Shown here: piece by piece, positions 1-64,000 of the stretch
Layout: each line of letters opens with the position of its first letter
How positions within the stretch are numbered: position 1 is the first letter of the stretch
Source: a virus
Direction: 5' to 3' (one strand)
Virus record (IMG/VR): IMGVR_UViG_3300005529_000024
Location: 32,001-96,000 of that record
DNA length: 64,000 nucleotides
Program-made: the position numbers and the translations under genes
Notes under the pieces: generated by a model
Databases searched by the model: none
Told to the model about the DNA's origin: nothing
Seen by the model: only the letters and a program-made list of their open reading frames with translations

Positions 1-2
1 AT

Positions 3-467
3 CATGAAGAATTTTTTGACGACGATGAAGAGCTAATGGATATTCGTTCTCTTAGTAATAGTAATGAAGACTTTATCAGAAAGGTTAAAGAAGCAGACTT
101 ATTTGATAAGCTCGAACGTTTAGCACGAGAACATGCATGGGCTGATCCAGATCTATACAGCATAGCTTGGGATGATGAGAAAGAAAATATAACCGCTACT
201 ATCAATGAAATGAATCCTGATGGTCACTGGTACGCTCATTCTGAAGCTCTTACTTGGCGGCGTGTTCCTGGTTGGAAGAGATTCGATGCCTCTGATGGGC
301 AAGAATTTCTTATGAATGTTCTTCCTAATACATCTAGTCTTACTTATAAGCTTTATAAGACAGGACCCAAAGAATTACAACTTATGGTATGGCATCATGA
401 TGCCCCTACTGGAGAATCGATGGTTATTGAAGTTGATCATGGGGATAATGAACCAGAACAGGATTAA
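3..467 (+). CDS. Hypothetical acidic protein, probably 5'-truncated by the window edge
   Basis: Frame is open from base 3 (HEEFFDDDEEL) into the 36..467 ORF. Confidence 0.6.
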   Translation, partial: HEEFFDDDEELMDIRSLSNSNEDFIRKVKEADLFDKLERLAREHAWADPDLYSIAWDDEKENITATINEMNPDGHWYAHSEALTWRRVPGWKRFDASDGQEFLMNVLPNTSSLTYKLYKTGPKELQLMVWHHDAPTGESMVIEVDHGDNEPEQD

Positions 468-469
468 AA

Positions 470-724
470 ATGGATGCAAAGAAAGTTGTTGATAATCTTC
501 TGAATGAAGATGAAAGTGATATGACTTATCACGAAGATTATGAAGAGACTGTCGAACGATTAGTACGTGGCATCCAAAAAGCTATCGTAGCTGAAGCAAC
601 ACGATTACATAACTCCTATAATCTTCGTGATTCTCTTACTAAAGAAGATATAATGTTCAATCTTCTAGATCATGTTTTAAATCTTGATAGCCGAGAATGG
701 AATACTAATTGGAGAGAGAAATAA
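470..724 (+). CDS. Small protein with putative capsid-targeting N-terminus
   Basis: MDAKKVVDNLLNE. Confidence 0.6.
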   Translation: MDAKKVVDNLLNEDESDMTYHEDYEETVERLVRGIQKAIVAEATRLHNSYNLRDSLTKEDIMFNLLDHVLNLDSREWNTNWREK

Positions 725-1020
725 TGGATACAAAGAAGATTGTCGATCAGCTATTAGAAGCTGAGATCGGAATCGCTCCTGGTCTTGAATTCTCTAAGCC
801 TGAAGATTCCAAGATGCGTCGGTTTGTTCTTGTTCGTGATGAGGATGTCCATAATAAGAGTGGTGAGGGTATCGTCGCTGAAGGTGTTGAGTTCTCAGAT
901 GGTACTGTCGCTATGCGTTGGCTGACTAAGACAGCGAGCACTACAATTTTTAAAAACGTGGCTGAGCTTGAAAAAATTCATGGTCATGAAGGAAAAAGTA
1001 ACGTAAGGTGGATTGATTAA
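724..1020 (+). CDS. Conserved phage hypothetical protein with putative capsid-targeting N-terminus
   Basis: TAATG overlap start; MDTKKIVDQLLEAE followed by RRFVLVRDEDV..SGEGIVAEGVEFSDG..IHGHEG domain. Confidence 0.65.
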   Translation: MDTKKIVDQLLEAEIGIAPGLEFSKPEDSKMRRFVLVRDEDVHNKSGEGIVAEGVEFSDGTVAMRWLTKTASTTIFKNVAELEKIHGHEGKSNVRWID

Positions 1021-1308
1021 ATGAGAATCAAAGAGACGATAAATAGTTTATTTGAAGCGGACTTTTATGATGTGCATTCCAAGGTTATGCACATCCTTGA
1101 TATGTACGGTCTGACAAGAGAGAGCTTCATGTCGAAGACTAAGAATGCAGACAAGCATATCAATGAGCTTGTTAAGGTCTTAACAGAAGCATCTTCTGAT
1201 GAAGATAAAGATTCAGCTATTCGTACTTTTTGTTCTGTACTTCGTGATTCAGGTTATCATAACACTATCGTTGATAAAATAGAGTCTGATTTAATTGATG
1301 AGTTCTAA
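1021..1308 (+). CDS. Small protein with putative capsid-targeting N-terminus
   Basis: MRIKETINSLFEAD. Confidence 0.6.
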   Translation: MRIKETINSLFEADFYDVHSKVMHILDMYGLTRESFMSKTKNADKHINELVKVLTEASSDEDKDSAIRTFCSVLRDSGYHNTIVDKIESDLIDEF

Positions 1309-1310
1309 AA

Positions 1311-1640
1311 ATGAAACTGATAGACCTTGAGCCTAGATTATTTCGTTTAGCGGATATAAATGGAGACTCTGCGTCTTTAGAAAGGGTAGACAGTTTAGCT
1401 GAAGCTCAAGGCATTAGATTTGTTTGTCCAAAATGCTTCGTTAGTAATAATGGTCCTATAGGCACTCATTATATCATATGTCTTTTTAGAGATAAAGGCA
1501 TCCCAAATAATATAATGCAAACCATAGCTAGATGGTTTGTATCCGGTAAAGATTTTTCTGATCTAACTCTAACACCATCCATACTTCTTCCTGATAATTG
1601 CATGTGGCATGGTTTTATAACTAATGGTATGATTTTATGA
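1311..1640 (+). CDS. DUF6527-like small Cys/His protein
   Basis: CPKC..H..W..SG...LTLTPSI....C.WHGFITNG pattern. Confidence 0.5.
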   Translation: MKLIDLEPRLFRLADINGDSASLERVDSLAEAQGIRFVCPKCFVSNNGPIGTHYIICLFRDKGIPNNIMQTIARWFVSGKDFSDLTLTPSILLPDNCMWHGFITNGMIL

Positions 1641-2572
1641 GCAATATACTATACGTGGACCAAGAGGAGCGCGTATCAAAGATAACTCCTGGAAGTGAAG
1701 AGGCTTCACCTCCTGCGCTTATCTCTCCAGAGGGTGATACTATATTTATCGATTATCATGTAATGCATGATGAAGCATTGTACGCACTTGGATTTAGATA
1801 CGGTATCGATGAGGCAATCAAGAAACATAAATGGGTTCGTGTTGTATCGTTTGATGAATTTCAACTCCCTGAATTAACTGTAAAGTATCTTGGTCTAGTC
1901 GATGACTTCATCAGCACCTATGGCTACATGAATTCTGATAAGCTCATAATCGATTTCTACGCTGGTGTTAAACTATATACTATTGAGATCTCTAAAGATG
2001 ATTATGACGATAGAGGATTGATTGGTGCTGTTAGAAATGAACTACGTCACCATGAACAGAATGCGCTTCTTGCTAGATGCCCCAAACCTATAATCACTTC
2101 TATCATGAAGTCAATGGGTATGGAGAGTGGGAAAGCTGTTAAAGAAGCTGTAGAGAAATTGTTTGAGCGAGAGAAAATTCTTCCTACGCATTTCTCTATC
2201 CTTTCTGCTCAGAAGGGTCTTTTACATGATGAGGAAGCACATAAGTCTTTGTTGCGTACTCTAACTAATTCTGGCTTTAAAAATATTATTCCTGTCGATG
2301 GGCATTATGGGAATCCGGAGAAATCAGTTATAGTTGTTCATACAGGTTCTGCTGCAAATAAAAAGAAGCTTGAGAATATCGCTCTTAATATTTTCGATCA
2401 AGAATCTATTATACATTCTGATGATTTAAAAAATGTTCTTGTGTATAATGATGGACAGAAACTTTCAGGTGCTGGTATAGAGATAGACGATACATTTAGC
2501 GATTTCTATACCGTCTTACCAAATGGTATTAAATTTAGATTAGGTATTAATCATTTTTCACATGTCGGATAA
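1637..2572 (+). CDS. Two-domain protein: GW-P-G-like domain plus SAM-lyase/DUF3293-like domain
   Basis: C-terminal FSILSA...GHYGNPEKS...FDQESII, preceded by AVKEAVEKLFE tag. Confidence 0.55.
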   Translation: MSNILYVDQEERVSKITPGSEEASPPALISPEGDTIFIDYHVMHDEALYALGFRYGIDEAIKKHKWVRVVSFDEFQLPELTVKYLGLVDDFISTYGYMNSDKLIIDFYAGVKLYTIEISKDDYDDRGLIGAVRNELRHHEQNALLARCPKPIITSIMKSMGMESGKAVKEAVEKLFEREKILPTHFSILSAQKGLLHDEEAHKSLLRTLTNSGFKNIIPVDGHYGNPEKSVIVVHTGSAANKKKLENIALNIFDQESIIHSDDLKNVLVYNDGQKLSGAGIEIDDTFSDFYTVLPNGIKFRLGINHFSHVG

Positions 2573-2573
2573 A

Positions 2574-3248
2574 ATGGATATTAAAAGCTATATAGATAAG
2601 TTGTTTGAATCTGGTGATATCTTTTTAGCTGAAAAATTAGTTCTGAAGGATTATAAAGATTTTTCAAAGCTAGTCGCACAAGCTTACTTAGCTAGACCTG
2701 ATTACGAATCTCAGTATGCATCTTCCTGGAAAGCTTTAATCCCGTTCATTGAAAAGATGTTTAATCAGATCTCTTCGAAGGTTGATGTTGAATTTACAGA
2801 TGCTGATCCCTACAAATCCTCGAAAGCATTACGAAGGGATATCGAGCAGAACAGTAGGCTAAAAGTTTGGACTGGCGCATCTAATCATCCGATTTTTACT
2901 GAAGAACAAAACTGGAAGTTCCGAGCGATCCATGATTATATGACACATGCTACTGGTAAGCATCCTTTCTCGCTTAGGGGAGAAATTGGTGCATACAATA
3001 GACATGTAAAGACTATTCCTGTCGAAGGAAGACTTGCATTATTCACAGAGGTAATCGGTCAGGTATCTACATATTTCGAGACTTCATCGCATCCACCACA
3101 GAAGATTTGCAAGCTCTGGGGTTTTGATTACGTAAACGTTGGAAACGTGGATGAAGAAGAATATAAGAAGAACTTCCCAGATCAAGAAGATAAACCAGTT
3201 CCTGATGAAGATAAAATAACTACTGATGATCAAGAAGGTAATGTATGA
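2574..3248 (+). CDS. Zincin-like (HDxxxH) protein with putative capsid-targeting N-terminus
   Basis: MDIKSYIDKLFES; FRAIHDYMTH...RGE..AY..H...LFTE..GQ. Confidence 0.55.
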   Translation: MDIKSYIDKLFESGDIFLAEKLVLKDYKDFSKLVAQAYLARPDYESQYASSWKALIPFIEKMFNQISSKVDVEFTDADPYKSSKALRRDIEQNSRLKVWTGASNHPIFTEEQNWKFRAIHDYMTHATGKHPFSLRGEIGAYNRHVKTIPVEGRLALFTEVIGQVSTYFETSSHPPQKICKLWGFDYVNVGNVDEEEYKKNFPDQEDKPVPDEDKITTDDQEGNV

Positions 3249-3673
3249 GATACGGTTGGCTTAATCCTAAAGGAGAATTTCTTTCTCTTGAAGGAAGTAC
3301 ACATGATAAGTTCATCCAGAAACATGGTTTCAGTGATCCTAGACCTGAACAGGCAGTTCGTGATGCGATTAATGCTGGTTGGGTTCGAATGCATGCTAGC
3401 GATTTAAACAAAGAGCTTAGCTTTCAATTTAATGGATCGGATGAATCTTACAGGCACATAGGATATTTCATCAGCGATCATCCTGAGACTAGTAATTATC
3501 TTATCGCGCTTGATTCTCCAGATGGCTTTGTTAATGAATTGGACCCTGAAGATATTATAAAGTATGGCGCTAAACGTGCAGCTAAGCGTATATTAGTTGG
3601 TGCAGGTTTTGGTGCTAACTATGGCGAAAGCAAGACAGTAAAAAATTACGTTGACAATTTATTTACGGATTAG
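3245..3673 (+). CDS. GW-x-x-P-x-G / GW-x-R domain protein with C-terminal tag-like motif
   Basis: YGWLNPKGEF..H..AINAGWVR; ends TVKNYVDNLFTD. Confidence 0.55.
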   Translation: MRYGWLNPKGEFLSLEGSTHDKFIQKHGFSDPRPEQAVRDAINAGWVRMHASDLNKELSFQFNGSDESYRHIGYFISDHPETSNYLIALDSPDGFVNELDPEDIIKYGAKRAAKRILVGAGFGANYGESKTVKNYVDNLFTD

Positions 3674-3676
3674 AAA

Positions 3677-4063
3677 ATGGGAATAAAGAAAACTATTGAT
3701 GAGATGTTCGAAGCCAAAAAGAAGATGAAAGCATTGGTTCGGTATGGGACCAATAAGCTCGAACCTGATACCTGGAGAAAAGTTCTCTACCATTCTGAGG
3801 ATGAAGAACTTCTGCATTCTGAAGCTGAGCGATTGAATAAGAAATATCCTGATCTTGATTTCAAGGTTGAAGATGATGAGATCGATGAAGCATCTGATTG
3901 GTTTGTATACGATGTCTTTCTTCATGGTAAAGAGATTGATACTCTCTTCTTCTCTACAGAACAAGACTTAGAAGATCTGAAACGCAGTCTTGTAAATCAT
4001 GATGGATATGATCCGGAAATTGAAGTAAAACTATACAAGGGGAAGAAGAAGCATAGTAAATAA
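3677..4063 (+). CDS. Protein with putative capsid-targeting N-terminus
   Basis: MGIKKTIDEMFEA. Confidence 0.6.
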   Translation: MGIKKTIDEMFEAKKKMKALVRYGTNKLEPDTWRKVLYHSEDEELLHSEAERLNKKYPDLDFKVEDDEIDEASDWFVYDVFLHGKEIDTLFFSTEQDLEDLKRSLVNHDGYDPEIEVKLYKGKKKHSK

Positions 4064-4074
4064 GCGAGGAGGGA

Positions 4075-4266
4075 ATGCAGATGGAACATAAGTTCACAAC
4101 AATTGAAGAATTGATTTTGATGGGGGCCGATACTGAGGAATGGAACCTACCATTAAAACAAACTGTGATCGTTTCTGAAGACGGTAGTGTTGATCTTCCC
4201 AATGGATCTGAAGTTGATGGACCTTGTGAGCTAATCGCAAAACTCTTTCCTCATATGGAGCAATAG
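4075..4266 (+). CDS. Small hypothetical protein
   Basis: ORF with GAGGAGG SD. Confidence 0.55.
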   Translation: MQMEHKFTTIEELILMGADTEEWNLPLKQTVIVSEDGSVDLPNGSEVDGPCELIAKLFPHMEQ

Positions 4267-4267
4267 A

Positions 4268-4780
4268 ATGAGTTTACTGAAGAAATATTTCTCAGTACTA
4301 TCTGAAGCTGGAACATTTCTGAATGGCTGGATTAATCCCTCTGGTGATTTTGTTGATGAGCCTGTGTCAGATCCTATTACTGCTGATGATATCAAGACCA
4401 ATCTTCAAAAGTTAAAGTCTGGTTGGATTAAAGTTACGACTCCCTCACAAAAAGTTCTCGGTTTTGAATTCTTTGATACAACAGCAAAGAGTCTTTCAAA
4501 TATAGAAATATTCCTTGTTAAGCATCAAGCTGTTATTGATGCTAGTATGCTTTATCTTCTAGCGGTTGATAGTGATCATGGTTATATTATTTCACTTAAT
4601 GATGCTATCAAGTTAGGTGTCAAGCAAGCCTTGGATAAAGAGAGCAAAGAGGCACATTCAAGTGAAGACTCAATTCCTAAGACTGAATCTACGGTTAATT
4701 CTGATCTTGATTCTCTTTTAGCTGAACTCGCAAGGAATGAAGGAAAAGTTTCTGAAGTAATGAGCAAGATTTTTTCTTAA
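4268..4780 (+). CDS. GW-x-x-P-x-G domain paralog
   Basis: MSLLKKYFSVLSEAG; GWINPSGDF...SGWIKV. Confidence 0.55.
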   Translation: MSLLKKYFSVLSEAGTFLNGWINPSGDFVDEPVSDPITADDIKTNLQKLKSGWIKVTTPSQKVLGFEFFDTTAKSLSNIEIFLVKHQAVIDASMLYLLAVDSDHGYIISLNDAIKLGVKQALDKESKEAHSSEDSIPKTESTVNSDLDSLLAELARNEGKVSEVMSKIFS

Positions 4781-4789
4781 GGATATGAA

Positions 4790-5221
4790 ATGGGAATAAG
4801 AGCTACAAGTTATACCGGATCAATCATTGATGGTTTATATGAGGCTGAAGTACCAGTTCCGAATATCTCACTGAAGATTGAACCAGTCACAGCACAAAAT
4901 TGGGATGAAGATCCATCTACTTGGTCGCCTACTCCTTATGTCTTGATCATCTCCCCAGAAGAGAATTTCTCTCTAGATAAACATGTGCTTAATGGTCCTA
5001 TTCTAAAGTATCTAAACGAGCTTGATTTTAAGACGCATAGAGAACATGGATCTATTACTGGTAGAGGCTTGATACAAGATGAATATGTTGAGGTAAAAAA
5101 TTATCATAAGTCTGAGATTTGGAAATTCGTTTCAGCGAATAAAGATACACTCAATACATTAAAGGAAGAGATCGTTGAGATCTTATCTGATCTTAGATAT
5201 AATCTTCAAGTGGAATCCTAA
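4790..5221 (+). CDS. Hypothetical protein with tag-like N-terminus
   Basis: SIIDGLYEAE. Confidence 0.5.
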   Translation: MGIRATSYTGSIIDGLYEAEVPVPNISLKIEPVTAQNWDEDPSTWSPTPYVLIISPEENFSLDKHVLNGPILKYLNELDFKTHREHGSITGRGLIQDEYVEVKNYHKSEIWKFVSANKDTLNTLKEEIVEILSDLRYNLQVES

Positions 5222-5445
5222 TGAGCATTAAAGAAACAGTTGATAGGATGTTCGAGCATCAGTATGGTCTTGTGCAGGGTCCTCTTGATGATGAGGAAAA
5301 TACGTGTCAAAACCCTTGTGATCCTAATTCTGATTGTGAGAAATGCGCTGATTACTGGCAACGTATGAGTGACGAAGGTATGTGGGATAAGCAGAAACAT
5401 CGTTGGACCGATAAAGGTTGGGATGAAATCTTTAGGCACTTATAA
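5221..5445 (+). CDS. Small Cys-rich protein with putative capsid-targeting N-terminus
   Basis: MSIKETVDRMFE; C-x3-C-x5-C-x2-C. Confidence 0.6.
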   Translation: MSIKETVDRMFEHQYGLVQGPLDDEENTCQNPCDPNSDCEKCADYWQRMSDEGMWDKQKHRWTDKGWDEIFRHL

Positions 5446-5460
5446 ATAAAAGGTTAAAAA

Positions 5461-5970
5461 ATGATACTATCTTTAGAGCAAAGATTTTTTGTAATTACAC
5501 AATCTGGTGATGAGGATCTCTTCTTAGTAGATCTATCCGTACCACAAGGCAATACTGGAAATGGCTACGTGGTTCAGAAAACAGATCTGTGCTTCATGGC
5601 AAGCAATCGTGGTCCTGGTTCTGTGGTAATCCACTTCTATGATAGCGACGATGGATTAAACTTCAGTTCTCTTGTTTCTGCTACCATCGTTGATGGTGGA
5701 TCTCTTCCTGTTATCGTCTCAACCTCCAAACGATTCTTGAAGTGTACAGGAAATGGTTTACAAGCTCGCTTTGATATGTTTGCTATTGGTGATTCTAAGA
5801 GTTTCGGTAATGAAGCTTTTGCTGATTTCACACAGCTTTTGGATATCGTTAGTCGATCAATCGTTAATTATAGCATCGGTGGTACTGCTAAACAATCTCG
5901 TGTACTTAATTATGGCGTTGGTTCGACAGTAGTACAATTGCGTTTAATTAATACAGAAGCACATAGCTAA
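5461..5970 (+). CDS. Putative beta-sandwich virion (decoration-like) protein
   Basis: FYDSDDG motif similar to FRESDDG in 6520..7017. Confidence 0.4.
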   Translation: MILSLEQRFFVITQSGDEDLFLVDLSVPQGNTGNGYVVQKTDLCFMASNRGPGSVVIHFYDSDDGLNFSSLVSATIVDGGSLPVIVSTSKRFLKCTGNGLQARFDMFAIGDSKSFGNEAFADFTQLLDIVSRSIVNYSIGGTAKQSRVLNYGVGSTVVQLRLINTEAHS

Positions 5971-5980
5971 AGGATAAAAA

Positions 5981-6490
5981 ATGCCACCACCTAAAGATCC
6001 TAATAGATATAAAGAATATTGTGAAAAATTTATGGGAAATACTAATGGATCTTTTGGTGCTGGTATCCAGAAACCATCTCTTATAGGTAACAAAAACGCA
6101 TCTGGGCATAAAGGTGAAAAACATTGGAAATGGAATCCGACAATACCTACAAACGTTAGATGGAGTAGAGCGGCACAACATTTTTGGAAACGTACTGGAA
6201 TAATTATTACCGAAGAAATGTATAACGAACGTTGTAAATATAACTCTAATTGTTGTGAAATTTGCGGTCTTCCTGAAAGTCAAAATATAATAAATGGAAA
6301 GAATATAGCATTGAGTTTTGATCATGACTATATAGCTAAGCGTTGGAGAGGACTTCTTTGTTCTTTCTGTAATCAACATAGACTTCCTTTTTATGAAAGA
6401 CGAAGTAGGCAGTTTAAGAAAGATATTACTATAGAAGAATATCTTGATGAAACTAATTGGCCTCTTCCATATCAGACAAATGCAATATAA
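5981..6490 (+). CDS. Endonuclease VII-family (HNH-like) homing-type endonuclease
   Basis: CEICG..LSFDHD...RGLLCSFCN; N-terminal GEKHWKW NUMOD-like motif. Confidence 0.85.
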   Translation: MPPPKDPNRYKEYCEKFMGNTNGSFGAGIQKPSLIGNKNASGHKGEKHWKWNPTIPTNVRWSRAAQHFWKRTGIIITEEMYNERCKYNSNCCEICGLPESQNIINGKNIALSFDHDYIAKRWRGLLCSFCNQHRLPFYERRSRQFKKDITIEEYLDETNWPLPYQTNAI

Positions 6491-6519
6491 GCTTGTAATA
6501 TTTTTAAAGGAGTAATAAC

Positions 6520-7017
6520 GTGAGAATTGTTTTTGACCACAAAAGATTTTTTGCTCCACCAAAGGGTGAGGCTGGAGGCTACGGTGGTAGTGGTGGTAAT
6601 ACCAACCGTCTCTTTAAGTTGGATCTAGCACAGGCACAAGGTAGCGTCCCAGATATCACGAATTATCGTACTGAGAATCCTCCAAAGGTTATCTACTCTT
6701 CATTTAATGCTCAGCTAACCAATGTTGGTCATACATCATTAAACACGCAATTAGATGGATTTAGTCCAGCTTCTGGTGTTGCTCCTGCTACCATGGAAGT
6801 TAAATTCCGTGAGTCAGATGATGGTACTACCTGGGATGATATCGCTGGTACAGATAATACTATCGTTCCTTTTGGTTCTGTGAATTTTGATTTCACCACA
6901 CAGAAGAGATACATTGAATTGTATTGGGTGTCTGGTAATTCTTCTGTTGATGTATTCCTAGCACATGATACCGAGACTGACATTGCTGGTGGTTACAGTA
7001 AAGATTCAGTTGGTTAA
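6520..7017 (+). CDS. Putative virion decoration/cement-like protein
   Basis: GTG start with AAGGAG SD; VKFRESDDGTTWDDIAG..KRYI beta-sandwich pattern. Confidence 0.45.
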   Translation: MRIVFDHKRFFAPPKGEAGGYGGSGGNTNRLFKLDLAQAQGSVPDITNYRTENPPKVIYSSFNAQLTNVGHTSLNTQLDGFSPASGVAPATMEVKFRESDDGTTWDDIAGTDNTIVPFGSVNFDFTTQKRYIELYWVSGNSSVDVFLAHDTETDIAGGYSKDSVG

Positions 7018-7070
7018 TGTTCACTAAATCTCAATGTTCACATTTTGTGAACAAGAGAAAAAGATGAACA
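7018..7070. other. Nested imperfect inverted repeat
   Basis: TGTTCA..TCTC..TGTTCAC-ATTTT-GTGAACA..GAGA..TGAACA. Confidence 0.5.
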
Positions 7071-7095
7071 CTCCTAAAAGAATGGATTAAGAAAA

Positions 7096-7359
7096 ATGAA
7101 CACAAAGAAAATTGTTGAGAATCTACTTAATGAATCTACAGTTGAACCGTTTACTAACGCTTCTTGGGTCGGTGATTATAAGGAAGACATGAAGTTTGTT
7201 CATGCACAGCTTAAGCCTATCTATGATAGATTCAAGGATCGTGCTCGCATGGATCAAGAAGAATTAGATAATATGTTTAACGAACTTGAGCATAGAATTG
7301 ATGAGAATCTATTCAGTGCCTACCAAGAAAAGAATGCCAAAACGAGTAAGAAAGGTTAA
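7096..7359 (+). CDS. Small protein with putative capsid-targeting N-terminus
   Basis: MNTKKIVENLLNES. Confidence 0.6.
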   Translation: MNTKKIVENLLNESTVEPFTNASWVGDYKEDMKFVHAQLKPIYDRFKDRARMDQEELDNMFNELEHRIDENLFSAYQEKNAKTSKKG

Positions 7360-7361
7360 AA

Positions 7362-8024
7362 ATGTTAAAAGAATATATTGATAGTATGTTCGAAAGAGAT
7401 GAAGAAGATAGCACATACGAAAAGCTTTGTCCTAAATGTGATTCACCTATGGAGTTACTTCATCCTGATTATTGGACATGTATGCGCTGTGATGCTACAG
7501 TTCCTCATAAGGAAGTTGATGAGGCTGAGCCTAAGAATCGTGCAACCAGGACTGGATGGAGAGAACCTGAAGGAGATGATGAGGATGATTTTGATCTGAA
7601 GGTTCTTCATCGTGGTTACAATCCTGATCGTCTTACTCTTTCTATAAGTGGTAAGCCATATACTTTCTATGCTGAGCCGGAAGTCATTGAGAGATTCCAT
7701 AAGATCTTTAATCTCGGATCGAAGGGTCAAGCTCTTGCTTATTTGAAAGATAACGATATGAAGGATCGTATCATTGTCATGGAGTTTGATAAAGACATTG
7801 ATGCTGGAACAGCACAGTCTCTTCTGGATACTCTTGCTGATAAGCACCTTATTCCAAGTGTGGATTTCAGCACAAAGACAGCTTCAGCAATCATCTACTA
7901 TGCAGATCCAATTGATTTAACCCATTATAACCTAATCCGCAATAGTGTAAAGCTTGAAGGATTTACTGCTGAAGACGTTACTAAACCTAAAGCTAAGTTC
8001 TTTATGATGAAGGTTCATAAATAA
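7362..8024 (+). CDS. Zn-ribbon multi-module protein with putative capsid-targeting N-terminus
   Basis: MLKEYIDSMFE; CPKC..CMRC. Confidence 0.55.
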   Translation: MLKEYIDSMFERDEEDSTYEKLCPKCDSPMELLHPDYWTCMRCDATVPHKEVDEAEPKNRATRTGWREPEGDDEDDFDLKVLHRGYNPDRLTLSISGKPYTFYAEPEVIERFHKIFNLGSKGQALAYLKDNDMKDRIIVMEFDKDIDAGTAQSLLDTLADKHLIPSVDFSTKTASAIIYYADPIDLTHYNLIRNSVKLEGFTAEDVTKPKAKFFMMKVHK

Positions 8025-8446
8025 TGAACAAGGATTATTACTCAATACTCGGTGTACAGCCTGGTGCTTCTACCGATGAAATCAAAAAGGCGTATCATAA
8101 GAAAGCTCGTGAGCTTCATCCTGATTTAAATCCATCTGCTCCATTAACCAGGATTCAAGAAGTGAATGAGGCTTATGATGTATTAAGCAGCAAGCGACGT
8201 TCCATTTATGATCATGAACGTAAGCCAGCTACGCAACAAGATTATCCGAGTAATGGTTTTGATCCTAGTCTTTATGTGGACAAGTGGCATAAAGAATCCA
8301 AGTATTATAAGACTCACATTACTAAAGAGCAACCGAATTGGATGAAAGCAGAGGAAGAGCGTCTAGCAAAAGAATTTGCGAAGAAGGAAGATATCCGATC
8401 ATCCATTGGTAACATTTTTAAGAAGACTAAACCTAAAGGTAAATAA
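8024..8446 (+). CDS. DnaJ (J-domain) protein
   Basis: DYYSILGV..EIKKAY..LHPDLN..VNEAYDVLS. Confidence 0.92.
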   Translation: MNKDYYSILGVQPGASTDEIKKAYHKKARELHPDLNPSAPLTRIQEVNEAYDVLSSKRRSIYDHERKPATQQDYPSNGFDPSLYVDKWHKESKYYKTHITKEQPNWMKAEEERLAKEFAKKEDIRSSIGNIFKKTKPKGK

Positions 8447-9196
8447 ATGAGCATAAAAGACACTGTTGAAAAGATGTTTGAATCAGGCGATCTTAGAGAG
8501 GATAATATTTTCGATCTGCCTGAAGGGAATTTTACTTTAACATTCGATACTAATAAGCTCTTAGAGCTATTTGATTTACCAAAGGTTGATGATCTTGAAG
8601 CGATTACCATAGACTATTGGCCTAGTGATAGTGATCTATTAAATACAAGTAAACTTGATGTGTCCCAAGACGACGATGGTAATTTTATTGATGCTGATGA
8701 GAATCCTTTACCAGAAGAAGTGATCGATGATATAAAAAGAGCTATAATGGATGCTGTGTATTCTGGTACTATGGGACGTTATCATAAGCGCATTATATCT
8801 ACGCTTGAAGAATCATTATCTACATTTCAAGATTATAAATACGAGTATTTCCCTCTGACGGATGATGGCGAGAGAACAGCTACTGGTGTTGCTAAAGGTA
8901 TTCTAAATTTTGAAGTCTCGTTTGATGAAACCAAGATTGAATGCGCTCCGGATATTGTTCACATCATAAACGATTGCATTAATGGGGTTGGTGAGTTTTA
9001 TGCGACTGATGATCTTGAAGGTGATTCTGTCGAAGAGTTTGCTAAGTCTCGTTTTCACTGGTTGAACAGATATTGGGATATCTATGGTGGTGGAAAGCCA
9101 CAAGTAGATACTGACAATATCGATGATTTCGATTCTGAATATTTCAGGACCTTATTAAAAGAGATCGAAACAGAACATAATGTCAAGCTAACCTAG
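8447..9196 (+). CDS. Highly acidic protein with putative capsid-targeting N-terminus
   Basis: MSIKDTVEKMFES; D/E-rich. Confidence 0.6.
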   Translation: MSIKDTVEKMFESGDLREDNIFDLPEGNFTLTFDTNKLLELFDLPKVDDLEAITIDYWPSDSDLLNTSKLDVSQDDDGNFIDADENPLPEEVIDDIKRAIMDAVYSGTMGRYHKRIISTLEESLSTFQDYKYEYFPLTDDGERTATGVAKGILNFEVSFDETKIECAPDIVHIINDCINGVGEFYATDDLEGDSVEEFAKSRFHWLNRYWDIYGGGKPQVDTDNIDDFDSEYFRTLLKEIETEHNVKLT

Positions 9197-9255
9197 TTTT
9201 ATTTTTTACTAAGTATTATAAAGTACCTAATCGGTAATATCATTGGAGTAAATAA

Positions 9256-10890
9256 ATGTTATCACAAGAACAACTTCGCATGAGACAGCTTGCTCGTACT
9301 TATGGATACAACTATCCTAATCTGATTGAGCAGGACAGTCTGAACACAAACCCAGAAGGTGGTCAGTATATTAAACTTTCCGAGCTTTCTGTCAATGATC
9401 AGTTTAGAATTGCTTCAAGCTGGAAAGCGGATTTCAATACTGCTCTTTCTATCGCTGCTACGCAATTGCTCTCTTTTGGTGGATTGAAACAGCCAATGCT
9501 CGTTCGGGCAAAAGATAATGGTAACATTACTGTTGCGACTGCCACTGGTAGCGAGCACGTAATCGCTATGAGTGAAGCAGATGTAATCTTCGTTCTTCCT
9601 CTTACCTCACGTCCTGCAAAAGATGGTGGAGTTAAAGATTCGTCTATTGACTCTATGGACTGGAACGTTCTTCCAAGTGGGGAAAAGCCTGTTAGTGCCA
9701 AGGGTGGACAGAAGATCTTCGATAGTAAGTCTGGTAAGGCTAATTTAACTGAAGATGCTAACCTTACTCCTGGTGCTGTTTTCAAGCTTCCTGGAAAAGA
9801 TGACGAATACTCTCTTGTCTCTTCTGACGATAAAGAGGTTACATTCCGTGGTAAGGACGGTAGTAAGTATCGGCTTCCTAAAGATAAGTTTCAAGCTACT
9901 CCTGTAAAGGAATCAAAAGGACGAAGAATTTCTCGCCTTGCTGAGATCCATGCTGGAGATGTGTTTAAATTTGTTGAGCCTTTTGCTGAGGGAGTTGACA
10001 TCAACAAAGTCTATCTTAAAGTTGAATCTAAGAATGGACGTAACGTTGCATATGTTTCTCCTCAAGGTAATCTAGATACTGTCCCTCTTCGTTATTCGAA
10101 GCACATTAAAGTTGAGAAGATCAACGATGAACTTTCAATGGAAGAGAGAAAAGATTTTAGTACACTGAGACAGCTTCATTCTGGCGATCAGTTCTGGTTC
10201 TTATCAAAAGACCGGGAATTCACTGAGACTCCTTATACTGTTCAGGAAAATGATTTTGTACAACAGCATATCCGTGTTCAGAGTCCAACCGATTCTCTTA
10301 AAGAAAATCGTTCTTGGTTTAGGGTGAATCATGATCATGCAGGGAACATTCTTGTTATCCGGAAGAGTCAGGTTACTGAGAAAGTAAAGGATGACAGCAA
10401 TTACGTTCTACTTCGTGATCGTAAGAATCTTTATGAGCAGGATGAACAGCAATATTTCCCATTGTCAGATCTAGCTGTAAACGATACCTTTAAGGTCAAG
10501 ACGGCTACTGCATCGAATTATCAGCCTATGTCAATGCCTACTATGCAGTTCTTGACATATGGATCATCAAAGATGCTGTATCTTGTTAAGGCTAAGTCTG
10601 GCGCTGGTATTACTGTTGCGACTGCTAATATGGGCGATATTACTATCCCTATGGCTGATGCACAGCGTATCAAGGTCATGGTCTTTACTCAGAGACCTGT
10701 TGCCACAGATGGTGTTAAAGATCCATCTATTACTCAGATGAAGTGGGATGTAGGGCCAAAGGCTGAAGCTCCTCATACTGATTGGAATGCTCATCCAGAA
10801 GAGAATCAAAATAAAGAAATCTCTGGTAAAGATCCATTCGATACGGGCGCTGAAGGATCTAACTTTCCAAAGGGTGGAAAGATCGACTAA
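9256..10890 (+). CDS. Multi-repeat protein with duplicated terminal domains and small beta-barrel-like modules
   Basis: LSELSVNDQF...ITVAT...GVKDSSI..M.W.V recurs as LSDLAVNDTF...ITVAT...GVKDPSI..M.W.V; L..L..GD.F modules in between. Confidence 0.6.
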   Translation: MLSQEQLRMRQLARTYGYNYPNLIEQDSLNTNPEGGQYIKLSELSVNDQFRIASSWKADFNTALSIAATQLLSFGGLKQPMLVRAKDNGNITVATATGSEHVIAMSEADVIFVLPLTSRPAKDGGVKDSSIDSMDWNVLPSGEKPVSAKGGQKIFDSKSGKANLTEDANLTPGAVFKLPGKDDEYSLVSSDDKEVTFRGKDGSKYRLPKDKFQATPVKESKGRRISRLAEIHAGDVFKFVEPFAEGVDINKVYLKVESKNGRNVAYVSPQGNLDTVPLRYSKHIKVEKINDELSMEERKDFSTLRQLHSGDQFWFLSKDREFTETPYTVQENDFVQQHIRVQSPTDSLKENRSWFRVNHDHAGNILVIRKSQVTEKVKDDSNYVLLRDRKNLYEQDEQQYFPLSDLAVNDTFKVKTATASNYQPMSMPTMQFLTYGSSKMLYLVKAKSGAGITVATANMGDITIPMADAQRIKVMVFTQRPVATDGVKDPSITQMKWDVGPKAEAPHTDWNAHPEENQNKEISGKDPFDTGAEGSNFPKGGKID

Positions 10891-10899
10891 GGAATCAAA

Positions 10900-11319
10900 A
10901 TGGAGCCGAAAAAACTAAGTGACGTTGAGCTTGCTAAAGCTATTCGTTTAGACATAGAGGCAGAGCTTGATGCTATCAATCTTTATGAATCTCATCTTGA
11001 ATCGACAGATAATCCAGAGGCTAAAAAAGTTCTTGAGCATGTAATCAAGGAAGAGAAAGATCATGTCTCTCTCTTCCTTGAATTACTCAAAACTCTAGAT
11101 CCAGAGCAAGAGGATATTCTAATGAAGAGTAAAGAATATTTTGGCTCTACTGTTAAAGAGATGATAGAAAGATCTTTCGATGAGGATATAAAGACTCGAA
11201 AAGTAAAACTCAAAAAGAATCTTTCGCATAATGAGGCTTTACGTTCTGTTCCAAAAAGTGTCGGTGATTTTAGAGGTTTCAAATATGATCCGGATACTGG
11301 TATAGCTTATTGTACGTAA
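10900..11319 (+). CDS. Ferritin-like (encapsulin-cargo Flp/rubrerythrin-type) protein with C-terminal extension
   Basis: AIRLDIEAELDAINLYESH...LEHVIKEEKDH..FLELLKTLDPEQ. Confidence 0.85.
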   Translation: MEPKKLSDVELAKAIRLDIEAELDAINLYESHLESTDNPEAKKVLEHVIKEEKDHVSLFLELLKTLDPEQEDILMKSKEYFGSTVKEMIERSFDEDIKTRKVKLKKNLSHNEALRSVPKSVGDFRGFKYDPDTGIAYCT

Positions 11320-11335
11320 CTAAAGGGAATACAAA

Positions 11336-11590
11336 ATGGATATAAAGAAAGTCGTTGACGGCATATTAGAGACGCATTATGGTGATCTTGACCGAGGCGA
11401 AGCTGCTAGGGAGGCTAAAGCTCGTTTCACTGAAGCTGTATCTGATATGCTGAATAAGTTGGAAGAAATTCAGGATGATCTCAAAACAGCTTGGAGCAAG
11501 GCTCATTATGAGGAAACTCGGTTAGCTACGTATAAGCTACGTGACGCTATTGTGTTGATAAAAGAATTACGTGAATCATTTTGGGAATAA
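11336..11590 (+). CDS. Helical protein with putative capsid-targeting N-terminus
   Basis: MDIKKVVDGILET. Confidence 0.6.
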   Translation: MDIKKVVDGILETHYGDLDRGEAAREAKARFTEAVSDMLNKLEEIQDDLKTAWSKAHYEETRLATYKLRDAIVLIKELRESFWE

Positions 11591-11623
11591 ATATGAACTA
11601 AAAGGATTTAACTTTTTAGTGGG

Positions 11624-11899
11624 ATGGATAAAATGAAAAATACAGATATTCTAATTAAAGAACTTCTAGAAGCAGAATATGGAAATCTTGGTGTTGCTGA
11701 TCAAGATGCCAAAGTTTCTGAGGAAGACAAAAACGTATTCACTTCTGGGGAATCCGCACTCTCTAAATTCAAGCCTGTTTGCAGCAAGATGCATAAGGCT
11801 ATCGAAAGTCTTGAAGCTGCTTTGAAAGATAAGAAGCCAGACGCTGTACTGAAATGGACTAAGGAATTACACGACTCATTCGGCATGTTGGGAATGTAA
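11624..11899 (+). CDS. Small protein with tag-like N-terminus
   Basis: TDILIKELLEAE. Confidence 0.5.
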   Translation: MDKMKNTDILIKELLEAEYGNLGVADQDAKVSEEDKNVFTSGESALSKFKPVCSKMHKAIESLEAALKDKKPDAVLKWTKELHDSFGMLGM

Positions 11900-12118
11900 A
11901 TGGTATACGCTAAGAAGTTTCTGAAATATTTGTTAGATCAGTTGCTAGATAAGGTATTTCATGTTATAATAGTAGCGTTATGTGTTTTCTCTTATAATCT
12001 ATGGTACTCAGGTAATGTGAATTTGAATATTGTAAAGGGTCAACTTCAGGAACGACTTGGAAGCGAAATCCAATTAAAAGCTCAATGTGAATTAGATCAT
12101 AAAAGGAAAATAAAATGA
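11900..12118 (+). CDS. Small membrane protein
   Basis: One hydrophobic segment VFHVIIVALCVFSYNLW. Confidence 0.5.
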   Translation: MVYAKKFLKYLLDQLLDKVFHVIIVALCVFSYNLWYSGNVNLNIVKGQLQERLGSEIQLKAQCELDHKRKIK

Positions 12119-13599
12119 GTATAAAGGATATTGTTGAAAATCTCTTTGATGGGGATAATTATACAGCACAAGATTTATTCCTCTATATCAGTAGCGATAG
12201 AGATCTCCATAGCCAGAATATTATTCCTATCCGGAAGAATCTAGTTAACAAAATGGAAAAAGGAATTTTCGATTTCGAGAAGTCTGTTAAGCTTTGGATG
12301 CATCTTGTTGATGCTGGTGCAAAAAAGTATAACGTTGAGTTTGGACCGGATGATGCTAAAGTCTTTGATCGTGCGACAAGATTAGCTGTTGCAGAAGAAT
12401 TGGCTAAAGAATTTGTCACTGAGTATGAGCTTGGCAACTATGATGAATTGAAGAAATCTAAAAGAGAAGCTCTTCAATATTCAGGCGATGAGATGTGGCC
12501 TGGTACTGGTAATGATCCTCTTGGCGATAGCGAGAATAAAGACGAACATTGCGGCCATTGTGGTAAAGATATGAATGAATCCGATGGTGGTTCTCTACCT
12601 ACCGAATGGGGTACTCTTCATTACCGTATCTCTGATGATGGTATAACATTCTATATCGATGATACTTTTGATAAAGCTGGCTTGAAAGAGGAAGCTGATC
12701 AAAAGGGTCTCTTCCATGTTGAGTCCGAACTATTTGATCATCTGATGGCAAACGGTTGGGATTGGATTCGTCCTGAAGATGTTGGTGGACTAACAGATGC
12801 TCCGATTATTAGCGATAGTGCCATTTACAATGATCAAGGTGAGTTAGAATCTGTTGATTATGTGTATTGGTATCCAAATTATCAAGTCGGTAGCATAGTA
12901 GATGATCTTGTTGACTCTGATGAATCATTCTGGCCTAAAGTTCAAGGGGAGAAGGAAGAATCTATAGACGAAGATCAGAAACTTGGTAAAGTTGGTCAAC
13001 GTGTTCGCGTTTCTGCTGGATCTGGAGTAGACTCTAATAAACTCGGTACAGTTGTTGATAAATCTGAAGTTGAGACAGACGGACGAGGCGTACCAACAAA
13101 CGTATCCGGTGCTTATAAGCCAGTTGATTGGAAGAGAGAATTAGCCGTAAGATTAGACTCAGGTGAACTTATTCTAATGTTCAAAGATAGATTATTCCCT
13201 GTTGAGGAGGAGTCTATGAAAGAAAATCGTAGTCTTAGTAGCAAGTTCGATCATTGGATGGATCAGTTTGCATGGCAACTATCCATGGATGGTGCTACCG
13301 AGGAGCTAGGAGATTCAGAGACTTTCGGATACTATGTGCTTCTGACATGGGGAGATCCTGATCATATGGTAGAGGATTTCAACCGCGTAGCTGCTGATAT
13401 CAACGCGGAACCTCTTACCCCTGAAGAGATTGAAGAGATTAAATCTTATAACTATAAGGCCGTTATTCTCATGGAGAATTCCCAGGGCTTTGTTTTCTCA
13501 GATTGGTTTGAAGACGAAGCTACTGCTACGGAAGCATGGCAGGCAATAGCTGACGAATGGGAAAAATATCATGAAGATAGTAACGATGATGATCTATGA
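12115..13599 (+). CDS. Acidic multi-domain protein (putative polyprotein) with tag N-terminus
   Basis: MSIKDIVENLFD; domains separated by MNES, IDED, MKE linkers. Confidence 0.6.
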   Translation: MSIKDIVENLFDGDNYTAQDLFLYISSDRDLHSQNIIPIRKNLVNKMEKGIFDFEKSVKLWMHLVDAGAKKYNVEFGPDDAKVFDRATRLAVAEELAKEFVTEYELGNYDELKKSKREALQYSGDEMWPGTGNDPLGDSENKDEHCGHCGKDMNESDGGSLPTEWGTLHYRISDDGITFYIDDTFDKAGLKEEADQKGLFHVESELFDHLMANGWDWIRPEDVGGLTDAPIISDSAIYNDQGELESVDYVYWYPNYQVGSIVDDLVDSDESFWPKVQGEKEESIDEDQKLGKVGQRVRVSAGSGVDSNKLGTVVDKSEVETDGRGVPTNVSGAYKPVDWKRELAVRLDSGELILMFKDRLFPVEEESMKENRSLSSKFDHWMDQFAWQLSMDGATEELGDSETFGYYVLLTWGDPDHMVEDFNRVAADINAEPLTPEEIEEIKSYNYKAVILMENSQGFVFSDWFEDEATATEAWQAIADEWEKYHEDSNDDDL

Positions 13600-13685
13600 A
13601 ACTCTTAAAAGAAATGCTCATTGAGGATTGGAAGGTTATTTTACTGGCAATCATTTTGCTTCTAATCATGATTATATTCCGATAG
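13596..13685 (+). CDS. 29-aa single-TM peptide (not in ORF track)
   Basis: ATGA overlap; MKLLKEMLIEDWKVILLAIILLLIMIIFR. Confidence 0.45.
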   Translation: MKLLKEMLIEDWKVILLAIILLLIMIIFR

Positions 13686-13694
13686 GATTAAAAA

Positions 13695-14159
13695 ATGACT
13701 ATACCTTATGATCCCCTCGTTGAGGCTGGAGATTATGGGTTTCTTGCTAAGGTTACTTCTGAGTTATATCGTAGGCGCATGATACCTGTTCAGTATATAC
13801 GCTTAGACCGCAATCAATCTGTAGATACTCTATATAACGAGAAGAAAAATCCTGTCTTTCTTCCACCAATATCTATCAATGCCTTTATCAGTCGTCCGGA
13901 TGATTCCCAGGAACTTCTTCGTTATGGTCTTGATCGTGATGTGGCAAGAAAGTTGTACATACCTAGATATGACACTGATCAAGTAAATCTGACTCCAGAG
14001 ATAGGAGATAAGATACAGATTCTTGGTACAGAAGGTGAAACCGATGAGCTTGAAGTCATGGTGGTAAACAAAGAACAGTTTTTCTTTGTGAACATCAATA
14101 AGATCTTATCATGGGAACTCGTATGTCGTTACTACAGGATTAGGAACCAGAATGGATAA
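13695..14159 (+). CDS. Neck/head-closure protein (T4 gp14-like)
   Basis: VQY..L....DTLYNE....F...I.AF......L.RYGL......PEIGD pattern. Confidence 0.55.
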   Translation: MTIPYDPLVEAGDYGFLAKVTSELYRRRMIPVQYIRLDRNQSVDTLYNEKKNPVFLPPISINAFISRPDDSQELLRYGLDRDVARKLYIPRYDTDQVNLTPEIGDKIQILGTEGETDELEVMVVNKEQFFFVNINKILSWELVCRYYRIRNQNG

Positions 14160-14874
14160 TGACGAATTTCTATTGCACAATTGGTTTAATTCAGAGCTAA
14201 GCAAGTCTGGGACTGAAGAGCTTACAGATGCTGCTGTATCATCTAGTGCAGATATGGCTGATCTTCAGAGCAGGTATAGTTCGTTGTTTACTTCAGTTCT
14301 TGAACCTCTTGCTACCGCATTAAGAAACAGTGTAAGCGCGGCTATAAAAGATTGTCCTAATGTTGATTCTGTACGAACACGAGCAAAGGGTATTCCTAGT
14401 TTCATTTTAAAAGCTTCCAAGCTTTATAATACAGCGAATGAGACATTCCCTAAATACGATGATCCCTTGAATGAGATCCAAGATCAACTCGGTGCTCTTG
14501 TTCTTGTGCGATATACAAACAATGTAGACTGCGTTGTTGAGACAATTAAATCTCACTTTAAGGCTGTCGAAGATAAGCTCATTGTTCCTGATGAACCAAA
14601 TGAATTTGGTTATGAGGGTCATCACATTGTATTACTTCTGCCGGATGCACTATTAGAGCCTTATAAAGATAATAAGGATTGTCCCAAGTTTTTCGAGCTA
14701 CAGATCAAAACTCTGTATCAATATGCATGGTCGGAAGCTGGTCACAACATTGCTTACAAGGGTCACAATCTTACGGAAGAACAAAAGAAGACGATTGCAT
14801 TCTTGGCTTCGATGACATGGGGTAGCGACAAAATCTTTTCTGATCTCGCAAGAACATTCGGAGAACTACAGTGA
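14152..14874 (+). CDS. RelA/SpoT-family small alarmone synthetase-like protein
   Basis: RAK..SF..K, IQDQLG, FGYEGHH, FELQIKTLYQYAWSEAGHNIAYK. Confidence 0.9.
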   Translation: MDNDEFLLHNWFNSELSKSGTEELTDAAVSSSADMADLQSRYSSLFTSVLEPLATALRNSVSAAIKDCPNVDSVRTRAKGIPSFILKASKLYNTANETFPKYDDPLNEIQDQLGALVLVRYTNNVDCVVETIKSHFKAVEDKLIVPDEPNEFGYEGHHIVLLLPDALLEPYKDNKDCPKFFELQIKTLYQYAWSEAGHNIAYKGHNLTEEQKKTIAFLASMTWGSDKIFSDLARTFGELQ

Positions 14875-15200
14875 GTATTAAAAAGTATATAGATAAAGTA
14901 AACGAATCAAGACAAGAGTATATGCGTTATTACGCTGAAGCTGGAGTTTGGATCTTTCTTGAGCCGTCTGATTTCGAGTATGACAATAAGATCCAAGATT
15001 TGAAAGATAATAAGGAATTATCAATCGAAGAGAAGATTAGGGAAGCTAAAGAGTATACACATACGGTCGCTTTAGGAAAAGCAGCAGAATTGGAGAGCTT
15101 AGCCGAAGAGAGATTCGGCATAAAGCTATCAATTGATGTTAGCTCAACCTCTGATGATCATATTAATTGGTACGATATTTTTGAACCTGAACAGGATTAA
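14871..15200 (+). CDS. Acidic protein with putative capsid-targeting N-terminus
   Basis: MSIKKYIDKVNES. Confidence 0.55.
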   Translation: MSIKKYIDKVNESRQEYMRYYAEAGVWIFLEPSDFEYDNKIQDLKDNKELSIEEKIREAKEYTHTVALGKAAELESLAEERFGIKLSIDVSSTSDDHINWYDIFEPEQD

Positions 15201-15218
15201 TTAAAGGAGAAATAAAAA

Positions 15219-15506
15219 ATGAAGAAAGACATTTCTAAATTAGCTGATCAAATTTTGGAAGATCATGCACGTAAATCAGTTCCATGGTGGGAAAGTCCAC
15301 TTTCTGGAGAAGAGAAGACTCTCGGTAAGTATAATGACGGCAAGGATGCTTTCCTGAAAGGAAAGAAAGATGCCCCCCTTATTGAGAAACGCGGTAAGTC
15401 TGGTGGATCTCTGGCCCGTAAAACTGGTCCTCTTATGAAGAGCCACAGCGAGCGTCCTATGCAGGAGAAGAAAGCTTCAAAACGTTGTAAACATTGTGGA
15501 AAATAA
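15219..15506 (+). CDS. Basic protein with tag-like N-terminus (possible internal DNA-binding protein)
   Basis: ISKLADQILED followed by K-rich body. Confidence 0.5.
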   Translation: MKKDISKLADQILEDHARKSVPWWESPLSGEEKTLGKYNDGKDAFLKGKKDAPLIEKRGKSGGSLARKTGPLMKSHSERPMQEKKASKRCKHCGK

Positions 15507-15523
15507 TTATCTATATGGAGTAG

Positions 15524-15799
15524 ATGATAGTGCTAAACGTTGCTTTTGACGTTGATGGAACTCTTCAGAATTACGGTGAACCTAATAAGCCTGTTATAAC
15601 TTTATTCAAGGAATTTGAGGGCTTAGGTTGTAATATGTATATCTGGAGCGGCGAAGGTGTAAAACACGCTGAGGAATGGAGAGATAGGCTAGGATTAACA
15701 GCTACTGTAGTGAAAAAGGGGTCGTTTGTACCAGATTTTGCAGTCGATAATGTTAAAGGAACGAAATTAGGGCAGGTTAATATTATATTAACTAAATAA
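15524..15799 (+). CDS. Minimal HAD-superfamily phosphatase-like protein
   Basis: VAFDVDGTL, WSG, K, VDN. Confidence 0.7.
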   Translation: MIVLNVAFDVDGTLQNYGEPNKPVITLFKEFEGLGCNMYIWSGEGVKHAEEWRDRLGLTATVVKKGSFVPDFAVDNVKGTKLGQVNIILTK

Positions 15800-15800
15800 T

Positions 15801-15831
15801 TATCCTAACTTTTGCTCTTTTGCGTCTTGCA
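15801..15831 (+). promoter_or_regulatory. Putative phage-specific promoter, copy 1
   Basis: TATCCTAAC-N12-GCGTCTTGCA, intergenic. Confidence 0.65.
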
Positions 15832-15927
15832 TGATAGACAAGTGTAAGCATTTTTATGCCGTAAATATGCGCTTAAAAATCTTATACTATTGATATATTT
15901 AGTATATTTCCATTAGAGGGAACAAAA

Positions 15928-16239
15928 ATGACATTATTGACATTCGCAAATTCACTGGTTGGACAGGTAACTTTCATGGTTATGGGTATGGCTTCCCACT
16001 TCTTAAAGAAGAAGCTCGCAAATGAGGATAAAGCTACCTTTATGGAGTATTATGGTGGCTTCTGGGGTTATACTCTTGCCAATCTTGGTGTTGCCTTTGC
16101 CTGTTTGACCGCTTTAGTACAGTCTGGCATGGCTTCTGCCTTGACTCTGTTTTTAGCTGGATACACTTGTGATTCTATCTTACAGAAGAGCGTTGGTGAT
16201 CTAAGCCATGTTCTTCCAGTACCAAAACAAGACAATTAA
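15928..16239 (+). CDS. Membrane protein (holin-like)
   Basis: 2-3 hydrophobic segments, 103 aa. Confidence 0.45.
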   Translation: MTLLTFANSLVGQVTFMVMGMASHFLKKKLANEDKATFMEYYGGFWGYTLANLGVAFACLTALVQSGMASALTLFLAGYTCDSILQKSVGDLSHVLPVPKQDN

Positions 16240-16271
16240 CTTATTATAATTTGTCCCAATGGAGGTTGTAA

Positions 16272-16595
16272 ATGGAGATACAAAGGAATTACATGAATGT
16301 ATTTACCGAATCGTTATTGGGGCAAGATTTTAAGGCAGTCAAACAGATAAAGAACGACGAAGTACATAAAATATACATGTACGGGTACGTTATAGAAGTT
16401 CCATTTCCGGATGGTAATCTGCTACGTTGTTTTGGTAACAATAAGATGCAGCTTATTGAGTCAACTAAAATGATACTTCACAATCATAATATCACTGATA
16501 GTATGCTTAGTGTTTTAAGTAATTATTTTACGGGCGAAAGCGTTAGCATATCGTTAGCTCCATTGATGATACTTGATGGAGAAACAAATGGGTAA
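16272..16595 (+). CDS. Hypothetical protein
   Basis: ORF with GGAGG SD. Confidence 0.55.
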   Translation: MEIQRNYMNVFTESLLGQDFKAVKQIKNDEVHKIYMYGYVIEVPFPDGNLLRCFGNNKMQLIESTKMILHNHNITDSMLSVLSNYFTGESVSISLAPLMILDGETNG

Positions 16596-16754
16596 CAAAA
16601 ATCTTTTAACAAACACCACTCATGGGCGTGGTTCTGAACAGGAGTGTGCCAATGACTAGTGTTCTTGCTGATGCAGTTTTAGTTTTGATTATCTTTACTA
16701 TCTCATTAATTTCCTCAATATCGTTTCATTAATCTAACAATTCGAGAAAAATCA

Positions 16755-17240
16755 ATGAGCCTAAAAGATAGGCTTGATCTCGTATTCTCTGAGATACTGG
16801 AGGATGCAGATCAGGTTGACAGTCTTCCTATTGCCTTGTCAAAAAAGACTACTGCTAAGTTCGAGCCTTTATCTTCTTCCTATGCTATGACTTTTTTAAA
16901 GGTTGATTCGAATAAAGGTTCTTATACATTCAAAATATATCACGTGCCGCAAGATAACGTTGCTGTCATATACACTTATGATTCTGATGGTCGTTATCTT
17001 GGTCTTTACAGTAAAGACAACATTAACAACACAGATGAGTTAGCAAGTTTCGTTAACGATGTCTTAGACAGAGTTAATCCCACTAAATCTGATGGTGATA
17101 ACAGAGATGTCGGCCATTTAGGGAATGCCGGTACGGGTCCCAAACAGTTTATGTCCGATCCTTCAACTTCCGGCGTATCTAGTGACCTTCTATCTCAGAG
17201 GGGATTCTACTCTTTAGAAAGTAAAGAGATAAAGAAATAA
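16755..17240 (+). CDS. Protein with tag-like N-terminus
   Basis: MSLKDRLDLVFSEILED. Confidence 0.55.
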   Translation: MSLKDRLDLVFSEILEDADQVDSLPIALSKKTTAKFEPLSSSYAMTFLKVDSNKGSYTFKIYHVPQDNVAVIYTYDSDGRYLGLYSKDNINNTDELASFVNDVLDRVNPTKSDGDNRDVGHLGNAGTGPKQFMSDPSTSGVSSDLLSQRGFYSLESKEIKK

Positions 17241-17279
17241 TTTATTAACAAAAAAGAAATATTTTAAGGGGTAATACAA

Positions 17280-17570
17280 ATGGCACTTCCTTCAACATTT
17301 AATTTACATTTCAGAAATAATTCGACATACCAGATTGATTTCGTATCGAGTGAAGTTGTCGCTGGTGGAACTTATCCAGATCAACCAGCACTAGATACAC
17401 ATTTTGGCCGTGTCAATCCTGGAACAATATCTGGTCAGTCTCTTCAAGAGCTAAAAGATCTTGCTATGTGGTTTGATCGTATGCAATTACGAGATGACGA
17501 TGTAGATCTTCCTGGATTTCAGTCATACAATATGGGTCAGCAGAGACAACCTCTACTTCTGATTCAGTAA
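17280..17570 (+). CDS. Hypothetical (possibly structural) protein
   Basis: ORF with SD, followed by strong hairpin. Confidence 0.5.
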   Translation: MALPSTFNLHFRNNSTYQIDFVSSEVVAGGTYPDQPALDTHFGRVNPGTISGQSLQELKDLAMWFDRMQLRDDDVDLPGFQSYNMGQQRQPLLLIQ

Positions 17571-17578
17571 TTAATCAT

Positions 17579-17613
17579 GTTAACACTAGCAGGTATCCCC
17601 TGCTAGTGTTAAC
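17579..17613. terminator. Perfect 15-bp hairpin
   Basis: GTTAACACTAGCAGG-TATCC-CCTGCTAGTGTTAAC. Confidence 0.6.
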
Positions 17614-18208
17614 TAAATTTAGGTTTTTGATGAAGATTAAAGATTTAATTGAGGATGGTGAAGGTGTGCAGATGGGAGGTACTTATGCCCCCCTGCAAAA
17701 AGATATGGGTGATATCGATCATTCGCCTTCTTTTCAAGATAAATCTGCTGCCGACACTAAAGAATCTTTGTTCAATCCTCCCAAGCAAAAAGGTGTTAAC
17801 GCTGATAAATATCTTTCTCAAGTCAAGAAGGATCAGTCGTTAGTCTCTAAGCAGTTGGGTATAAAGGTTGAAGTTCTTGCTGCTGAAGAAAAAGAGGAAT
17901 GGTTACAAATCTCTACACCAGCAGGACATTACAAAGTTCATAGTACGGCTGAAAAAATAGATGTAAAAAATAATCGGAACTATCACAAAATCACAATTGA
18001 TATCTATGATAACGATGGTAGCTCGCTGGTGAGTTCTTATACTACAGTGAAGCCGCGTTATTTCAGTGTTGATGAGTTGATAGACTTATACTTCCGGGCA
18101 TACCTTAAAGCAGGCGCTGTAAAAAATAAGCCTGCTGATAATATGGTAAATGGTCAACCAGGTGCATTAGCACCTCTTTCACCTTTGAAGCCTGGTGGAA
18201 ACTTATAA
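17606..18208 (+). CDS. Hypothetical protein (likely start MKIKDLIE near 17630)
   Basis: Short tag-like N-terminus. Confidence 0.5.
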   Translation: MLTKFRFLMKIKDLIEDGEGVQMGGTYAPLQKDMGDIDHSPSFQDKSAADTKESLFNPPKQKGVNADKYLSQVKKDQSLVSKQLGIKVEVLAAEEKEEWLQISTPAGHYKVHSTAEKIDVKNNRNYHKITIDIYDNDGSSLVSSYTTVKPRYFSVDELIDLYFRAYLKAGAVKNKPADNMVNGQPGALAPLSPLKPGGNL

Positions 18209-18220
18209 TCGGAGAAATTA

Positions 18221-18454
18221 ATGGTAGGAAAGTTTAAGAACGTAACTAATTTTACTCTAACGATTGCTAGAAACGTCAAGGTCAATCCTGATGAAGTATA
18301 TGATGGGGAAGTTGAGGATAATTTAGTTACACGTGGAATGCTCATTCCTGTTGAGTCTTTAAAAGTAACGACAAAGAAATCAACAATTCTTCTAGAGAAT
18401 AAAGAACTTTCTGAAGAGTCTTTGAATAAATATGGACAAGAAACTTCTCAATGA
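18221..18454 (+). CDS. Hypothetical protein
   Basis: ORF with GGAG SD. Confidence 0.5.
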   Translation: MVGKFKNVTNFTLTIARNVKVNPDEVYDGEVEDNLVTRGMLIPVESLKVTTKKSTILLENKELSEESLNKYGQETSQ

Positions 18455-20330
18455 GTTTATAAGAAAAACAAAAGGTAAAGAAGAATACTGCGTATTCTCA
18501 CACCAGACTAACAAGAATTTCGGTTGTTACCCTTCCAAAGCAAAAGCAAATAAGCGATTAGGACAGATAAAAATGTTTTCAAAAATGAAAGAATCTATCG
18601 ATAAGCTATTTGCTGAAATGTCATCTGTGACTCCTAATTATGGTCCAGATGCATTAGAGCGAGGTGGTGATGATCAAAGACTATCACGACAAATGCTTCT
18701 CTTTATCGACGGCAAGCGTAAGAATGGTGCTGTCAAAGATGAGATTATCGATGATCTAAAAAACTTATATAGTCTTACTGGTGAGCAAGCTGAAAACTAT
18801 CTCAACATGTATCTGGATTGGAAAGCATCTAAGATGGAATCAAAACTTAACGAAGCTACTGACTATCCCTTTCTTAATCATATAAAAGATCCTATGCGGT
18901 TGCATAGTGATGGTGAAAGCGAGCTAATAAATCTCCCGCTTTTTTGTGTTGGCTCCCTTCAATTATATGGTGCAGAATCCGAGCCTTTGTTTGATATTCG
19001 CATAGATTCAAGAGCTAAGATTCAAGAATCTATGGAAAAATCTGATACTCTCACAGAGGAAATAGAAGAGGAGTTTGAAAGAGATTATATCAGTGGTTCT
19101 TGGTCAAACTGGATTAAAGGTTGGGTTACTCGCAAGGGTGGAGAAGTAGAACATTCTGGCAATACTTATAATGAAGACTCAGCACACTATTGGGGTGATA
19201 TATTCGAATATACAGCATTCAAGGATCTAGATGGTCATGATGGTGCTATTATCATGTGGCATCATGGCGGGGATGTTCGCGGTAATTATGGTCTTCCAGA
19301 AGTATGGTTTGGTGATTTTGAAGAATTTTTCTCAGCTCAATATTTTTCTGAGTCTAGTGAAGAAATAGCCTACATGCTTGGTTACGAGGGTGATTTTTCT
19401 AAATTAGAAGATGATATCAAGCGATGGAAGAATGACGAAGAGTATATTCCATCACAAAAAGATAAAGAGGATATGGGACAAGAAAGGCTTCCTGGCATGG
19501 AATCAAAACAAGAAGTAACAGATTTGAATGTTCGTGATCGTTACTCAGAGCTTGGACTAGCGGAACCTTATACCTTCGCATATGAGGCTGCTCCTAGCGA
19601 AACTGGTGTTACTGTTAAACATCGGCTTCGAAAAGGACCAATGGGTATCGTAAAGAATATCATTGGTAAGAGTGCTGTCGTAGCTTGGGATGACGGGACA
19701 AAAGGAACTTATCCACTATCTGTTCTTACTACCGAATCTAAGGTTGAAGACAAAAAGGTAGATGAGATTACCGGAACAGGAATGGTCGGCACTTATTCAA
19801 AACCTTTCGCATTCTCTTCTGCGGACATTGATGATCTTGCTAAAGAGATGAAGAAGAAAAAAGCTAAGAAAGAATCTGCTAACTACGATCAAGAGGGAAA
19901 TATGAATGGAGAGGATCGTAGCCGTGGTTCTGCATTCGCTTCTGGTCCTGGTTCTAATGTTGGCACGAGCGATGATCGTACTGCTTCTATCGATAAGATA
20001 TTCCAGTATGCTGCTCCTTATCTAGTCAAAGCTGAAAGCAAAGAAGATAAATCCATGCCTGAACTCATGAAGCTGTGGAAACGTCTTGCTGATGTTCCAG
20101 TGGATGATAATGGAAATATCCAGCATTCATTTTTGAGCTTTCCCTCTGGTACTCATAGGGAAGATATCTGGCACTGGTTTGAAGCTCAAAATCCTGAATT
20201 TTCTGTTGCTAAAGCTATGAAAATGTCTGAGAGCGTGATCGTAATTCCTCCTGCTACTGAGGGATCGGTTAGTAAAGAAGATATTGTAAAAGAGCTTGAG
20301 GATGTTGCTAGACAATTAAGGATTAAATAG
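18432..20330 (+). CDS. Large multi-module protein (putative processed head polyprotein)
   Basis: LLNE start; KMKESIDKLFAE; repeated MES/LNEA/TTES/VDE linkers between unrelated small domains. Confidence 0.6.
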   Translation: MDKKLLNEFIRKTKGKEEYCVFSHQTNKNFGCYPSKAKANKRLGQIKMFSKMKESIDKLFAEMSSVTPNYGPDALERGGDDQRLSRQMLLFIDGKRKNGAVKDEIIDDLKNLYSLTGEQAENYLNMYLDWKASKMESKLNEATDYPFLNHIKDPMRLHSDGESELINLPLFCVGSLQLYGAESEPLFDIRIDSRAKIQESMEKSDTLTEEIEEEFERDYISGSWSNWIKGWVTRKGGEVEHSGNTYNEDSAHYWGDIFEYTAFKDLDGHDGAIIMWHHGGDVRGNYGLPEVWFGDFEEFFSAQYFSESSEEIAYMLGYEGDFSKLEDDIKRWKNDEEYIPSQKDKEDMGQERLPGMESKQEVTDLNVRDRYSELGLAEPYTFAYEAAPSETGVTVKHRLRKGPMGIVKNIIGKSAVVAWDDGTKGTYPLSVLTTESKVEDKKVDEITGTGMVGTYSKPFAFSSADIDDLAKEMKKKKAKKESANYDQEGNMNGEDRSRGSAFASGPGSNVGTSDDRTASIDKIFQYAAPYLVKAESKEDKSMPELMKLWKRLADVPVDDNGNIQHSFLSFPSGTHREDIWHWFEAQNPEFSVAKAMKMSESVIVIPPATEGSVSKEDIVKELEDVARQLRIK

Positions 20331-20335
20331 TTCTT

Positions 20336-20602
20336 ATGAAGAATGCGTTACCTCCTCCTCGTAAAAAAGATGTATACACAGGCAAGATGCAGTTTATATA
20401 TCTTGGTCGAGATCAGGGTTATCGGGTAAAGACTAAAGAGTTATCGAGTGGTAAGTGGCGTCAATTATGGATTGAGCCAGAGAAGATAAAAGAAGTATTG
20501 ATCGATTCTAAAATTCCTAACTACGAATTCTGGCTAGATTATCTGTATAACTTTGGAAAAATAGTTGTTGATTTTGATCTTCATACAGTAACTAGGGTAT
20601 AG
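20336..20602 (+). CDS. Hypothetical protein
   Basis: ORF in operon. Confidence 0.5.
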   Translation: MKNALPPPRKKDVYTGKMQFIYLGRDQGYRVKTKELSSGKWRQLWIEPEKIKEVLIDSKIPNYEFWLDYLYNFGKIVVDFDLHTVTRV

Positions 20603-20618
20603 CATAAAGGTAAATCAC

Positions 20619-22052
20619 ATGTATCTAAAAGAAAATTTATTGGAAGTACTGCCATTCCATTATGAATTGGTGGAAGATAAAAGTACTTCAGGTAAGCCTA
20701 CTAAGAAGGTAGTGGGCACATTCCAAGTTGCTGAAGTGAAAAATGCGAATGGTCGTATCTATCCCAAGAAGTTATGGGAGAGAGTAATCAACGATCCTGG
20801 TGTTCAGCAAAAAATTAAGAACAGAGAGCTTTATGGTGAGTTGGATCATCCGGATGATGGTCAAACCAAACTAAAGAGAGTTTCGCATGTCATCACCGAA
20901 CTACGTATGGATGGAAATCAGATTATCGGTGTAGCTGAGATTCTTCCTACTCCTCACGGACAAATTTTGAGTGGCTTGTTTGATGCCAAGACAAGTCCCG
21001 GTATTTCATCTCGTGGTAAGGGGTCAGTACGTAACGAAGCAGCAGGCTCAGTAGTTTGCGATGATTATGATTTTATGACATTCGATTTTGTGTCCGGACC
21101 ATCGGCTCCCGGTGCATATCCTAAACCAATGAATGAAAATTCGAATAGTGGTATTTTTGGAGGTAATATAAAAATGAGTTTGGCAGATCTTAAAGTAATC
21201 AAAGAGAATGTAGAGTTATCTGTGAAATCTCTTGCTAGCTTACAGGGTCCGGATCGTGAACGTCTATTCTCTAAGCTTACTGAAGCTGAAGTTGAGATCA
21301 ATAAGATTGTTCAGACTGAACCTGCTCTAGCTGATTTCGGTCAAGAGATCAAGGATCTAATCAAGAAAGCTAAGACTGAGAATGTTAACGAAGTTTCAGA
21401 CAAGGAAAAGCTTGCTGCTGCTATCGTGATTATCGAAAAAGCGAAAGAGAATCTTAAGAGTCTACAAGAGAGCTACGCTAAGGACATCGAAGCTTCTCAG
21501 AAGATTGTCAAGGAACTTGTAGAAAAACTCGCTTCTCTTCAAGAAGAAGCTAAGAAAAATAAATTCGAAGAGAAATATGAAACCGTTTGTGAGCTTGGTG
21601 ATGAGCTTGCTAAACGTGCAGATAAGTTTCGGCGTAAATATGAAGCTGCTTGCAAAATTGGCGATGAGCTTCTAGAACGCGCAAAGGATTACTCCATTAA
21701 ATATGAAGCTGCTTGCAAGATCGGTGAAACTCTCTTAGATGAACGCAACAAATTACAGGAAGAGAAAGACGCGCATCTGACCCTCATTAATGAGATGGTC
21801 AAGAAGTCGAAAGCTGGTAAGAAAGCAGAACCTAAGAAAGAAGAAAAGAAGGAAGAAAAGAAAGAGAGCATTCAGGATAGGAAAGATGCTCAACAGAAGA
21901 ATCTCACAGAGAAAGCTGCTCTTCCTGGAGACGCTAAAGCAAAGTTAGATGAATCAAAGGGTAAAAAGGCTGCGGATAAACCTGCTGCTAAGGCCCCAAA
22001 AGTATCTGCTCCTTCGTTTTTCAAGAAAGCGATGGGTAGAGTCGGTAAATAA
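20619..22052 (+). CDS. Prohead protease (T4 gp21-like) fused to coiled-coil scaffolding protein
   Basis: NANGRIYP, GELDHP, GISSRGKGS, FDFVSGPS..GA; long K/E coiled coil C-terminus. Confidence 0.93.
   Translation: MYLKENLLEVLPFHYELVEDKSTSGKPTKKVVGTFQVAEVKNANGRIYPKKLWERVINDPGVQQKIKNRELYGELDHPDDGQTKLKRVSHVITELRMDGNQIIGVAEILPTPHGQILSGLFDAKTSPGISSRGKGSVRNEAAGSVVCDDYDFMTFDFVSGPSAPGAYPKPMNENSNSGIFGGNIKMSLADLKVIKENVELSVKSLASLQGPDRERLFSKLTEAEVEINKIVQTEPALADFGQEIKDLIKKAKTENVNEVSDKEKLAAAIVIIEKAKENLKSLQESYAKDIEASQKIVKELVEKLASLQEEAKKNKFEEKYETVCELGDELAKRADKFRRKYEAACKIGDELLERAKDYSIKYEAACKIGETLLDERNKLQEEKDAHLTLINEMVKKSKAGKKAEPKKEEKKEEKKESIQDRKDAQQKNLTEKAALPGDAKAKLDESKGKKAADKPAAKAPKVSAPSFFKKAMGRVGK
21174..22052 (+). 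CDS. Probable nested in-frame scaffolding protein
   Basis: GGAGG at 21159-21163, 10 nt before the in-frame ATG at the domain boundary. Confidence 0.6.
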   Translation: MSLADLKVIKENVELSVKSLASLQGPDRERLFSKLTEAEVEINKIVQTEPALADFGQEIKDLIKKAKTENVNEVSDKEKLAAAIVIIEKAKENLKSLQESYAKDIEASQKIVKELVEKLASLQEEAKKNKFEEKYETVCELGDELAKRADKFRRKYEAACKIGDELLERAKDYSIKYEAACKIGETLLDERNKLQEEKDAHLTLINEMVKKSKAGKKAEPKKEEKKEEKKESIQDRKDAQQKNLTEKAALPGDAKAKLDESKGKKAADKPAAKAPKVSAPSFFKKAMGRVGK

Positions 22053-22140
22053 CGTTAGATTATTTCCCAAATATTAAAATAGTTTTTTCAAATAGGTAGG
22101 AATCTAGTCCTACTTTTCTCAAACTGGAGGTTATAAATAA

Positions 22141-23517
22141 ATGTCAGGTAAATTTCTAAATGAAGAATTAGAGAACCATGCTACTCGGCTTCTCGAAGAA
22201 AAGTGGGGAGAGTATCTTGATGGTATCGATAGTGATGTAAAGAAAGCATTCACCGCTATTCTTTTGGAGAACACTGATAAAGCTCTAAAGAGAATGGATG
22301 AAAGCACTCGTACAGTTAACGTTGGTACTTTCACAAAATATATTTTCCCTGTTGTTCGTGCAGTTGTACCCAATCTTATCGCACAGGATATCGTTAGTGT
22401 TCAGCCTATGACTGGACCTACTTCTCAGATCTTCTATTTCGATATTCTCTACGGGACTTCAAAGGGTCAAGTCTCTGCTGGACAGAAACTATTTGATGCT
22501 CAGTCCGGTCCATCCATGATCGGTAATACATACTCTTCAGAGCGTGTTGATACCGAAACGGATGTTCCCTCTCCAGCATTTGATGGTGTCGCCACTGGTC
22601 CATTCACCTTCACGCTTTCGTTCCGTCCTGTTGTTCCTCGCACTATCGTTATCACTGTCGGTAGCGTTGTTGGTCAGGATGATGGTAATGGTCATATCGT
22701 CGGGACTGGTATCTCAGCAGGTACTATTAACTACAGCACTGGACTTGTTTCTCTCACATTCACTTCTGCTCCATCTGCTCCTACAACTGTTCTTGCTTCT
22801 TATACTTATGCAGTTGAATCGGTTGATGTTCCAGAACTCGATATTCTCTTAAGTTCTCTACCAGTTACTGCTCAGAAGCGTAGACTTCGTGCTCGTTGGT
22901 CACTCGAAGCTGCACAGGACCTTATGGCCTTGTTCGGAATCGATGCTGACGTAGAAGTAACCGCTGCAATGGCAGAAGCAATCAAAGCTGAAATTGATCG
23001 GGAAGTTATTGCTGATCTTTTTGCAATTGCTCCTTCTGGTGCCGGAACAATTCCTACTTTCCACACTACTCCTGGATCTGGAATTTCTTATACTGAGTGG
23101 AAACTTCAGTTCATCGATAGTCTCGTTTACGGAAGCAACGCAATCTTCAAGGCAACCAAACGTGCTGTCGGTAACTTCGTCATCGCCGGTGTTGATGTTT
23201 CTAGCATCATCGAAACACTCCCTGGTTTCGTACCAGTTCCTGGTGCTCTTAATCAGGTCGGTGTTGTTAAAATCGGAACTTTGAATGCTCGTTGGGATAT
23301 CTTCAAAGATCCATATATCACCAGCACGAACTATCTCGTTGGTCACAAGGGTTCAACCTTCCTTGATACTGGATATGTTTATGCTCCGTATATTCCACTT
23401 TACACTACGCCTACTGTAGTCTTGGATGATTTCCTTGGCCGCAAGGGTGTAGGAACGCAATATGCCAAGAAAATCGTGAACTCTCGATTCTATGCTTCTG
23501 GAAATATTGCTCCTTAA
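22141..23517 (+). CDS. Major capsid protein (T4 gp23-like)
   Basis: PNLIAQDIVSVQPMTGPT, VTAQKRRLRARWSLEAAQDL, AEIDREVI, GYVYAPYIPL. Confidence 0.96.
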   Translation: MSGKFLNEELENHATRLLEEKWGEYLDGIDSDVKKAFTAILLENTDKALKRMDESTRTVNVGTFTKYIFPVVRAVVPNLIAQDIVSVQPMTGPTSQIFYFDILYGTSKGQVSAGQKLFDAQSGPSMIGNTYSSERVDTETDVPSPAFDGVATGPFTFTLSFRPVVPRTIVITVGSVVGQDDGNGHIVGTGISAGTINYSTGLVSLTFTSAPSAPTTVLASYTYAVESVDVPELDILLSSLPVTAQKRRLRARWSLEAAQDLMALFGIDADVEVTAAMAEAIKAEIDREVIADLFAIAPSGAGTIPTFHTTPGSGISYTEWKLQFIDSLVYGSNAIFKATKRAVGNFVIAGVDVSSIIETLPGFVPVPGALNQVGVVKIGTLNARWDIFKDPYITSTNYLVGHKGSTFLDTGYVYAPYIPLYTTPTVVLDDFLGRKGVGTQYAKKIVNSRFYASGNIAP

Positions 23518-23533
23518 TTGCAGTTAGAATGTT

Positions 23534-23568
23534 TGAGGGGGAGATTTTTCTCCCCCTCATTATTCTTT
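23534..23568 (+). terminator. Rho-independent terminator after the major capsid gene
   Basis: TGAGGGGGAGA-TTTT-TCTCCCCCTCA followed by T-rich tail. Confidence 0.8.
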
Positions 23569-23600
23569 AAATGGATGTAATTTTTTAAAGGTAATCGTAA

Positions 23601-24206
23601 GTGATTAAAAAACTTTTGCTTATATTATTGATAGTATTTTCATTACACTCAAATGCCGATGCTATGAACAATATTGGCAAGGCTTATAAAGCAGTAGTAA
23701 ATGTGCGTGGTGCAGGAGTAACAGGTTCTGCTGTTGGTATATCACATAAAGGTAAGCAGACATGTTACCTTTCTGCTGCTCATGTATTTTTTCAAAAAGG
23801 AACTATGTCTGTAGGTAAACAGATCATAGATTCTATCGTTCTTAGTACTAAAGATGATATCGCTTTCTTCTGTATAGATGGCATATACGATATAGTAAAA
23901 ATATCAGATAACCCTCCTGAAGTTGGTGATACAGTATTCGCTGTTGGATTTGGTAATAGTCCTTCTGCTCCATATATCAGCCAAGGTGTTTATTCTCATA
24001 TTGATACTCGGAATTATGTAACTCCAGCTTATGCTACTACTGCATCTATATTCTTTGGAAATTCAGGTGGTGCTCTTCTTAATGAGAAGGGTGAACTTAT
24101 CGGTATAACTGTAGCTGTAGATATGCGCGAAGGAAATCCAATATATTTTCATTCTCTCCATCTGTTGCTTTCTACGATAAAAATTTTCTTGAAGGGTTTG
24201 ATGTAA
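23601..24206 (+). CDS. Secreted trypsin-like (S1) serine protease
   Basis: Signal peptide; SAAHV, DIA, GNSGG catalytic triad motifs. Confidence 0.88.
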   Translation: MIKKLLLILLIVFSLHSNADAMNNIGKAYKAVVNVRGAGVTGSAVGISHKGKQTCYLSAAHVFFQKGTMSVGKQIIDSIVLSTKDDIAFFCIDGIYDIVKISDNPPEVGDTVFAVGFGNSPSAPYISQGVYSHIDTRNYVTPAYATTASIFFGNSGGALLNEKGELIGITVAVDMREGNPIYFHSLHLLLSTIKIFLKGLM

Positions 24207-24207
24207 A

Positions 24208-24936
24208 ATGGCTTTGACTGATCAAGAGGTACGAAACTTTGTATTCCAGAGTCTTGGTGATGGTCTTATCAACGTAGAGTTAGATGAGCCTAAATTCCAA
24301 GTGTGTCTTCAATTAGCCTTAGACACATGGAATACTTATAAACCTCGTATTCTCTATAAGTCAATCAACGTGAGCGATGGAGCAAGCGGATATGCTTTGG
24401 ATCAGCAAGGAATTCCAAAAGGATCAATTCGTGGAGTTCTATATGCTAATCCTGATTGGACTGCTCCACAATTAAAACAGATTGAATTTAACTACCCCTT
24501 TTATCAGAGACTTATTACTATCACGAACGTATCAGAATGGTCTGTCTTAGAGTCCTGGTTAGAGTCTGCTAATCGTGCATTGAGTTCTACTTTTGACTGG
24601 CGTTATTGGAGAGAGACTAATACTCTTTATGTCGCCAATCTTCCATCGACTATCACGAGAGTTTCGTTGACAATGACACGTGATAACGCATTGACTGATA
24701 TCGAGAGTTTTGATTCTGGGAAATTTAAAAAGCTTGTTCTCGGTGAGATGATGCGAATTCTGTCTAGGGTTCGGCGTAAGTTTCCTATTCCAGGACCAAG
24801 CGGTACGATTACTCTTGATGGCGCTGAGTTGAGAGAAGAAGGTGACGCATACGTTAAGGAAGTAACAGATACCCTCATGAATTCTGGCTATGGTTGGGCC
24901 ATTCCAGCAGAATGGGATGGATCATCTGCTTTCTAA
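24208..24936 (+). CDS. Neck/head-tail adaptor (T4 gp13-like)
   Basis: LG...INVEL; R.KF.IPGP.G.ITLDG..L..EG. Confidence 0.75.
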   Translation: MALTDQEVRNFVFQSLGDGLINVELDEPKFQVCLQLALDTWNTYKPRILYKSINVSDGASGYALDQQGIPKGSIRGVLYANPDWTAPQLKQIEFNYPFYQRLITITNVSEWSVLESWLESANRALSSTFDWRYWRETNTLYVANLPSTITRVSLTMTRDNALTDIESFDSGKFKKLVLGEMMRILSRVRRKFPIPGPSGTITLDGAELREEGDAYVKEVTDTLMNSGYGWAIPAEWDGSSAF

Positions 24937-24949
24937 GAAAGGTTTAATC

Positions 24950-25273
24950 GTGAGTAAGGAAATATTAACCGAGATCGAAGCTTTAGCATTAGAGCTTAGA
25001 AAATCGAAACAAAACTTAAACGAACATGCAGATGTTCAGCATGCTTACTTTTGGTTTCAGAGGAATGGTTATTCTCCGTATCCATCTATTCTCGATATCG
25101 TGTCTTTGGATTCAAATAAGTTCGCTATTGATAAAGACCATGATGATATGGCGAAGATCAATGAGAGAATTAAATCTGCTAGCGAATATATCGATAAGAT
25201 TTACAGTTTTGTGACAGCAAAATCTGGTTTAGATCAGGACCTTGATGCTATACGAGACAAAAATAACAAGTAA
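24950..25273 (+). CDS. Hypothetical protein
   Basis: GTG start after AAAGG; part of 24890..25273 ORF. Confidence 0.45.
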   Translation: MSKEILTEIEALALELRKSKQNLNEHADVQHAYFWFQRNGYSPYPSILDIVSLDSNKFAIDKDHDDMAKINERIKSASEYIDKIYSFVTAKSGLDQDLDAIRDKNNK

Positions 25274-25715
25274 TTCTGCTGATAGTGTAAGTGCTGCCTC
25301 TATTGATACTTTATTCCAGAATCTATCTAATGAGCTTGGAAAAAAGATTATCAATATCATAAGAGATGAGGTATTAGATCGATTTGATAAATCTATTTCT
25401 AACATTCCCATTGCGGATACTCAATCTGAATTTTTTCAGAAGCTATTAAGTTCTAGATATAAGTATAGATCCCGTATCTTAGTTGGGGAAGATGATCAGG
25501 GTTATTATGTTGGTGTGGAAGATGGTTTAGATGAAGAAACAGGTATGACGTATTCGAACATTCAACGAGCTTTCGAGTATGGCACTTCACAGTCTCCTCC
25601 TTGCCCACATATGTTGCTTCTCCCACAAGATATAGCAAGAATAACAGAAAAAGTCCAAGAAGATGTCATGGAGGACTTTTCAGAAGAATTAGGAAAACTG
25701 CTTATAAAGAAGTAA
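25242..25715 (+). CDS. Neck/tail-completion protein (HK97 gp10-like)
   Basis: FEYGTSQSPPCPH motif; position. Confidence 0.45.
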   Translation: MMLYETKITSNSADSVSAASIDTLFQNLSNELGKKIINIIRDEVLDRFDKSISNIPIADTQSEFFQKLLSSRYKYRSRILVGEDDQGYYVGVEDGLDEETGMTYSNIQRAFEYGTSQSPPCPHMLLLPQDIARITEKVQEDVMEDFSEELGKLLIKK

Positions 25716-25724
25716 TGAGGGGTT

Positions 25725-26513
25725 ATGTTACGGGATGCTAATATTGCCATAATGAATTTTCTTAGGGGACTAACCTATGGTGATAAACAGTTACCTCTAA
25801 ACGTTGTATATGCTAGTCCTGAGCGAGCTTTTAGTTCAATGGCTCAAGTGCTCAAGAAGGATGTTAAGCTTGTTCCTCTACCAATTTTATCTTTCTACCG
25901 TGATCGTGATCCGATTATAAATCGTGATATTTTTACTTGGAACCGTGGCGAGAAAGATGAAGTATTAGTGAATGGTGGTAAAGCTGTTAGCATTTTACCC
26001 CGTCCGTTAGCTTACATTCTTAATTATAGAATCGATATTTGGTCTTGGTACACAGATGAGATTGAAGACCTTATCACTTTGATCATAGGTCAGTTTAATC
26101 TAGACTTATACTTGCAGCAGCATTCAGAAGTCGGAACTATCTATTTGCGTTTAGAGTTGGGTGATATCACAGATAACTCTCAGATAGAATCCGGACAAGA
26201 TCCGAGAATGCTTAGAAAAACGATTTCCGTTTCGGCTAATACATTCTTAGTCAGACCTCCATCCACTGTTCCTACTGTTCTCGATTTCAGGATTGAGATT
26301 GATGATCTGCACTCAGGGGATGTGTACGAGACTATCGGTGATTTTCTTGGTGCGGTTAGTATACCCACGTATGAATTTACAACAGTTTTAAAGAATAGCT
26401 CAGTTGCTGATTATGAAAACATATTATTTGTTTCCTCGCTTAAACAAACTGCTAGCGAGTCAACAAGGCATGTACTTCAACAGTCAACGTTTAATAGCGA
26501 GTTTCACCAGTAA
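25725..26513 (+). CDS. Tail terminator/sheath stabiliser (T4 gp15-like)
   Basis: YASPERAF, LPILSF, P..Y.L.Y.IDIW; directly upstream of sheath. Confidence 0.65.
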   Translation: MLRDANIAIMNFLRGLTYGDKQLPLNVVYASPERAFSSMAQVLKKDVKLVPLPILSFYRDRDPIINRDIFTWNRGEKDEVLVNGGKAVSILPRPLAYILNYRIDIWSWYTDEIEDLITLIIGQFNLDLYLQQHSEVGTIYLRLELGDITDNSQIESGQDPRMLRKTISVSANTFLVRPPSTVPTVLDFRIEIDDLHSGDVYETIGDFLGAVSIPTYEFTTVLKNSSVADYENILFVSSLKQTASESTRHVLQQSTFNSEFHQ

Positions 26514-26549
26514 TTAATTCAAAGTTAATTTAAAGTAAGGAGAAATTTC

Positions 26550-28100
26550 ATGTCAGTTTTCTTAAGTCCAGGAGTTTATACTCGTGAGGTTGATCTCAGT
26601 CTATTCGCTCCAGCACTGTCAAGTACTATCTTGGGTCTTGTTGGCGTCTTCACAAGTGGACCTATAAATACACCTACATTTATCTCTGATCTTGATGGTT
26701 TTATCAATACCTTCGGAAAGCCAAAAGCCGGTACATTTGGTGCTCTCGCTGCAATCCAATATCTTCGCTATGGTCGTCAGCTTCAGGTTGTTCGTGTTGG
26801 TGCTTCGTCTTCTCTTGCCTTCGCTACAGTAAACATCAATGATGTGAATCCTATCCCTGCTCCTCGTATTACAGTGAATGGATTGTACAAGGGATCATCT
26901 TATAATGGCTGGCAAGCGATTATCTCCAATGCTTCTGGTTCAACATTTACCCTTGCTGTTGTTGATCCCTCTGGCATTCAGAGAGAAATCTATAACGGCC
27001 TAACAATTGTATCATCTGATCCGAATTATTTTGTTACACGGATTAACAACATCAGCAGCTATATCACTGTCGCTGATCTGAACTCATCTGGTACATATTT
27101 GCCTGCCACTGGTACATTTACTCTTATCAATGGTAATGATGGAGTAACTGGACTCGTTGCTTCAGATATAACTGGTACTGCTGGATCTGGTAATGGACTT
27201 GATGCATTCTCAAATCAGGAAACTATCAGCATAAATATGCTAGCTGCTCCTGATTATACTCTTCTTGCTGCTTCTCAATGGCAAGGTGTTATTAACGATA
27301 TGCTCTCACTCTGTAGTGGTAGAGGAGACGCTATCGCTATTATCGATCCTCCTCCTGGAGCAACAGCACAGCAAGTTGTATCTTGGCATAATGGTATCGG
27401 CGTTACAATCGGCACGAATGTTTTCCCATCTGGTGCTTCATTCAATTCCAGTTATGGTGCTTTGTATTGGCCTTGGGTTGAGATCTTCGATCCATTTAAC
27501 AACGTCAACGTATTTGTTCCTCCTTCAGGGTTTGTTGCAGCTACTTATGCAAACAATGACTTTCTTGCTGATCCTTGGTTTGCTCCTGCTGGAACGAATC
27601 GTGGGCATCTTATCGAGGCACTTGCAATTGAGAGATCCCCATCGCAAGGAGATCGTGACTTTATTTACAGTGGTGGCAATGCTGTAAACCCTATTGTGAA
27701 CTTCATTCCTGAAGGTATCACTATCTATGGTCAGCGTACATTGCAGCGTACTCCTACTGCTCTTGATAGGGTGAACGTTCGGCGTATGTTGCTTTACGCA
27801 CGGAAACTTATTGCTATCGTAGCTCGTAGTATCGTATTTGAACCAAATGATCCTAAGATGTGGAGATCGTTCACACGGCTTGCTAACAATATCCTGGATG
27901 GAATTAAAGCAGCACGTGGTATCACAGACTTCAAAGTAATCATGGACGCTACCACGAACACTCCGGACTTAATCTCTCAGAATATTGCTAAGGCTAAGCT
28001 TTTGATTATCCCTACGCAAGCTGCTGAAATTATCGAGGTTGATTTTACGGTCTTGGCTGCTGGTACAAACTTCGAAGAGATCGTTGGATCAAACGGTTAA
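26550..28100 (+). CDS. Tail sheath protein
   Basis: FLSPGVYTREVD, YWPW, PWFAPAG.NRG, GQRTL..ALDRVNVRR, FEPND. Confidence 0.96.
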   Translation: MSVFLSPGVYTREVDLSLFAPALSSTILGLVGVFTSGPINTPTFISDLDGFINTFGKPKAGTFGALAAIQYLRYGRQLQVVRVGASSSLAFATVNINDVNPIPAPRITVNGLYKGSSYNGWQAIISNASGSTFTLAVVDPSGIQREIYNGLTIVSSDPNYFVTRINNISSYITVADLNSSGTYLPATGTFTLINGNDGVTGLVASDITGTAGSGNGLDAFSNQETISINMLAAPDYTLLAASQWQGVINDMLSLCSGRGDAIAIIDPPPGATAQQVVSWHNGIGVTIGTNVFPSGASFNSSYGALYWPWVEIFDPFNNVNVFVPPSGFVAATYANNDFLADPWFAPAGTNRGHLIEALAIERSPSQGDRDFIYSGGNAVNPIVNFIPEGITIYGQRTLQRTPTALDRVNVRRMLLYARKLIAIVARSIVFEPNDPKMWRSFTRLANNILDGIKAARGITDFKVIMDATTNTPDLISQNIAKAKLLIIPTQAAEIIEVDFTVLAAGTNFEEIVGSNG

Positions 28101-28133
28101 TAATATTAAATCATAAAAGTAAGGAGATTTACC

Positions 28134-28655
28134 GTGGCTGAAACATCTATGTTCGCGGATCATATTGCTCATTCACCAAACAAGTTTGAGCCTCAGCGTC
28201 AGCATCAGTTCCTTGTTGAAATCGAACTTGATGAGCCGACAAAGAGACTTATCACTTTATCGTTGATGCGAGCATTTGTTCCTACAATGACTAACGATGA
28301 GATCTCAATTCCATATCTGAACGAAATTGTGTATGTTGCTGGTAAGTACACACCTACTGATCAGAACGTGGAAATTGTTGATTATATCGATGAAGACTCT
28401 CAACAGCTTATCTATAACTGGAAAACTCAGGTCTACGATCCCACTACCGGGTTTATCGGTGCAGCAGCTTCCTATAAGAAACGTGCTAACATTCTGCTCC
28501 TATCTCCTGATGGTCAGAAGGTCCGCACTTGGGAACTTCTGGGTGTCTGGCCTAAGAGTGTGAACTTTGGAGCACTCGAAATGGGTAGTACTGATTCGGT
28601 TAAGATCGAAATGACTCTAAGGTACGATAAAGCCAAATATCTTGGAAGAAGCTAA
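28134..28655 (+). CDS. Tail tube protein (gp19-like)
   Basis: FEPQRQ..F, YKK, W.L.GVWP..V.FG.L, L.YD. Confidence 0.9.
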   Translation: MAETSMFADHIAHSPNKFEPQRQHQFLVEIELDEPTKRLITLSLMRAFVPTMTNDEISIPYLNEIVYVAGKYTPTDQNVEIVDYIDEDSQQLIYNWKTQVYDPTTGFIGAAASYKKRANILLLSPDGQKVRTWELLGVWPKSVNFGALEMGSTDSVKIEMTLRYDKAKYLGRS

Positions 28656-28660
28656 AATAT

Positions 28661-28691
28661 TATCCTAACAGGCGAGGAAATGCGTCTTGCA
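28661..28691 (+). promoter_or_regulatory. Putative phage-specific promoter, copy 2 (inside a long hairpin)
   Basis: TATCCTAAC-N12-GCGTCTTGCA. Confidence 0.6.
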
Positions 28692-28693
28692 TA

Positions 28694-28882
28694 ATGAACG
28701 TGTTTCCTCGCCTGGAAAGGTTTACCATGTCCTGTAGTAACGAATTATTCGATGAATACGGGCTAGGGGATGAGGATCATCATCGTATTAAACGCGATAA
28801 GCGTATAAAAATTAAGCATAGTAGCCAACATGCAGGAAAATTAAAACGTAAGAAGCAGCATAAGCAGAAACACACCAAATAG
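28694..28882 (+). CDS. Small basic protein (probable start at ATG near 28727)
   Basis: K/R/H-rich; GGAAAGG before second ATG. Confidence 0.4.
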   Translation: MNVFPRLERFTMSCSNELFDEYGLGDEDHHRIKRDKRIKIKHSSQHAGKLKRKKQHKQKHTK

Positions 28883-29016
28883 CTTTATCAATTTAGGCAC
28901 TCAGATTATAGACCTATCGCCTATTATTACTTGTTTTGTTTTTTGTTCCGGTATTATTTATTTTAGTAAGGAGTCTTTATATATCGTCTTATAAGGATTA
29001 AAGTTTTGAGGTATTA

Positions 29017-29682
29017 ATGTCACGACTGACTATGTTCGGTGAGCACATTGCTAATAGTGCTCTAGGCGGCGTTGTAGGTTCTCTGTTGTTTGAGCCTCAG
29101 CGTAATTATAATTTCTCTGTCGAAATTGATCTGGGTACACCACCAACAGTTTTCGGTGTCCCTTTGTCTGTCAACGCAAATCTTGGTGGACAGGATTTTG
29201 GTAAAATTGGTGTTCCTTCTTTAGATCAGGAAGTAGTTGATTTGGCTCTTGATTCTGCTTTTCTGCCAAAAGTTTCTTTCGACGTTAAAGAGGTTCGAGA
29301 TGTAAACCAACCTACGTATATGGCTGGTTTCGCTAACACTGAACCTGGTCGTCTTGTTGTTCGTGACTTTATTCTGTTGCCTGTTATGAACACAGTTCAT
29401 AAGTGGATGAAGTCTGTTTATGATTTTGAAACAGACACTCCTGGATTGCCAGATGAGTATAAGAAGTCTGCACATATTCTTTTATTGGGACCTTTCGGTA
29501 CTCCTGAACGTATCTGGAATCTAACAGGCGTGTGGCCTTCTAAGATTGATTTCGGAAATCTTGATATGGCCGATAACAATATGGTCAAGATATCGCTTGA
29601 ACTTCAGTATGATTCTGCTGTGTATGTAGGCTCAATTGAGCTTGCTGCTATACAGGCTGGATTGTCCAAAGTTTTGGGGTAG
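29017..29682 (+). CDS. Second tail-tube-like protein
   Basis: Paralog of 28134: FEPQRNYNF, YKKSA.I.LL.P.G, W.L.GVWP. Confidence 0.85.
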   Translation: MSRLTMFGEHIANSALGGVVGSLLFEPQRNYNFSVEIDLGTPPTVFGVPLSVNANLGGQDFGKIGVPSLDQEVVDLALDSAFLPKVSFDVKEVRDVNQPTYMAGFANTEPGRLVVRDFILLPVMNTVHKWMKSVYDFETDTPGLPDEYKKSAHILLLGPFGTPERIWNLTGVWPSKIDFGNLDMADNNMVKISLELQYDSAVYVGSIELAAIQAGLSKVLG

Positions 29683-29702
29683 ACTAGATAAGGAGAAAGA
29701 AA

Positions 29703-30443
29703 ATGGCAGACCCGTTATATTCAACTGAAACGATTGTACTTCCTTCGAGAGGTGTCCTTTATGGTGACGCTATTCCAGAAGGTAAGGTTACAATTCGTAA
29801 TCTTACAACCCAAGAGGAAAAGCTTTTATCCTCATCAAAAGCATCTGCTGGTAATGCTTTTGATAAGATTATTTCTCTCTGTGTTGTATCGCCTAAAGTT
29901 GATACTGATATTCTTCTAAGCACAGATAAGTTTTTTATCTTCATGGCGCTTCGCTGGATTACTTATGGACCAACGTATAAGTTTGATATCCAGTGTTCAG
30001 ATTGTAGATTCTCGTTTAATCATCAAGTCAATCTTACAGAGTTTACGATTAAGAACCTTGATGATACTGTTAAAGAACCTTTTGCTGTTAAGCTTCCAAA
30101 AGCTAATGTGACCGTGGGATTGCGTTTACTTCGTGGTGGTGATGAGCGAGCGATCAAAGATTATGAGACTCAAAAGCTGAGACATAATCCAGATGGTGGT
30201 GATGGGTATATTTATAGAATCGCTCGTAGTATTGTCTCCGTTGATAACACAGCAATCAGCATTCAGAATGCGCTTGCTTTTGTTGAAAGGCTTCATGGAT
30301 TAGATTCATCGGTTATTCAGAATGAGCTTGAGAAATATGATTCTGGTATCGTTCCAGCAATCGAAGCTGACTGTCCGAGATGTAGTAATCATATGTCTAT
30401 GTTGATGCCACTGACGCCCGAATTTTTTCGCGCAAGAAATTGA
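29703..30443 (+). CDS. Baseplate hub assembly / tail chaperone (T4 gp26-like)
   Basis: LPSRG..Y, EEKLL, two CxxC, ends EFFR. Confidence 0.85.
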   Translation: MADPLYSTETIVLPSRGVLYGDAIPEGKVTIRNLTTQEEKLLSSSKASAGNAFDKIISLCVVSPKVDTDILLSTDKFFIFMALRWITYGPTYKFDIQCSDCRFSFNHQVNLTEFTIKNLDDTVKEPFAVKLPKANVTVGLRLLRGGDERAIKDYETQKLRHNPDGGDGYIYRIARSIVSVDNTAISIQNALAFVERLHGLDSSVIQNELEKYDSGIVPAIEADCPRCSNHMSMLMPLTPEFFRARN

Positions 30444-30474
30444 GAACATAGATGATATCAACTCTGAGATATTC

Positions 30475-30660
30475 ATGCTTGTTTATCATACAAGTATGAC
30501 TTACTCAGATGTACTCTCTATGACAGTAAACGAACGTCATGCGTTCATCAAGCAACTTAGAGAACAAAAAGAAGCAGAATCCAATGCAACAAAACCACAA
30601 AAAGGAGAATCAGGTAATGGAAGAAAAGGTAGAGGCGCTTCAGCAACAAGAACTTTCTAA
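30475..30660 (+). CDS. gp51-like tail chaperone segment (probably made by frameshift; frame open from 30415)
   Basis: EIFMLVYH..MTYSDVLSM...ER..FIKQL. Confidence 0.6.
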   Translation: MLVYHTSMTYSDVLSMTVNERHAFIKQLREQKEAESNATKPQKGESGNGRKGRGASATRTF

Positions 30661-30982
30661 TTCAGATCTTTTTCCTTCGTATTCAGAACCTATACAGGTC
30701 GAAGTTGTCGAGGAGAAAAAAGAGGAACCTGTTAAACTCAAGAAGATTAGGCCAGCAGTTCATATTGTTCATTGTGTTGTATGCAAGAATCTAACAGGTT
30801 GGCCGTTTACAAAAGCGGAATTAGATGATCCTGAGCGGAGAATTAGACGTACTGTTAAGCGTTATAAGGTACGCCAAACTGGACAGAAGGTATATATCTG
30901 TACGCATTGTGAAAAACGACGAAGAGTAGATCCAGGTGTTTACGAACGGTATCCTAGAAAGCGAAAACATTCAGTAGCTTAG
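30617..30982 (+). CDS. Zn-finger protein
   Basis: CVVC..CTHC; AGGAG upstream of ATG 30617. Confidence 0.55.
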   Translation: MEEKVEALQQQELSNSDLFPSYSEPIQVEVVEEKKEEPVKLKKIRPAVHIVHCVVCKNLTGWPFTKAELDDPERRIRRTVKRYKVRQTGQKVYICTHCEKRRRVDPGVYERYPRKRKHSVA

Positions 30983-30985
30983 CTG

Positions 30986-31014
30986 TTGACAAACAGCTTC
31001 TTTTATGCTATAGT
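30986..31014 (+). promoter_or_regulatory. Sigma70-type promoter
   Basis: TTGACA-N17-TATAGT with TG extension. Confidence 0.8.
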
Positions 31015-31022
31015 ATCAGTAG

Positions 31023-31361
31023 GTGGAGAAGGATATGAAAAGCATAAAAGAAAACCTGGTTCTTAAAAATAGCTATCGGAAGGAAACAGTAGAAATATCA
31101 ACTGTTTCGGAAGATACTGCCTATCCTTGGTATAGCATCCGTCCTGGATTTTTTACCACTTTCTTGATTGGCTTTTTAGCTCTGTGCGGTTTCTTCTTTA
31201 CCGTATTGTACATGTATGTCTATTATCCAGTTGCCTTGTTTGTTACCATATTTTTTCTTGTGAACGGGTATCTGTATTATATCGTTAGCGAGGCAACAGG
31301 CATTCCTGTTGTGCCTTTAATTTTTCTGAAAGAGTTTATATCGTCAAGATTCAAGGATTGA
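31023..31361 (+). CDS. Membrane protein (moron-like)
   Basis: 2-3 TM helices; own promoter. Confidence 0.65.
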   Translation: MEKDMKSIKENLVLKNSYRKETVEISTVSEDTAYPWYSIRPGFFTTFLIGFLALCGFFFTVLYMYVYYPVALFVTIFFLVNGYLYYIVSEATGIPVVPLIFLKEFISSRFKD

Positions 31362-31429
31362 GATCCACCCTCCTGATCCAAAGATTTTGTCTACGGTAAT
31401 TCCTTTCTACTTGGAATAACTTCACTACA

Positions 31430-33406
31430 ATGGGAAAACAAACGAACATCGCAATAAATTATTTATTGCAGGTGCGCGATTTAGCGTCAAAACATTTTAC
31501 CAATGTCTCTAAATCGCAAGAAAACCTATTAAAGCTAAGTAAGGCTGGTGTCGGCGTTAACTATCAATATAGTCGATCCTTTGCCACTTATGTTGACCCA
31601 CAGCTACAGTTAGCTGCTCATAATGCTGATGAGTTGTCCAATAAATTGAATAATGCTCAGAAGGGCATGGCAGATTTTGAAAGAAGCGGTAAGGGATTTA
31701 ATAGCATTCTAAAATTTGGAAAAGACGCTTTAGCTGCTAGTGCTATTGCTGCTGCACATTTGGGTGATGTTGTTGTACATACTGCTGCACAAACCCAATT
31801 GTCCACAAAAGAGCAATACGCTTTGAATAGATCTATCCTTGAATCGATGGGCAACTTTCATAAGATGCACATCTCAGCTAAGGATCTTGGTGAAGCTGTA
31901 AATTCCGCCCAGGTTACTTTTGGTCTTGGTGCTAAAAAATCTCTAGCTCTTGGTGATGCTGCTGTAATAGCTGGACGTAATCTTGGTGTTGGTGCTGAAT
32001 CCATTGTTAAGAATCTTGGCAATATTGCTGTCCAAGGCAATCTTAATGAAGCTCAGATTAAGCAATTAGGTTATGATTACACTACATTTGGGCGACTTCT
32101 AAGTAGGGATATTGCTGTTGGGCTGAATAATCTTTCAGAGTCAGAAAAAGCTCTTATTGAAAAGCATAAAGTTAGTGCTAGCTCTATTTTAGCTGTAAAG
32201 GGAGCGTTTGAAAAGTGGAATGTTCCCTCAGATGCTGCTGCCAAATTGACCGAGGCTATGACTGGTCATCTGGATTCATTTGTAGATATCCTAAAAAAGA
32301 GTGGTGTAACTCTTACTGATAATCAGCAAAAACTTTTAAGTCAGCAAGTTGCTCAGGGTAATCTGACTGGAGCTACTAAGCTTTTAGTTGAGAATACAGA
32401 TAAACTTGTTAAGTTCATGGACAGAGGTGGTCAAGCTGCAAGCGAAGTCGCTGCTGTTTTCGGTGACAACCTTGATGTATTACGTGATCAGAACTTACAT
32501 TCAAAGAAACTTGCTTCCACTCTTGGTGAGCTTGAAAAAGCATTAGGCAATCAGAGTAATGAAGCCAAGACTGCTATTGATCGTGCTAGAGATATGAGCG
32601 ATGCATGGGATCTTTTAGGAGAGTCACTTAAAACTACTCTCGGTCTTAAGCTTACTGACTGGACTGAGACGATTAATACATCTCTTCAGAGTGTGCGTGG
32701 TTTCCTTTATGAAGTTGTAAGCGGTGCTCAGGCTATACCTACTGCTTTCGTGGCTATGACTCCAGTTATTTTAGGTGTGCTAACTAGTTGGGGATCTAAG
32801 CTTAAGAATTTTGGTGGTGCTATCTGGTCTACTATAACAGGTGTCGGTAAGCAGGGTATAACAGCCGCTGCTGAACTTACACAACCTATTGTCAAAGGTC
32901 TTGAGAAAGCTGCTCCGAAATTATATGATGCATATGGTCGTGTGATTGAAGAAGCAACAACTAAAGTTGCTCCAAAGGTAGCATCTAAGATTCCAATGTT
33001 AGCACGAGCAGGTAAAGTGGCTAGTGCTGCCGGTGAAGCTGTTAACCCTGTCATGTGGGGATATCTTCTTGGAAGTGTGATCCAGCATGCTCAGAAACAG
33101 ACTGGTACGCTTCTTCCTCCTCAAACGATGATCGGGGATCTTCTTGCTGAGAAATATGAGCAAAGGTTAATAGCTCAACAGGAAGCTGCTCGTAAGCCAG
33201 GTAGTCGTATACTTCCGGCTGTCGCTGCACAAGAGAGTAATTTCTTGGTCTCTTTACTTGAGCGTATGCTTGCATCTGATGATCAATTTTATAGTGCGAT
33301 TAGCGACTCTTTAAATAAAGTCGTAAATCATACAAAAACAACTGCGGAGAATACAGGTGTTCAACCCGATCCAGGGCTTGCTGCTATGGGTGGAGGAGTT
33401 CGTTAA
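31430..33406 (+). CDS. Tape measure protein
   Basis: 658 aa, Ala/Gly-rich helical; lies after chaperones and before baseplate genes. Confidence 0.7.
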   Translation: MGKQTNIAINYLLQVRDLASKHFTNVSKSQENLLKLSKAGVGVNYQYSRSFATYVDPQLQLAAHNADELSNKLNNAQKGMADFERSGKGFNSILKFGKDALAASAIAAAHLGDVVVHTAAQTQLSTKEQYALNRSILESMGNFHKMHISAKDLGEAVNSAQVTFGLGAKKSLALGDAAVIAGRNLGVGAESIVKNLGNIAVQGNLNEAQIKQLGYDYTTFGRLLSRDIAVGLNNLSESEKALIEKHKVSASSILAVKGAFEKWNVPSDAAAKLTEAMTGHLDSFVDILKKSGVTLTDNQQKLLSQQVAQGNLTGATKLLVENTDKLVKFMDRGGQAASEVAAVFGDNLDVLRDQNLHSKKLASTLGELEKALGNQSNEAKTAIDRARDMSDAWDLLGESLKTTLGLKLTDWTETINTSLQSVRGFLYEVVSGAQAIPTAFVAMTPVILGVLTSWGSKLKNFGGAIWSTITGVGKQGITAAAELTQPIVKGLEKAAPKLYDAYGRVIEEATTKVAPKVASKIPMLARAGKVASAAGEAVNPVMWGYLLGSVIQHAQKQTGTLLPPQTMIGDLLAEKYEQRLIAQQEAARKPGSRILPAVAAQESNFLVSLLERMLASDDQFYSAISDSLNKVVNHTKTTAENTGVQPDPGLAAMGGGVR

Positions 33407-33409
33407 TAA

Positions 33410-34180
33410 ATGGCTACAAATCCTAATCCTTTATCGGGTACACGCCTAAGTACTCCGTTGGCTGATATTGCGTATATCGCGTTGGTTGATCCTAACGCGA
33501 TGCCTGCTGTATTTCCAAGATTCATTAAATTTCAGTATATGCCAGAAAGTATTGGCGAGAATAAATCTGCAAATTGGCAGTATATTGATATACTCGGTAG
33601 ATCAGAACCTATTCGTTTTTATTCCAGCAGCGGTCCAAGAAGTATTAATCTTTGCCTAACGTTTCATGCTTTGTCTAGTCGTATTGATGATGTCGAGCTT
33701 AAGATCAGATTTCTAAGATCTCTTGTCTATCCTGATTATCAGGCGTCTAAGTCAACAAATACTCCGTTTCCTCCTCCGGTTATTCTACTCAAAATCGGTG
33801 AGTGGCTTAAGATGCGTTCCATCGTTACGAACATATCCGTGAACAGAAGCGGACCATGGGAGCCAGATACTCTATATCCAACCTGTGCTGAAGTGTCATT
33901 AGATATACAAGAACTTAACGTAGATCCTTTCGATGCAACAGATGTATTTTTCGGTGATGATATGACAAGCTTTCCTGTCGAAAAGCAGGTCACATCATCT
34001 GCAACACCCGCTGCATCAAATGGTGGTAATCTAGCTGCTCAACAAAGTGTTCTTGGGAATATCGTTAGTGTTTTGGGTGCTGGTGCTGCTGTGGCCGCTG
34101 GTGTAGTGGGCGCTGTTGGTACTGTCTCTGCTGCTACAAACGCAATCCAAAATGCTGCTAAAGCATTAAAGAGTAAATAG
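33410..34180 (+). CDS. Baseplate tube-initiator protein (gp48/gp54-like)
   Basis: FQYMPE.I...K.ANW....ILGRSEP..Y..SG.R; LVYP; PPP...L.IG. Confidence 0.75.
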   Translation: MATNPNPLSGTRLSTPLADIAYIALVDPNAMPAVFPRFIKFQYMPESIGENKSANWQYIDILGRSEPIRFYSSSGPRSINLCLTFHALSSRIDDVELKIRFLRSLVYPDYQASKSTNTPFPPPVILLKIGEWLKMRSIVTNISVNRSGPWEPDTLYPTCAEVSLDIQELNVDPFDATDVFFGDDMTSFPVEKQVTSSATPAASNGGNLAAQQSVLGNIVSVLGAGAAVAAGVVGAVGTVSAATNAIQNAAKALKSK

Positions 34181-34188
34181 GATAAACT

Positions 34189-34545
34189 ATGTCTAATCCA
34201 AGCTTACCAGAACTAAAGCCAGTACAAACGTCTCCATTTGTATCACGCGATAGTATGTTCAATAACGCAAAGCTATACGTAGACGATGGTAGTAATCAGT
34301 TTTTCTCATTCACGAAGAACATATCTTTCCCTGAATCACAGACTGATAGCTTTCATGTTGTTCAAGCTGGAGAGGTTAATAGGTTAGATATTATCTCAAA
34401 TAATTTCTACCAGACACCTAATCTATGGTGGGTTATTGCTGTAGCAAATAATATTGTCAATCCATTTTCTGATGTGTATGTTGGCAAGCCTTTGAGAATT
34501 CCTGATATCGCAATTGTCCGAGCATCAACAGCAGTACAATCATAA
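34189..34545 (+). CDS. LysM-like baseplate wedge protein (gp53-like)
   Basis: RLDIIS..FY..P.LWWVIA.AN.I.NPF...G..LRIP. Confidence 0.85.
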   Translation: MSNPSLPELKPVQTSPFVSRDSMFNNAKLYVDDGSNQFFSFTKNISFPESQTDSFHVVQAGEVNRLDIISNNFYQTPNLWWVIAVANNIVNPFSDVYVGKPLRIPDIAIVRASTAVQS

Positions 34546-34554
34546 GAGTAAATT

Positions 34555-35946
34555 ATGCCATTATCCGTAGTTCAGTTTCCAAAGATTATCGGCAAGGTTT
34601 ATAAGCCGCCTCAACCAGCACTTCCTATTGCGAAGATTGAGTTTCCCAAAGGATCGTTACTGGCACCTACGAATAGCATTATTCTTCCTGGATTACCAAA
34701 TTCTTCTATATCTGGTTCTCCACAAGGATTGGTAGATTTCCGGTATGAGGATATCGTAAACGCTGTACATCGATGTAGTTTCACATTAGAGGATGTAGAC
34801 GGTACGCTTGAATCTCTTATCATAGCAAATAGAGAAAGTATATTCATTAGCTTTGGGTATTCCGGGTTTCCAACTGATTTTTCTACGGGGTTGGACTTTA
34901 CTATCGGTAATGTCGATTTTACTCCACGTAGGGAATTTCAGATCGTTAAGTTTCAACCTACGTTCACTGGATCAACAGTTACTCTTCAGATGGAGTGTTT
35001 GTCAAAGAAGCTTGTTCCTTCTCTATTGGAAGCTGTGACTAATGAATCCTATAAGGGTCTTGAAATTTCTACGATTGTTCATGCTTTGGCTGCAAAGAAT
35101 AATTGGTTAGGTCCTGATGGACTTCCATTGTATATCGAGCCTACTAAGACACCAGCAGATAAGGTAACTTCTCCTGATGGAAGTAATACCCTATATTTTA
35201 GGAATAATGGTCTTACTGATATCGCGTTTATTAAGCAGACGCTTTTGCCTATGGCATACTCGGCGGTTGCTCAAGAGAATGGGTATATCTTTTACTTAGA
35301 TCCTGATTATGGTGTTTATTTCGCTCCAGTAGGACGCATTGTAAATCCAACAACTCATCAAGCTGTTATATCTAAGGATGGTACTGCTCCTCCGGTTCGT
35401 GTTTACACAAACCGTGGTCCTGATGCTACCATAACGAGTTGGCAACCAGATATTCGCGGGGCTGTCGAATTATACAACGGCGCGGGGCAATTGAATCTGG
35501 TTAAAGTAGATCCTTACTCTGTTCTTCAGCACGAAACTATCTCATATATTAAGCAGAGTAATCAGGGTAAGCAATCTTCTCTCCCTGGTGGGCCTGGTAG
35601 TAAGACACAATCAGATGTTGACGCCAAACGTTTTCTGCATCATACGAAATCTACGAAAGAGCGTATAGAAATATACGGACAAGCAATCTGGAGATCGATG
35701 CACGATAAAATGTGGCAAGGTACTTTACGAACGGTTCTTGATCCGAGTATCAAAGCACGTGATACGATATTCCTAATTATACGAAGACCTAATGGGGATA
35801 TTCATTATACTTCCGGGCCATATTGGATTTCTAAGGTGACTCATAGTATTAGTTCTAACGAAGCTTACTCAATCTTTGATCTATACCGTCCCGGTCTTCC
35901 ATCTGACTTTCAAGGTCAAGGTACTGAGAATATACCAACAGGATAG
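34555..35946 (+). CDS. Baseplate hub protein (gp27/GPD-like)
   Basis: FGY, TD..F...L, DP.I....I, SG.Y.I.KVTH.I. Confidence 0.7.
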   Translation: MPLSVVQFPKIIGKVYKPPQPALPIAKIEFPKGSLLAPTNSIILPGLPNSSISGSPQGLVDFRYEDIVNAVHRCSFTLEDVDGTLESLIIANRESIFISFGYSGFPTDFSTGLDFTIGNVDFTPRREFQIVKFQPTFTGSTVTLQMECLSKKLVPSLLEAVTNESYKGLEISTIVHALAAKNNWLGPDGLPLYIEPTKTPADKVTSPDGSNTLYFRNNGLTDIAFIKQTLLPMAYSAVAQENGYIFYLDPDYGVYFAPVGRIVNPTTHQAVISKDGTAPPVRVYTNRGPDATITSWQPDIRGAVELYNGAGQLNLVKVDPYSVLQHETISYIKQSNQGKQSSLPGGPGSKTQSDVDAKRFLHHTKSTKERIEIYGQAIWRSMHDKMWQGTLRTVLDPSIKARDTIFLIIRRPNGDIHYTSGPYWISKVTHSISSNEAYSIFDLYRPGLPSDFQGQGTENIPTG

Positions 35947-35948
35947 CG

Positions 35949-36755
35949 ATGAATATTGAAGAAGATAACAAAGGGAATAAGCGGGTTTATCAACCTAACA
36001 AAGCTTATGGATTATACCTTGGATATTGCGAGCAAAATGATGATCCGCTTGTAATGGGTCGTATAAAGGTTCGTATACCTGAGTTTCATGGTCCACGTCT
36101 TAATAATCCTGATGCACAGGAGCAAGATTCTTTACCTGTTGATGCTATTCCTTGGGCGTTACCTTGTTTCAGAAATAAAGGTGAGTATGCTATCCCAGAG
36201 GTTGGTGATCCGGTGTGGGTAGCTCCAGAAGGTACGGATATCGATAGGTGGGTATGGCTTGGTGTTATACAACCACTCTTCAATAAAGATTCTATTTTTG
36301 GTGGTAATGGAGATCAATCTACTGTACCTATCGAGGCGAAGCAATCATTACGCGCTAGCAATAAGAAGCCTCAAGTAAGGGAATTCAAAACGACTGGAGG
36401 TCATTATGTTATCCTTGATGATGCTCCTGGTAAGCAACGAATAGAGATTCACACAGCGAATGGGCATATAATCAAGCTTGATGATAACAGCGGAAAAGTC
36501 ACCATACATTCTACTGGTGATGCTGATGTAACGGTTACTGGAAAGGCTACTGTTGATGTAGGGGATGAAGCTGATATCACAGTAGGCGGTGATGTAAAGT
36601 TAGTCGCATCAGGAAATGTCGAAGTCACATCTCCATTTGTAAAGCTGCATAACTCAGTAATATTCCCTGGCAACATAGTGACAGATAATCCTGTGAACAA
36701 CGATCCCATAACCGGGATTCCGTTACAAGGAAATACTCAGAATCCTGTGGATTAA
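35949..36755 (+). CDS. Baseplate central spike (gp5/gpV-like OB fold plus beta helix)
   Basis: DDP..MGRIKVRIP, PWA.P, PEVGD.VWV, T.GGH...LDD.PG. Confidence 0.9.
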   Translation: MNIEEDNKGNKRVYQPNKAYGLYLGYCEQNDDPLVMGRIKVRIPEFHGPRLNNPDAQEQDSLPVDAIPWALPCFRNKGEYAIPEVGDPVWVAPEGTDIDRWVWLGVIQPLFNKDSIFGGNGDQSTVPIEAKQSLRASNKKPQVREFKTTGGHYVILDDAPGKQRIEIHTANGHIIKLDDNSGKVTIHSTGDADVTVTGKATVDVGDEADITVGGDVKLVASGNVEVTSPFVKLHNSVIFPGNIVTDNPVNNDPITGIPLQGNTQNPVD

Positions 36756-36757
36756 AA

Positions 36758-37366
36758 ATGGCATTAAGTGTTAGTGTTCTAGACGGATTATTACAAACGA
36801 ATTTGCAATCACGCTTAGCTCCATATAATTTTGGGGTGCCCGGTATTAGTTTTACTGACTTTACACATGCTGTAGCTTTCGGTATCGTCACAAATATTGT
36901 TGGTTCGACTTTCATAACAGTGGATACAGGGTCTGTAGCTGGTAGTGGTGTTGGTGCTGGAGTTGGTATCGTAGGTCTTAACCAAGCTGCATTGAGTAGT
37001 TTGATTTATGCAAACTGTTCCAGTTTATGGGGAACAACAGGAGTAAGACTTCAAGATTTTACCGATGCGATTGCTCAATCTGTTGTCACGCACTTATTAG
37101 CAGCAACCCTTACAAGTACACATTCTCCTGTTTATGCCGGTACTGGAGTTGTCTCGTTTGCTCTAAGTTCTATGAATCAATCTGCTATGGCATCAAGTAT
37201 TCAGAATGCAAATACATTTAATGGACCACTTTGGTCCAGATGGTGTACAGCGATAGCTAATGGCGTAGTTAGTCATATTAAATCTGTGGGCACTGGTATT
37301 GTAACGATAACAGGCTCTGGCTCTGGTGGATCTGGTAGCGGTAGTGGTACTGGAGTTGTTTCATGA
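36758..37366 (+). CDS. Gly-rich baseplate-associated protein with internal helical repeats
   Basis: F..A[VI]A..[IV]V.H repeated three times. Confidence 0.5.
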   Translation: MALSVSVLDGLLQTNLQSRLAPYNFGVPGISFTDFTHAVAFGIVTNIVGSTFITVDTGSVAGSGVGAGVGIVGLNQAALSSLIYANCSSLWGTTGVRLQDFTDAIAQSVVTHLLAATLTSTHSPVYAGTGVVSFALSSMNQSAMASSIQNANTFNGPLWSRWCTAIANGVVSHIKSVGTGIVTITGSGSGGSGSGSGTGVVS

Positions 37367-37378
37367 GGAATTTGATTT

Positions 37379-37828
37379 ATGGCAATTCGATGCCTATCTG
37401 TACAATTAGCACAGCAAACTTTTCAGTTTACAAAACAATTGGGCACACCTCCCTTTATTTATAATGGGCCTGGTTTTCCTATCACAAATAATCCGCAAGG
37501 CTTCCTTCAGTTTAAAACAGATGTAGCTTTGGTTGTCGATAGTATCACACAGATTTTGGGTACGCGAAAAGGTGAACGTTTGCGTGTTCCTACTTTCGGT
37601 TCTGTTTTAAGTCAGCTTCAGTTTGAACCTGATGATCAGGTACTCGCTGATTTAGCTGCATCCAATATAGCTGACGCGCTGCATCAATGGGAACCAAGAC
37701 TTCGTTTGCAGCAAGTAACTGCTACTGTAGTACCTGGAGAGATGCCTACATTACAGATTGTTATTTCCGGTACTCTAACGAAGCTCGCATTACCAGTTAC
37801 TCTTAGATATGAGATGAATATATCCTAG
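37379..37828 (+). CDS. Baseplate wedge protein (gp25/gpW-like)
   Basis: ILGTRKGER..P.FGS.L..L.FEP; WEPR. Confidence 0.93.
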   Translation: MAIRCLSVQLAQQTFQFTKQLGTPPFIYNGPGFPITNNPQGFLQFKTDVALVVDSITQILGTRKGERLRVPTFGSVLSQLQFEPDDQVLADLAASNIADALHQWEPRLRLQQVTATVVPGEMPTLQIVISGTLTKLALPVTLRYEMNIS

Positions 37829-37837
37829 GATTTAATA

Positions 37838-39652
37838 ATGGCTATCAACGATAAATTACTTTACACCAGCACAGATTTTTTGACTGCTAGAGCTAACATG
37901 ATCCAGATTGCTCAAGCAAACTTTCCACAATGGAATGATTTCTTTGAGAGCAATAATGGAGTTATGCTTATTGAGTTATTCGCTCACGTTCTAGATCTGT
38001 TGGCATTCTATCAGAATAGGCAGGCAAATGAAGCTTTCATTGATCGTGCTCAGATCCGGGAAAATATAGTCTCTTTAGCGGCAAACATCGGTTATCAGCT
38101 TTCTACTGCAACAGCCGCTATTGCTCTGGTTAATTTTACGCTAAACACTCCATCTCCTAATCCGATTGTTATACCTGGTAACAACCCGCTTACCAGAACC
38201 AGGATTCAAACAGCGAATGGTCTTGTATTTGAAGTTCTTGCAGATGCTACTATACCAGTTGGTAGCACGAGTATAAGTAATATACTCGTAAAACAGGTTG
38301 AGACAAACGATTTTGCTACTACGAGTGATGGATCTCCCAGACAGGCATTTACTCTACCTATCTCTCCATTTGTGAACGATGGTAGCGTAATAGTGTTGGT
38401 CAATAATGTGCCCTGGAGCCAAGTATCAAACTTTTTAAACAGCGCAAACACAAGCACTAATTTTACAGTTGAGATTGATAGTTTCAATCGCGGTATTATT
38501 GTATTCGGTGATGGTGTTAACGGATCTATACCTCCTACTGGTGCAACAATCGAAGTACAGTATCCTGTTGGCGGTGGTTCTGCTGGTAACGTCGCGCCAA
38601 ACACTATTACCCAGATTCAACAAACTATCACAGACACTCTAGGTAATCCAGTAAACATTCTTGTCACAAACCCTCTTCCTGCTGTCGGTGGTACTGATGA
38701 AGAGGATATAAATACAGCGAGGGTAAATGCTCCTGCATCTATTCGTGCGTTGTCAAGAAGCGTGACAAAGGATGACTTTAAGCTTAACTCGTTACATGTT
38801 TCTGATGTCGCAAGGGTGAATGTTCTATCCTTGGATGATATCACAGTTCAGTATAACATAGCTTTAGGAAATGGTGCTACAGTAACATTCTCCGGAACAT
38901 TACCTAATGCACCTATTCGAATTGGTACATTAACCATAGTCGCAGGGACCATATTTGCTGTAGACGCAAATGGTGATGGAATCTTCGATTCTACTACAGG
39001 TTTAATCGGTGGTACTATTAACTATAGTACCGGAGCATTTTCGATTACATATCTTGCTCCTCCGGTTACTGGTCAGCCTATCATTGCTGAATATGTAAAG
39101 CTTGTGACACCATTCATTCCAGAAGATACAGTGTTTCTTTATGTAGTGCCGATTGGAGGAGGTGAAGCTCCACAGTCTCTTCTTAATTCTGTATACAATG
39201 AAGTCACGAACGTATTTCCAAATACGATTACGCAAAGAATTATCGTTGCTACAGCGATATATAAATCTATAGATTTGGTAGGTCGTATTCATATTAGATC
39301 CGGGTTTGATTTATCGACTGTTCGCACTAATGTTGTCAATGCTCTTAACACATTCTTTAACCCGACAACATTAGACTCTTCTGGTAATTTTGTTCGTAAT
39401 TTCGGAGAGACTCTTTACCCTTCTGAGCTTATCGCTACGATTCAAGATGCTGGTGGTGTTTTAACTGTCGCATTGACTCAGATAGCTGGAGTATCCGTAA
39501 GTAGCCTAGATACACCCATTCAGTTAGATATAGATCAACTACCTATGCTTGGTAATCTTAATATAACATTCATTGATACAGCGGGTAATACTCTTGCCGT
39601 TATCGAGCCAGCTTTCAATTATGAAGCTGGTCGAGGTGGTTCTTTCGTATAA
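37838..39652 (+). CDS. Baseplate wedge protein (gp6/J-like)
   Basis: YTS.DF, WNDF.ES..G.MLIEL, FGDGVNG..P, GG.D.E, R.VT..D. Confidence 0.92.
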   Translation: MAINDKLLYTSTDFLTARANMIQIAQANFPQWNDFFESNNGVMLIELFAHVLDLLAFYQNRQANEAFIDRAQIRENIVSLAANIGYQLSTATAAIALVNFTLNTPSPNPIVIPGNNPLTRTRIQTANGLVFEVLADATIPVGSTSISNILVKQVETNDFATTSDGSPRQAFTLPISPFVNDGSVIVLVNNVPWSQVSNFLNSANTSTNFTVEIDSFNRGIIVFGDGVNGSIPPTGATIEVQYPVGGGSAGNVAPNTITQIQQTITDTLGNPVNILVTNPLPAVGGTDEEDINTARVNAPASIRALSRSVTKDDFKLNSLHVSDVARVNVLSLDDITVQYNIALGNGATVTFSGTLPNAPIRIGTLTIVAGTIFAVDANGDGIFDSTTGLIGGTINYSTGAFSITYLAPPVTGQPIIAEYVKLVTPFIPEDTVFLYVVPIGGGEAPQSLLNSVYNEVTNVFPNTITQRIIVATAIYKSIDLVGRIHIRSGFDLSTVRTNVVNALNTFFNPTTLDSSGNFVRNFGETLYPSELIATIQDAGGVLTVALTQIAGVSVSSLDTPIQLDIDQLPMLGNLNITFIDTAGNTLAVIEPAFNYEAGRGGSFV

Positions 39653-39663
39653 GGAATTAATAA

Positions 39664-40479
39664 ATGGCTTTTGATTCGGTTGTAAACTTTGGGAAAGTAA
39701 CTGTTTCTATTGGTTACGATTCTTCTGCAATTTCTATCGTCTTGAACTCAGGGGATGGTGCTAAACTTCCGTCTACTACTCCATATAACATTATTTGGTG
39801 GAACTCTACTGACTATGTAGATCCTACAGATGATCCTAACGTTGAGATTGTCCGTGTTACTGCTAGATCAACCGATACATTGACTGTTACAAGAGCACAG
39901 GAAGGTACAAGCGCCTCTAATAAGAACACAGCAGGTAAGACATATAAAATGATCTTAGCTCTTACTGCTAAGATGATAACAGATATAGATGCAGGCAAAG
40001 TATCGAGTGTAGTAGCTGGCACAAACATAACTGTTGATAGTACTGATCCTAAGAATCCTATTGTTAAAGGCTTATTCTTGCCGGGAGCAAGAGTCTTCAA
40101 TAGCGTTGATCAGTCTGTCGCCAATACAACTATCGTCGCATTCGATAGTGAGCGTTGGGATACAGACAATATTCATGATAACGTCACCAACAACTCTAGG
40201 CTGACATGTAATACACCAGGTAAGTATCTGATTACATTCCATGGTAGGTTAACAGGTGCAGCATCTTCAATGGCTTTTCAGATATATTTAAATGGTGCTA
40301 CAATTATAGCTTATTCTACTTCTCTCAACGCATCTTCTGGCGATACAATGACTATCTCTACAATATATGATCTCGCAGCAAATGACTATGTACAGATTAG
40401 AGTAGTAGGAAATGCTACAGTGACATTATCACATGCTGCTAACTATTCAGCGGAATTCATGATGCAGAGAATTGGTTAA
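39664..40479 (+). CDS. Tail fibre/RBP with shared N-terminal anchor and C1q/TNF-like C-terminal domain
   Basis: EIVRVTA...L.V.RAQEGT; FD.E.WDTD..H......SRLT..T.GKY. Confidence 0.7.
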   Translation: MAFDSVVNFGKVTVSIGYDSSAISIVLNSGDGAKLPSTTPYNIIWWNSTDYVDPTDDPNVEIVRVTARSTDTLTVTRAQEGTSASNKNTAGKTYKMILALTAKMITDIDAGKVSSVVAGTNITVDSTDPKNPIVKGLFLPGARVFNSVDQSVANTTIVAFDSERWDTDNIHDNVTNNSRLTCNTPGKYLITFHGRLTGAASSMAFQIYLNGATIIAYSTSLNASSGDTMTISTIYDLAANDYVQIRVVGNATVTLSHAANYSAEFMMQRIG

Positions 40480-40553
40480 AAATAGATTTCTAATTTTTCT
40501 TCAGCATCAAAGTTTCTGGTATGTTACGTTAATAATTTTTTGATTGGTCTACT

Positions 40554-41369
40554 ATGTTAGCAACTTATGGTTCAGCCGAACTAGGCAATCCATTACCTGG
40601 AATGGGTCAAATATTAGTGACCCAGACAAGCTCATTTAATGACGAATTCTTTAAACAATTAACAAACTCTGGATCATTTTATTATGAATTCTTAAAGCAG
40701 TTAATAAACAATAGCTCTTTTAATGATGAGTCTCATGGAGTAATAATTAGGTCCCCAATTTTTGACTACGAGTATACTCGTTTAATTCCCAATAGTAGAC
40801 TATTCAATGATGAATATAATATTAAAATAATCTTGGTATCTACATTCAATGATGAAGCACATGGCGTAATTACTTCATCGAGGATATTAGATCATGAGTT
40901 TCTGATCAAAAGAGTTATCAATTTTAATCTGATTCGTGAGAATCTAATATCTTTAAGTAATTCTAGAACTTTTGTTTATGAATTGTTACAGCGTATATTT
41001 CAGCGGGAAACTTCTACCTATGATGTCTCTAAGCTTGTTGCTGGCTTATCACAAGATGCATATGAGCATTTAAGGGCCGTACCCACTAATCGGATTTTTA
41101 ATTATTCGTTTTCAAAGCAGATAACAAAAGATATAGTATCTAATAACGAGCATACGATTATGGTTTTAAGTGGTAGCAGAGCTTTTTACTATGCATACTT
41201 TGGATCAATATCACAGAGTAAAGTTTTCGATTACGAGTTTCAGTCTTATCTTTCAAAGAGCAGAATATTCGATTATGAGTTGGGTGGATTTCTCATATCA
41301 AATAATAGGACACTGAACAATGAATCTAATATACAATTGGTCATTAAACTACCAAAATTTACAAAATAG
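40554..41369 (+). CDS. 14-aa repeat fibre-like protein
   Basis: S[RS]xF[ND][YD]E repeats with period 14. Confidence 0.7.
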   Translation: MLATYGSAELGNPLPGMGQILVTQTSSFNDEFFKQLTNSGSFYYEFLKQLINNSSFNDESHGVIIRSPIFDYEYTRLIPNSRLFNDEYNIKIILVSTFNDEAHGVITSSRILDHEFLIKRVINFNLIRENLISLSNSRTFVYELLQRIFQRETSTYDVSKLVAGLSQDAYEHLRAVPTNRIFNYSFSKQITKDIVSNNEHTIMVLSGSRAFYYAYFGSISQSKVFDYEFQSYLSKSRIFDYELGGFLISNNRTLNNESNIQLVIKLPKFTK

Positions 41370-41427
41370 TTGGGAATATTAAATGCCTATAGTTTCTCAG
41401 ATACTAGAATTTCCGGTGGAGTGTTAA

Positions 41428-43128
41428 ATGTATATTGCCGTAGGTTTTCCCGGATCAATCTATACAAGTAATGATGCTTCTTCTTGGACTGCACAAACTA
41501 GTGGTGTTAGTGTATCTCTTTCTAGGGTAGCGTTTGGGGCTGGATTAATCGTAGTAGTAGGTGACGTAGGCACGATTATAACATCGTCAGATGGAGGAGT
41601 AACTTGGACACCACGAACAAGTGGAACATCTGAATTCTTAAATGATGTTACTTGGACTGGATCAGTATTTATAGCAGTTGGGAATAATGGTACTGCCATT
41701 TATTCGCCTGATGGTATTACGTGGTCTGCTTTACCAATTGTTACTTCCAATAACCTTAATGGCGTTATATATGGCGCTGGAACTTATGTAATTGTAGGTC
41801 GTGTAAATAATATCACGGCTGCAATCTATACAAGCCCTGATTTAGTTACCTGGACATTTTCTGATGGCGGTATCGGAAGAGATTTAACTGCGATTACATA
41901 TGATGCAGGTTTAGGTCTGTTTGTTGTTTGTGGTAGGCTTGGTAAAATTGCTACATCTCCTGATGCCACTACATGGACAGTCAGAACTAGTGGGACATCA
42001 AATACTCTTTATGCTGCAACATCAGATGGTTCTGGTAATCTTGTAGTCGCTGGTGATGTTGGTACACTCTTAACGAGTTCAAATGGTACATCCTGGACAA
42101 CTCGTACTAGCTTAGCTCCAGATGTTATTCTGGGATTAGGGTATGGTAATGGCATATTCCTTGAGGCTGGTACTGTCAATTTTATCGGGACATCATCAGA
42201 TGGAGGAGCAACATGGACTGATCATTCCCAACCAGGTACTGATTTTGGTGGTGTAGCTTATGGTACAACAACAGTTACTGTTACTTCTCAGAGTATATTT
42301 GATTATGAGTTTTTAAGAACAGAGTCAACTAACTTTGAGTTTAAATCGTTTCCATCTCAGGATTCTACATTTGATTATGAATTTAATGCTGAGTTTGTTA
42401 ATTATCTTTCGTCATTTAACTATGAATATGGCGTAATCCTAGCTCAACAGAGAAATATAAATTACGAGTCTTACCAGAATATTGAATATACGTTTACTAT
42501 TCTGTATGAGACTGAGCTTTGTGTTCCAACAGTACCATCTGATTTTCTGTTCCAGCTTTTACCTGAGTTGTACAAAATAGTAGACGCGAGCCAAGGGCAG
42601 AATGTCTTATATACACTTCTTGTAAGTGTAATGGGATCATTTTTTGAAGATGCGATAAACAGTATCGAGAGCTTTGCAACAATCTTTAATTTCGAAAAAT
42701 GTGATCCTCGATATTTGGATCATCTTTTGTACCAGTTAGGAAACCCATTTGATATCTCTGGATTTTCTGATAATGATAAACGAAAGATTATCTCTTTGCT
42801 TGTACAAATCTACAAGCAAAAGGGAACAAAGCAAGGAATGATTAACGCTACCCGCGTGCTTACAAACCTTGATGTAGATATTAAAGAGGATTTGAAAGAG
42901 TATTATTGGAATATTGGAATTTCCTCTCTAGATCAACCTGCTAATCTATTTCCTGTTACATTTAATCGTGTCACAGTATTTAGACGTGCTACGATGAATT
43001 ACGAATATGGCCCTGGTATAAGCAGAGGTGCAATTGTTAACTATGAGGCTGACAGATTGACATCTGGATTCTCTGAAGAAACATTCGGTGATATGGTCTT
43101 TGCCAATGGTGGATTCGGCGGGTTATAA
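41428..43128 (+). CDS. Beta-propeller + 14-aa repeats + N-terminal part of baseplate gpI-like domain
   Basis: S.DG.TWT BNR-type blades; LLPELY..D, P.YLD.L...LG, R.......IYKQKGT..G. Confidence 0.75.
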   Translation: MYIAVGFPGSIYTSNDASSWTAQTSGVSVSLSRVAFGAGLIVVVGDVGTIITSSDGGVTWTPRTSGTSEFLNDVTWTGSVFIAVGNNGTAIYSPDGITWSALPIVTSNNLNGVIYGAGTYVIVGRVNNITAAIYTSPDLVTWTFSDGGIGRDLTAITYDAGLGLFVVCGRLGKIATSPDATTWTVRTSGTSNTLYAATSDGSGNLVVAGDVGTLLTSSNGTSWTTRTSLAPDVILGLGYGNGIFLEAGTVNFIGTSSDGGATWTDHSQPGTDFGGVAYGTTTVTVTSQSIFDYEFLRTESTNFEFKSFPSQDSTFDYEFNAEFVNYLSSFNYEYGVILAQQRNINYESYQNIEYTFTILYETELCVPTVPSDFLFQLLPELYKIVDASQGQNVLYTLLVSVMGSFFEDAINSIESFATIFNFEKCDPRYLDHLLYQLGNPFDISGFSDNDKRKIISLLVQIYKQKGTKQGMINATRVLTNLDVDIKEDLKEYYWNIGISSLDQPANLFPVTFNRVTVFRRATMNYEYGPGISRGAIVNYEADRLTSGFSEETFGDMVFANGGFGGL

Positions 43129-43140
43129 AAGGAGTTTTAA

Positions 43141-44172
43141 ATGTCTTTAGATCCAATTGTAAATTTCGGTGTAGTGACTACTGCTAATCTATATAACTCA
43201 GCAGCTACATCTATAGTCTTAGATGCTGGACAAGGTGCTAAGCTTCCAGCAGTAGATTCTGATAATCCAAATCCTATACCCGGATATGACCTTATTTGGT
43301 GGGATGGATTAACCTATTCTGCTCCTTCTGATGATCCTAATGTTGAGATCGTAAGAGTTACTGCTAAAGTTGGTGATACCCTTACGATTGCTCGCGCACA
43401 ACAGGGAACAGTAGCATCTAATAAAAACTCAGCGGGTAAGATCTATAAACTAGCACTTGGCCCCACGGCTAAGATGATGAGCGATATAAACAAATATATC
43501 GACTCGTTTGAGGATTGGTATACCGTTACTTGGGATTTTAATGGCGATACAACCAGCATGGATGCTAATGGTCTTCGTTTTTCTGCTGGTGGTTCTTATA
43601 CTATTACTGGTACCGGCATCAACGGGGAAATGACTATAGGTACGGATGCTAGTAGCCTTAGAGAGTGGGATATATACTCTAGGATTGTTGGCTATCCTGG
43701 TCCTGATCCCTATCCTTCTGTATTGGCATTTGGCTCTTCGCCTCATTATTGCAAGATGAGGATGACATCTGGTGATTCTACAAATACAAATAAAGTAATC
43801 GTGTTTGGGTTTTGTGGTTATCCCTATAATCTTAATCAGATGACTAATTTTACCCCTGGTGGATCTGCTAACGGTTGTTTCTTTAGGGTTAATGCTGCTG
43901 GTTCTGCTGCAAATATTTTTGCTGTTAATAAGAACGGTGTATCTGAGACTACATTTGATACTGGTATTCTAGACTCATCCTCTTATCATGTGTTTGAGAT
44001 TATAGCTACTTCATCTCAGGTGTTGTACTATATCGATGGATCATTGAGAACAACGCTCAGTACGAATATACCGACTGCTGCACAAGCTTTCCATATCGGG
44101 ATGCAGACAACCGATGCGGTAGGAAAGCTAGCTACGATTGATTGGATAAAATATACTAGACCGAGGACATAA
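43141..44172 (+). CDS. Tail fibre/RBP paralog with lectin-like (ConA-type) C-terminal domain
   Basis: N-terminal ~115 aa similar to 39664; YHVFEI....V.YYIDG.L..T.STNIP. Confidence 0.7.
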   Translation: MSLDPIVNFGVVTTANLYNSAATSIVLDAGQGAKLPAVDSDNPNPIPGYDLIWWDGLTYSAPSDDPNVEIVRVTAKVGDTLTIARAQQGTVASNKNSAGKIYKLALGPTAKMMSDINKYIDSFEDWYTVTWDFNGDTTSMDANGLRFSAGGSYTITGTGINGEMTIGTDASSLREWDIYSRIVGYPGPDPYPSVLAFGSSPHYCKMRMTSGDSTNTNKVIVFGFCGYPYNLNQMTNFTPGGSANGCFFRVNAAGSAANIFAVNKNGVSETTFDTGILDSSSYHVFEIIATSSQVLYYIDGSLRTTLSTNIPTAAQAFHIGMQTTDAVGKLATIDWIKYTRPRT

Positions 44173-44477
44173 TGCCTTCTGTATCGCAATTATCAGGATT
44201 CAACAGTGAGTTTAGACTTACTTCTCCGCTACCTCCAGCAATTGGTGTGGGTGGTAGTGCGTTATGGGAATATAACGCTAAACGTGTGATTTATTCGTTT
44301 ACCGTTGTTTTGCCTGTAGTTGTTGATTCTATAACATTAGAGAAGATTAAAGCAGTAATCGACTTTATGAAGCCTGCACATACGCATTATCGCATTGTAC
44401 AGCCGAATGAGGTTGGCGCACTAGATCATTGGCTTCTTGATATAAGTAGTTTAGATATCAATACACTATTGCATTAA
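44172..44477 (+). CDS. C-terminal part of baseplate gpI-like protein
   Basis: I..VIDFMKPAHTHY motif. Confidence 0.6.
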   Translation: MPSVSQLSGFNSEFRLTSPLPPAIGVGGSALWEYNAKRVIYSFTVVLPVVVDSITLEKIKAVIDFMKPAHTHYRIVQPNEVGALDHWLLDISSLDINTLLH

Positions 44478-44532
44478 AGAGGGTTAAATTGGATCAAGAC
44501 AAAAAGGTTTTGAAGCAACAGCTTTATGGAGG

Positions 44533-45189
44533 ATGACTACAATCGATCATAATAATTACTACTTCCAAGACATAGCAACAGCAAGCGATCTTAATCAGAA
44601 TGAAACTGATTTAGAGAATTTCTTCGCAAAGATGATTACTGAGATTATCGGATATGGTATTGTCACAAGTGTCACTATTACTCCTAATGGTACTCCTGAT
44701 AATACTATATTAATCCCGGTTCTTACTGCATATACAAATACAGGTAATCGAGTTTATACAGCAAATCAATCTCGTATTCTTGTCTACGGTACGTTTGGTC
44801 CAGAACAAGCTCTTGATGGGTTCACTCTTACTGGTAAAAATCTTACACCTATTACGAATAATCCTCTGATTGGGAATAATACTCCTATCAATCTCCCGTC
44901 AGCAGGAAATGAGATGTGGGTTTCTTTATTCCTTTATTTTGATCGGTTAGGTTCTGATCCTCGTGTTGATGGATTCGGTAATCCAATATTCTTCAGGATA
45001 TCAGATTCTTTTAAGTTTTATCTTGTTCAGGGTACACCAGCAGCAATAGGCTTAGCGATAAAGCCTACATTGCCTGGAGATAATTCGCTTCTCTTGGGTG
45101 ATATATATCTTAGAGATACCACAACTGATATTAGCGGTCCTAATCTAGATTTTTCACGTAAACAAGGTTTCACACGTATACCTTTTTAA
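44533..45189 (+). CDS. Tail fibre attachment-domain protein
   Basis: Paralog of N-terminus of 45386 (NYYFQ..DLNQ, DPRVDG.GNP, KPTLPGDN). Confidence 0.6.
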   Translation: MTTIDHNNYYFQDIATASDLNQNETDLENFFAKMITEIIGYGIVTSVTITPNGTPDNTILIPVLTAYTNTGNRVYTANQSRILVYGTFGPEQALDGFTLTGKNLTPITNNPLIGNNTPINLPSAGNEMWVSLFLYFDRLGSDPRVDGFGNPIFFRISDSFKFYLVQGTPAAIGLAIKPTLPGDNSLLLGDIYLRDTTTDISGPNLDFSRKQGFTRIPF

Positions 45190-45201
45190 GCTGGTTGACA
45201 A

Positions 45202-45384
45202 ATGGAAAAAGAAGAGCTTGATGCTCGTTGCTTTGCTTTATTCAGACGCATACAAGATTCAATGCAATCGATTAAAACAGAATCTATTAGCTCATTGTTA
45301 AATCCTAATTTAGAAACTCTTAACTCTATTTTATCCTCATTAGACTCTCTAAATAGATCTCTTAAAAAGAAGAAGGAGAAGTAA
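45202..45384 (+). CDS. Small hypothetical protein
   Basis: ORF filling the gap. Confidence 0.35.
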   Translation: MEKEELDARCFALFRRIQDSMQSIKTESISSLLNPNLETLNSILSSLDSLNRSLKKKKEK

Positions 45385-45385
45385 G

Positions 45386-47050
45386 GTGAACGGTTACAAT
45401 TTTTATTTCAAGCAATTAGTCGCTCATGGTGATTTAAATCAACTTGAGACTGATATCGATAGCCAGATTAGTTCCGTTATCGCTCAACTATTCGGCGCTG
45501 GTTGGTTGAATACTCCGGTTATTACGCAGACATTAGTTCCTAGTCTAGCTGTTCTTTTACCCACATTGTTAGGATATGATGGGTCCGGAGAGCGTGTACA
45601 GACAACAGTTGGCGTAACCCTTAATCTGACTAATGATGGATTTACTCCTATTGGGGCGACTGGAACAGTCACTGGAAATGGATCTGTTATAAGCGTTCCA
45701 GGTGGTGGATTTGAGCGTTGGTTATCTATATTCGGTTATCATTCTGTTTTGCAAACAGATCCTCGTGTGGACGGCGCTGGTAATCCTCTTTTTTATCGTT
45801 TGCTTGATAGTTTCCAATTTAGAGTTATCGCTGGAACGATTGCTGCAACTGGAACAGCGGTTAAACCTACGCTTCCAGGTGATAATGGGATTTTGCTTAC
45901 TGATGTCCTACTGACTCCTACAGGCATAATTGTTAATTCTAACATAGATCAAGTACGTAGACAAGATTTGCTTACTATCGCACAAGGCGTTGCTGAAACT
46001 ATTACTGCTCGTAACTCCACGCCTAAATTGACAATCTTTCCTAATTTGAAAGCTCGTCTTGATGCCGGTGAAACAGATTTAGTTGATCATAAACAGCCTA
46101 CTCAGGATGACCATTCTAATTATCTTCTTGCTGACGCTTCTCGTGCTTTAAGTAGTGGACCATTTCTCTATGGCGCTGCTAGCCGAGAGTTTAATAAGAA
46201 ATCAACCACAGATGGTGGATTTATCCGTCAGTATACTATTGATGAGGGCGGTGGGAATAAATGGTATGAAGAGACATGGAATGCTGGACGTGTTCTAGCT
46301 AGCGGTACTCCAACATCATCTTGGAATGGCAGAGACATAGCTGCTCCATGTTATCTAGAGCGTATTGGTATTGGTTTATCAAATTATGGTTTTAAAGAGG
46401 TATGGGTAGCTGCTACTGGTATTGCTGGCTCTGTTCCATCTTTTTCTCTAGTATTAAGATTAGACGGACTGAATAGTGCGACTACAATTAACGGCTCATC
46501 ACCATCTATCGGTTTGGTTGATAGTTCTGATACTATTGCTAGCATTGTTGGTAAGAATCATGCTGGTAGCCCTAGAGTACAAGCTTCTTTCCGTAATCTC
46601 TCTGCATTATTGGGAAGGTTTACTATCGATGATGCTAGCGGTACTCCAATTTTTGGATTCGATACAGCATCAAAGAAAATGGATCTCGGTAACGTACCTA
46701 ATCCAAGAATCATTACGTTAGCATCAGGTAATGGTGGCGGTACATGTTCTTTTTCCTCTGTTGCTACTGGTGATATTATTCTAGTAGTTGGTCAAGTAAA
46801 TTTTACCACTGTAGGTTCACTCGGTACTGTTACTATCAGTCTAGTACCTGTTGGTACTGCTGGTGTAACTAATCTTGGTGGTGGTTTAAAAACTATGTAT
46901 TGCGCTGCATCATCAAGTAACATCAGTGATATGTTTGCTCTGTATTTAGTTACTTCCCCAGGAACCATGTCATTTCATAATACTGCTTCTGGTGGTAATT
47001 TTAACACTCTTTCATCTGAAACAGTATCAGCTTTAAAATTTAACGCTTAA
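45386..47050 (+). CDS. Tail fibre protein
   Basis: Gly/Thr/Ser-rich; N-terminal domain shared with 44533. Confidence 0.7.
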   Translation: MNGYNFYFKQLVAHGDLNQLETDIDSQISSVIAQLFGAGWLNTPVITQTLVPSLAVLLPTLLGYDGSGERVQTTVGVTLNLTNDGFTPIGATGTVTGNGSVISVPGGGFERWLSIFGYHSVLQTDPRVDGAGNPLFYRLLDSFQFRVIAGTIAATGTAVKPTLPGDNGILLTDVLLTPTGIIVNSNIDQVRRQDLLTIAQGVAETITARNSTPKLTIFPNLKARLDAGETDLVDHKQPTQDDHSNYLLADASRALSSGPFLYGAASREFNKKSTTDGGFIRQYTIDEGGGNKWYEETWNAGRVLASGTPTSSWNGRDIAAPCYLERIGIGLSNYGFKEVWVAATGIAGSVPSFSLVLRLDGLNSATTINGSSPSIGLVDSSDTIASIVGKNHAGSPRVQASFRNLSALLGRFTIDDASGTPIFGFDTASKKMDLGNVPNPRIITLASGNGGGTCSFSSVATGDIILVVGQVNFTTVGSLGTVTISLVPVGTAGVTNLGGGLKTMYCAASSSNISDMFALYLVTSPGTMSFHNTASGGNFNTLSSETVSALKFNA

Positions 47051-47064
47051 TAAAGGAGCGAGAC

Positions 47065-47817
47065 ATGCCTATTAGTTCTAGTGATTTGCAACTTTATGGT
47101 TCTGCTCATATGCCAGAGGATGATCTTGTCTCTACTGTTGTAGGCGGTGCTATAAGCACAACTACGAAGTTGGAGTTCACTGATGTATCTACTCCTACGA
47201 CTGTATCAGTTTTTTCAAGCAATCCTGTGGATACGACACAGACTTTAACTATCACTGGTAGAGATACTTCAGGGAATATAGTCTCACAGATTCTGAGTTT
47301 ATCCGGTACTACGATTATAAATAGTACGCAGGTATTCGAGCGTATCCTCAAAATTGTTCTATCTGCTCCTGCTACTGGCACAGTATCTGTTGTTAGAAAC
47401 AATCCTCCTACTTATACTCCAATTGTTTCTATGCTTCCAGGAATACTCCAGGTTAGGCGTACATTTTATGCAGCTAGTTCTGGAGTATTACCAGCTACGC
47501 GATATGAGAAAGTATTTTTAAAGAATACTAATGGATCTTTTGTTCTTCAGAATGCAAAGGTTACTCTTACAGCAGATCCTTCTTCTAAGCTGTTGCTTGG
47601 TCTTGCTGCTGCTAAAAACGATTCTACATCCATTACGGGGAGACTTAATAATCCTCCTCCAGGAGTCACATTCGTTGGTCTTGGCGTTGATCAATTCTGT
47701 CCCGGTAATACTCTTGAGAATTCAGCTTATATAGGAGTGTGGATCAGTCAGACTTTACAGGCTAATGACCCTCCTGTTAAGAGTAGTGGAAATGTACGGA
47801 TTTTGGGAACGAGCTAA
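47065..47817 (+). CDS. Virion structural protein (paralog of 49057)
   Basis: YGSA.MPEDD..GGAI...TK.EFTD, FERILKIV, RYEK.F.KNT, DPSSKLLLGLA. Confidence 0.65.
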   Translation: MPISSSDLQLYGSAHMPEDDLVSTVVGGAISTTTKLEFTDVSTPTTVSVFSSNPVDTTQTLTITGRDTSGNIVSQILSLSGTTIINSTQVFERILKIVLSAPATGTVSVVRNNPPTYTPIVSMLPGILQVRRTFYAASSGVLPATRYEKVFLKNTNGSFVLQNAKVTLTADPSSKLLLGLAAAKNDSTSITGRLNNPPPGVTFVGLGVDQFCPGNTLENSAYIGVWISQTLQANDPPVKSSGNVRILGTS

Positions 47818-47819
47818 AT

Positions 47820-48269
47820 ATGATAGTAGAGAAGCGCGGAGATATTTTTGATGTGGAGGTTGACGCATTAGTTAATCCTGTTAATTGCGTCGGTGTGATG
47901 GGTAAGGGATTAGCTTTAGAATTCAAAAAGCGATTTCCAGGAAATTACCAATCTTACAAAGCAGCATGTTCTTCTGGATATTTAAAGCCCGGTGACATGC
48001 ATATAGCTATTACAGATTGTCCTTATCCAAAGTACATAATAAATTTTCCAACAAAAGATGACTGGCGTAATCCATCAAAGCTTGAGTATATACAGACTGG
48101 ATTGACTTCTCTGATCGATTGTATAGGAAGGTTGGATATTAGATCAATCTCGCTACCGGCGCTTGGTTGTGGTAATGGTAATCTTAGTTGGGATAGTGTT
48201 CGTCCTTTATTATATAACGCTTTCTCGCAACTATCTAATGTTAATGTATACATCTACACCCCATTATAA
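47820..48269 (+). CDS. Macrodomain protein, DarG/Poa1-like ADP-ribosylglycohydrolase
   Basis: GDIF..ALVN.VNCVGVMGKGLALEFK..FP, IINFPTK..WR.PS, PALGCGNG.L.W. Confidence 0.9.
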   Translation: MIVEKRGDIFDVEVDALVNPVNCVGVMGKGLALEFKKRFPGNYQSYKAACSSGYLKPGDMHIAITDCPYPKYIINFPTKDDWRNPSKLEYIQTGLTSLIDCIGRLDIRSISLPALGCGNGNLSWDSVRPLLYNAFSQLSNVNVYIYTPL

Positions 48270-48281
48270 AGGAAACATAAT

Positions 48282-48548
48282 ATGGATGAAGTAACTGTCA
48301 AATTGATTTATCAGTTAGGCGCTTGGGCTGTTATCGGCGCTGCTTTTATCGTACTGATAAAATGGCTTCTTGGGCATGTTTCTAAATTAGTTGATACTAA
48401 CCGTGAATCATCCCAACATTTCGCTGAAGTAGCTCAGGGGTTTAAGGCGACTGTTGATAATCATATGCGAGACTGTACGGAGACACAACAGAAATTAGTA
48501 TCCGCTATAGAAAATATGAGCAAGCCGAAATCTAATAGGAGAAGATAA
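48282..48548 (+). CDS. Holin-like membrane protein
   Basis: N-terminal TM, charged C-terminus, abuts endolysin. Confidence 0.55.
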   Translation: MDEVTVKLIYQLGAWAVIGAAFIVLIKWLLGHVSKLVDTNRESSQHFAEVAQGFKATVDNHMRDCTETQQKLVSAIENMSKPKSNRRR

Positions 48549-48967
48549 TGATTTCGTTAAACGAGATCTTAAAGGGTGTGGATTTTGATTCACTACCTGA
48601 TGAACACAAAGCAAATCTAAATATTTTACTTCCAAGATTAAATCAAGTTAGAACAGCTTGGGGGCATCCGATGATCGTAGATTCCGGCTATCGGACCATG
48701 GCTGATCATCTTCGGATTTATGCAGCAAAAGGTATTACGGATCAATCAAAGATACCCATGAAATCAAAACATCTTTCAGGTGCTGCCGCTGATATCTCAG
48801 ACCCACATGATCTACTACAGGCTTGGGTTAAGGCTAATGAAGATTGGCTTGTCTCTACTGTTGGTTTATGGTGTGAGAGATTTGATTTCACAAAGAATTG
48901 GGTACATTTCCAATGTATTCCCTATGGTTCTTGGAAACCAGGTGGGAGTATATTTTTTATACCATAG
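48548..48967 (+). CDS. Endolysin, peptidase M15 family
   Basis: SGYR, SKHLSGAAAD, WVH. Confidence 0.85.
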   Translation: MISLNEILKGVDFDSLPDEHKANLNILLPRLNQVRTAWGHPMIVDSGYRTMADHLRIYAAKGITDQSKIPMKSKHLSGAAADISDPHDLLQAWVKANEDWLVSTVGLWCERFDFTKNWVHFQCIPYGSWKPGGSIFFIP

Positions 48968-49056
48968 CTTAGTTGTAATCTAGAGAAAAGTATTATAGTA
49001 CTGTAATACTTATCAGTATGTAACATGCATGTTAAAAATAAATTAAAGGAGATTTT

Positions 49057-49809
49057 ATGTCAATTACTGCCGCAGAACTTAAAACTTACGGTTCAGCTAA
49101 TATGCCTGAAGATGATACTTCTACCTCTGGTGGTGCTATCGACACGGCAACCAAAGTTGAATTTACCGACATCTCAGCACCAGATACAGTTAATCTTGTT
49201 TCTAGTGCAGCAGGCGATACCACACAGCTTGTGACTATCACTGGTCGTGATAATACCGGCGCTATCGTTAGTGGTAGTGCTACTCTTAATGGAACTACTC
49301 CTGTTACTGTTACTCCAGGTGGTGCTGGAACCTTTGAACGTATCCTCAAGATCGTCATGGGAGCAACAGCAGTAGGTACAGTTACTGCTACCAAAACAAC
49401 TGGTGGTGCAACAATCGCAACCCTCGAACCTGGAATCACTAAAGTTCGGCGTTTGTTCTATGATTCTTTCTCTACCGCTTCACCTACTACACGGTATGAG
49501 AAGATTTTCTGGAAGAACACTGACGGTTCGTTAACACTCACAAACGCAGTTATTCAGCTTTTCGCTGATCCTTCTTCTAAGCTGTTGCTTGGTCTTGCTA
49601 CAGCAAAGAACGATTCCGGATCTGTCGCTAACCGCTTGACTGCTCCAGGTGGGGTTACATTCGTTGGGGTTGGTGTAAACCAATCTGTTCCTGGAACTAC
49701 TCTCGAAGCTGGTGCTGTAATCGGGACTTGGATTGAGCTTTCGTTGCTTGCTAACGATAGTCCTTTGAAGTCTACCGGAACAACTCAGCTACAGGGTAAC
49801 AGCGTGTAA
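49057..49809 (+). CDS. Virion structural protein (paralog of 47065)
   Basis: Strong AAGGAG SD and terminator; high identity to 47065. Confidence 0.7.
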   Translation: MSITAAELKTYGSANMPEDDTSTSGGAIDTATKVEFTDISAPDTVNLVSSAAGDTTQLVTITGRDNTGAIVSGSATLNGTTPVTVTPGGAGTFERILKIVMGATAVGTVTATKTTGGATIATLEPGITKVRRLFYDSFSTASPTTRYEKIFWKNTDGSLTLTNAVIQLFADPSSKLLLGLATAKNDSGSVANRLTAPGGVTFVGVGVNQSVPGTTLEAGAVIGTWIELSLLANDSPLKSTGTTQLQGNSV

Positions 49810-49828
49810 TTGTTTTGTATTGAGATTT

Positions 49829-49874
49829 GGCGGTATGGTGCTTAATTGCATCATACCGCCTTATTTCCTTTTTT
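49829..49874 (+). terminator. Rho-independent terminator
   Basis: GGCGGTATGGTGC-TTAATT-GCATCATACCGCC followed by T-rich tail. Confidence 0.8.
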
Positions 49875-49877
49875 ATT

Positions 49878-49908
49878 TACCCTACCTTTTGCTTTTTCGC
49901 GTCTTGCA
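49878..49908 (+). promoter_or_regulatory. Putative phage-specific promoter, copy 3
   Basis: TACCCTACC-N12-GCGTCTTGCA right after terminator. Confidence 0.65.
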
Positions 49909-49998
49909 GTTAATAAGTACTCATATGTTTTATGTTGAGCATTGTTTTGTCATACAAACATATAAGTATTTGTATTTGTTAATATAAAGGAGAATAGA

Positions 49999-50256
49999 AT
50001 GTCAGATAAGAGTTCACGTCAGATTCAGTGGGAAGATCAAGTTATTGAAACGAGAAAGCAGATTAAGTACGTGTGTAACGGTCATCCACATCCAAGTAAC
50101 CCTATACTCAGGACTGGATGCGGCGAAGATCTCTCTGGATTTTTTCATAGCTTACCATTAGACGGTAAAGAAGGTGAATATAGATGCCCTAAATGTGGCG
50201 AAGTTCATATTTACCGAAGCCCTATTTATCCTGGTGATGATGTTTCGCTGGATTAA
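49999..50256 (+). CDS. Zn-ribbon protein
   Basis: C..C...CPKCG; AAGGAG SD. Confidence 0.6.
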   Translation: MSDKSSRQIQWEDQVIETRKQIKYVCNGHPHPSNPILRTGCGEDLSGFFHSLPLDGKEGEYRCPKCGEVHIYRSPIYPGDDVSLD

Positions 50257-50278
50257 TTTAAGGATTAGGAATTCATAA

Positions 50279-52765
50279 ATGTTCTCATCAATTGTATTTG
50301 GAGCATCTGGTTATGGCATAATTCCAAGTACAAGCGTGATCTTTTTAAGTGCCACACGCTCATTTAACGATGAATTCCTATTACAGCTTTCTAGAACTCG
50401 TTCGTTTAATTATGAGTTTCTTAAGCAATTAACTTCGAGTAAGGTTCATAACTATGAGTTTTTGAAGCAACTTGTAAGTGATCGTATCTTTGATTATGAG
50501 TATTTACTCCAATTAACGAGCGATAGATCCTTTTATTACGAGCTTCTTAAGCAATTAACTACTAGTAAGACGTTTAATGACGAATTCCTTAAACAGTTGA
50601 CGGCAAGTGGAATAGATAATTATGAGTTTCTTAAGCAATTAACAAATGATCGGATTTCTAATTACGAATTTTTAAAGCAGCTAACGACAAGCAAGATTTT
50701 TTATTACGAGTTTCTTTTACAGTCTACTGCTAGCAATATCCTCAGAGATGAATGGACGCTTCAGCTTAACAAATCCAAATCTTTTAATGACGAATGGACG
50801 AAGCTTATATATGATGACCGGGATGTTTTATATGAATTAACTCTTTTAATTAGCTCAGATAGAGCAACCAATAATGAAGCCGCTGGTGTCTCAACAAGCA
50901 ATAAGTCTTTTAGCGATGAGTGGTTACTCAGCATATCAGAAGACAGATCATTTTCAGATGAGTTCGGCATCCTTTTGTCTAATTCAGAGTCTTCTCGTTA
51001 TGAGAGTCTTGCTCAATTAACACAAGATCGTAATATCCTATATGAGTTATTAAACCTCGTAATTGATGATCGTATTTTTGATTACGAGATCAGCATACGC
51101 TCAGTATCTACTCAGCGTGATGTTGAGTATGAGTTTTTACAGCGTTTAACATCTAATAGATTATTCGACTATGAGTCTAGCGTATTCCTATCACAGGTTG
51201 AATTATCAAGTTATGAGTTTCTAAAGCAAATTGATGGTCTAGAAGTATTTAATAGCGAGTACAAAGGTTATTTCAATATATCAAGGTTATTTAACTATTC
51301 AACCTCTAGAGTATTAATACGGTCTAGATCTTTCAATGATGAATACAATGTTCTCCGGCTTCTTTCCAGACGTTTTAATGATGAGTATCTTGCCTCAATT
51401 ATTAATGGCGAGTTTCGTGGTATAGCTTGGGAACATCTTAAGCAACTCACTGTTGACTCGATATCACAATATTCTTTTGGAGCTAGCAGTTTATCGTTAA
51501 AGACATTTAATGATGAGGCTTATGGACTAATTACCTCAGACAGATTGGTTCGTTATGAGTTTCTAAAGAGATTCTTTACGAGATCATCCAGTAATCTTGA
51601 GTATAATATATTACTCAATTCATCTAAGCTATATAATGCTGAGTTTTTGCAGAGGCTTACTAATAGTCGATTGTTCAACGATGAAGCTCATGGAGTAATC
51701 CTAAGATCCAGGTCTTTAAACACAGAATGGTTAAGACTATTATCAAACAGCCGTTTATCTTCATATGAGTTCCTAAAGCAGTTTTCGAATGGCAGGAGTT
51801 TTAACCAGGAATATTCTAATAGGCTTGCGAAGAATCTGTCTAATCCCTATGAATATCTGAGGAAGCTTCGCTTAGCAAGATCATTTAGATATGAGTATTC
51901 TTCTCGTGTTCTTTATAACTCAATTAGCTCCTATGAGTATCTAGCTAGCATAATTGAGAAGAGGCTCTTCCTTGACGAATTTATAAGTAGTGATAAAAAG
52001 CTTGGCACGTTCTTTACTGAGTTTTACGGTCCAGCTATTAGCTCCAGGACATTCAATGATGAATATCTTATGTCTCTTTCACGTCAGAGAGCTATCGATT
52101 ATGAGCTAACAAGATCCATAATCGAGCGTAGGGTGTTTATTTACGAATCATTGCAGCGTATATCAAGATACGCCATTTCTACTGTTGAGGCTTTACGCAG
52201 GCTCAACGTTAATAGAACCGTGAATGATGAGATTCTATCCAGCGTTGTTAATGAGTCTATCTTTCGATATGAGCTACTATTAAGATTATTGAATAACAGA
52301 GTATTCAATGATGAGGCGTATGGATTTTTCTTCGAGAGATCCATAACCAATTATGAGAGTAAGAACACAGTACATAGCAATCGTATAAGTAATGTTGAAA
52401 GTCTTGCGTCAATCAATAACCGTGAGCAGATTGTATACGAAACGTTAGAACGTCTCTATGAGACATTAAAGCTTAACAATGAGCACATCCAGCGTTTGTA
52501 TTCAAGTAGTATTTCTCGATATGAATTTTCCGGATCTCTAACAGAAATCTCCCAGAACCTATATGAGATAATCCGGACTATTCTACAGCAATCTACTGTA
52601 CATGATGAAGGAAAGGGTATTATCACAAAGCAGAGAATCGCTAACTACGAAGAGGCTAAGACATTTCCTAGCTACGCTTTGGGTCTGAGTATATTCTCTG
52701 TGCCTGCTATCTCTATCAAGGTTTCTGCATCTGTGAAAGTAACAGATGAGGAGGTTAATCCATAA
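50279..52765 (+). CDS. Long 14-aa repeat fibre-like protein
   Basis: SFNDEFLLQLSRTR/SFNYEFLKQLTSSK etc. across nearly all 828 aa. Confidence 0.75.
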   Translation: MFSSIVFGASGYGIIPSTSVIFLSATRSFNDEFLLQLSRTRSFNYEFLKQLTSSKVHNYEFLKQLVSDRIFDYEYLLQLTSDRSFYYELLKQLTTSKTFNDEFLKQLTASGIDNYEFLKQLTNDRISNYEFLKQLTTSKIFYYEFLLQSTASNILRDEWTLQLNKSKSFNDEWTKLIYDDRDVLYELTLLISSDRATNNEAAGVSTSNKSFSDEWLLSISEDRSFSDEFGILLSNSESSRYESLAQLTQDRNILYELLNLVIDDRIFDYEISIRSVSTQRDVEYEFLQRLTSNRLFDYESSVFLSQVELSSYEFLKQIDGLEVFNSEYKGYFNISRLFNYSTSRVLIRSRSFNDEYNVLRLLSRRFNDEYLASIINGEFRGIAWEHLKQLTVDSISQYSFGASSLSLKTFNDEAYGLITSDRLVRYEFLKRFFTRSSSNLEYNILLNSSKLYNAEFLQRLTNSRLFNDEAHGVILRSRSLNTEWLRLLSNSRLSSYEFLKQFSNGRSFNQEYSNRLAKNLSNPYEYLRKLRLARSFRYEYSSRVLYNSISSYEYLASIIEKRLFLDEFISSDKKLGTFFTEFYGPAISSRTFNDEYLMSLSRQRAIDYELTRSIIERRVFIYESLQRISRYAISTVEALRRLNVNRTVNDEILSSVVNESIFRYELLLRLLNNRVFNDEAYGFFFERSITNYESKNTVHSNRISNVESLASINNREQIVYETLERLYETLKLNNEHIQRLYSSSISRYEFSGSLTEISQNLYEIIRTILQQSTVHDEGKGIITKQRIANYEEAKTFPSYALGLSIFSVPAISIKVSASVKVTDEEVNP

Positions 52766-53286
52766 TGGCTAATGTTTTACAGCAATCAACATTCGGGAAT
52801 GAGGCACGTGGCTTCTCATCCCAACAGAAGTCTGCCAATTATGAATTTGCTCCAATCCTTGGTGGTTATAGTCTTTCATTGATTGTTTTTTCTAAGGATG
52901 TTCTATCAATAGAACTTTTTTCAAACAGATTCGGAGGATACACAATGCTTCCCGCTCAGTATGATATGGGGGCTACAATTCCAATTTTAGCTTCCTTTTC
53001 TTTGACACCACCCTTTGGTGAGGCTATACCATCGGATATGGATCAAGCATTAATTACTATCGTTGATCCAAACGGTACTCTTGTTATCAATGCAGCTAGC
53101 ATGACACGAGTTCCGGATGTGGCCCCAACAGACATAAATCCGAGTGGCGTTAATAATGCGGGGAATTATTTTTACGATTATAACTCCGTGATAAATCCTG
53201 TGCTTGGTGTGTACCAAGTTAAGGTGCAGGGCATTAGGGCATTAACAACAGGCATAATAAAAGAATTTCTATTCCAGCTATCTTAG
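52765..53286 (+). CDS. Ig-like virion protein with N-terminal repeat units
   Basis: STFGNE/SANYE units, then I.DP.G...G.Y.Y.Y.....G.Y. Confidence 0.5.
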   Translation: MANVLQQSTFGNEARGFSSQQKSANYEFAPILGGYSLSLIVFSKDVLSIELFSNRFGGYTMLPAQYDMGATIPILASFSLTPPFGEAIPSDMDQALITIVDPNGTLVINAASMTRVPDVAPTDINPSGVNNAGNYFYDYNSVINPVLGVYQVKVQGIRALTTGIIKEFLFQLS

Positions 53287-53297
53287 AGAGGAACAAT

Positions 53298-54608
53298 ATG
53301 TCAAATAGCAAGATTGCGTCAGATGTCGCTACCAGACGTGCGGTACGTAAGATTTTTGAGCAAAGTCGATCTGATCAGACGGATCAACTTATTATCGAGC
53401 AAAACACTAAAGTACACCAGGATAAGTTCCTTGTAATCACGGATACTGGATCTGTTCTGCACATCGCTAAGAATCTCCTTGACGAAGGTGCCAGTGTTAT
53501 AGCTTGTATTCTTGATCCGGCCTATAAAGATGTCTATGAGGATATTGTTCCTAAGATACAGAATTATAATATCGCATTGGCTGATGGTGACAGGATTATA
53601 ATCTTCGATAGCAAGAATATCGAGTTAGCGGAAAGACTTCGGAGAGAAGATTACGCTGTTATCGGCGGTGGGTCTTTTAGTACAATGGATACCGTTAACC
53701 TGTATTCTATCTTAGAATCTGAAGGTCTCTCTCATCCAGAGATCTCCCGTTATAGCGGTTCTGATCTTCTTAAGCTTGAGAATGCATCCTTCCCTTATTC
53801 ATTTAGATCTACTGTAGACGGTCAGTCTTATTTTCTTAAAGATCGTGGCGACATATTGGAGAATGTAGCGCGGTTTGGTGAGGAGACTATCCTCAATCTC
53901 CGTAAGCATGTGGATGGTCCTGAATTAAAGATAGAGGCATGGTATGACGGCGAGAAATTCTGCTCTGATAGTGTCTCTATATTTGAAGGTCATAATTTCC
54001 TCCCTGGTGATTTGGGCGTAAATGTTGACTGTGCTTATAGCCTTACTGTGCCGGGAATATGTGATTCCTTATTCGAGAGTACTCTTAAGAAACTGGAAAA
54101 GCATCTTGGTTATGGATATGCTGGACCCGTTCAATTAACTCTTGCGATTTCGAGGGAGAATAAGACACCATATGTTATCGAGGCTTCTACCGATTGGTTG
54201 ACCTCTGGTATGCTGAGCCTTGTAAATACCTCCTTAATTAAGTTCTTTAAGTCTCTATGCGAGGGTACTCTTGACGTGCAGTTAGGTCATGCTTCACGTG
54301 CTGGAGTTCGAGTATCTATCCCTCCTTATCCGATCTTAACCGAGGGTATAGAGAATATTCCTGTTCGAGTCCCAGAAGAATCGTTTATTAACCTTAGCTT
54401 AAAGCTTCAGAATGACGTTCTTTGTACAACAGGCTCAACTGGTCTGTTAGGGGAAGTTTTTGCTGTTGATAAACAACCTTATACCGCTGTTAAGAAGATG
54501 CATGAGATTGCCAAGAACATAAAGTTGTCTCAGAAGCAGTATCGTTCTGATGCATGTGAGTCTGCACTCCGTAGGCTTACAGAGATCAAAAACATGAAAG
54601 TATTGTGA
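53298..54608 (+). CDS. Divergent PurD-like ATP-grasp protein
   Basis: V.GG, G.E...EAW.DG, FLPGDLGVN, GY.GP, VRVSIPPYP, QYRSD. Confidence 0.6.
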   Translation: MSNSKIASDVATRRAVRKIFEQSRSDQTDQLIIEQNTKVHQDKFLVITDTGSVLHIAKNLLDEGASVIACILDPAYKDVYEDIVPKIQNYNIALADGDRIIIFDSKNIELAERLRREDYAVIGGGSFSTMDTVNLYSILESEGLSHPEISRYSGSDLLKLENASFPYSFRSTVDGQSYFLKDRGDILENVARFGEETILNLRKHVDGPELKIEAWYDGEKFCSDSVSIFEGHNFLPGDLGVNVDCAYSLTVPGICDSLFESTLKKLEKHLGYGYAGPVQLTLAISRENKTPYVIEASTDWLTSGMLSLVNTSLIKFFKSLCEGTLDVQLGHASRAGVRVSIPPYPILTEGIENIPVRVPEESFINLSLKLQNDVLCTTGSTGLLGEVFAVDKQPYTAVKKMHEIAKNIKLSQKQYRSDACESALRRLTEIKNMKVL

Positions 54609-54943
54609 GGGAGAGTATGAATACACTAAAAATGGCTTTTCTTTTCTTGAAGAAACATTGGTATCTTGCGATAGCTGCGTTAGTCTTTGTGGCTGGTTGG
54701 GTTCTACGAGGTAAGGATTCCGCTTCAAATAATGACTTGTACGGTAAGATCCAAGCACGTCATGATGAAGTTGACAAGAATATCCTGGTCGCACAAATTA
54801 AGAAGGATAGTCAAGTCAATGACCTTATTCAACAGAAGAACATTAAGCTTGAGGAATTAGAAAGAGAAAAGGTTCAGAAGTTAGCTGAAGTAAAATCTGA
54901 TCCGGACAAGCTTGCAGACGCATTGAATAAGCTAACAAACTAA
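54605..54943 (+). CDS. N-terminal TM coiled-coil protein (i-spanin-like)
   Basis: TM followed by coiled coil. Confidence 0.45.
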   Translation: MRESMNTLKMAFLFLKKHWYLAIAALVFVAGWVLRGKDSASNNDLYGKIQARHDEVDKNILVAQIKKDSQVNDLIQQKNIKLEELEREKVQKLAEVKSDPDKLADALNKLTN

Positions 54944-54957
54944 ATAGGAGAATAACA

Positions 54958-55407
54958 TTGAAGAGATTAATTATACTTGTGTTGGTTCTTCTTATGGCTT
55001 TTCCTCCTCTCTTACTCGCTCAAGCCAAAGCTCAAGAAGTAACGCCATTTCAGAAGGATATCTACTACGGTCATAAAGGTGATGTCCTCAAATATGATTC
55101 CTATGTTGTACCTCCAGATCGGGCTGAGAAGCTCTTTGAATTGGCTAACGAGGCTGGTATTCTTGAGAGACGATACAATCTAGAGCTTGACACAGAGAAG
55201 CAGATCAATAAGATTAATACTGATTTTCTTACTCAATCTTATGAGGCTAAGCTTGCTGCTCGTAATGCGGACATTGCTGATTTGAAAAAGGCACTCAATA
55301 AAAAAGATCGGTTTTATGAGAAGAGGGAGTTTGGGTTTATTGTTGGTGTGGCTGTTACGGTGTTGTCATTCTTTCTTGCTTCATCTGCAATTAAAAGTGC
55401 TCGTTAA
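54958..55407 (+). CDS. Signal-peptide coiled-coil protein with C-terminal TM (spanin-partner-like)
   Basis: N-terminal signal, C-terminal hydrophobic helix, no lipobox Cys. Confidence 0.4.
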   Translation: MKRLIILVLVLLMAFPPLLLAQAKAQEVTPFQKDIYYGHKGDVLKYDSYVVPPDRAEKLFELANEAGILERRYNLELDTEKQINKINTDFLTQSYEAKLAARNADIADLKKALNKKDRFYEKREFGFIVGVAVTVLSFFLASSAIKSAR

Positions 55408-55413
55408 AAACTT

Positions 55414-55459
55414 AATCTACACTTTATCGCTAGTCGGTAAGGTGTAGATTTTCTTTTTT
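55414..55459. terminator. Terminator between convergent gene blocks
   Basis: AATCTACACTTTATCG..CGGTAAGGTGTAGATT followed by T run. Confidence 0.75.
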
Positions 55460-55751
55460 AAGTGTATCGATAAGCTCATCAGCAGTTCGTTTGATCTCAT
55501 AGGCCGCTACCTTTCCAACATCTCCATCAGTAAGATGTATATGCCTTGAGATTGTTTCTAACTGTTCGATCATCCATTTTTTATTGACTTCTTCCATCGG
55601 TTGACCTCAGCTATGAGTTTTTTGGTCGCCTTGATCTCTAAGCCACAATTATTACAAATCTGTGTTTTAATGTCTAAGATCCAATCGTGCCCGGATTTGA
55701 TCGGATTGCCATATTGGTCTTCACATCGTTTAATATTCATTTTGGCTCCAG

Positions 55752-56054
55752 CTAGAACGTAAGCACGAAGTAGAATCCTTCCCCTACTTCTCCTGGTCTA
55801 AATGGGTGTACACTTTCAGTAGTCTGATCATCCATGAGGATATTAAATCTCTTCTTCCCAATGGATAAAACCTCCATACTGCTTGCGAATATCATGTCCC
55901 CTTTCTTGTCTATCAGTGTACCACAGACAAGGATTTTCGGTGGATCATCGAAGAGGGTATGATATGCTTTAATCTTCTTTTTAAGAAGAGACAAATCGCT
56001 TGAGAAAAGTAATACTGTCGTCTTCGTAGGTTTGTAGGCCATGTTGTTCCCCAT
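55752..56054 (-). CDS. Hypothetical protein
   Basis: ORF in minus-strand block. Confidence 0.45.
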   Translation of the reverse strand: MGNNMAYKPTKTTVLLFSSDLSLLKKKIKAYHTLFDDPPKILVCGTLIDKKGDMIFASSMEVLSIGKKRFNILMDDQTTESVHPFRPGEVGEGFYFVLTF

Positions 56055-56064
56055 TTTTATGTTG

Positions 56065-56331
56065 CTAAAGTAGTGGACCTTGAGTTTGTCTTGAAACGTA
56101 GAGTTCCAATCGCTTGATCTCTTGTATCAAAGCATGGATTACTTCAGAAGCGGTAAAGAGATCAAAGACATCATCCTCAACTAAAATATCCGTGACTTTC
56201 GAGACGGTTGTTCCTTCCTTAATTAATTTTCTGAGGGAATTGGAGAATTTCTCGCTCATATTAATCCTCCTTTGTTTTAACATCTCTTGCACTGATAATA
56301 TCCGCTGCCATCCAGATAATTCGCATTTCAT
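56065..56331 (-). CDS. Hypothetical protein (likely start MSEKF)
   Basis: AGGAGG SD before internal ATG. Confidence 0.45.
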   Translation of the reverse strand: MKCELSGWQRILSVQEMLKQRRINMSEKFSNSLRKLIKEGTTVSKVTDILVEDDVFDLFTASEVIHALIQEIKRLELYVSRQTQGPLL

Positions 56332-56557
56332 TTAATTCTCTATCCGCTAACTTTATTAACTTTTCTGAGTAATAATCGCTCTCGATTAATTCACTGTTTA
56401 AATCTTGATCGGTAATGAGATCTAACTGTCTTCGGATGTGTTGATTTTTCAATACAGCTTTCATCGCACCACTGATATGTTTGGCACCTTTGGCTTGTTC
56501 CAGTGTCATATCAATTGTGAACCTACCGAAGAATGCTGTCTTGGTTAATCCGCTCAT
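56261..56557 (-). CDS. Hypothetical protein, tandem paralog B (start MSGL)
   Basis: Similar to 56559..56888. Confidence 0.6.
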   Translation of the reverse strand: MSGLTKTAFFGRFTIDMTLEQAKGAKHISGAMKAVLKNQHIRRQLDLITDQDLNSELIESDYYSEKLIKLADRELNEMRIIWMAADIISARDVKTKED

Positions 56558-56558
56558 C

Positions 56559-56888
56559 TTAGTCCCCATCAGGTGACAATACTGCTTGCTGTGATGTAGG
56601 TTGCCAAAACTTAAAATTAATATTGCCTGCCGCAATCCAGACGATACGCATTTCGTTGATCTCCCTATCAGTCAACTCTTCAGGAGAATAACCGCCATCT
56701 CTTAATTCGTTAATCAGATCGTCATCGTTGATGAGATCCAGTTGCTTTCGAATAGCGGGATTTTTCAACAGAGCTTTCGCGTCTTCGTCACAACGGCCAG
56801 TATGGTATGTATCTTTAGCCTGCTCTTTTGTCATCTCAATTGTGAATCTATTAAAGAATGCTGCCTCTATTTTATGCATTTTTCCCAA
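56559..56888 (-). CDS. Hypothetical protein, tandem paralog A
   Basis: AFF.RFTI.MT.EQAK...QLDLI...DRE.NEMRI.W.AA. Confidence 0.6.
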   Translation of the reverse strand: MGKMHKIEAAFFNRFTIEMTKEQAKDTYHTGRCDEDAKALLKNPAIRKQLDLINDDDLINELRDGGYSPEELTDREINEMRIVWIAAGNINFKFWQPTSQQAVLSPDGD

Positions 56889-56897
56889 CTCCCGTTA

Positions 56898-57236
56898 CTA
56901 TCTGATTTTATCGATCTCCTTCTGGATCTCTGCCAACTCGGATGCATATTTCAAGATTAAATCTTCTGACTCAGAACGAAACCCACTACATGCTTCACTG
57001 TTAATACTTTTGAATTGTTTGTGCTCTTTTTCTGGAATGCAGCTATTCCTCATCCAGTGACAACAATTACCACAGCGTCTTGCTGTAACAGATGATAATT
57101 GCTGTTTTACTTGTCGCTTCTTATCTTCGAGACAAACTAACTTTGAGACTTCCATGAAGCTATCGAATATCCTATCAGTTAGGCTACTCAATTTATCCTC
57201 CTTTGGCTTTTTGAAGAGCAGCTTCAGTTTTTTCAA
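56898..57236 (-). CDS. Cys-rich hypothetical protein
   Basis: CGNC.HW..C..C. Confidence 0.45.
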   Translation of the reverse strand: MKKLKLLFKKPKEDKLSSLTDRIFDSFMEVSKLVCLEDKKRQVKQQLSSVTARRCGNCCHWMRNSCIPEKEHKQFKSINSEACSGFRSESEDLILKYASELAEIQKEIDKIR

Positions 57237-57399
57237 TTGTTCTGATCAGGTTGCAGCAGCAGATATTGACAGAATGGTCACAGGGTCCGATTTCTTTCAG
57301 GGTAATTTTCAATTCCTCCAGGGCCATCGTCAGTGCGTCAAAAAGATCTTGTGCAGCATCAGTTAAACTATTATTTGGTTTTGGATTTTTCATTTTCAT
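57193..57399 (-). CDS. Small hypothetical protein
   Basis: GGAGG SD. Confidence 0.45.
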   Translation of the reverse strand: MKMKNPKPNNSLTDAAQDLFDALTMALEELKITLKEIGPCDHSVNICCCNLIRTIEKTEAALQKAKGG

Positions 57400-57544
57400 C
57401 CTCCCCTAGATCTACTGGTTGCCGACAGGTTAAGCAGTAATGTTTCCCGCTCACTAAGCGTTTGACGCCTGCCAGCAGCATAAATTTATCTTTTACTATT
57501 TTGTGCCCCAGATGCGGATTCTCTGTATCCATGAGCTTCCCTTC

Positions 57545-57853
57545 TTATTTCTTGACCGCAATGCTGAATGAGCCACAGCTATTATACACATGGAAACCGG
57601 ATAACTCATCATTTTCAAAAGCTGTAATATAATCGCGGGATCTACCGACAACCCATGCTCCAGTGATTCCGAGTGAGTGTTCCATATGCTTTTCTGTCTC
57701 AACAACTGGTTTAAATGATCTATCCTGGCTAAACACAATGCCATCTGTCATTCCATCGAACTCACTTTCATGGGCTATCAGGAGTTTGCCCTTATTCTTT
57801 TTGACAAAGCTTTTGAGTGTCGCCATCGTAGGTTTTGCCATCTCTCCCTCCAT
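57545..57853 (-). CDS. Conserved phage early-type protein
   Basis: First gene after minus-strand promoter; FDGMTDG...YNSCGS. Confidence 0.6.
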   Translation of the reverse strand: MEGEMAKPTMATLKSFVKKNKGKLLIAHESEFDGMTDGIVFSQDRSFKPVVETEKHMEHSLGITGAWVVGRSRDYITAFENDELSGFHVYNSCGSFSIAVKK

Positions 57854-57872
57854 TGTTTGTTTAGTTGACTAT

Positions 57873-57900
57873 AGTATATCAGCATTATTTGTTTTGTCAA
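57873..57900 (-). promoter_or_regulatory. Sigma70-type promoter (leftward)
   Basis: Reverse strand TTGACA-N16-TATACT. Confidence 0.65.
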
Positions 57901-57929
57901 GAGCATTGCACAGATTATTATAATGTATC

Positions 57930-57958
57930 TTGACAAAGTTTCTAAAATGTGGTATAAT
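57930..57958 (+). promoter_or_regulatory. Consensus sigma70 promoter (rightward)
   Basis: TTGACA-N17-TATAAT with TG extension. Confidence 0.85.
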
Positions 57959-57984
57959 TCATACAAATAAAACTGGAGTATACT

Positions 57985-58194
57985 ATGGCCGCTGCTGAGA
58001 TTTATAAATCTAAAACTGAGTCGTTTTTTGTCAAGGTCACAAGTAGGTATGATGGGAAAGTTACTGTTATTTATTCACACTTTTCTAAAGACGGTACTTT
58101 CGATGGTGGTACTAAGTTTACGAGCGTTCTGGACGAAAAGAAGTTTGACGAATCTATCCAAAACGGAAAATACGCACGTGTAACGGGTGAATAA
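57985..58194 (+). CDS. Small early protein
   Basis: GGAG SD; directly behind consensus promoter. Confidence 0.65.
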   Translation: MAAAEIYKSKTESFFVKVTSRYDGKVTVIYSHFSKDGTFDGGTKFTSVLDEKKFDESIQNGKYARVTGE

Positions 58195-58288
58195 AAGATG
58201 ATTGTCCTTACTTATTTACAACTTTTTCTTACTATTTTCACGTCTATATTCCTGGCGCTTATAGCTGCTCCGTTTATCTGGAGATTAG

Positions 58289-59412
58289 TCAGGTAGGATC
58301 TTTATTATCATGCAGGCATTCAGATACTAGGCGTATTGCTCTATTTGTTGCCTCATTGAATATTGAATCTTCTGGTGTTTTCGGCCTTTGTATTTTTCCT
58401 GCTTCCAGAATGATTTTTAATCTAGACAGGGACTCTTTGCATTCATCACAGAATTTGAGATTCATCTTTTCCCCATTGGCTGAGTGTGGGTAGTTCATTT
58501 TGTCCCTATTTATTTAATTCTATTTCGAGTTGGGCGATTAATAGGTTGGGTACTTCACAATAAGCAGTATTGCCATTGCAGAGTACATATTTTGGTTTGT
58601 AGTAGTGGGGTTGTATATCGATCTTCATAGAGCATAGGTTACAATGCTCTCCTCCAGATTTATCTTTCTCCCAATAATCACAGAGCATATTTTTTCCTAT
58701 CGAGTAACTTAGATAATGCTTTCATTTTTACGTAGATCTTGGCGATGATATCTGGATCTTCGATACAATCTATGCAGCGAAATCTATTATGCATTACTTC
58801 AAATAGGATCTGATCGTGCCTATGGCATCCTTGACAAAACTTATTTCTTAATATCAGCAATCTTGAATTCTCCATTAAAGTAGGTAAAGATGTACGTACT
58901 AAGGGGGGTCTAAAGACCCCCCTCAAGCATAGCTTCATCTGTATTATTAAAGTCAAGGAATTTAGGACGTTTCTCTTCTATTTCCTCAACCTCATAATGG
59001 TAGTGAGCATTCGCTGGCACATTGTCAACAATTTTCTGAAGCAGTCCTGCGTTCTCACATACTGCCATGACTGTAGTGTTACCTTCTGAATCATAACGGA
59101 TGATACCATGCTTTTGCTTGTACATTATTTGGAGACCTCCACGTTCCCCTTATAGATATAGATGACAGTGGAATCTCCAGAGACCCTTTCAGCCACTTTG
59201 TACGGAGTGCCTTTCCATGCGCGGCGCAATCCGTAGACAACCGTGGAGGGCTTATACTTCTCAGGATCAATCTCCACAATTTTAGCTCTAAAGTCCGTGG
59301 CATCCTTAAGCTCCTCACGAAGCTCAGTAGCCAATTGCTTAATAAAGCTCTTACGGTTCTTTTTGACGGTTCGGATATCGCAATCTGCTTCCTTCACTTT
59401 GATTCCTTCCAT
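58289..59412 (-). CDS. Run of five small minus-strand ORFs (58289-58498, 58506-58688, 58678-58956, 58910-59125, 59125-59412)
   Basis: Abutting ORFs; AAGGAGG SD before 59412. Confidence 0.5.
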
Positions 59413-59587
59413 GGCTGCTTCCTCCTTGTTGGGTTTAAGTTACTTTTTGTTTTTCTTTGTTTTGTACTTTCGGTTTTGTTCTTAGTGCAATCACTATGCC
59501 CACATTTAATCTGGGCATTTCGAGCAATCTAGGGTAGGGTTATATACCCAATTGACAATATATCATACTTGTATGATGTTTCTCATT

Positions 59588-59646
59588 ACGACACAACACG
59601 ACAAAATTGTCGCAAAACCGACAAAAACGATACAATCTTGTCGTGT
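59588..59646. repeat. Phased CGACA/TGTCG direct and inverted repeats
   Basis: ACGACA, ACGACA, TGTCG, CCGACA, ACGATA, TGTCGT at about 10-bp spacing. Confidence 0.55.
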
Positions 59647-59711
59647 TCTTGGTGATTGTCATTTGTTGCGTATCGATTAATCGGTTGATCCAGGTCAATT
59701 TCAATTTTCTT

Positions 59712-59742
59712 TACCCTACCTTTTTCTTTTTTGCGTCTTGCA
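59712..59742 (+). promoter_or_regulatory. Putative phage-specific promoter, copy 4
   Basis: TACCCTACC-N12-GCGTCTTGCA ahead of replication operon. Confidence 0.65.
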
Positions 59743-59768
59743 TATTAAAATTTCAAAAAAGGAGATGA

Positions 59769-60053
59769 ATGGTTACAACAGTTAAATGCGCCGGTTTCGA
59801 AGGTGAGTTCGACAGTCACCTTGTTATTCATGGTCCAGATCATGACGGAGATTTCACTATATCGCAAAGTCTCTCTAAAGAAGAATCGAAGAACGACATT
59901 AAATTTAGTGTCAAAGCTTGCATTGGCATTTCAGAAGCTGCCAGATTATATGAAGCTCTAGGTAAATATCTTGTGTCAAGACGAAAGCTTGATCCACACA
60001 CAGAGCAATCGAATAAGAAAAAACTCGATCTCAAAAAATACGTTGGGCTGTAA
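59769..60053 (+). CDS. Hypothetical protein
   Basis: AAGGAG SD. Confidence 0.6.
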   Translation: MVTTVKCAGFEGEFDSHLVIHGPDHDGDFTISQSLSKEESKNDIKFSVKACIGISEAARLYEALGKYLVSRRKLDPHTEQSNKKKLDLKKYVGL

Positions 60054-60062
60054 AGGATCTAT

Positions 60063-60602
60063 ATGGGCGAATTACCTATCGAAGAATTACAGAAACTTTC
60101 TGCTATTAAGAATAAACTCCTCAATCCTGTTGTTGATGAACCTGATAATAACCTACCAGAAATTGTTTGTCAAGAGGAAAATAAGGATGAATGCGAAAAA
60201 GCTATATCTGAATATAAAGCCATAGCTGACACGCATAGATTTCGGTTTGCTCCAGATGGTTACGATGAAGGTATCGTGCATAATTTTGTGTTCGTAAAAT
60301 ATTATCCTCCATTTCGCAACAAAAGCATAATAAAGCTGTTGAGAGATTACTCTATATCGATTTGGCCCTGTGTTAATGTCCATATAGTCTCTGCTCCATT
60401 TTATTTTCGGTCGTATAATTCCTCATTTAAAAATTTCTACTCTGAGGATAGTAGGCTTGCTGAACTTTTTAAACAGGATCGTTTATTACCTGGTTCAAAT
60501 AGGATCATCCATAAAGGCATCTCATATTATTTATTGCTTCCAAAAGTACTGGTTTTAGGCATTCAATTTAAAGAAGTTCAGTGGCTCTTCATAAACGAGT
60601 GA
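60063..60602 (+). CDS. Hypothetical protein
   Basis: ORF in operon. Confidence 0.55.
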   Translation: MGELPIEELQKLSAIKNKLLNPVVDEPDNNLPEIVCQEENKDECEKAISEYKAIADTHRFRFAPDGYDEGIVHNFVFVKYYPPFRNKSIIKLLRDYSISIWPCVNVHIVSAPFYFRSYNSSFKNFYSEDSRLAELFKQDRLLPGSNRIIHKGISYYLLLPKVLVLGIQFKEVQWLFINE

Positions 60603-60609
60603 GAAAATC

Positions 60610-62097
60610 GTGCTAAAGATTGAAAAGCAAACAGTGTTTTGTTTTGTCAGCGGTGAGTTTAATCTAATAAAGTCGCTAGACAAGAAACTTACGCTACCTC
60701 TCAAACCTGAAGAGGTTAGCAACTTACGCTCTTCTCCAGCTTATGATCTGAGAGGAAACAGCGTATCCCTTCTAATCAGTCCAGATAATAGATTTTTAAC
60801 TGGATTGCTTCCCCATGTTGAGAAGATCTTAAAAGGTTTGGAAATCGATTATCAAGTAGTCGATTCATCCGAGCTTAAAAAAGAAACGTCATTCTCTATT
60901 GACTATATTCAAGGTCTCAGCAACAATATACTCCCTGGAATAACTCTTTATGACTATCAACTTTCTACAATAGTAAAATCTCTAATCAAGCTACGTGGTG
61001 TTGTATCTTCTCCTACTGGATCTGGTAAGACAGAAATTTTAGCCGCATTGTGTAAGCTCTTAACAGATCTTGGTAAACGTATTCTTATTGTTGTGAATAA
61101 GAAAGCTTTGATGACTCAGACTGTAAAGCGATTTAGATCTTACGGTCTTGATGCTGGATCAGTTGGGGATAACACTAAAGATGTTGATCATTCCATTGTT
61201 GTTGGTATTTCTAATTCTCTTTATAATGCTATCGCTAAAAAAGATAAAGCAGTATTCCCTGTAATCAGAGATTTTGATGTTCTACTCCTTGATGAGTGCC
61301 ATCATTCGCCTTGTGAAACTTGGTCGATAATCGGCATAAACAGTAATGCCAGTATTAAGATTGGGGTATCAGCTACACCTTTTTCTGATTTGAATAATCC
61401 TGATTTGAATGATCTCGTTCTTATGGGTTTAACCGGCGACATAATCTGTGATATCCCTATTCGTTATCTTTATGAGCATGGATATTTAGTTAAGCCTTAT
61501 ATTTATTTCCATAATATAAATAAGCCTAATCTATGGATGAGTAAAAATTCTCAATGGACTTATGTTTATAAAAAGGCTGTTACAGACAACGACTATCGTA
61601 ACACTGAGATTGTACGTTTAGCCGAAGAGTTATTTAATCATGATAGAAAAGTTTTAATCATGACTCGACAGGTTCAGCATGGTGAGTTGTTATTAGAAAA
61701 ATTAAAAGCTAAAAATTTATCTTGTGCTTTTTATCACGGTACAGGCACAGATGGTGATGAAGATGTAGAAGCAAAGTTATCCCATGCTTTTGATAATGGG
61801 AAGAACAATATCGTGATTGCAACGACAGGAATTGGTGCAGAGGGCGTTGACATACCAGTCATTGACGCTATGATCAATGCTGCGGGAGGCGCATCAAGGA
61901 AGATTGCTATACAGATGCTTGGCCGCTCGCTTCGTTTATACAAGGGGAAGAAGAATGCAGTATTTATAGATTTTTTTGACTTGACGCATTTTTATTTGAA
62001 AAACCATTCTAGACTCAGGCATGATCTATATTCAAGTGAAGGTCATCAAATCATAGGTTCATTATCTGAGTTTTGGAACAATTGGAACCAGTTATAA
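60610..62097 (+). CDS. SF2 DNA helicase (UvsW-like)
   Basis: LYDYQ, PTGSGKT, DECHH, SATP, EGVDIP, QMLGRSLR. Confidence 0.93.
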   Translation: MLKIEKQTVFCFVSGEFNLIKSLDKKLTLPLKPEEVSNLRSSPAYDLRGNSVSLLISPDNRFLTGLLPHVEKILKGLEIDYQVVDSSELKKETSFSIDYIQGLSNNILPGITLYDYQLSTIVKSLIKLRGVVSSPTGSGKTEILAALCKLLTDLGKRILIVVNKKALMTQTVKRFRSYGLDAGSVGDNTKDVDHSIVVGISNSLYNAIAKKDKAVFPVIRDFDVLLLDECHHSPCETWSIIGINSNASIKIGVSATPFSDLNNPDLNDLVLMGLTGDIICDIPIRYLYEHGYLVKPYIYFHNINKPNLWMSKNSQWTYVYKKAVTDNDYRNTEIVRLAEELFNHDRKVLIMTRQVQHGELLLEKLKAKNLSCAFYHGTGTDGDEDVEAKLSHAFDNGKNNIVIATTGIGAEGVDIPVIDAMINAAGGASRKIAIQMLGRSLRLYKGKKNAVFIDFFDLTHFYLKNHSRLRHDLYSSEGHQIIGSLSEFWNNWNQL

Positions 62098-62111
62098 AAA
62101 GGAAGGTATAA

Positions 62112-63437
62112 ATGCCGGATACATATTCTTATAGCGATACATTTCAGCTACAGCTTTTAGCGTGTATGGCTAAAGAGCCAACTTTTATCATGACACATAA
62201 GTCTTGTCTCTCACCATATTATTTTGAGAAAGACTATTTTATCACAGTGGCTAAGATCCTCACTGAGTATTATGAGAAGTATAAAAAGATTCCTACATTG
62301 GATACCGCTCGTGAGTATCTTAATACACAATTTCCAGCCACTCATTTCCCTGAAGCTGTATTAAACAAAACGCTGGAAACACTTGATATCGTCTATAAGA
62401 CGAACACAGATGAGTTGAAATATATCTCGGATGAGGTGTTAAAGTTTGGACAGCGCCAAGCTATTAAAATGGCGATGAGCAAATCTGTTGATCTGCTTCG
62501 TTCGAGTAATGATAGATTCAATCCAGAGAATCTAGAAAAGATTAAAGCTGAGTTTGAAAAGGCTCTACGTGTAGGCAGAACATTTTCTGAGATGGTGGAG
62601 TTCTCATCTATTGCTGATGCTCTACATCTCCACATTAAAGACTTTTTCCCTGATGCGACTAGAAGAACAGTGCCCACTCCATTCCCTTCTTTAAATGATG
62701 CAATGACCTTTAAAGGAATGAGGGCTGGTGAGCTAATCGAGATCATGGGTCATCCTGGATTTGGTAAGAGTACCTTTGCAACGAATTTCGGTGTTGCAGC
62801 AGCAATGGCAGGGTTTGAGGTTGATCTTATCTCTACAGAGTTGAACGTTAGTTCATATCTATTAAAGATTGCAGCTAGACTAACAGGCATGTCTCCTTCT
62901 GAGGTTCAGGGTAAATATCCTGCTTATCAGGAGCTTATTCAACGTTACCTGCAAGAGAACAAGATGAAGTTCCGCATCATGAAAGTTCCCATGTATCAGG
63001 CTACTGTTGATGAGATTAGATCTTATTTAGCTGCTCAGAGGTCTTTGTCAAACGCAAATACTGGCCTTCTAATTGTTGATTCTCCGGATCATATCCTGCC
63101 GCGTACCATGGCTACAGAGAAATCGAGAATGGATTTTGGACTTGTGTATGGGGATCTGAAGACTCTTGGTGAAGATTATAATTGTCCAATTGTGTTGACA
63201 ACGCAAGCAAATCGTTCTAGTATGGATAAAGAAACATTCGGTATTGAGGCTGATAGCGAGAGTTGGTATAAGCCAGCAATTTGCGACGTTGTGTTGACAA
63301 TCAATCGTTCAATCGAGGAAGATAAGCAGCAACGTGCTCGTTTATTCGTTGGTAAACTGCGTGAAGGTAAGGATAAGTTTACAATCCGATTGATGCTTAG
63401 AACTGACATTGCTACAGCGAAAGAGGCAACTGATTAG
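62112..63437 (+). CDS. Replicative DnaB-like helicase (gp41-like)
   Basis: GHPGFGKS, STEL, LLIVD, TTQANR, KLREG. Confidence 0.9.
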   Translation: MPDTYSYSDTFQLQLLACMAKEPTFIMTHKSCLSPYYFEKDYFITVAKILTEYYEKYKKIPTLDTAREYLNTQFPATHFPEAVLNKTLETLDIVYKTNTDELKYISDEVLKFGQRQAIKMAMSKSVDLLRSSNDRFNPENLEKIKAEFEKALRVGRTFSEMVEFSSIADALHLHIKDFFPDATRRTVPTPFPSLNDAMTFKGMRAGELIEIMGHPGFGKSTFATNFGVAAAMAGFEVDLISTELNVSSYLLKIAARLTGMSPSEVQGKYPAYQELIQRYLQENKMKFRIMKVPMYQATVDEIRSYLAAQRSLSNANTGLLIVDSPDHILPRTMATEKSRMDFGLVYGDLKTLGEDYNCPIVLTTQANRSSMDKETFGIEADSESWYKPAICDVVLTINRSIEEDKQQRARLFVGKLREGKDKFTIRLMLRTDIATAKEATD

Positions 63438-63446
63438 GAGGTTGGT

Positions 63447-64000
63447 TTGAGTTGTTCTGACTCCATTGTTTTATCGTCAGTGCTGGAGTATGTCAACTCC
63501 TCGCATCATAATGAAGAGCACATTTATAAATGCCCTTTTTGCGTAACAAAGATCGGTGAGGCCGATAGTAAGGGTAAGCTCTATGTAAACTTTGTCAAAA
63601 GTAAATTCCATTGTTTCAAGTGTAGTGAATCTGGTGAACTATCTAAACTCTATGCCCTTCTTGGGTTGAGTATAGATAATTCACCAGTTTCTGTTTTTAC
63701 GCAAAAGATTGATGAGTTCTTTCATCCTGTTTCCCAACATGAAGATATAATAGAATATGACATAAATCTGGATTTCGAGCATTTCGTTCCAATTGATCCT
63801 AGCGAAGATACCTTAGCCATGCGTTATTTAAGGGAGCGTGGCATCAGTGATCTGGATGTAGAGTTATACAGCATGTATTGGGGAAAGGGTCCTTATGCTG
63901 GTCGTATCATCATCCCAATTCTTGAGGATGGTGAGCCGGTTTATTTTGTCGCTAGGACCTATACTGATCGAACTCCTCGATATAGAAATCCTAAGATCCC
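63447..64000 (+). CDS. DNA primase, N-terminal part (runs off the window)
   Basis: TTG start after GGAGG; CPFC..FHCFKC Zn finger, YLRERGI, RIIIPI, YFVAR, PRYRNP. Confidence 0.88.
   Translation, partial: MSCSDSIVLSSVLEYVNSSHHNEEHIYKCPFCVTKIGEADSKGKLYVNFVKSKFHCFKCSESGELSKLYALLGLSIDNSPVSVFTQKIDEFFHPVSQHEDIIEYDINLDFEHFVPIDPSEDTLAMRYLRERGISDLDVELYSMYWGKGPYAGRIIIPILEDGEPVYFVARTYTDRTPRYRNPKI

Follow-up and report, generated by a model that had tools for sequence, protein, structure and literature searches.

The DNA analysed here (the window) is a stretch of 64,000 nucleotides that corresponds to bases 32001-96000 of the 174,395-base IMG/VR virus record IMGVR_UViG_3300005529_000024, estimated to be 82% complete. 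It encodes a 139-aa protein, P0001, that belongs to a solid phage branch of the EncFtn half-ferritins in which the termini have been swapped. An EncFtn domain akin to encapsulin cargo has no encapsulin-loading peptide and is joined instead to a small phage module, and the gene lies close to the head genes of a T4-like phage. Encapsulins and the capsids of tailed phages have the HK97 fold in common. The reading that such a protein is loaded into the phage capsid is attractive, yet it is unproven.

The P0001 gene occupies positions 10900..11319 (+) of the window, and the whole ORF is accounted for by the EncFtn domain and the fused phage module, as judged from the sequence, Pfam, PDB and AF2. 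The ATG follows, 6 nt further on, a Shine-Dalgarno sequence AAGGA (10889..10893, +), which shares bases with the stop codon of the 544-aa ORF before it. The neighbours are tightly packed, the 544-aa ORF ending at 10890 and an 84-aa ORF beginning at 11336. A chance origin of the ORF is ruled out by its family matches.

Residues 1-81 (10900..11142, +) are a bona fide EncFtn half-ferritin, composed of helices 8-35 and 39-66 and the start of a third helix (Pfam, PDB and AF2/Foldseek). Residues 11-74 match the Pfam family EncFtn-like (PF22277) with 37.5 bits against a cut-off of 27, and with 38.6 bits in the genome scan. The best sequence match in PDB is Myxococcus xanthus EncC (7S8T, E 2e-23), followed by the EncFtn domain of P. 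furiosus, EncB and R. rubrum Rru_A0973. The AF2 model, built from a 45-row alignment, has a mean pLDDT of 87.9 and reaches 94-98 over residues 1-70. Foldseek searches with this model placed only EncFtn structures at the top, namely EncC, P. furiosus EncFtn, EncB and Rru_A0973, all with a probability of 1.00 and with TM scores by target of 0.70-0.90; over about 77-79 positions aligned by Foldseek, EncC is 53% identical to P0001. The di-iron residues E22 (10963-10965), Y29 (10984-10986), E52 (11053-11055) and H55 (11062-11064; all +) occupy invariant columns in the alignment of relatives (A1), and their spacing of 7, 30 and 3 is that of Glu32, Tyr39, Glu62 and His65 in the ferroxidase centre of R. 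rubrum EncFtn (PMC5012862). The earlier note, made from the letters alone, had recognised a half-ferritin in the N-terminal ~72 residues; the Pfam score above cut-off, the EncC match, the fold and the metal residues bear this out over about 80 residues.

A grouping with rubrerythrins unrelated to encapsulins, which the same note had named as evidence against its reading, is not what was found. Both sequence and tree place P0001 with true encapsulin cargo, namely EncC and relatives bearing TVGSL peptides. An exhaustive profile search gave 862 homologues at E<=1e-3, and in 24 of the 233 sequences retrieved the C-terminal pattern [TS][VI]G[SD][LM] is present. The TVGSL motif is known to target proteins to encapsulins (PMC8346489), and many of the nearest cellular relatives end in a loading peptide of this kind (LTVGSLKA, FTVGSLRG, LTVGSLKRR and others). 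P0001 contains no TVGSL- or LGIGSL-type peptide anywhere in its sequence, in agreement with the earlier note, which had seen none of the LGIGxL type. A tree of the domain unites P0001 in one group (SH-aLRT 92) with nine metagenomic sequences with which it shares the signature HVI[KQ]EEK[DE]H, a label that is partly circular because the signature falls within the aligned columns. A loading peptide is absent from all ten, and the 19 rows of the tree that bear one are all on the other side. The five other members that were looked up (P0002, P0004, P0009, P0090 and P0093) are all encoded on phage-like contigs, P0093 and P0004 among genes for replication or nucleotide metabolism and not among head genes.

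The record gives no sign of an encapsulin partner, for which the earlier note had suggested that the rest of the genome be checked: a search of the 174-kb record for the encapsulin family Linocin_M18 (PF04454) found nothing at E<=1, although this absence is not absolute because the record is estimated to be 82% complete. The sole shell protein found in the record is of the phage type. P0001 shares with M. xanthus EncC and EncB (7S8T, 7S5C), cargo of EncA, the two-helix half-ferritin layout and the E/Y/E/H residues, with 53% identity to EncC, and differs from them in having no encapsulin partner in its record. EncC-like cellular relatives are cell-encoded and end in an LTVGSL-type peptide, whereas P0001 is phage-encoded and has a phage module at its C-terminus. 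R. rubrum EncFtn (Rru_A0973, 5DA5) has the same residue spacing and the same Pfam family, to which P0001 scores above cut-off, but it is only 20-24% identical to P0001 and its gene adjoins that of its encapsulin. Its decamer and ferroxidase activity have been measured, whereas P0001 is known from its sequence and a predicted structure.

The C-terminal part of P0001 is a phage module of about 40 residues, here called module X. Its core, residues 97-139 (11188..11316, +), was delimited by homology and AF2 and comprises a helix of basic character, KTRKVKLKKNLSHNEALR, and a beta-hairpin in which the motif GDFRGFKYDPDTGIA is conserved. P0001 is colinear here with a whole 61-aa stand-alone protein from a different viral contig (L013:3944-4126), residues 84-136 pairing with its residues 3-58 (45% identity, blastp E 1e-14). 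Since this colinearity extends over the entire stand-alone protein, including its leader, the alignment identifies P0001 as a gene fusion, in which the EncFtn core (to F81) is followed by a Gly-Ser junction and then, in frame, by a small phage gene that is complete from its third codon onwards. The module recurs as a 55-aa stand-alone protein (L015:3968-4132, E 2e-12), as a 60-aa protein encoded next to terminase genes in a phage of high G+C content (L012:5944-6123) and as the C-terminus of a 255-aa protein in a 336-kb T4-like phage (L016:3356-4123). Identities to the stand-alone 55-61-aa proteins and to the C-terminus of the 255-aa protein are 45-53%, and the consensus reads L[ST]xxEA[LM][KR]xxP...GD[CF]RGF[SK]YDxxTGIA. 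Module X is an unannotated domain that occurs alone or fused at the C-terminus, and it adjoins terminase genes in two phages. It belongs to no Pfam or PHROG family, it was absent from a word search for short proteins among 5.8 billion proteins and from a tblastn search of 50,697 cultured phage records, and its Atlas matches were at noise level only (TM<=0.51). In the AF2 model, a single continuous helix (68-114) runs out from the ferritin hairpin through the junction and is followed by a small beta-hairpin with strands 127-130 and 135-138.

A stretch in this module resembles a loading peptide. KSVGDFRGF (119-127) was considered as a relic of one, by comparison with the RSVGSLKG and TVGDMRD tails of relatives, and was rejected: SVGDFRG is part of the conserved motif GD[CF]RGF[SK]YD, the core of module X, which is common to proteins that have no ferritin domain. 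As a separate observation, a GAGGA sequence (window 11113-11124) stands 7 nt before the in-frame codon of Met75, from which a 65-aa product without the ferritin, made of the leader-like segment and module X, could in principle be translated.

The phage that carries P0001 is T4-like. It encodes a Gp23-type major capsid protein of the HK97 fold (22141..23517, +; Pfam PF07068, 210 bits), which is the shell protein referred to above, and a T4 gp21-type prohead protease, Peptidase_S77 (20619..22052, +; Pfam 91 bits; phrog_207); ORF 26550-28100 encodes a tail sheath. Neither a search with the 544-aa upstream gene nor DNA similarity yielded close relatives of this phage. At least 16 of its ORFs begin with a leader of 12-14 residues resembling the T4 capsid targeting sequence (CTS), of the types MSIKDTVEKMFE and MDTKKIVDQLLE, and all 16 precede the head genes, between window positions -4267 and 16755. 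With an HMM made from the 16 N-terminal peptides, these score 9.5-22.6 bits, and no other site in the genome exceeds 6.2 bits. A cruder scan with a position-weight matrix found 13-14 sites over thresholds at which shuffled proteins yield 0.0-0.1; at the upper threshold the shuffled proteins gave none. The family of leaders that the earlier note had called the phage tag is in this respect well founded. It includes the 84-aa gene immediately downstream of P0001 (11336..11590, +; leader MDIKKVVDGILE) and a 249-aa ORF two genes upstream (8447..9196, +; leader MSIKDTVEKMFE), both identified in the leader scans. The T4 CTS has 10 residues, and gp21 cuts after L/I-x-E (PMC9026906). The 16 leaders end in hydrophobic-x-Glu/Asp, and the S77 protease of this phage would be the enzyme expected to cut them after L/I-x-E.

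The P0001 gene is located inside this block of leader-bearing genes, which spans about 20 kb; a portal candidate, the S77 protease and the Gp23 gene follow just downstream. About half of the genes in the block are untagged. Among these are genes for a DnaJ J-domain protein (window 8024-8446, +; 70.8 bits), a RelA/SpoT-type small alarmone synthetase-like protein (window 14152-14874, +; 37.3 bits) and a protein with an endonuclease VII domain (window 5981-6490, +; 27.2 bits). The presence of untagged genes, some of plainly cytoplasmic types, makes position alone a weak proof of packaging. The T4 late-promoter motif TATAAATA, tried for the timing of the block, occurred at 11 sites against 5.9 expected, none of them informative.

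P0001 itself has no leader at its N-terminus (MEPKKLSD). Its leader-like segment is internal, at residues 84-96 (TVKEMIERSFDED; 11149..11187, +), and aligns with residues 3-15 of the 61-aa protein L013:3944-4126. Against the HMM of the phage's own leaders the segment STVKEMIERSFDE scored -1.2 bits (i-E about 140), and in the position-weight matrix it remained at less than 8 bits, which is not significant. It fits 9 of 11 position sets, as do 27 other untrained sites in the proteome, and the chance of such a fit in a 139-aa protein is p about 0.03-0.07. Candidate protease motifs are MIE (88-90), which matches L/I-x-E only if Met is allowed, as in the MFE leaders of this phage, and FDE (93-95), which has Phe at -3; at the usual cut site, position -3 of the segment is not hydrophobic. 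The function of the T4 CTS has been demonstrated for N-terminal peptides only (PMC9026906). The link of the segment to the leader family is drawn through homology, since it corresponds to the N-terminus of the L013 protein, which in turn resembles a leader found on four genes of another T4-like contig. The idea of the earlier note that the cargo peptide had been replaced by the phage head tag therefore stands for the loss of the peptide, while the tag is internal and diverged, with a negative HMM score and a fit near chance level. Its order of parts, a tag followed by a small domain, is recovered as a segment derived by homology from a leader and then module X, although the segment is not significant against the phage's leader profile. 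Taken alone, the P0001 tag is not secure.

Relatives in other phage contigs lend the head-loading idea genuine support. The residues of the L013 protein homologous to the internal segment are its N-terminus, MITVNEIVASLLSED, and on this alignment the segment is derived from an N-terminal peptide. The L013 peptide is nearly identical to the leader MITANEVLNLLSEN of P0149, an 89-aa half-ferritin that is 51% identical to P0001 (Pfam EncFtn 19 bits, below cut-off). P0149 is encoded on a T4-like contig of 30% G+C (L030), on which a Gp23 capsid gene is followed by three genes and then by P0149. The pattern [EK][VLFI][LV]xL[ILV][NS]E has exactly four sites in the six frames of this contig, in every case within a called gene, at its residues 6-13; the genes are P0149, its two flanking genes and the next one downstream, consecutive at L030:3544-7051. 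All four leaders end in [LIV]-[NS]-E, an ending that in sequence is the gp21 motif. The N-terminus of P0001, MEPKKLSDVEL, aligns with P0149 just past the leader and a spacer, and for this reason P0001 looks like a copy from which the N-terminal leader was lost and which gained a leader-bearing partner by fusion.

P0002 (L005-7), 69% identical to P0001, starts with KLVEELGSLLKE, and its motif LVEEL[KG]SL recurs within 2.4 kb in three neighbours, near the N-terminus in two of them and near the C-terminus in the other. A weak similarity (E 2e-4) links window ORF 13695 to the gene downstream of P0002. P0183 is 57% identical to P0001 and begins with MNKARKIIEALSES; a Peptidase_S77 gene lies 8.5 kb downstream of it, a distance close to that between P0001 and its own protease. 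In G001, the phage with the stand-alone module, of which 95 kb were covered, the leader HMM of the window gave nothing significant, and only two N-termini are alike by eye. P0090 (L010) consists of EncFtn and a 190-aa helical tail and is encoded three genes after a portal gene. For the 391-aa gene that follows it, the idea of an HK97 capsid protein found no backing: the gene has no PHROG, no homologues and no useful Atlas lead, and single-sequence AF2 gave an unusable model with a pLDDT of 35. The claim for P0090 is accordingly limited to its position three genes after the portal. A further recurring peptide, LA..LD..G....AD.[IV]D..L, is seen at the C-terminus of two phage EncFtn proteins, P0003 and P0004, and is also found at the N-terminus of a neighbouring gene (L002:9699-9917, -) and in a 232-aa gene just upstream of the L010 EncFtn fusion (L010:5893-6588); perhaps it is a further motif for addressing or interaction.

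A working model of entry into the prohead was drawn up because the P0001 gene lies in the leader block near the head genes and because its relatives bear canonical leaders beside capsid genes. In the model, the EncFtn-type di-iron protein, which descends from EncC-like encapsulin cargo, has lost its C-terminal TVGSL loading peptide and is fused to module X, would enter the prohead core and become one of the internal proteins of the head; we give the model as a whole an even chance. In EncFtn proteins each di-iron ferroxidase site is made by two chains, five dimers form a ring and a shell is needed to retain the mineral (PMC5012862, PMC8346489). By analogy, two copies of the P0001 half-ferritin would pair with the ferroxidase site at their interface (E22, E52 and H55, with Y29 nearby), and the protein would form a ring decamer that oxidises Fe2+ and stores no mineral of its own. 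In T4-like phages the leader would carry the EncFtn protein into the prohead core; P0001 would enter perhaps by means of its internal leader or of module X. The S77 protease may then cut near E90 (MIE) or E95 (FDE), which would free the basic module X and leave an 11-kDa ferritin and a 5-kDa basic peptide. Virion packaging of P0001 is plausible but unproven, and for this particular copy we put the chance at even or slightly below. Protection of the packaged DNA, delivery to the next host or a structural ring may be its purpose; for iron sequestration or relief from Fenton damage within the phage head, as imagined by the earlier note, we rely on pure inference.

The main rival to packaging is a cytoplasmic antioxidant or iron-handling role, which we consider the less probable explanation but one to be taken seriously. 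P0001 would then be a phage ferroxidase that never enters the virion and either lowers free Fe2+ and Fenton damage or redirects host iron, and the tag-like segment would be nothing more than a stretch of the fused module. Such a role agrees with the lack of an N-terminal leader and the chance-level score of the internal segment, and also with the DnaJ, RelA/SpoT and endonuclease VII genes in the same block, the RNR, endonuclease and sigma-factor surroundings of P0093 and P0004, and the interpretation of other phage ferritin-superfamily genes as stress-tolerance genes (PMC8008677, PMC6669764). However, without a shell, on which it normally depends, EncFtn is unable to keep oxidised iron in solution (PMC8346489), and close homologues in T4-like phages bear canonical leaders beside head genes. 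These two points count against the cytoplasmic role.

Two further explanations assign P0001 other tasks. The EncFtn ring could be a ten-fold (D5) hub that displays ten basic copies of module X, for example to DNA, the prohead core or a vertex; its iron chemistry would then be of minor importance or gone. This we regard as improbable, although EncFtn is fused to many unrelated phage partners (P0090, P0091, P0093, P0094 and a 948-aa protein of phage LE2-3), module X genes adjoin terminase genes in two phages and the long helix 68-114 is predicted by AF2 to project from the ferritin hairpin. Strict conservation of the four metal-site residues throughout the phage group argues that metal is still bound; metal binding itself drives EncFtn oligomerisation (PMC5012862), so that the two roles are not exclusive. 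Alternatively, an EncFtn without a loading peptide could co-oligomerise with a host EncFtn, bar it from its shell and free iron for the phage. The 53% identity to a bona fide cargo, EncC, and the loss of the peptide fit such interference, but the phage group is old and spread across phages of very different G+C (30-48%); we think this the least credible of the explanations, with very little in its favour.

Known systems offer partial parallels to a ferritin addressed to the phage head. The T4 internal proteins IPI, IPII, IPIII and Alt, which carry the CTS, are matched here by the T4-type protease and capsid protein and by the hydrophobic-x-E-type leaders on at least 16 neighbouring ORFs, but the leader of P0001 is only internal and diverged, and no T4 internal protein is a ferritin. 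In the P. furiosus Flp-fusion encapsulin (2E0Z, 5N5E; E 1.6e-10 and 2e-11) an EncFtn domain is likewise tied to an HK97-fold shell. There, however, the ferritin is fused to the shell protein, whereas P0001 is a separate protein in a genome-packaging virus. The Dps-like proteins and Mn-catalases of 'Gratiaviridae' and Lactobacillus myoviruses are also phage-encoded members of the ferritin superfamily, interpreted as oxidative-stress helpers; they differ in belonging to other ferritin families (24-mer or 12-mer cages, or catalases), in not being derived from encapsulin cargo and in having no link to a head-targeting leader.

In a full-text literature search that combined EncFtn, encapsulated ferritin and rubrerythrin with phage terms, no description of phage EncFtn proteins was found, and the literature searched on phage ferritin-superfamily genes concerned Dps-like proteins and Mn-catalases only. 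A 2026 paper speculates that procapsids might co-assemble virus-encoded cargo-related proteins and do biochemistry (PMC13669383). P0001 and its relatives are concrete phage-encoded homologues of encapsulin cargo without the encapsulin address, and at least two of the relatives carry the phage's own head-addressing leader, one of them near the capsid gene. On a broader scale, T4-like and other tailed phages may have captured encapsulin ferroxidase cargo and exchanged its loading peptide for their own capsid-targeting leader, so that the head loads an EncFtn ring; we advance this tentatively, as somewhat short of an even chance. If the packaging is true, address peptides would be swappable between two kinds of HK97 shell, and phage internal proteins would gain a new enzyme class with a bearing on the protection of DNA from iron-driven damage. 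If the exchange of addresses is true, it would provide a virus capsid with an internal iron-oxidising enzyme, for protection of the DNA in the particle or delivery along with it, and a present-day case of cargo passing between encapsulins and HK97-fold viruses. Without packaging, these proteins would still be a previously undescribed phage branch of the well-studied EncFtn family.

Among the 50,697 cultured phage records, the sole EncFtn match is gene LE23_74 of Eggerthella phage LE2-3 (L029, MW679026.1 51172-54018), and this phage is a usable experimental handle. Its product, a 948-aa 'ferritin-like superfamily protein', has an EncFtn-type domain at residues ~203-276 with 41% identity and intact metal residues. 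An 'antirestriction protein' gene lies on one side, and the major capsid protein gene is four genes on; by its sequence and setting the 948-aa protein is a candidate large internal virion protein.

Two other ORFs of the window contain leader-like peptides outside the N-terminus. In a 311-aa ORF (window 1637-2572, +) the internal peptide AVKEAVEKLFERE at residues 167-179 scores 6.1 bits and is followed by a weak match to S-adenosylmethionine lyase (Pfam 23 bits, below the cut-off of 28). On these matches, the ORF is a second case in this phage of a domain, an internal leader and a cargo in that order, and possibly a packaged anti-restriction enzyme. In a 142-aa ORF (window 3245-3673, +) the peptide TVKNYVDNLFTD, at 6.2 bits, is placed at the extreme C-terminus, and four bases separate it from the following gene, whose product begins with a canonical leader. 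DNA that encodes leaders may serve as a recombination joint between gene cassettes.
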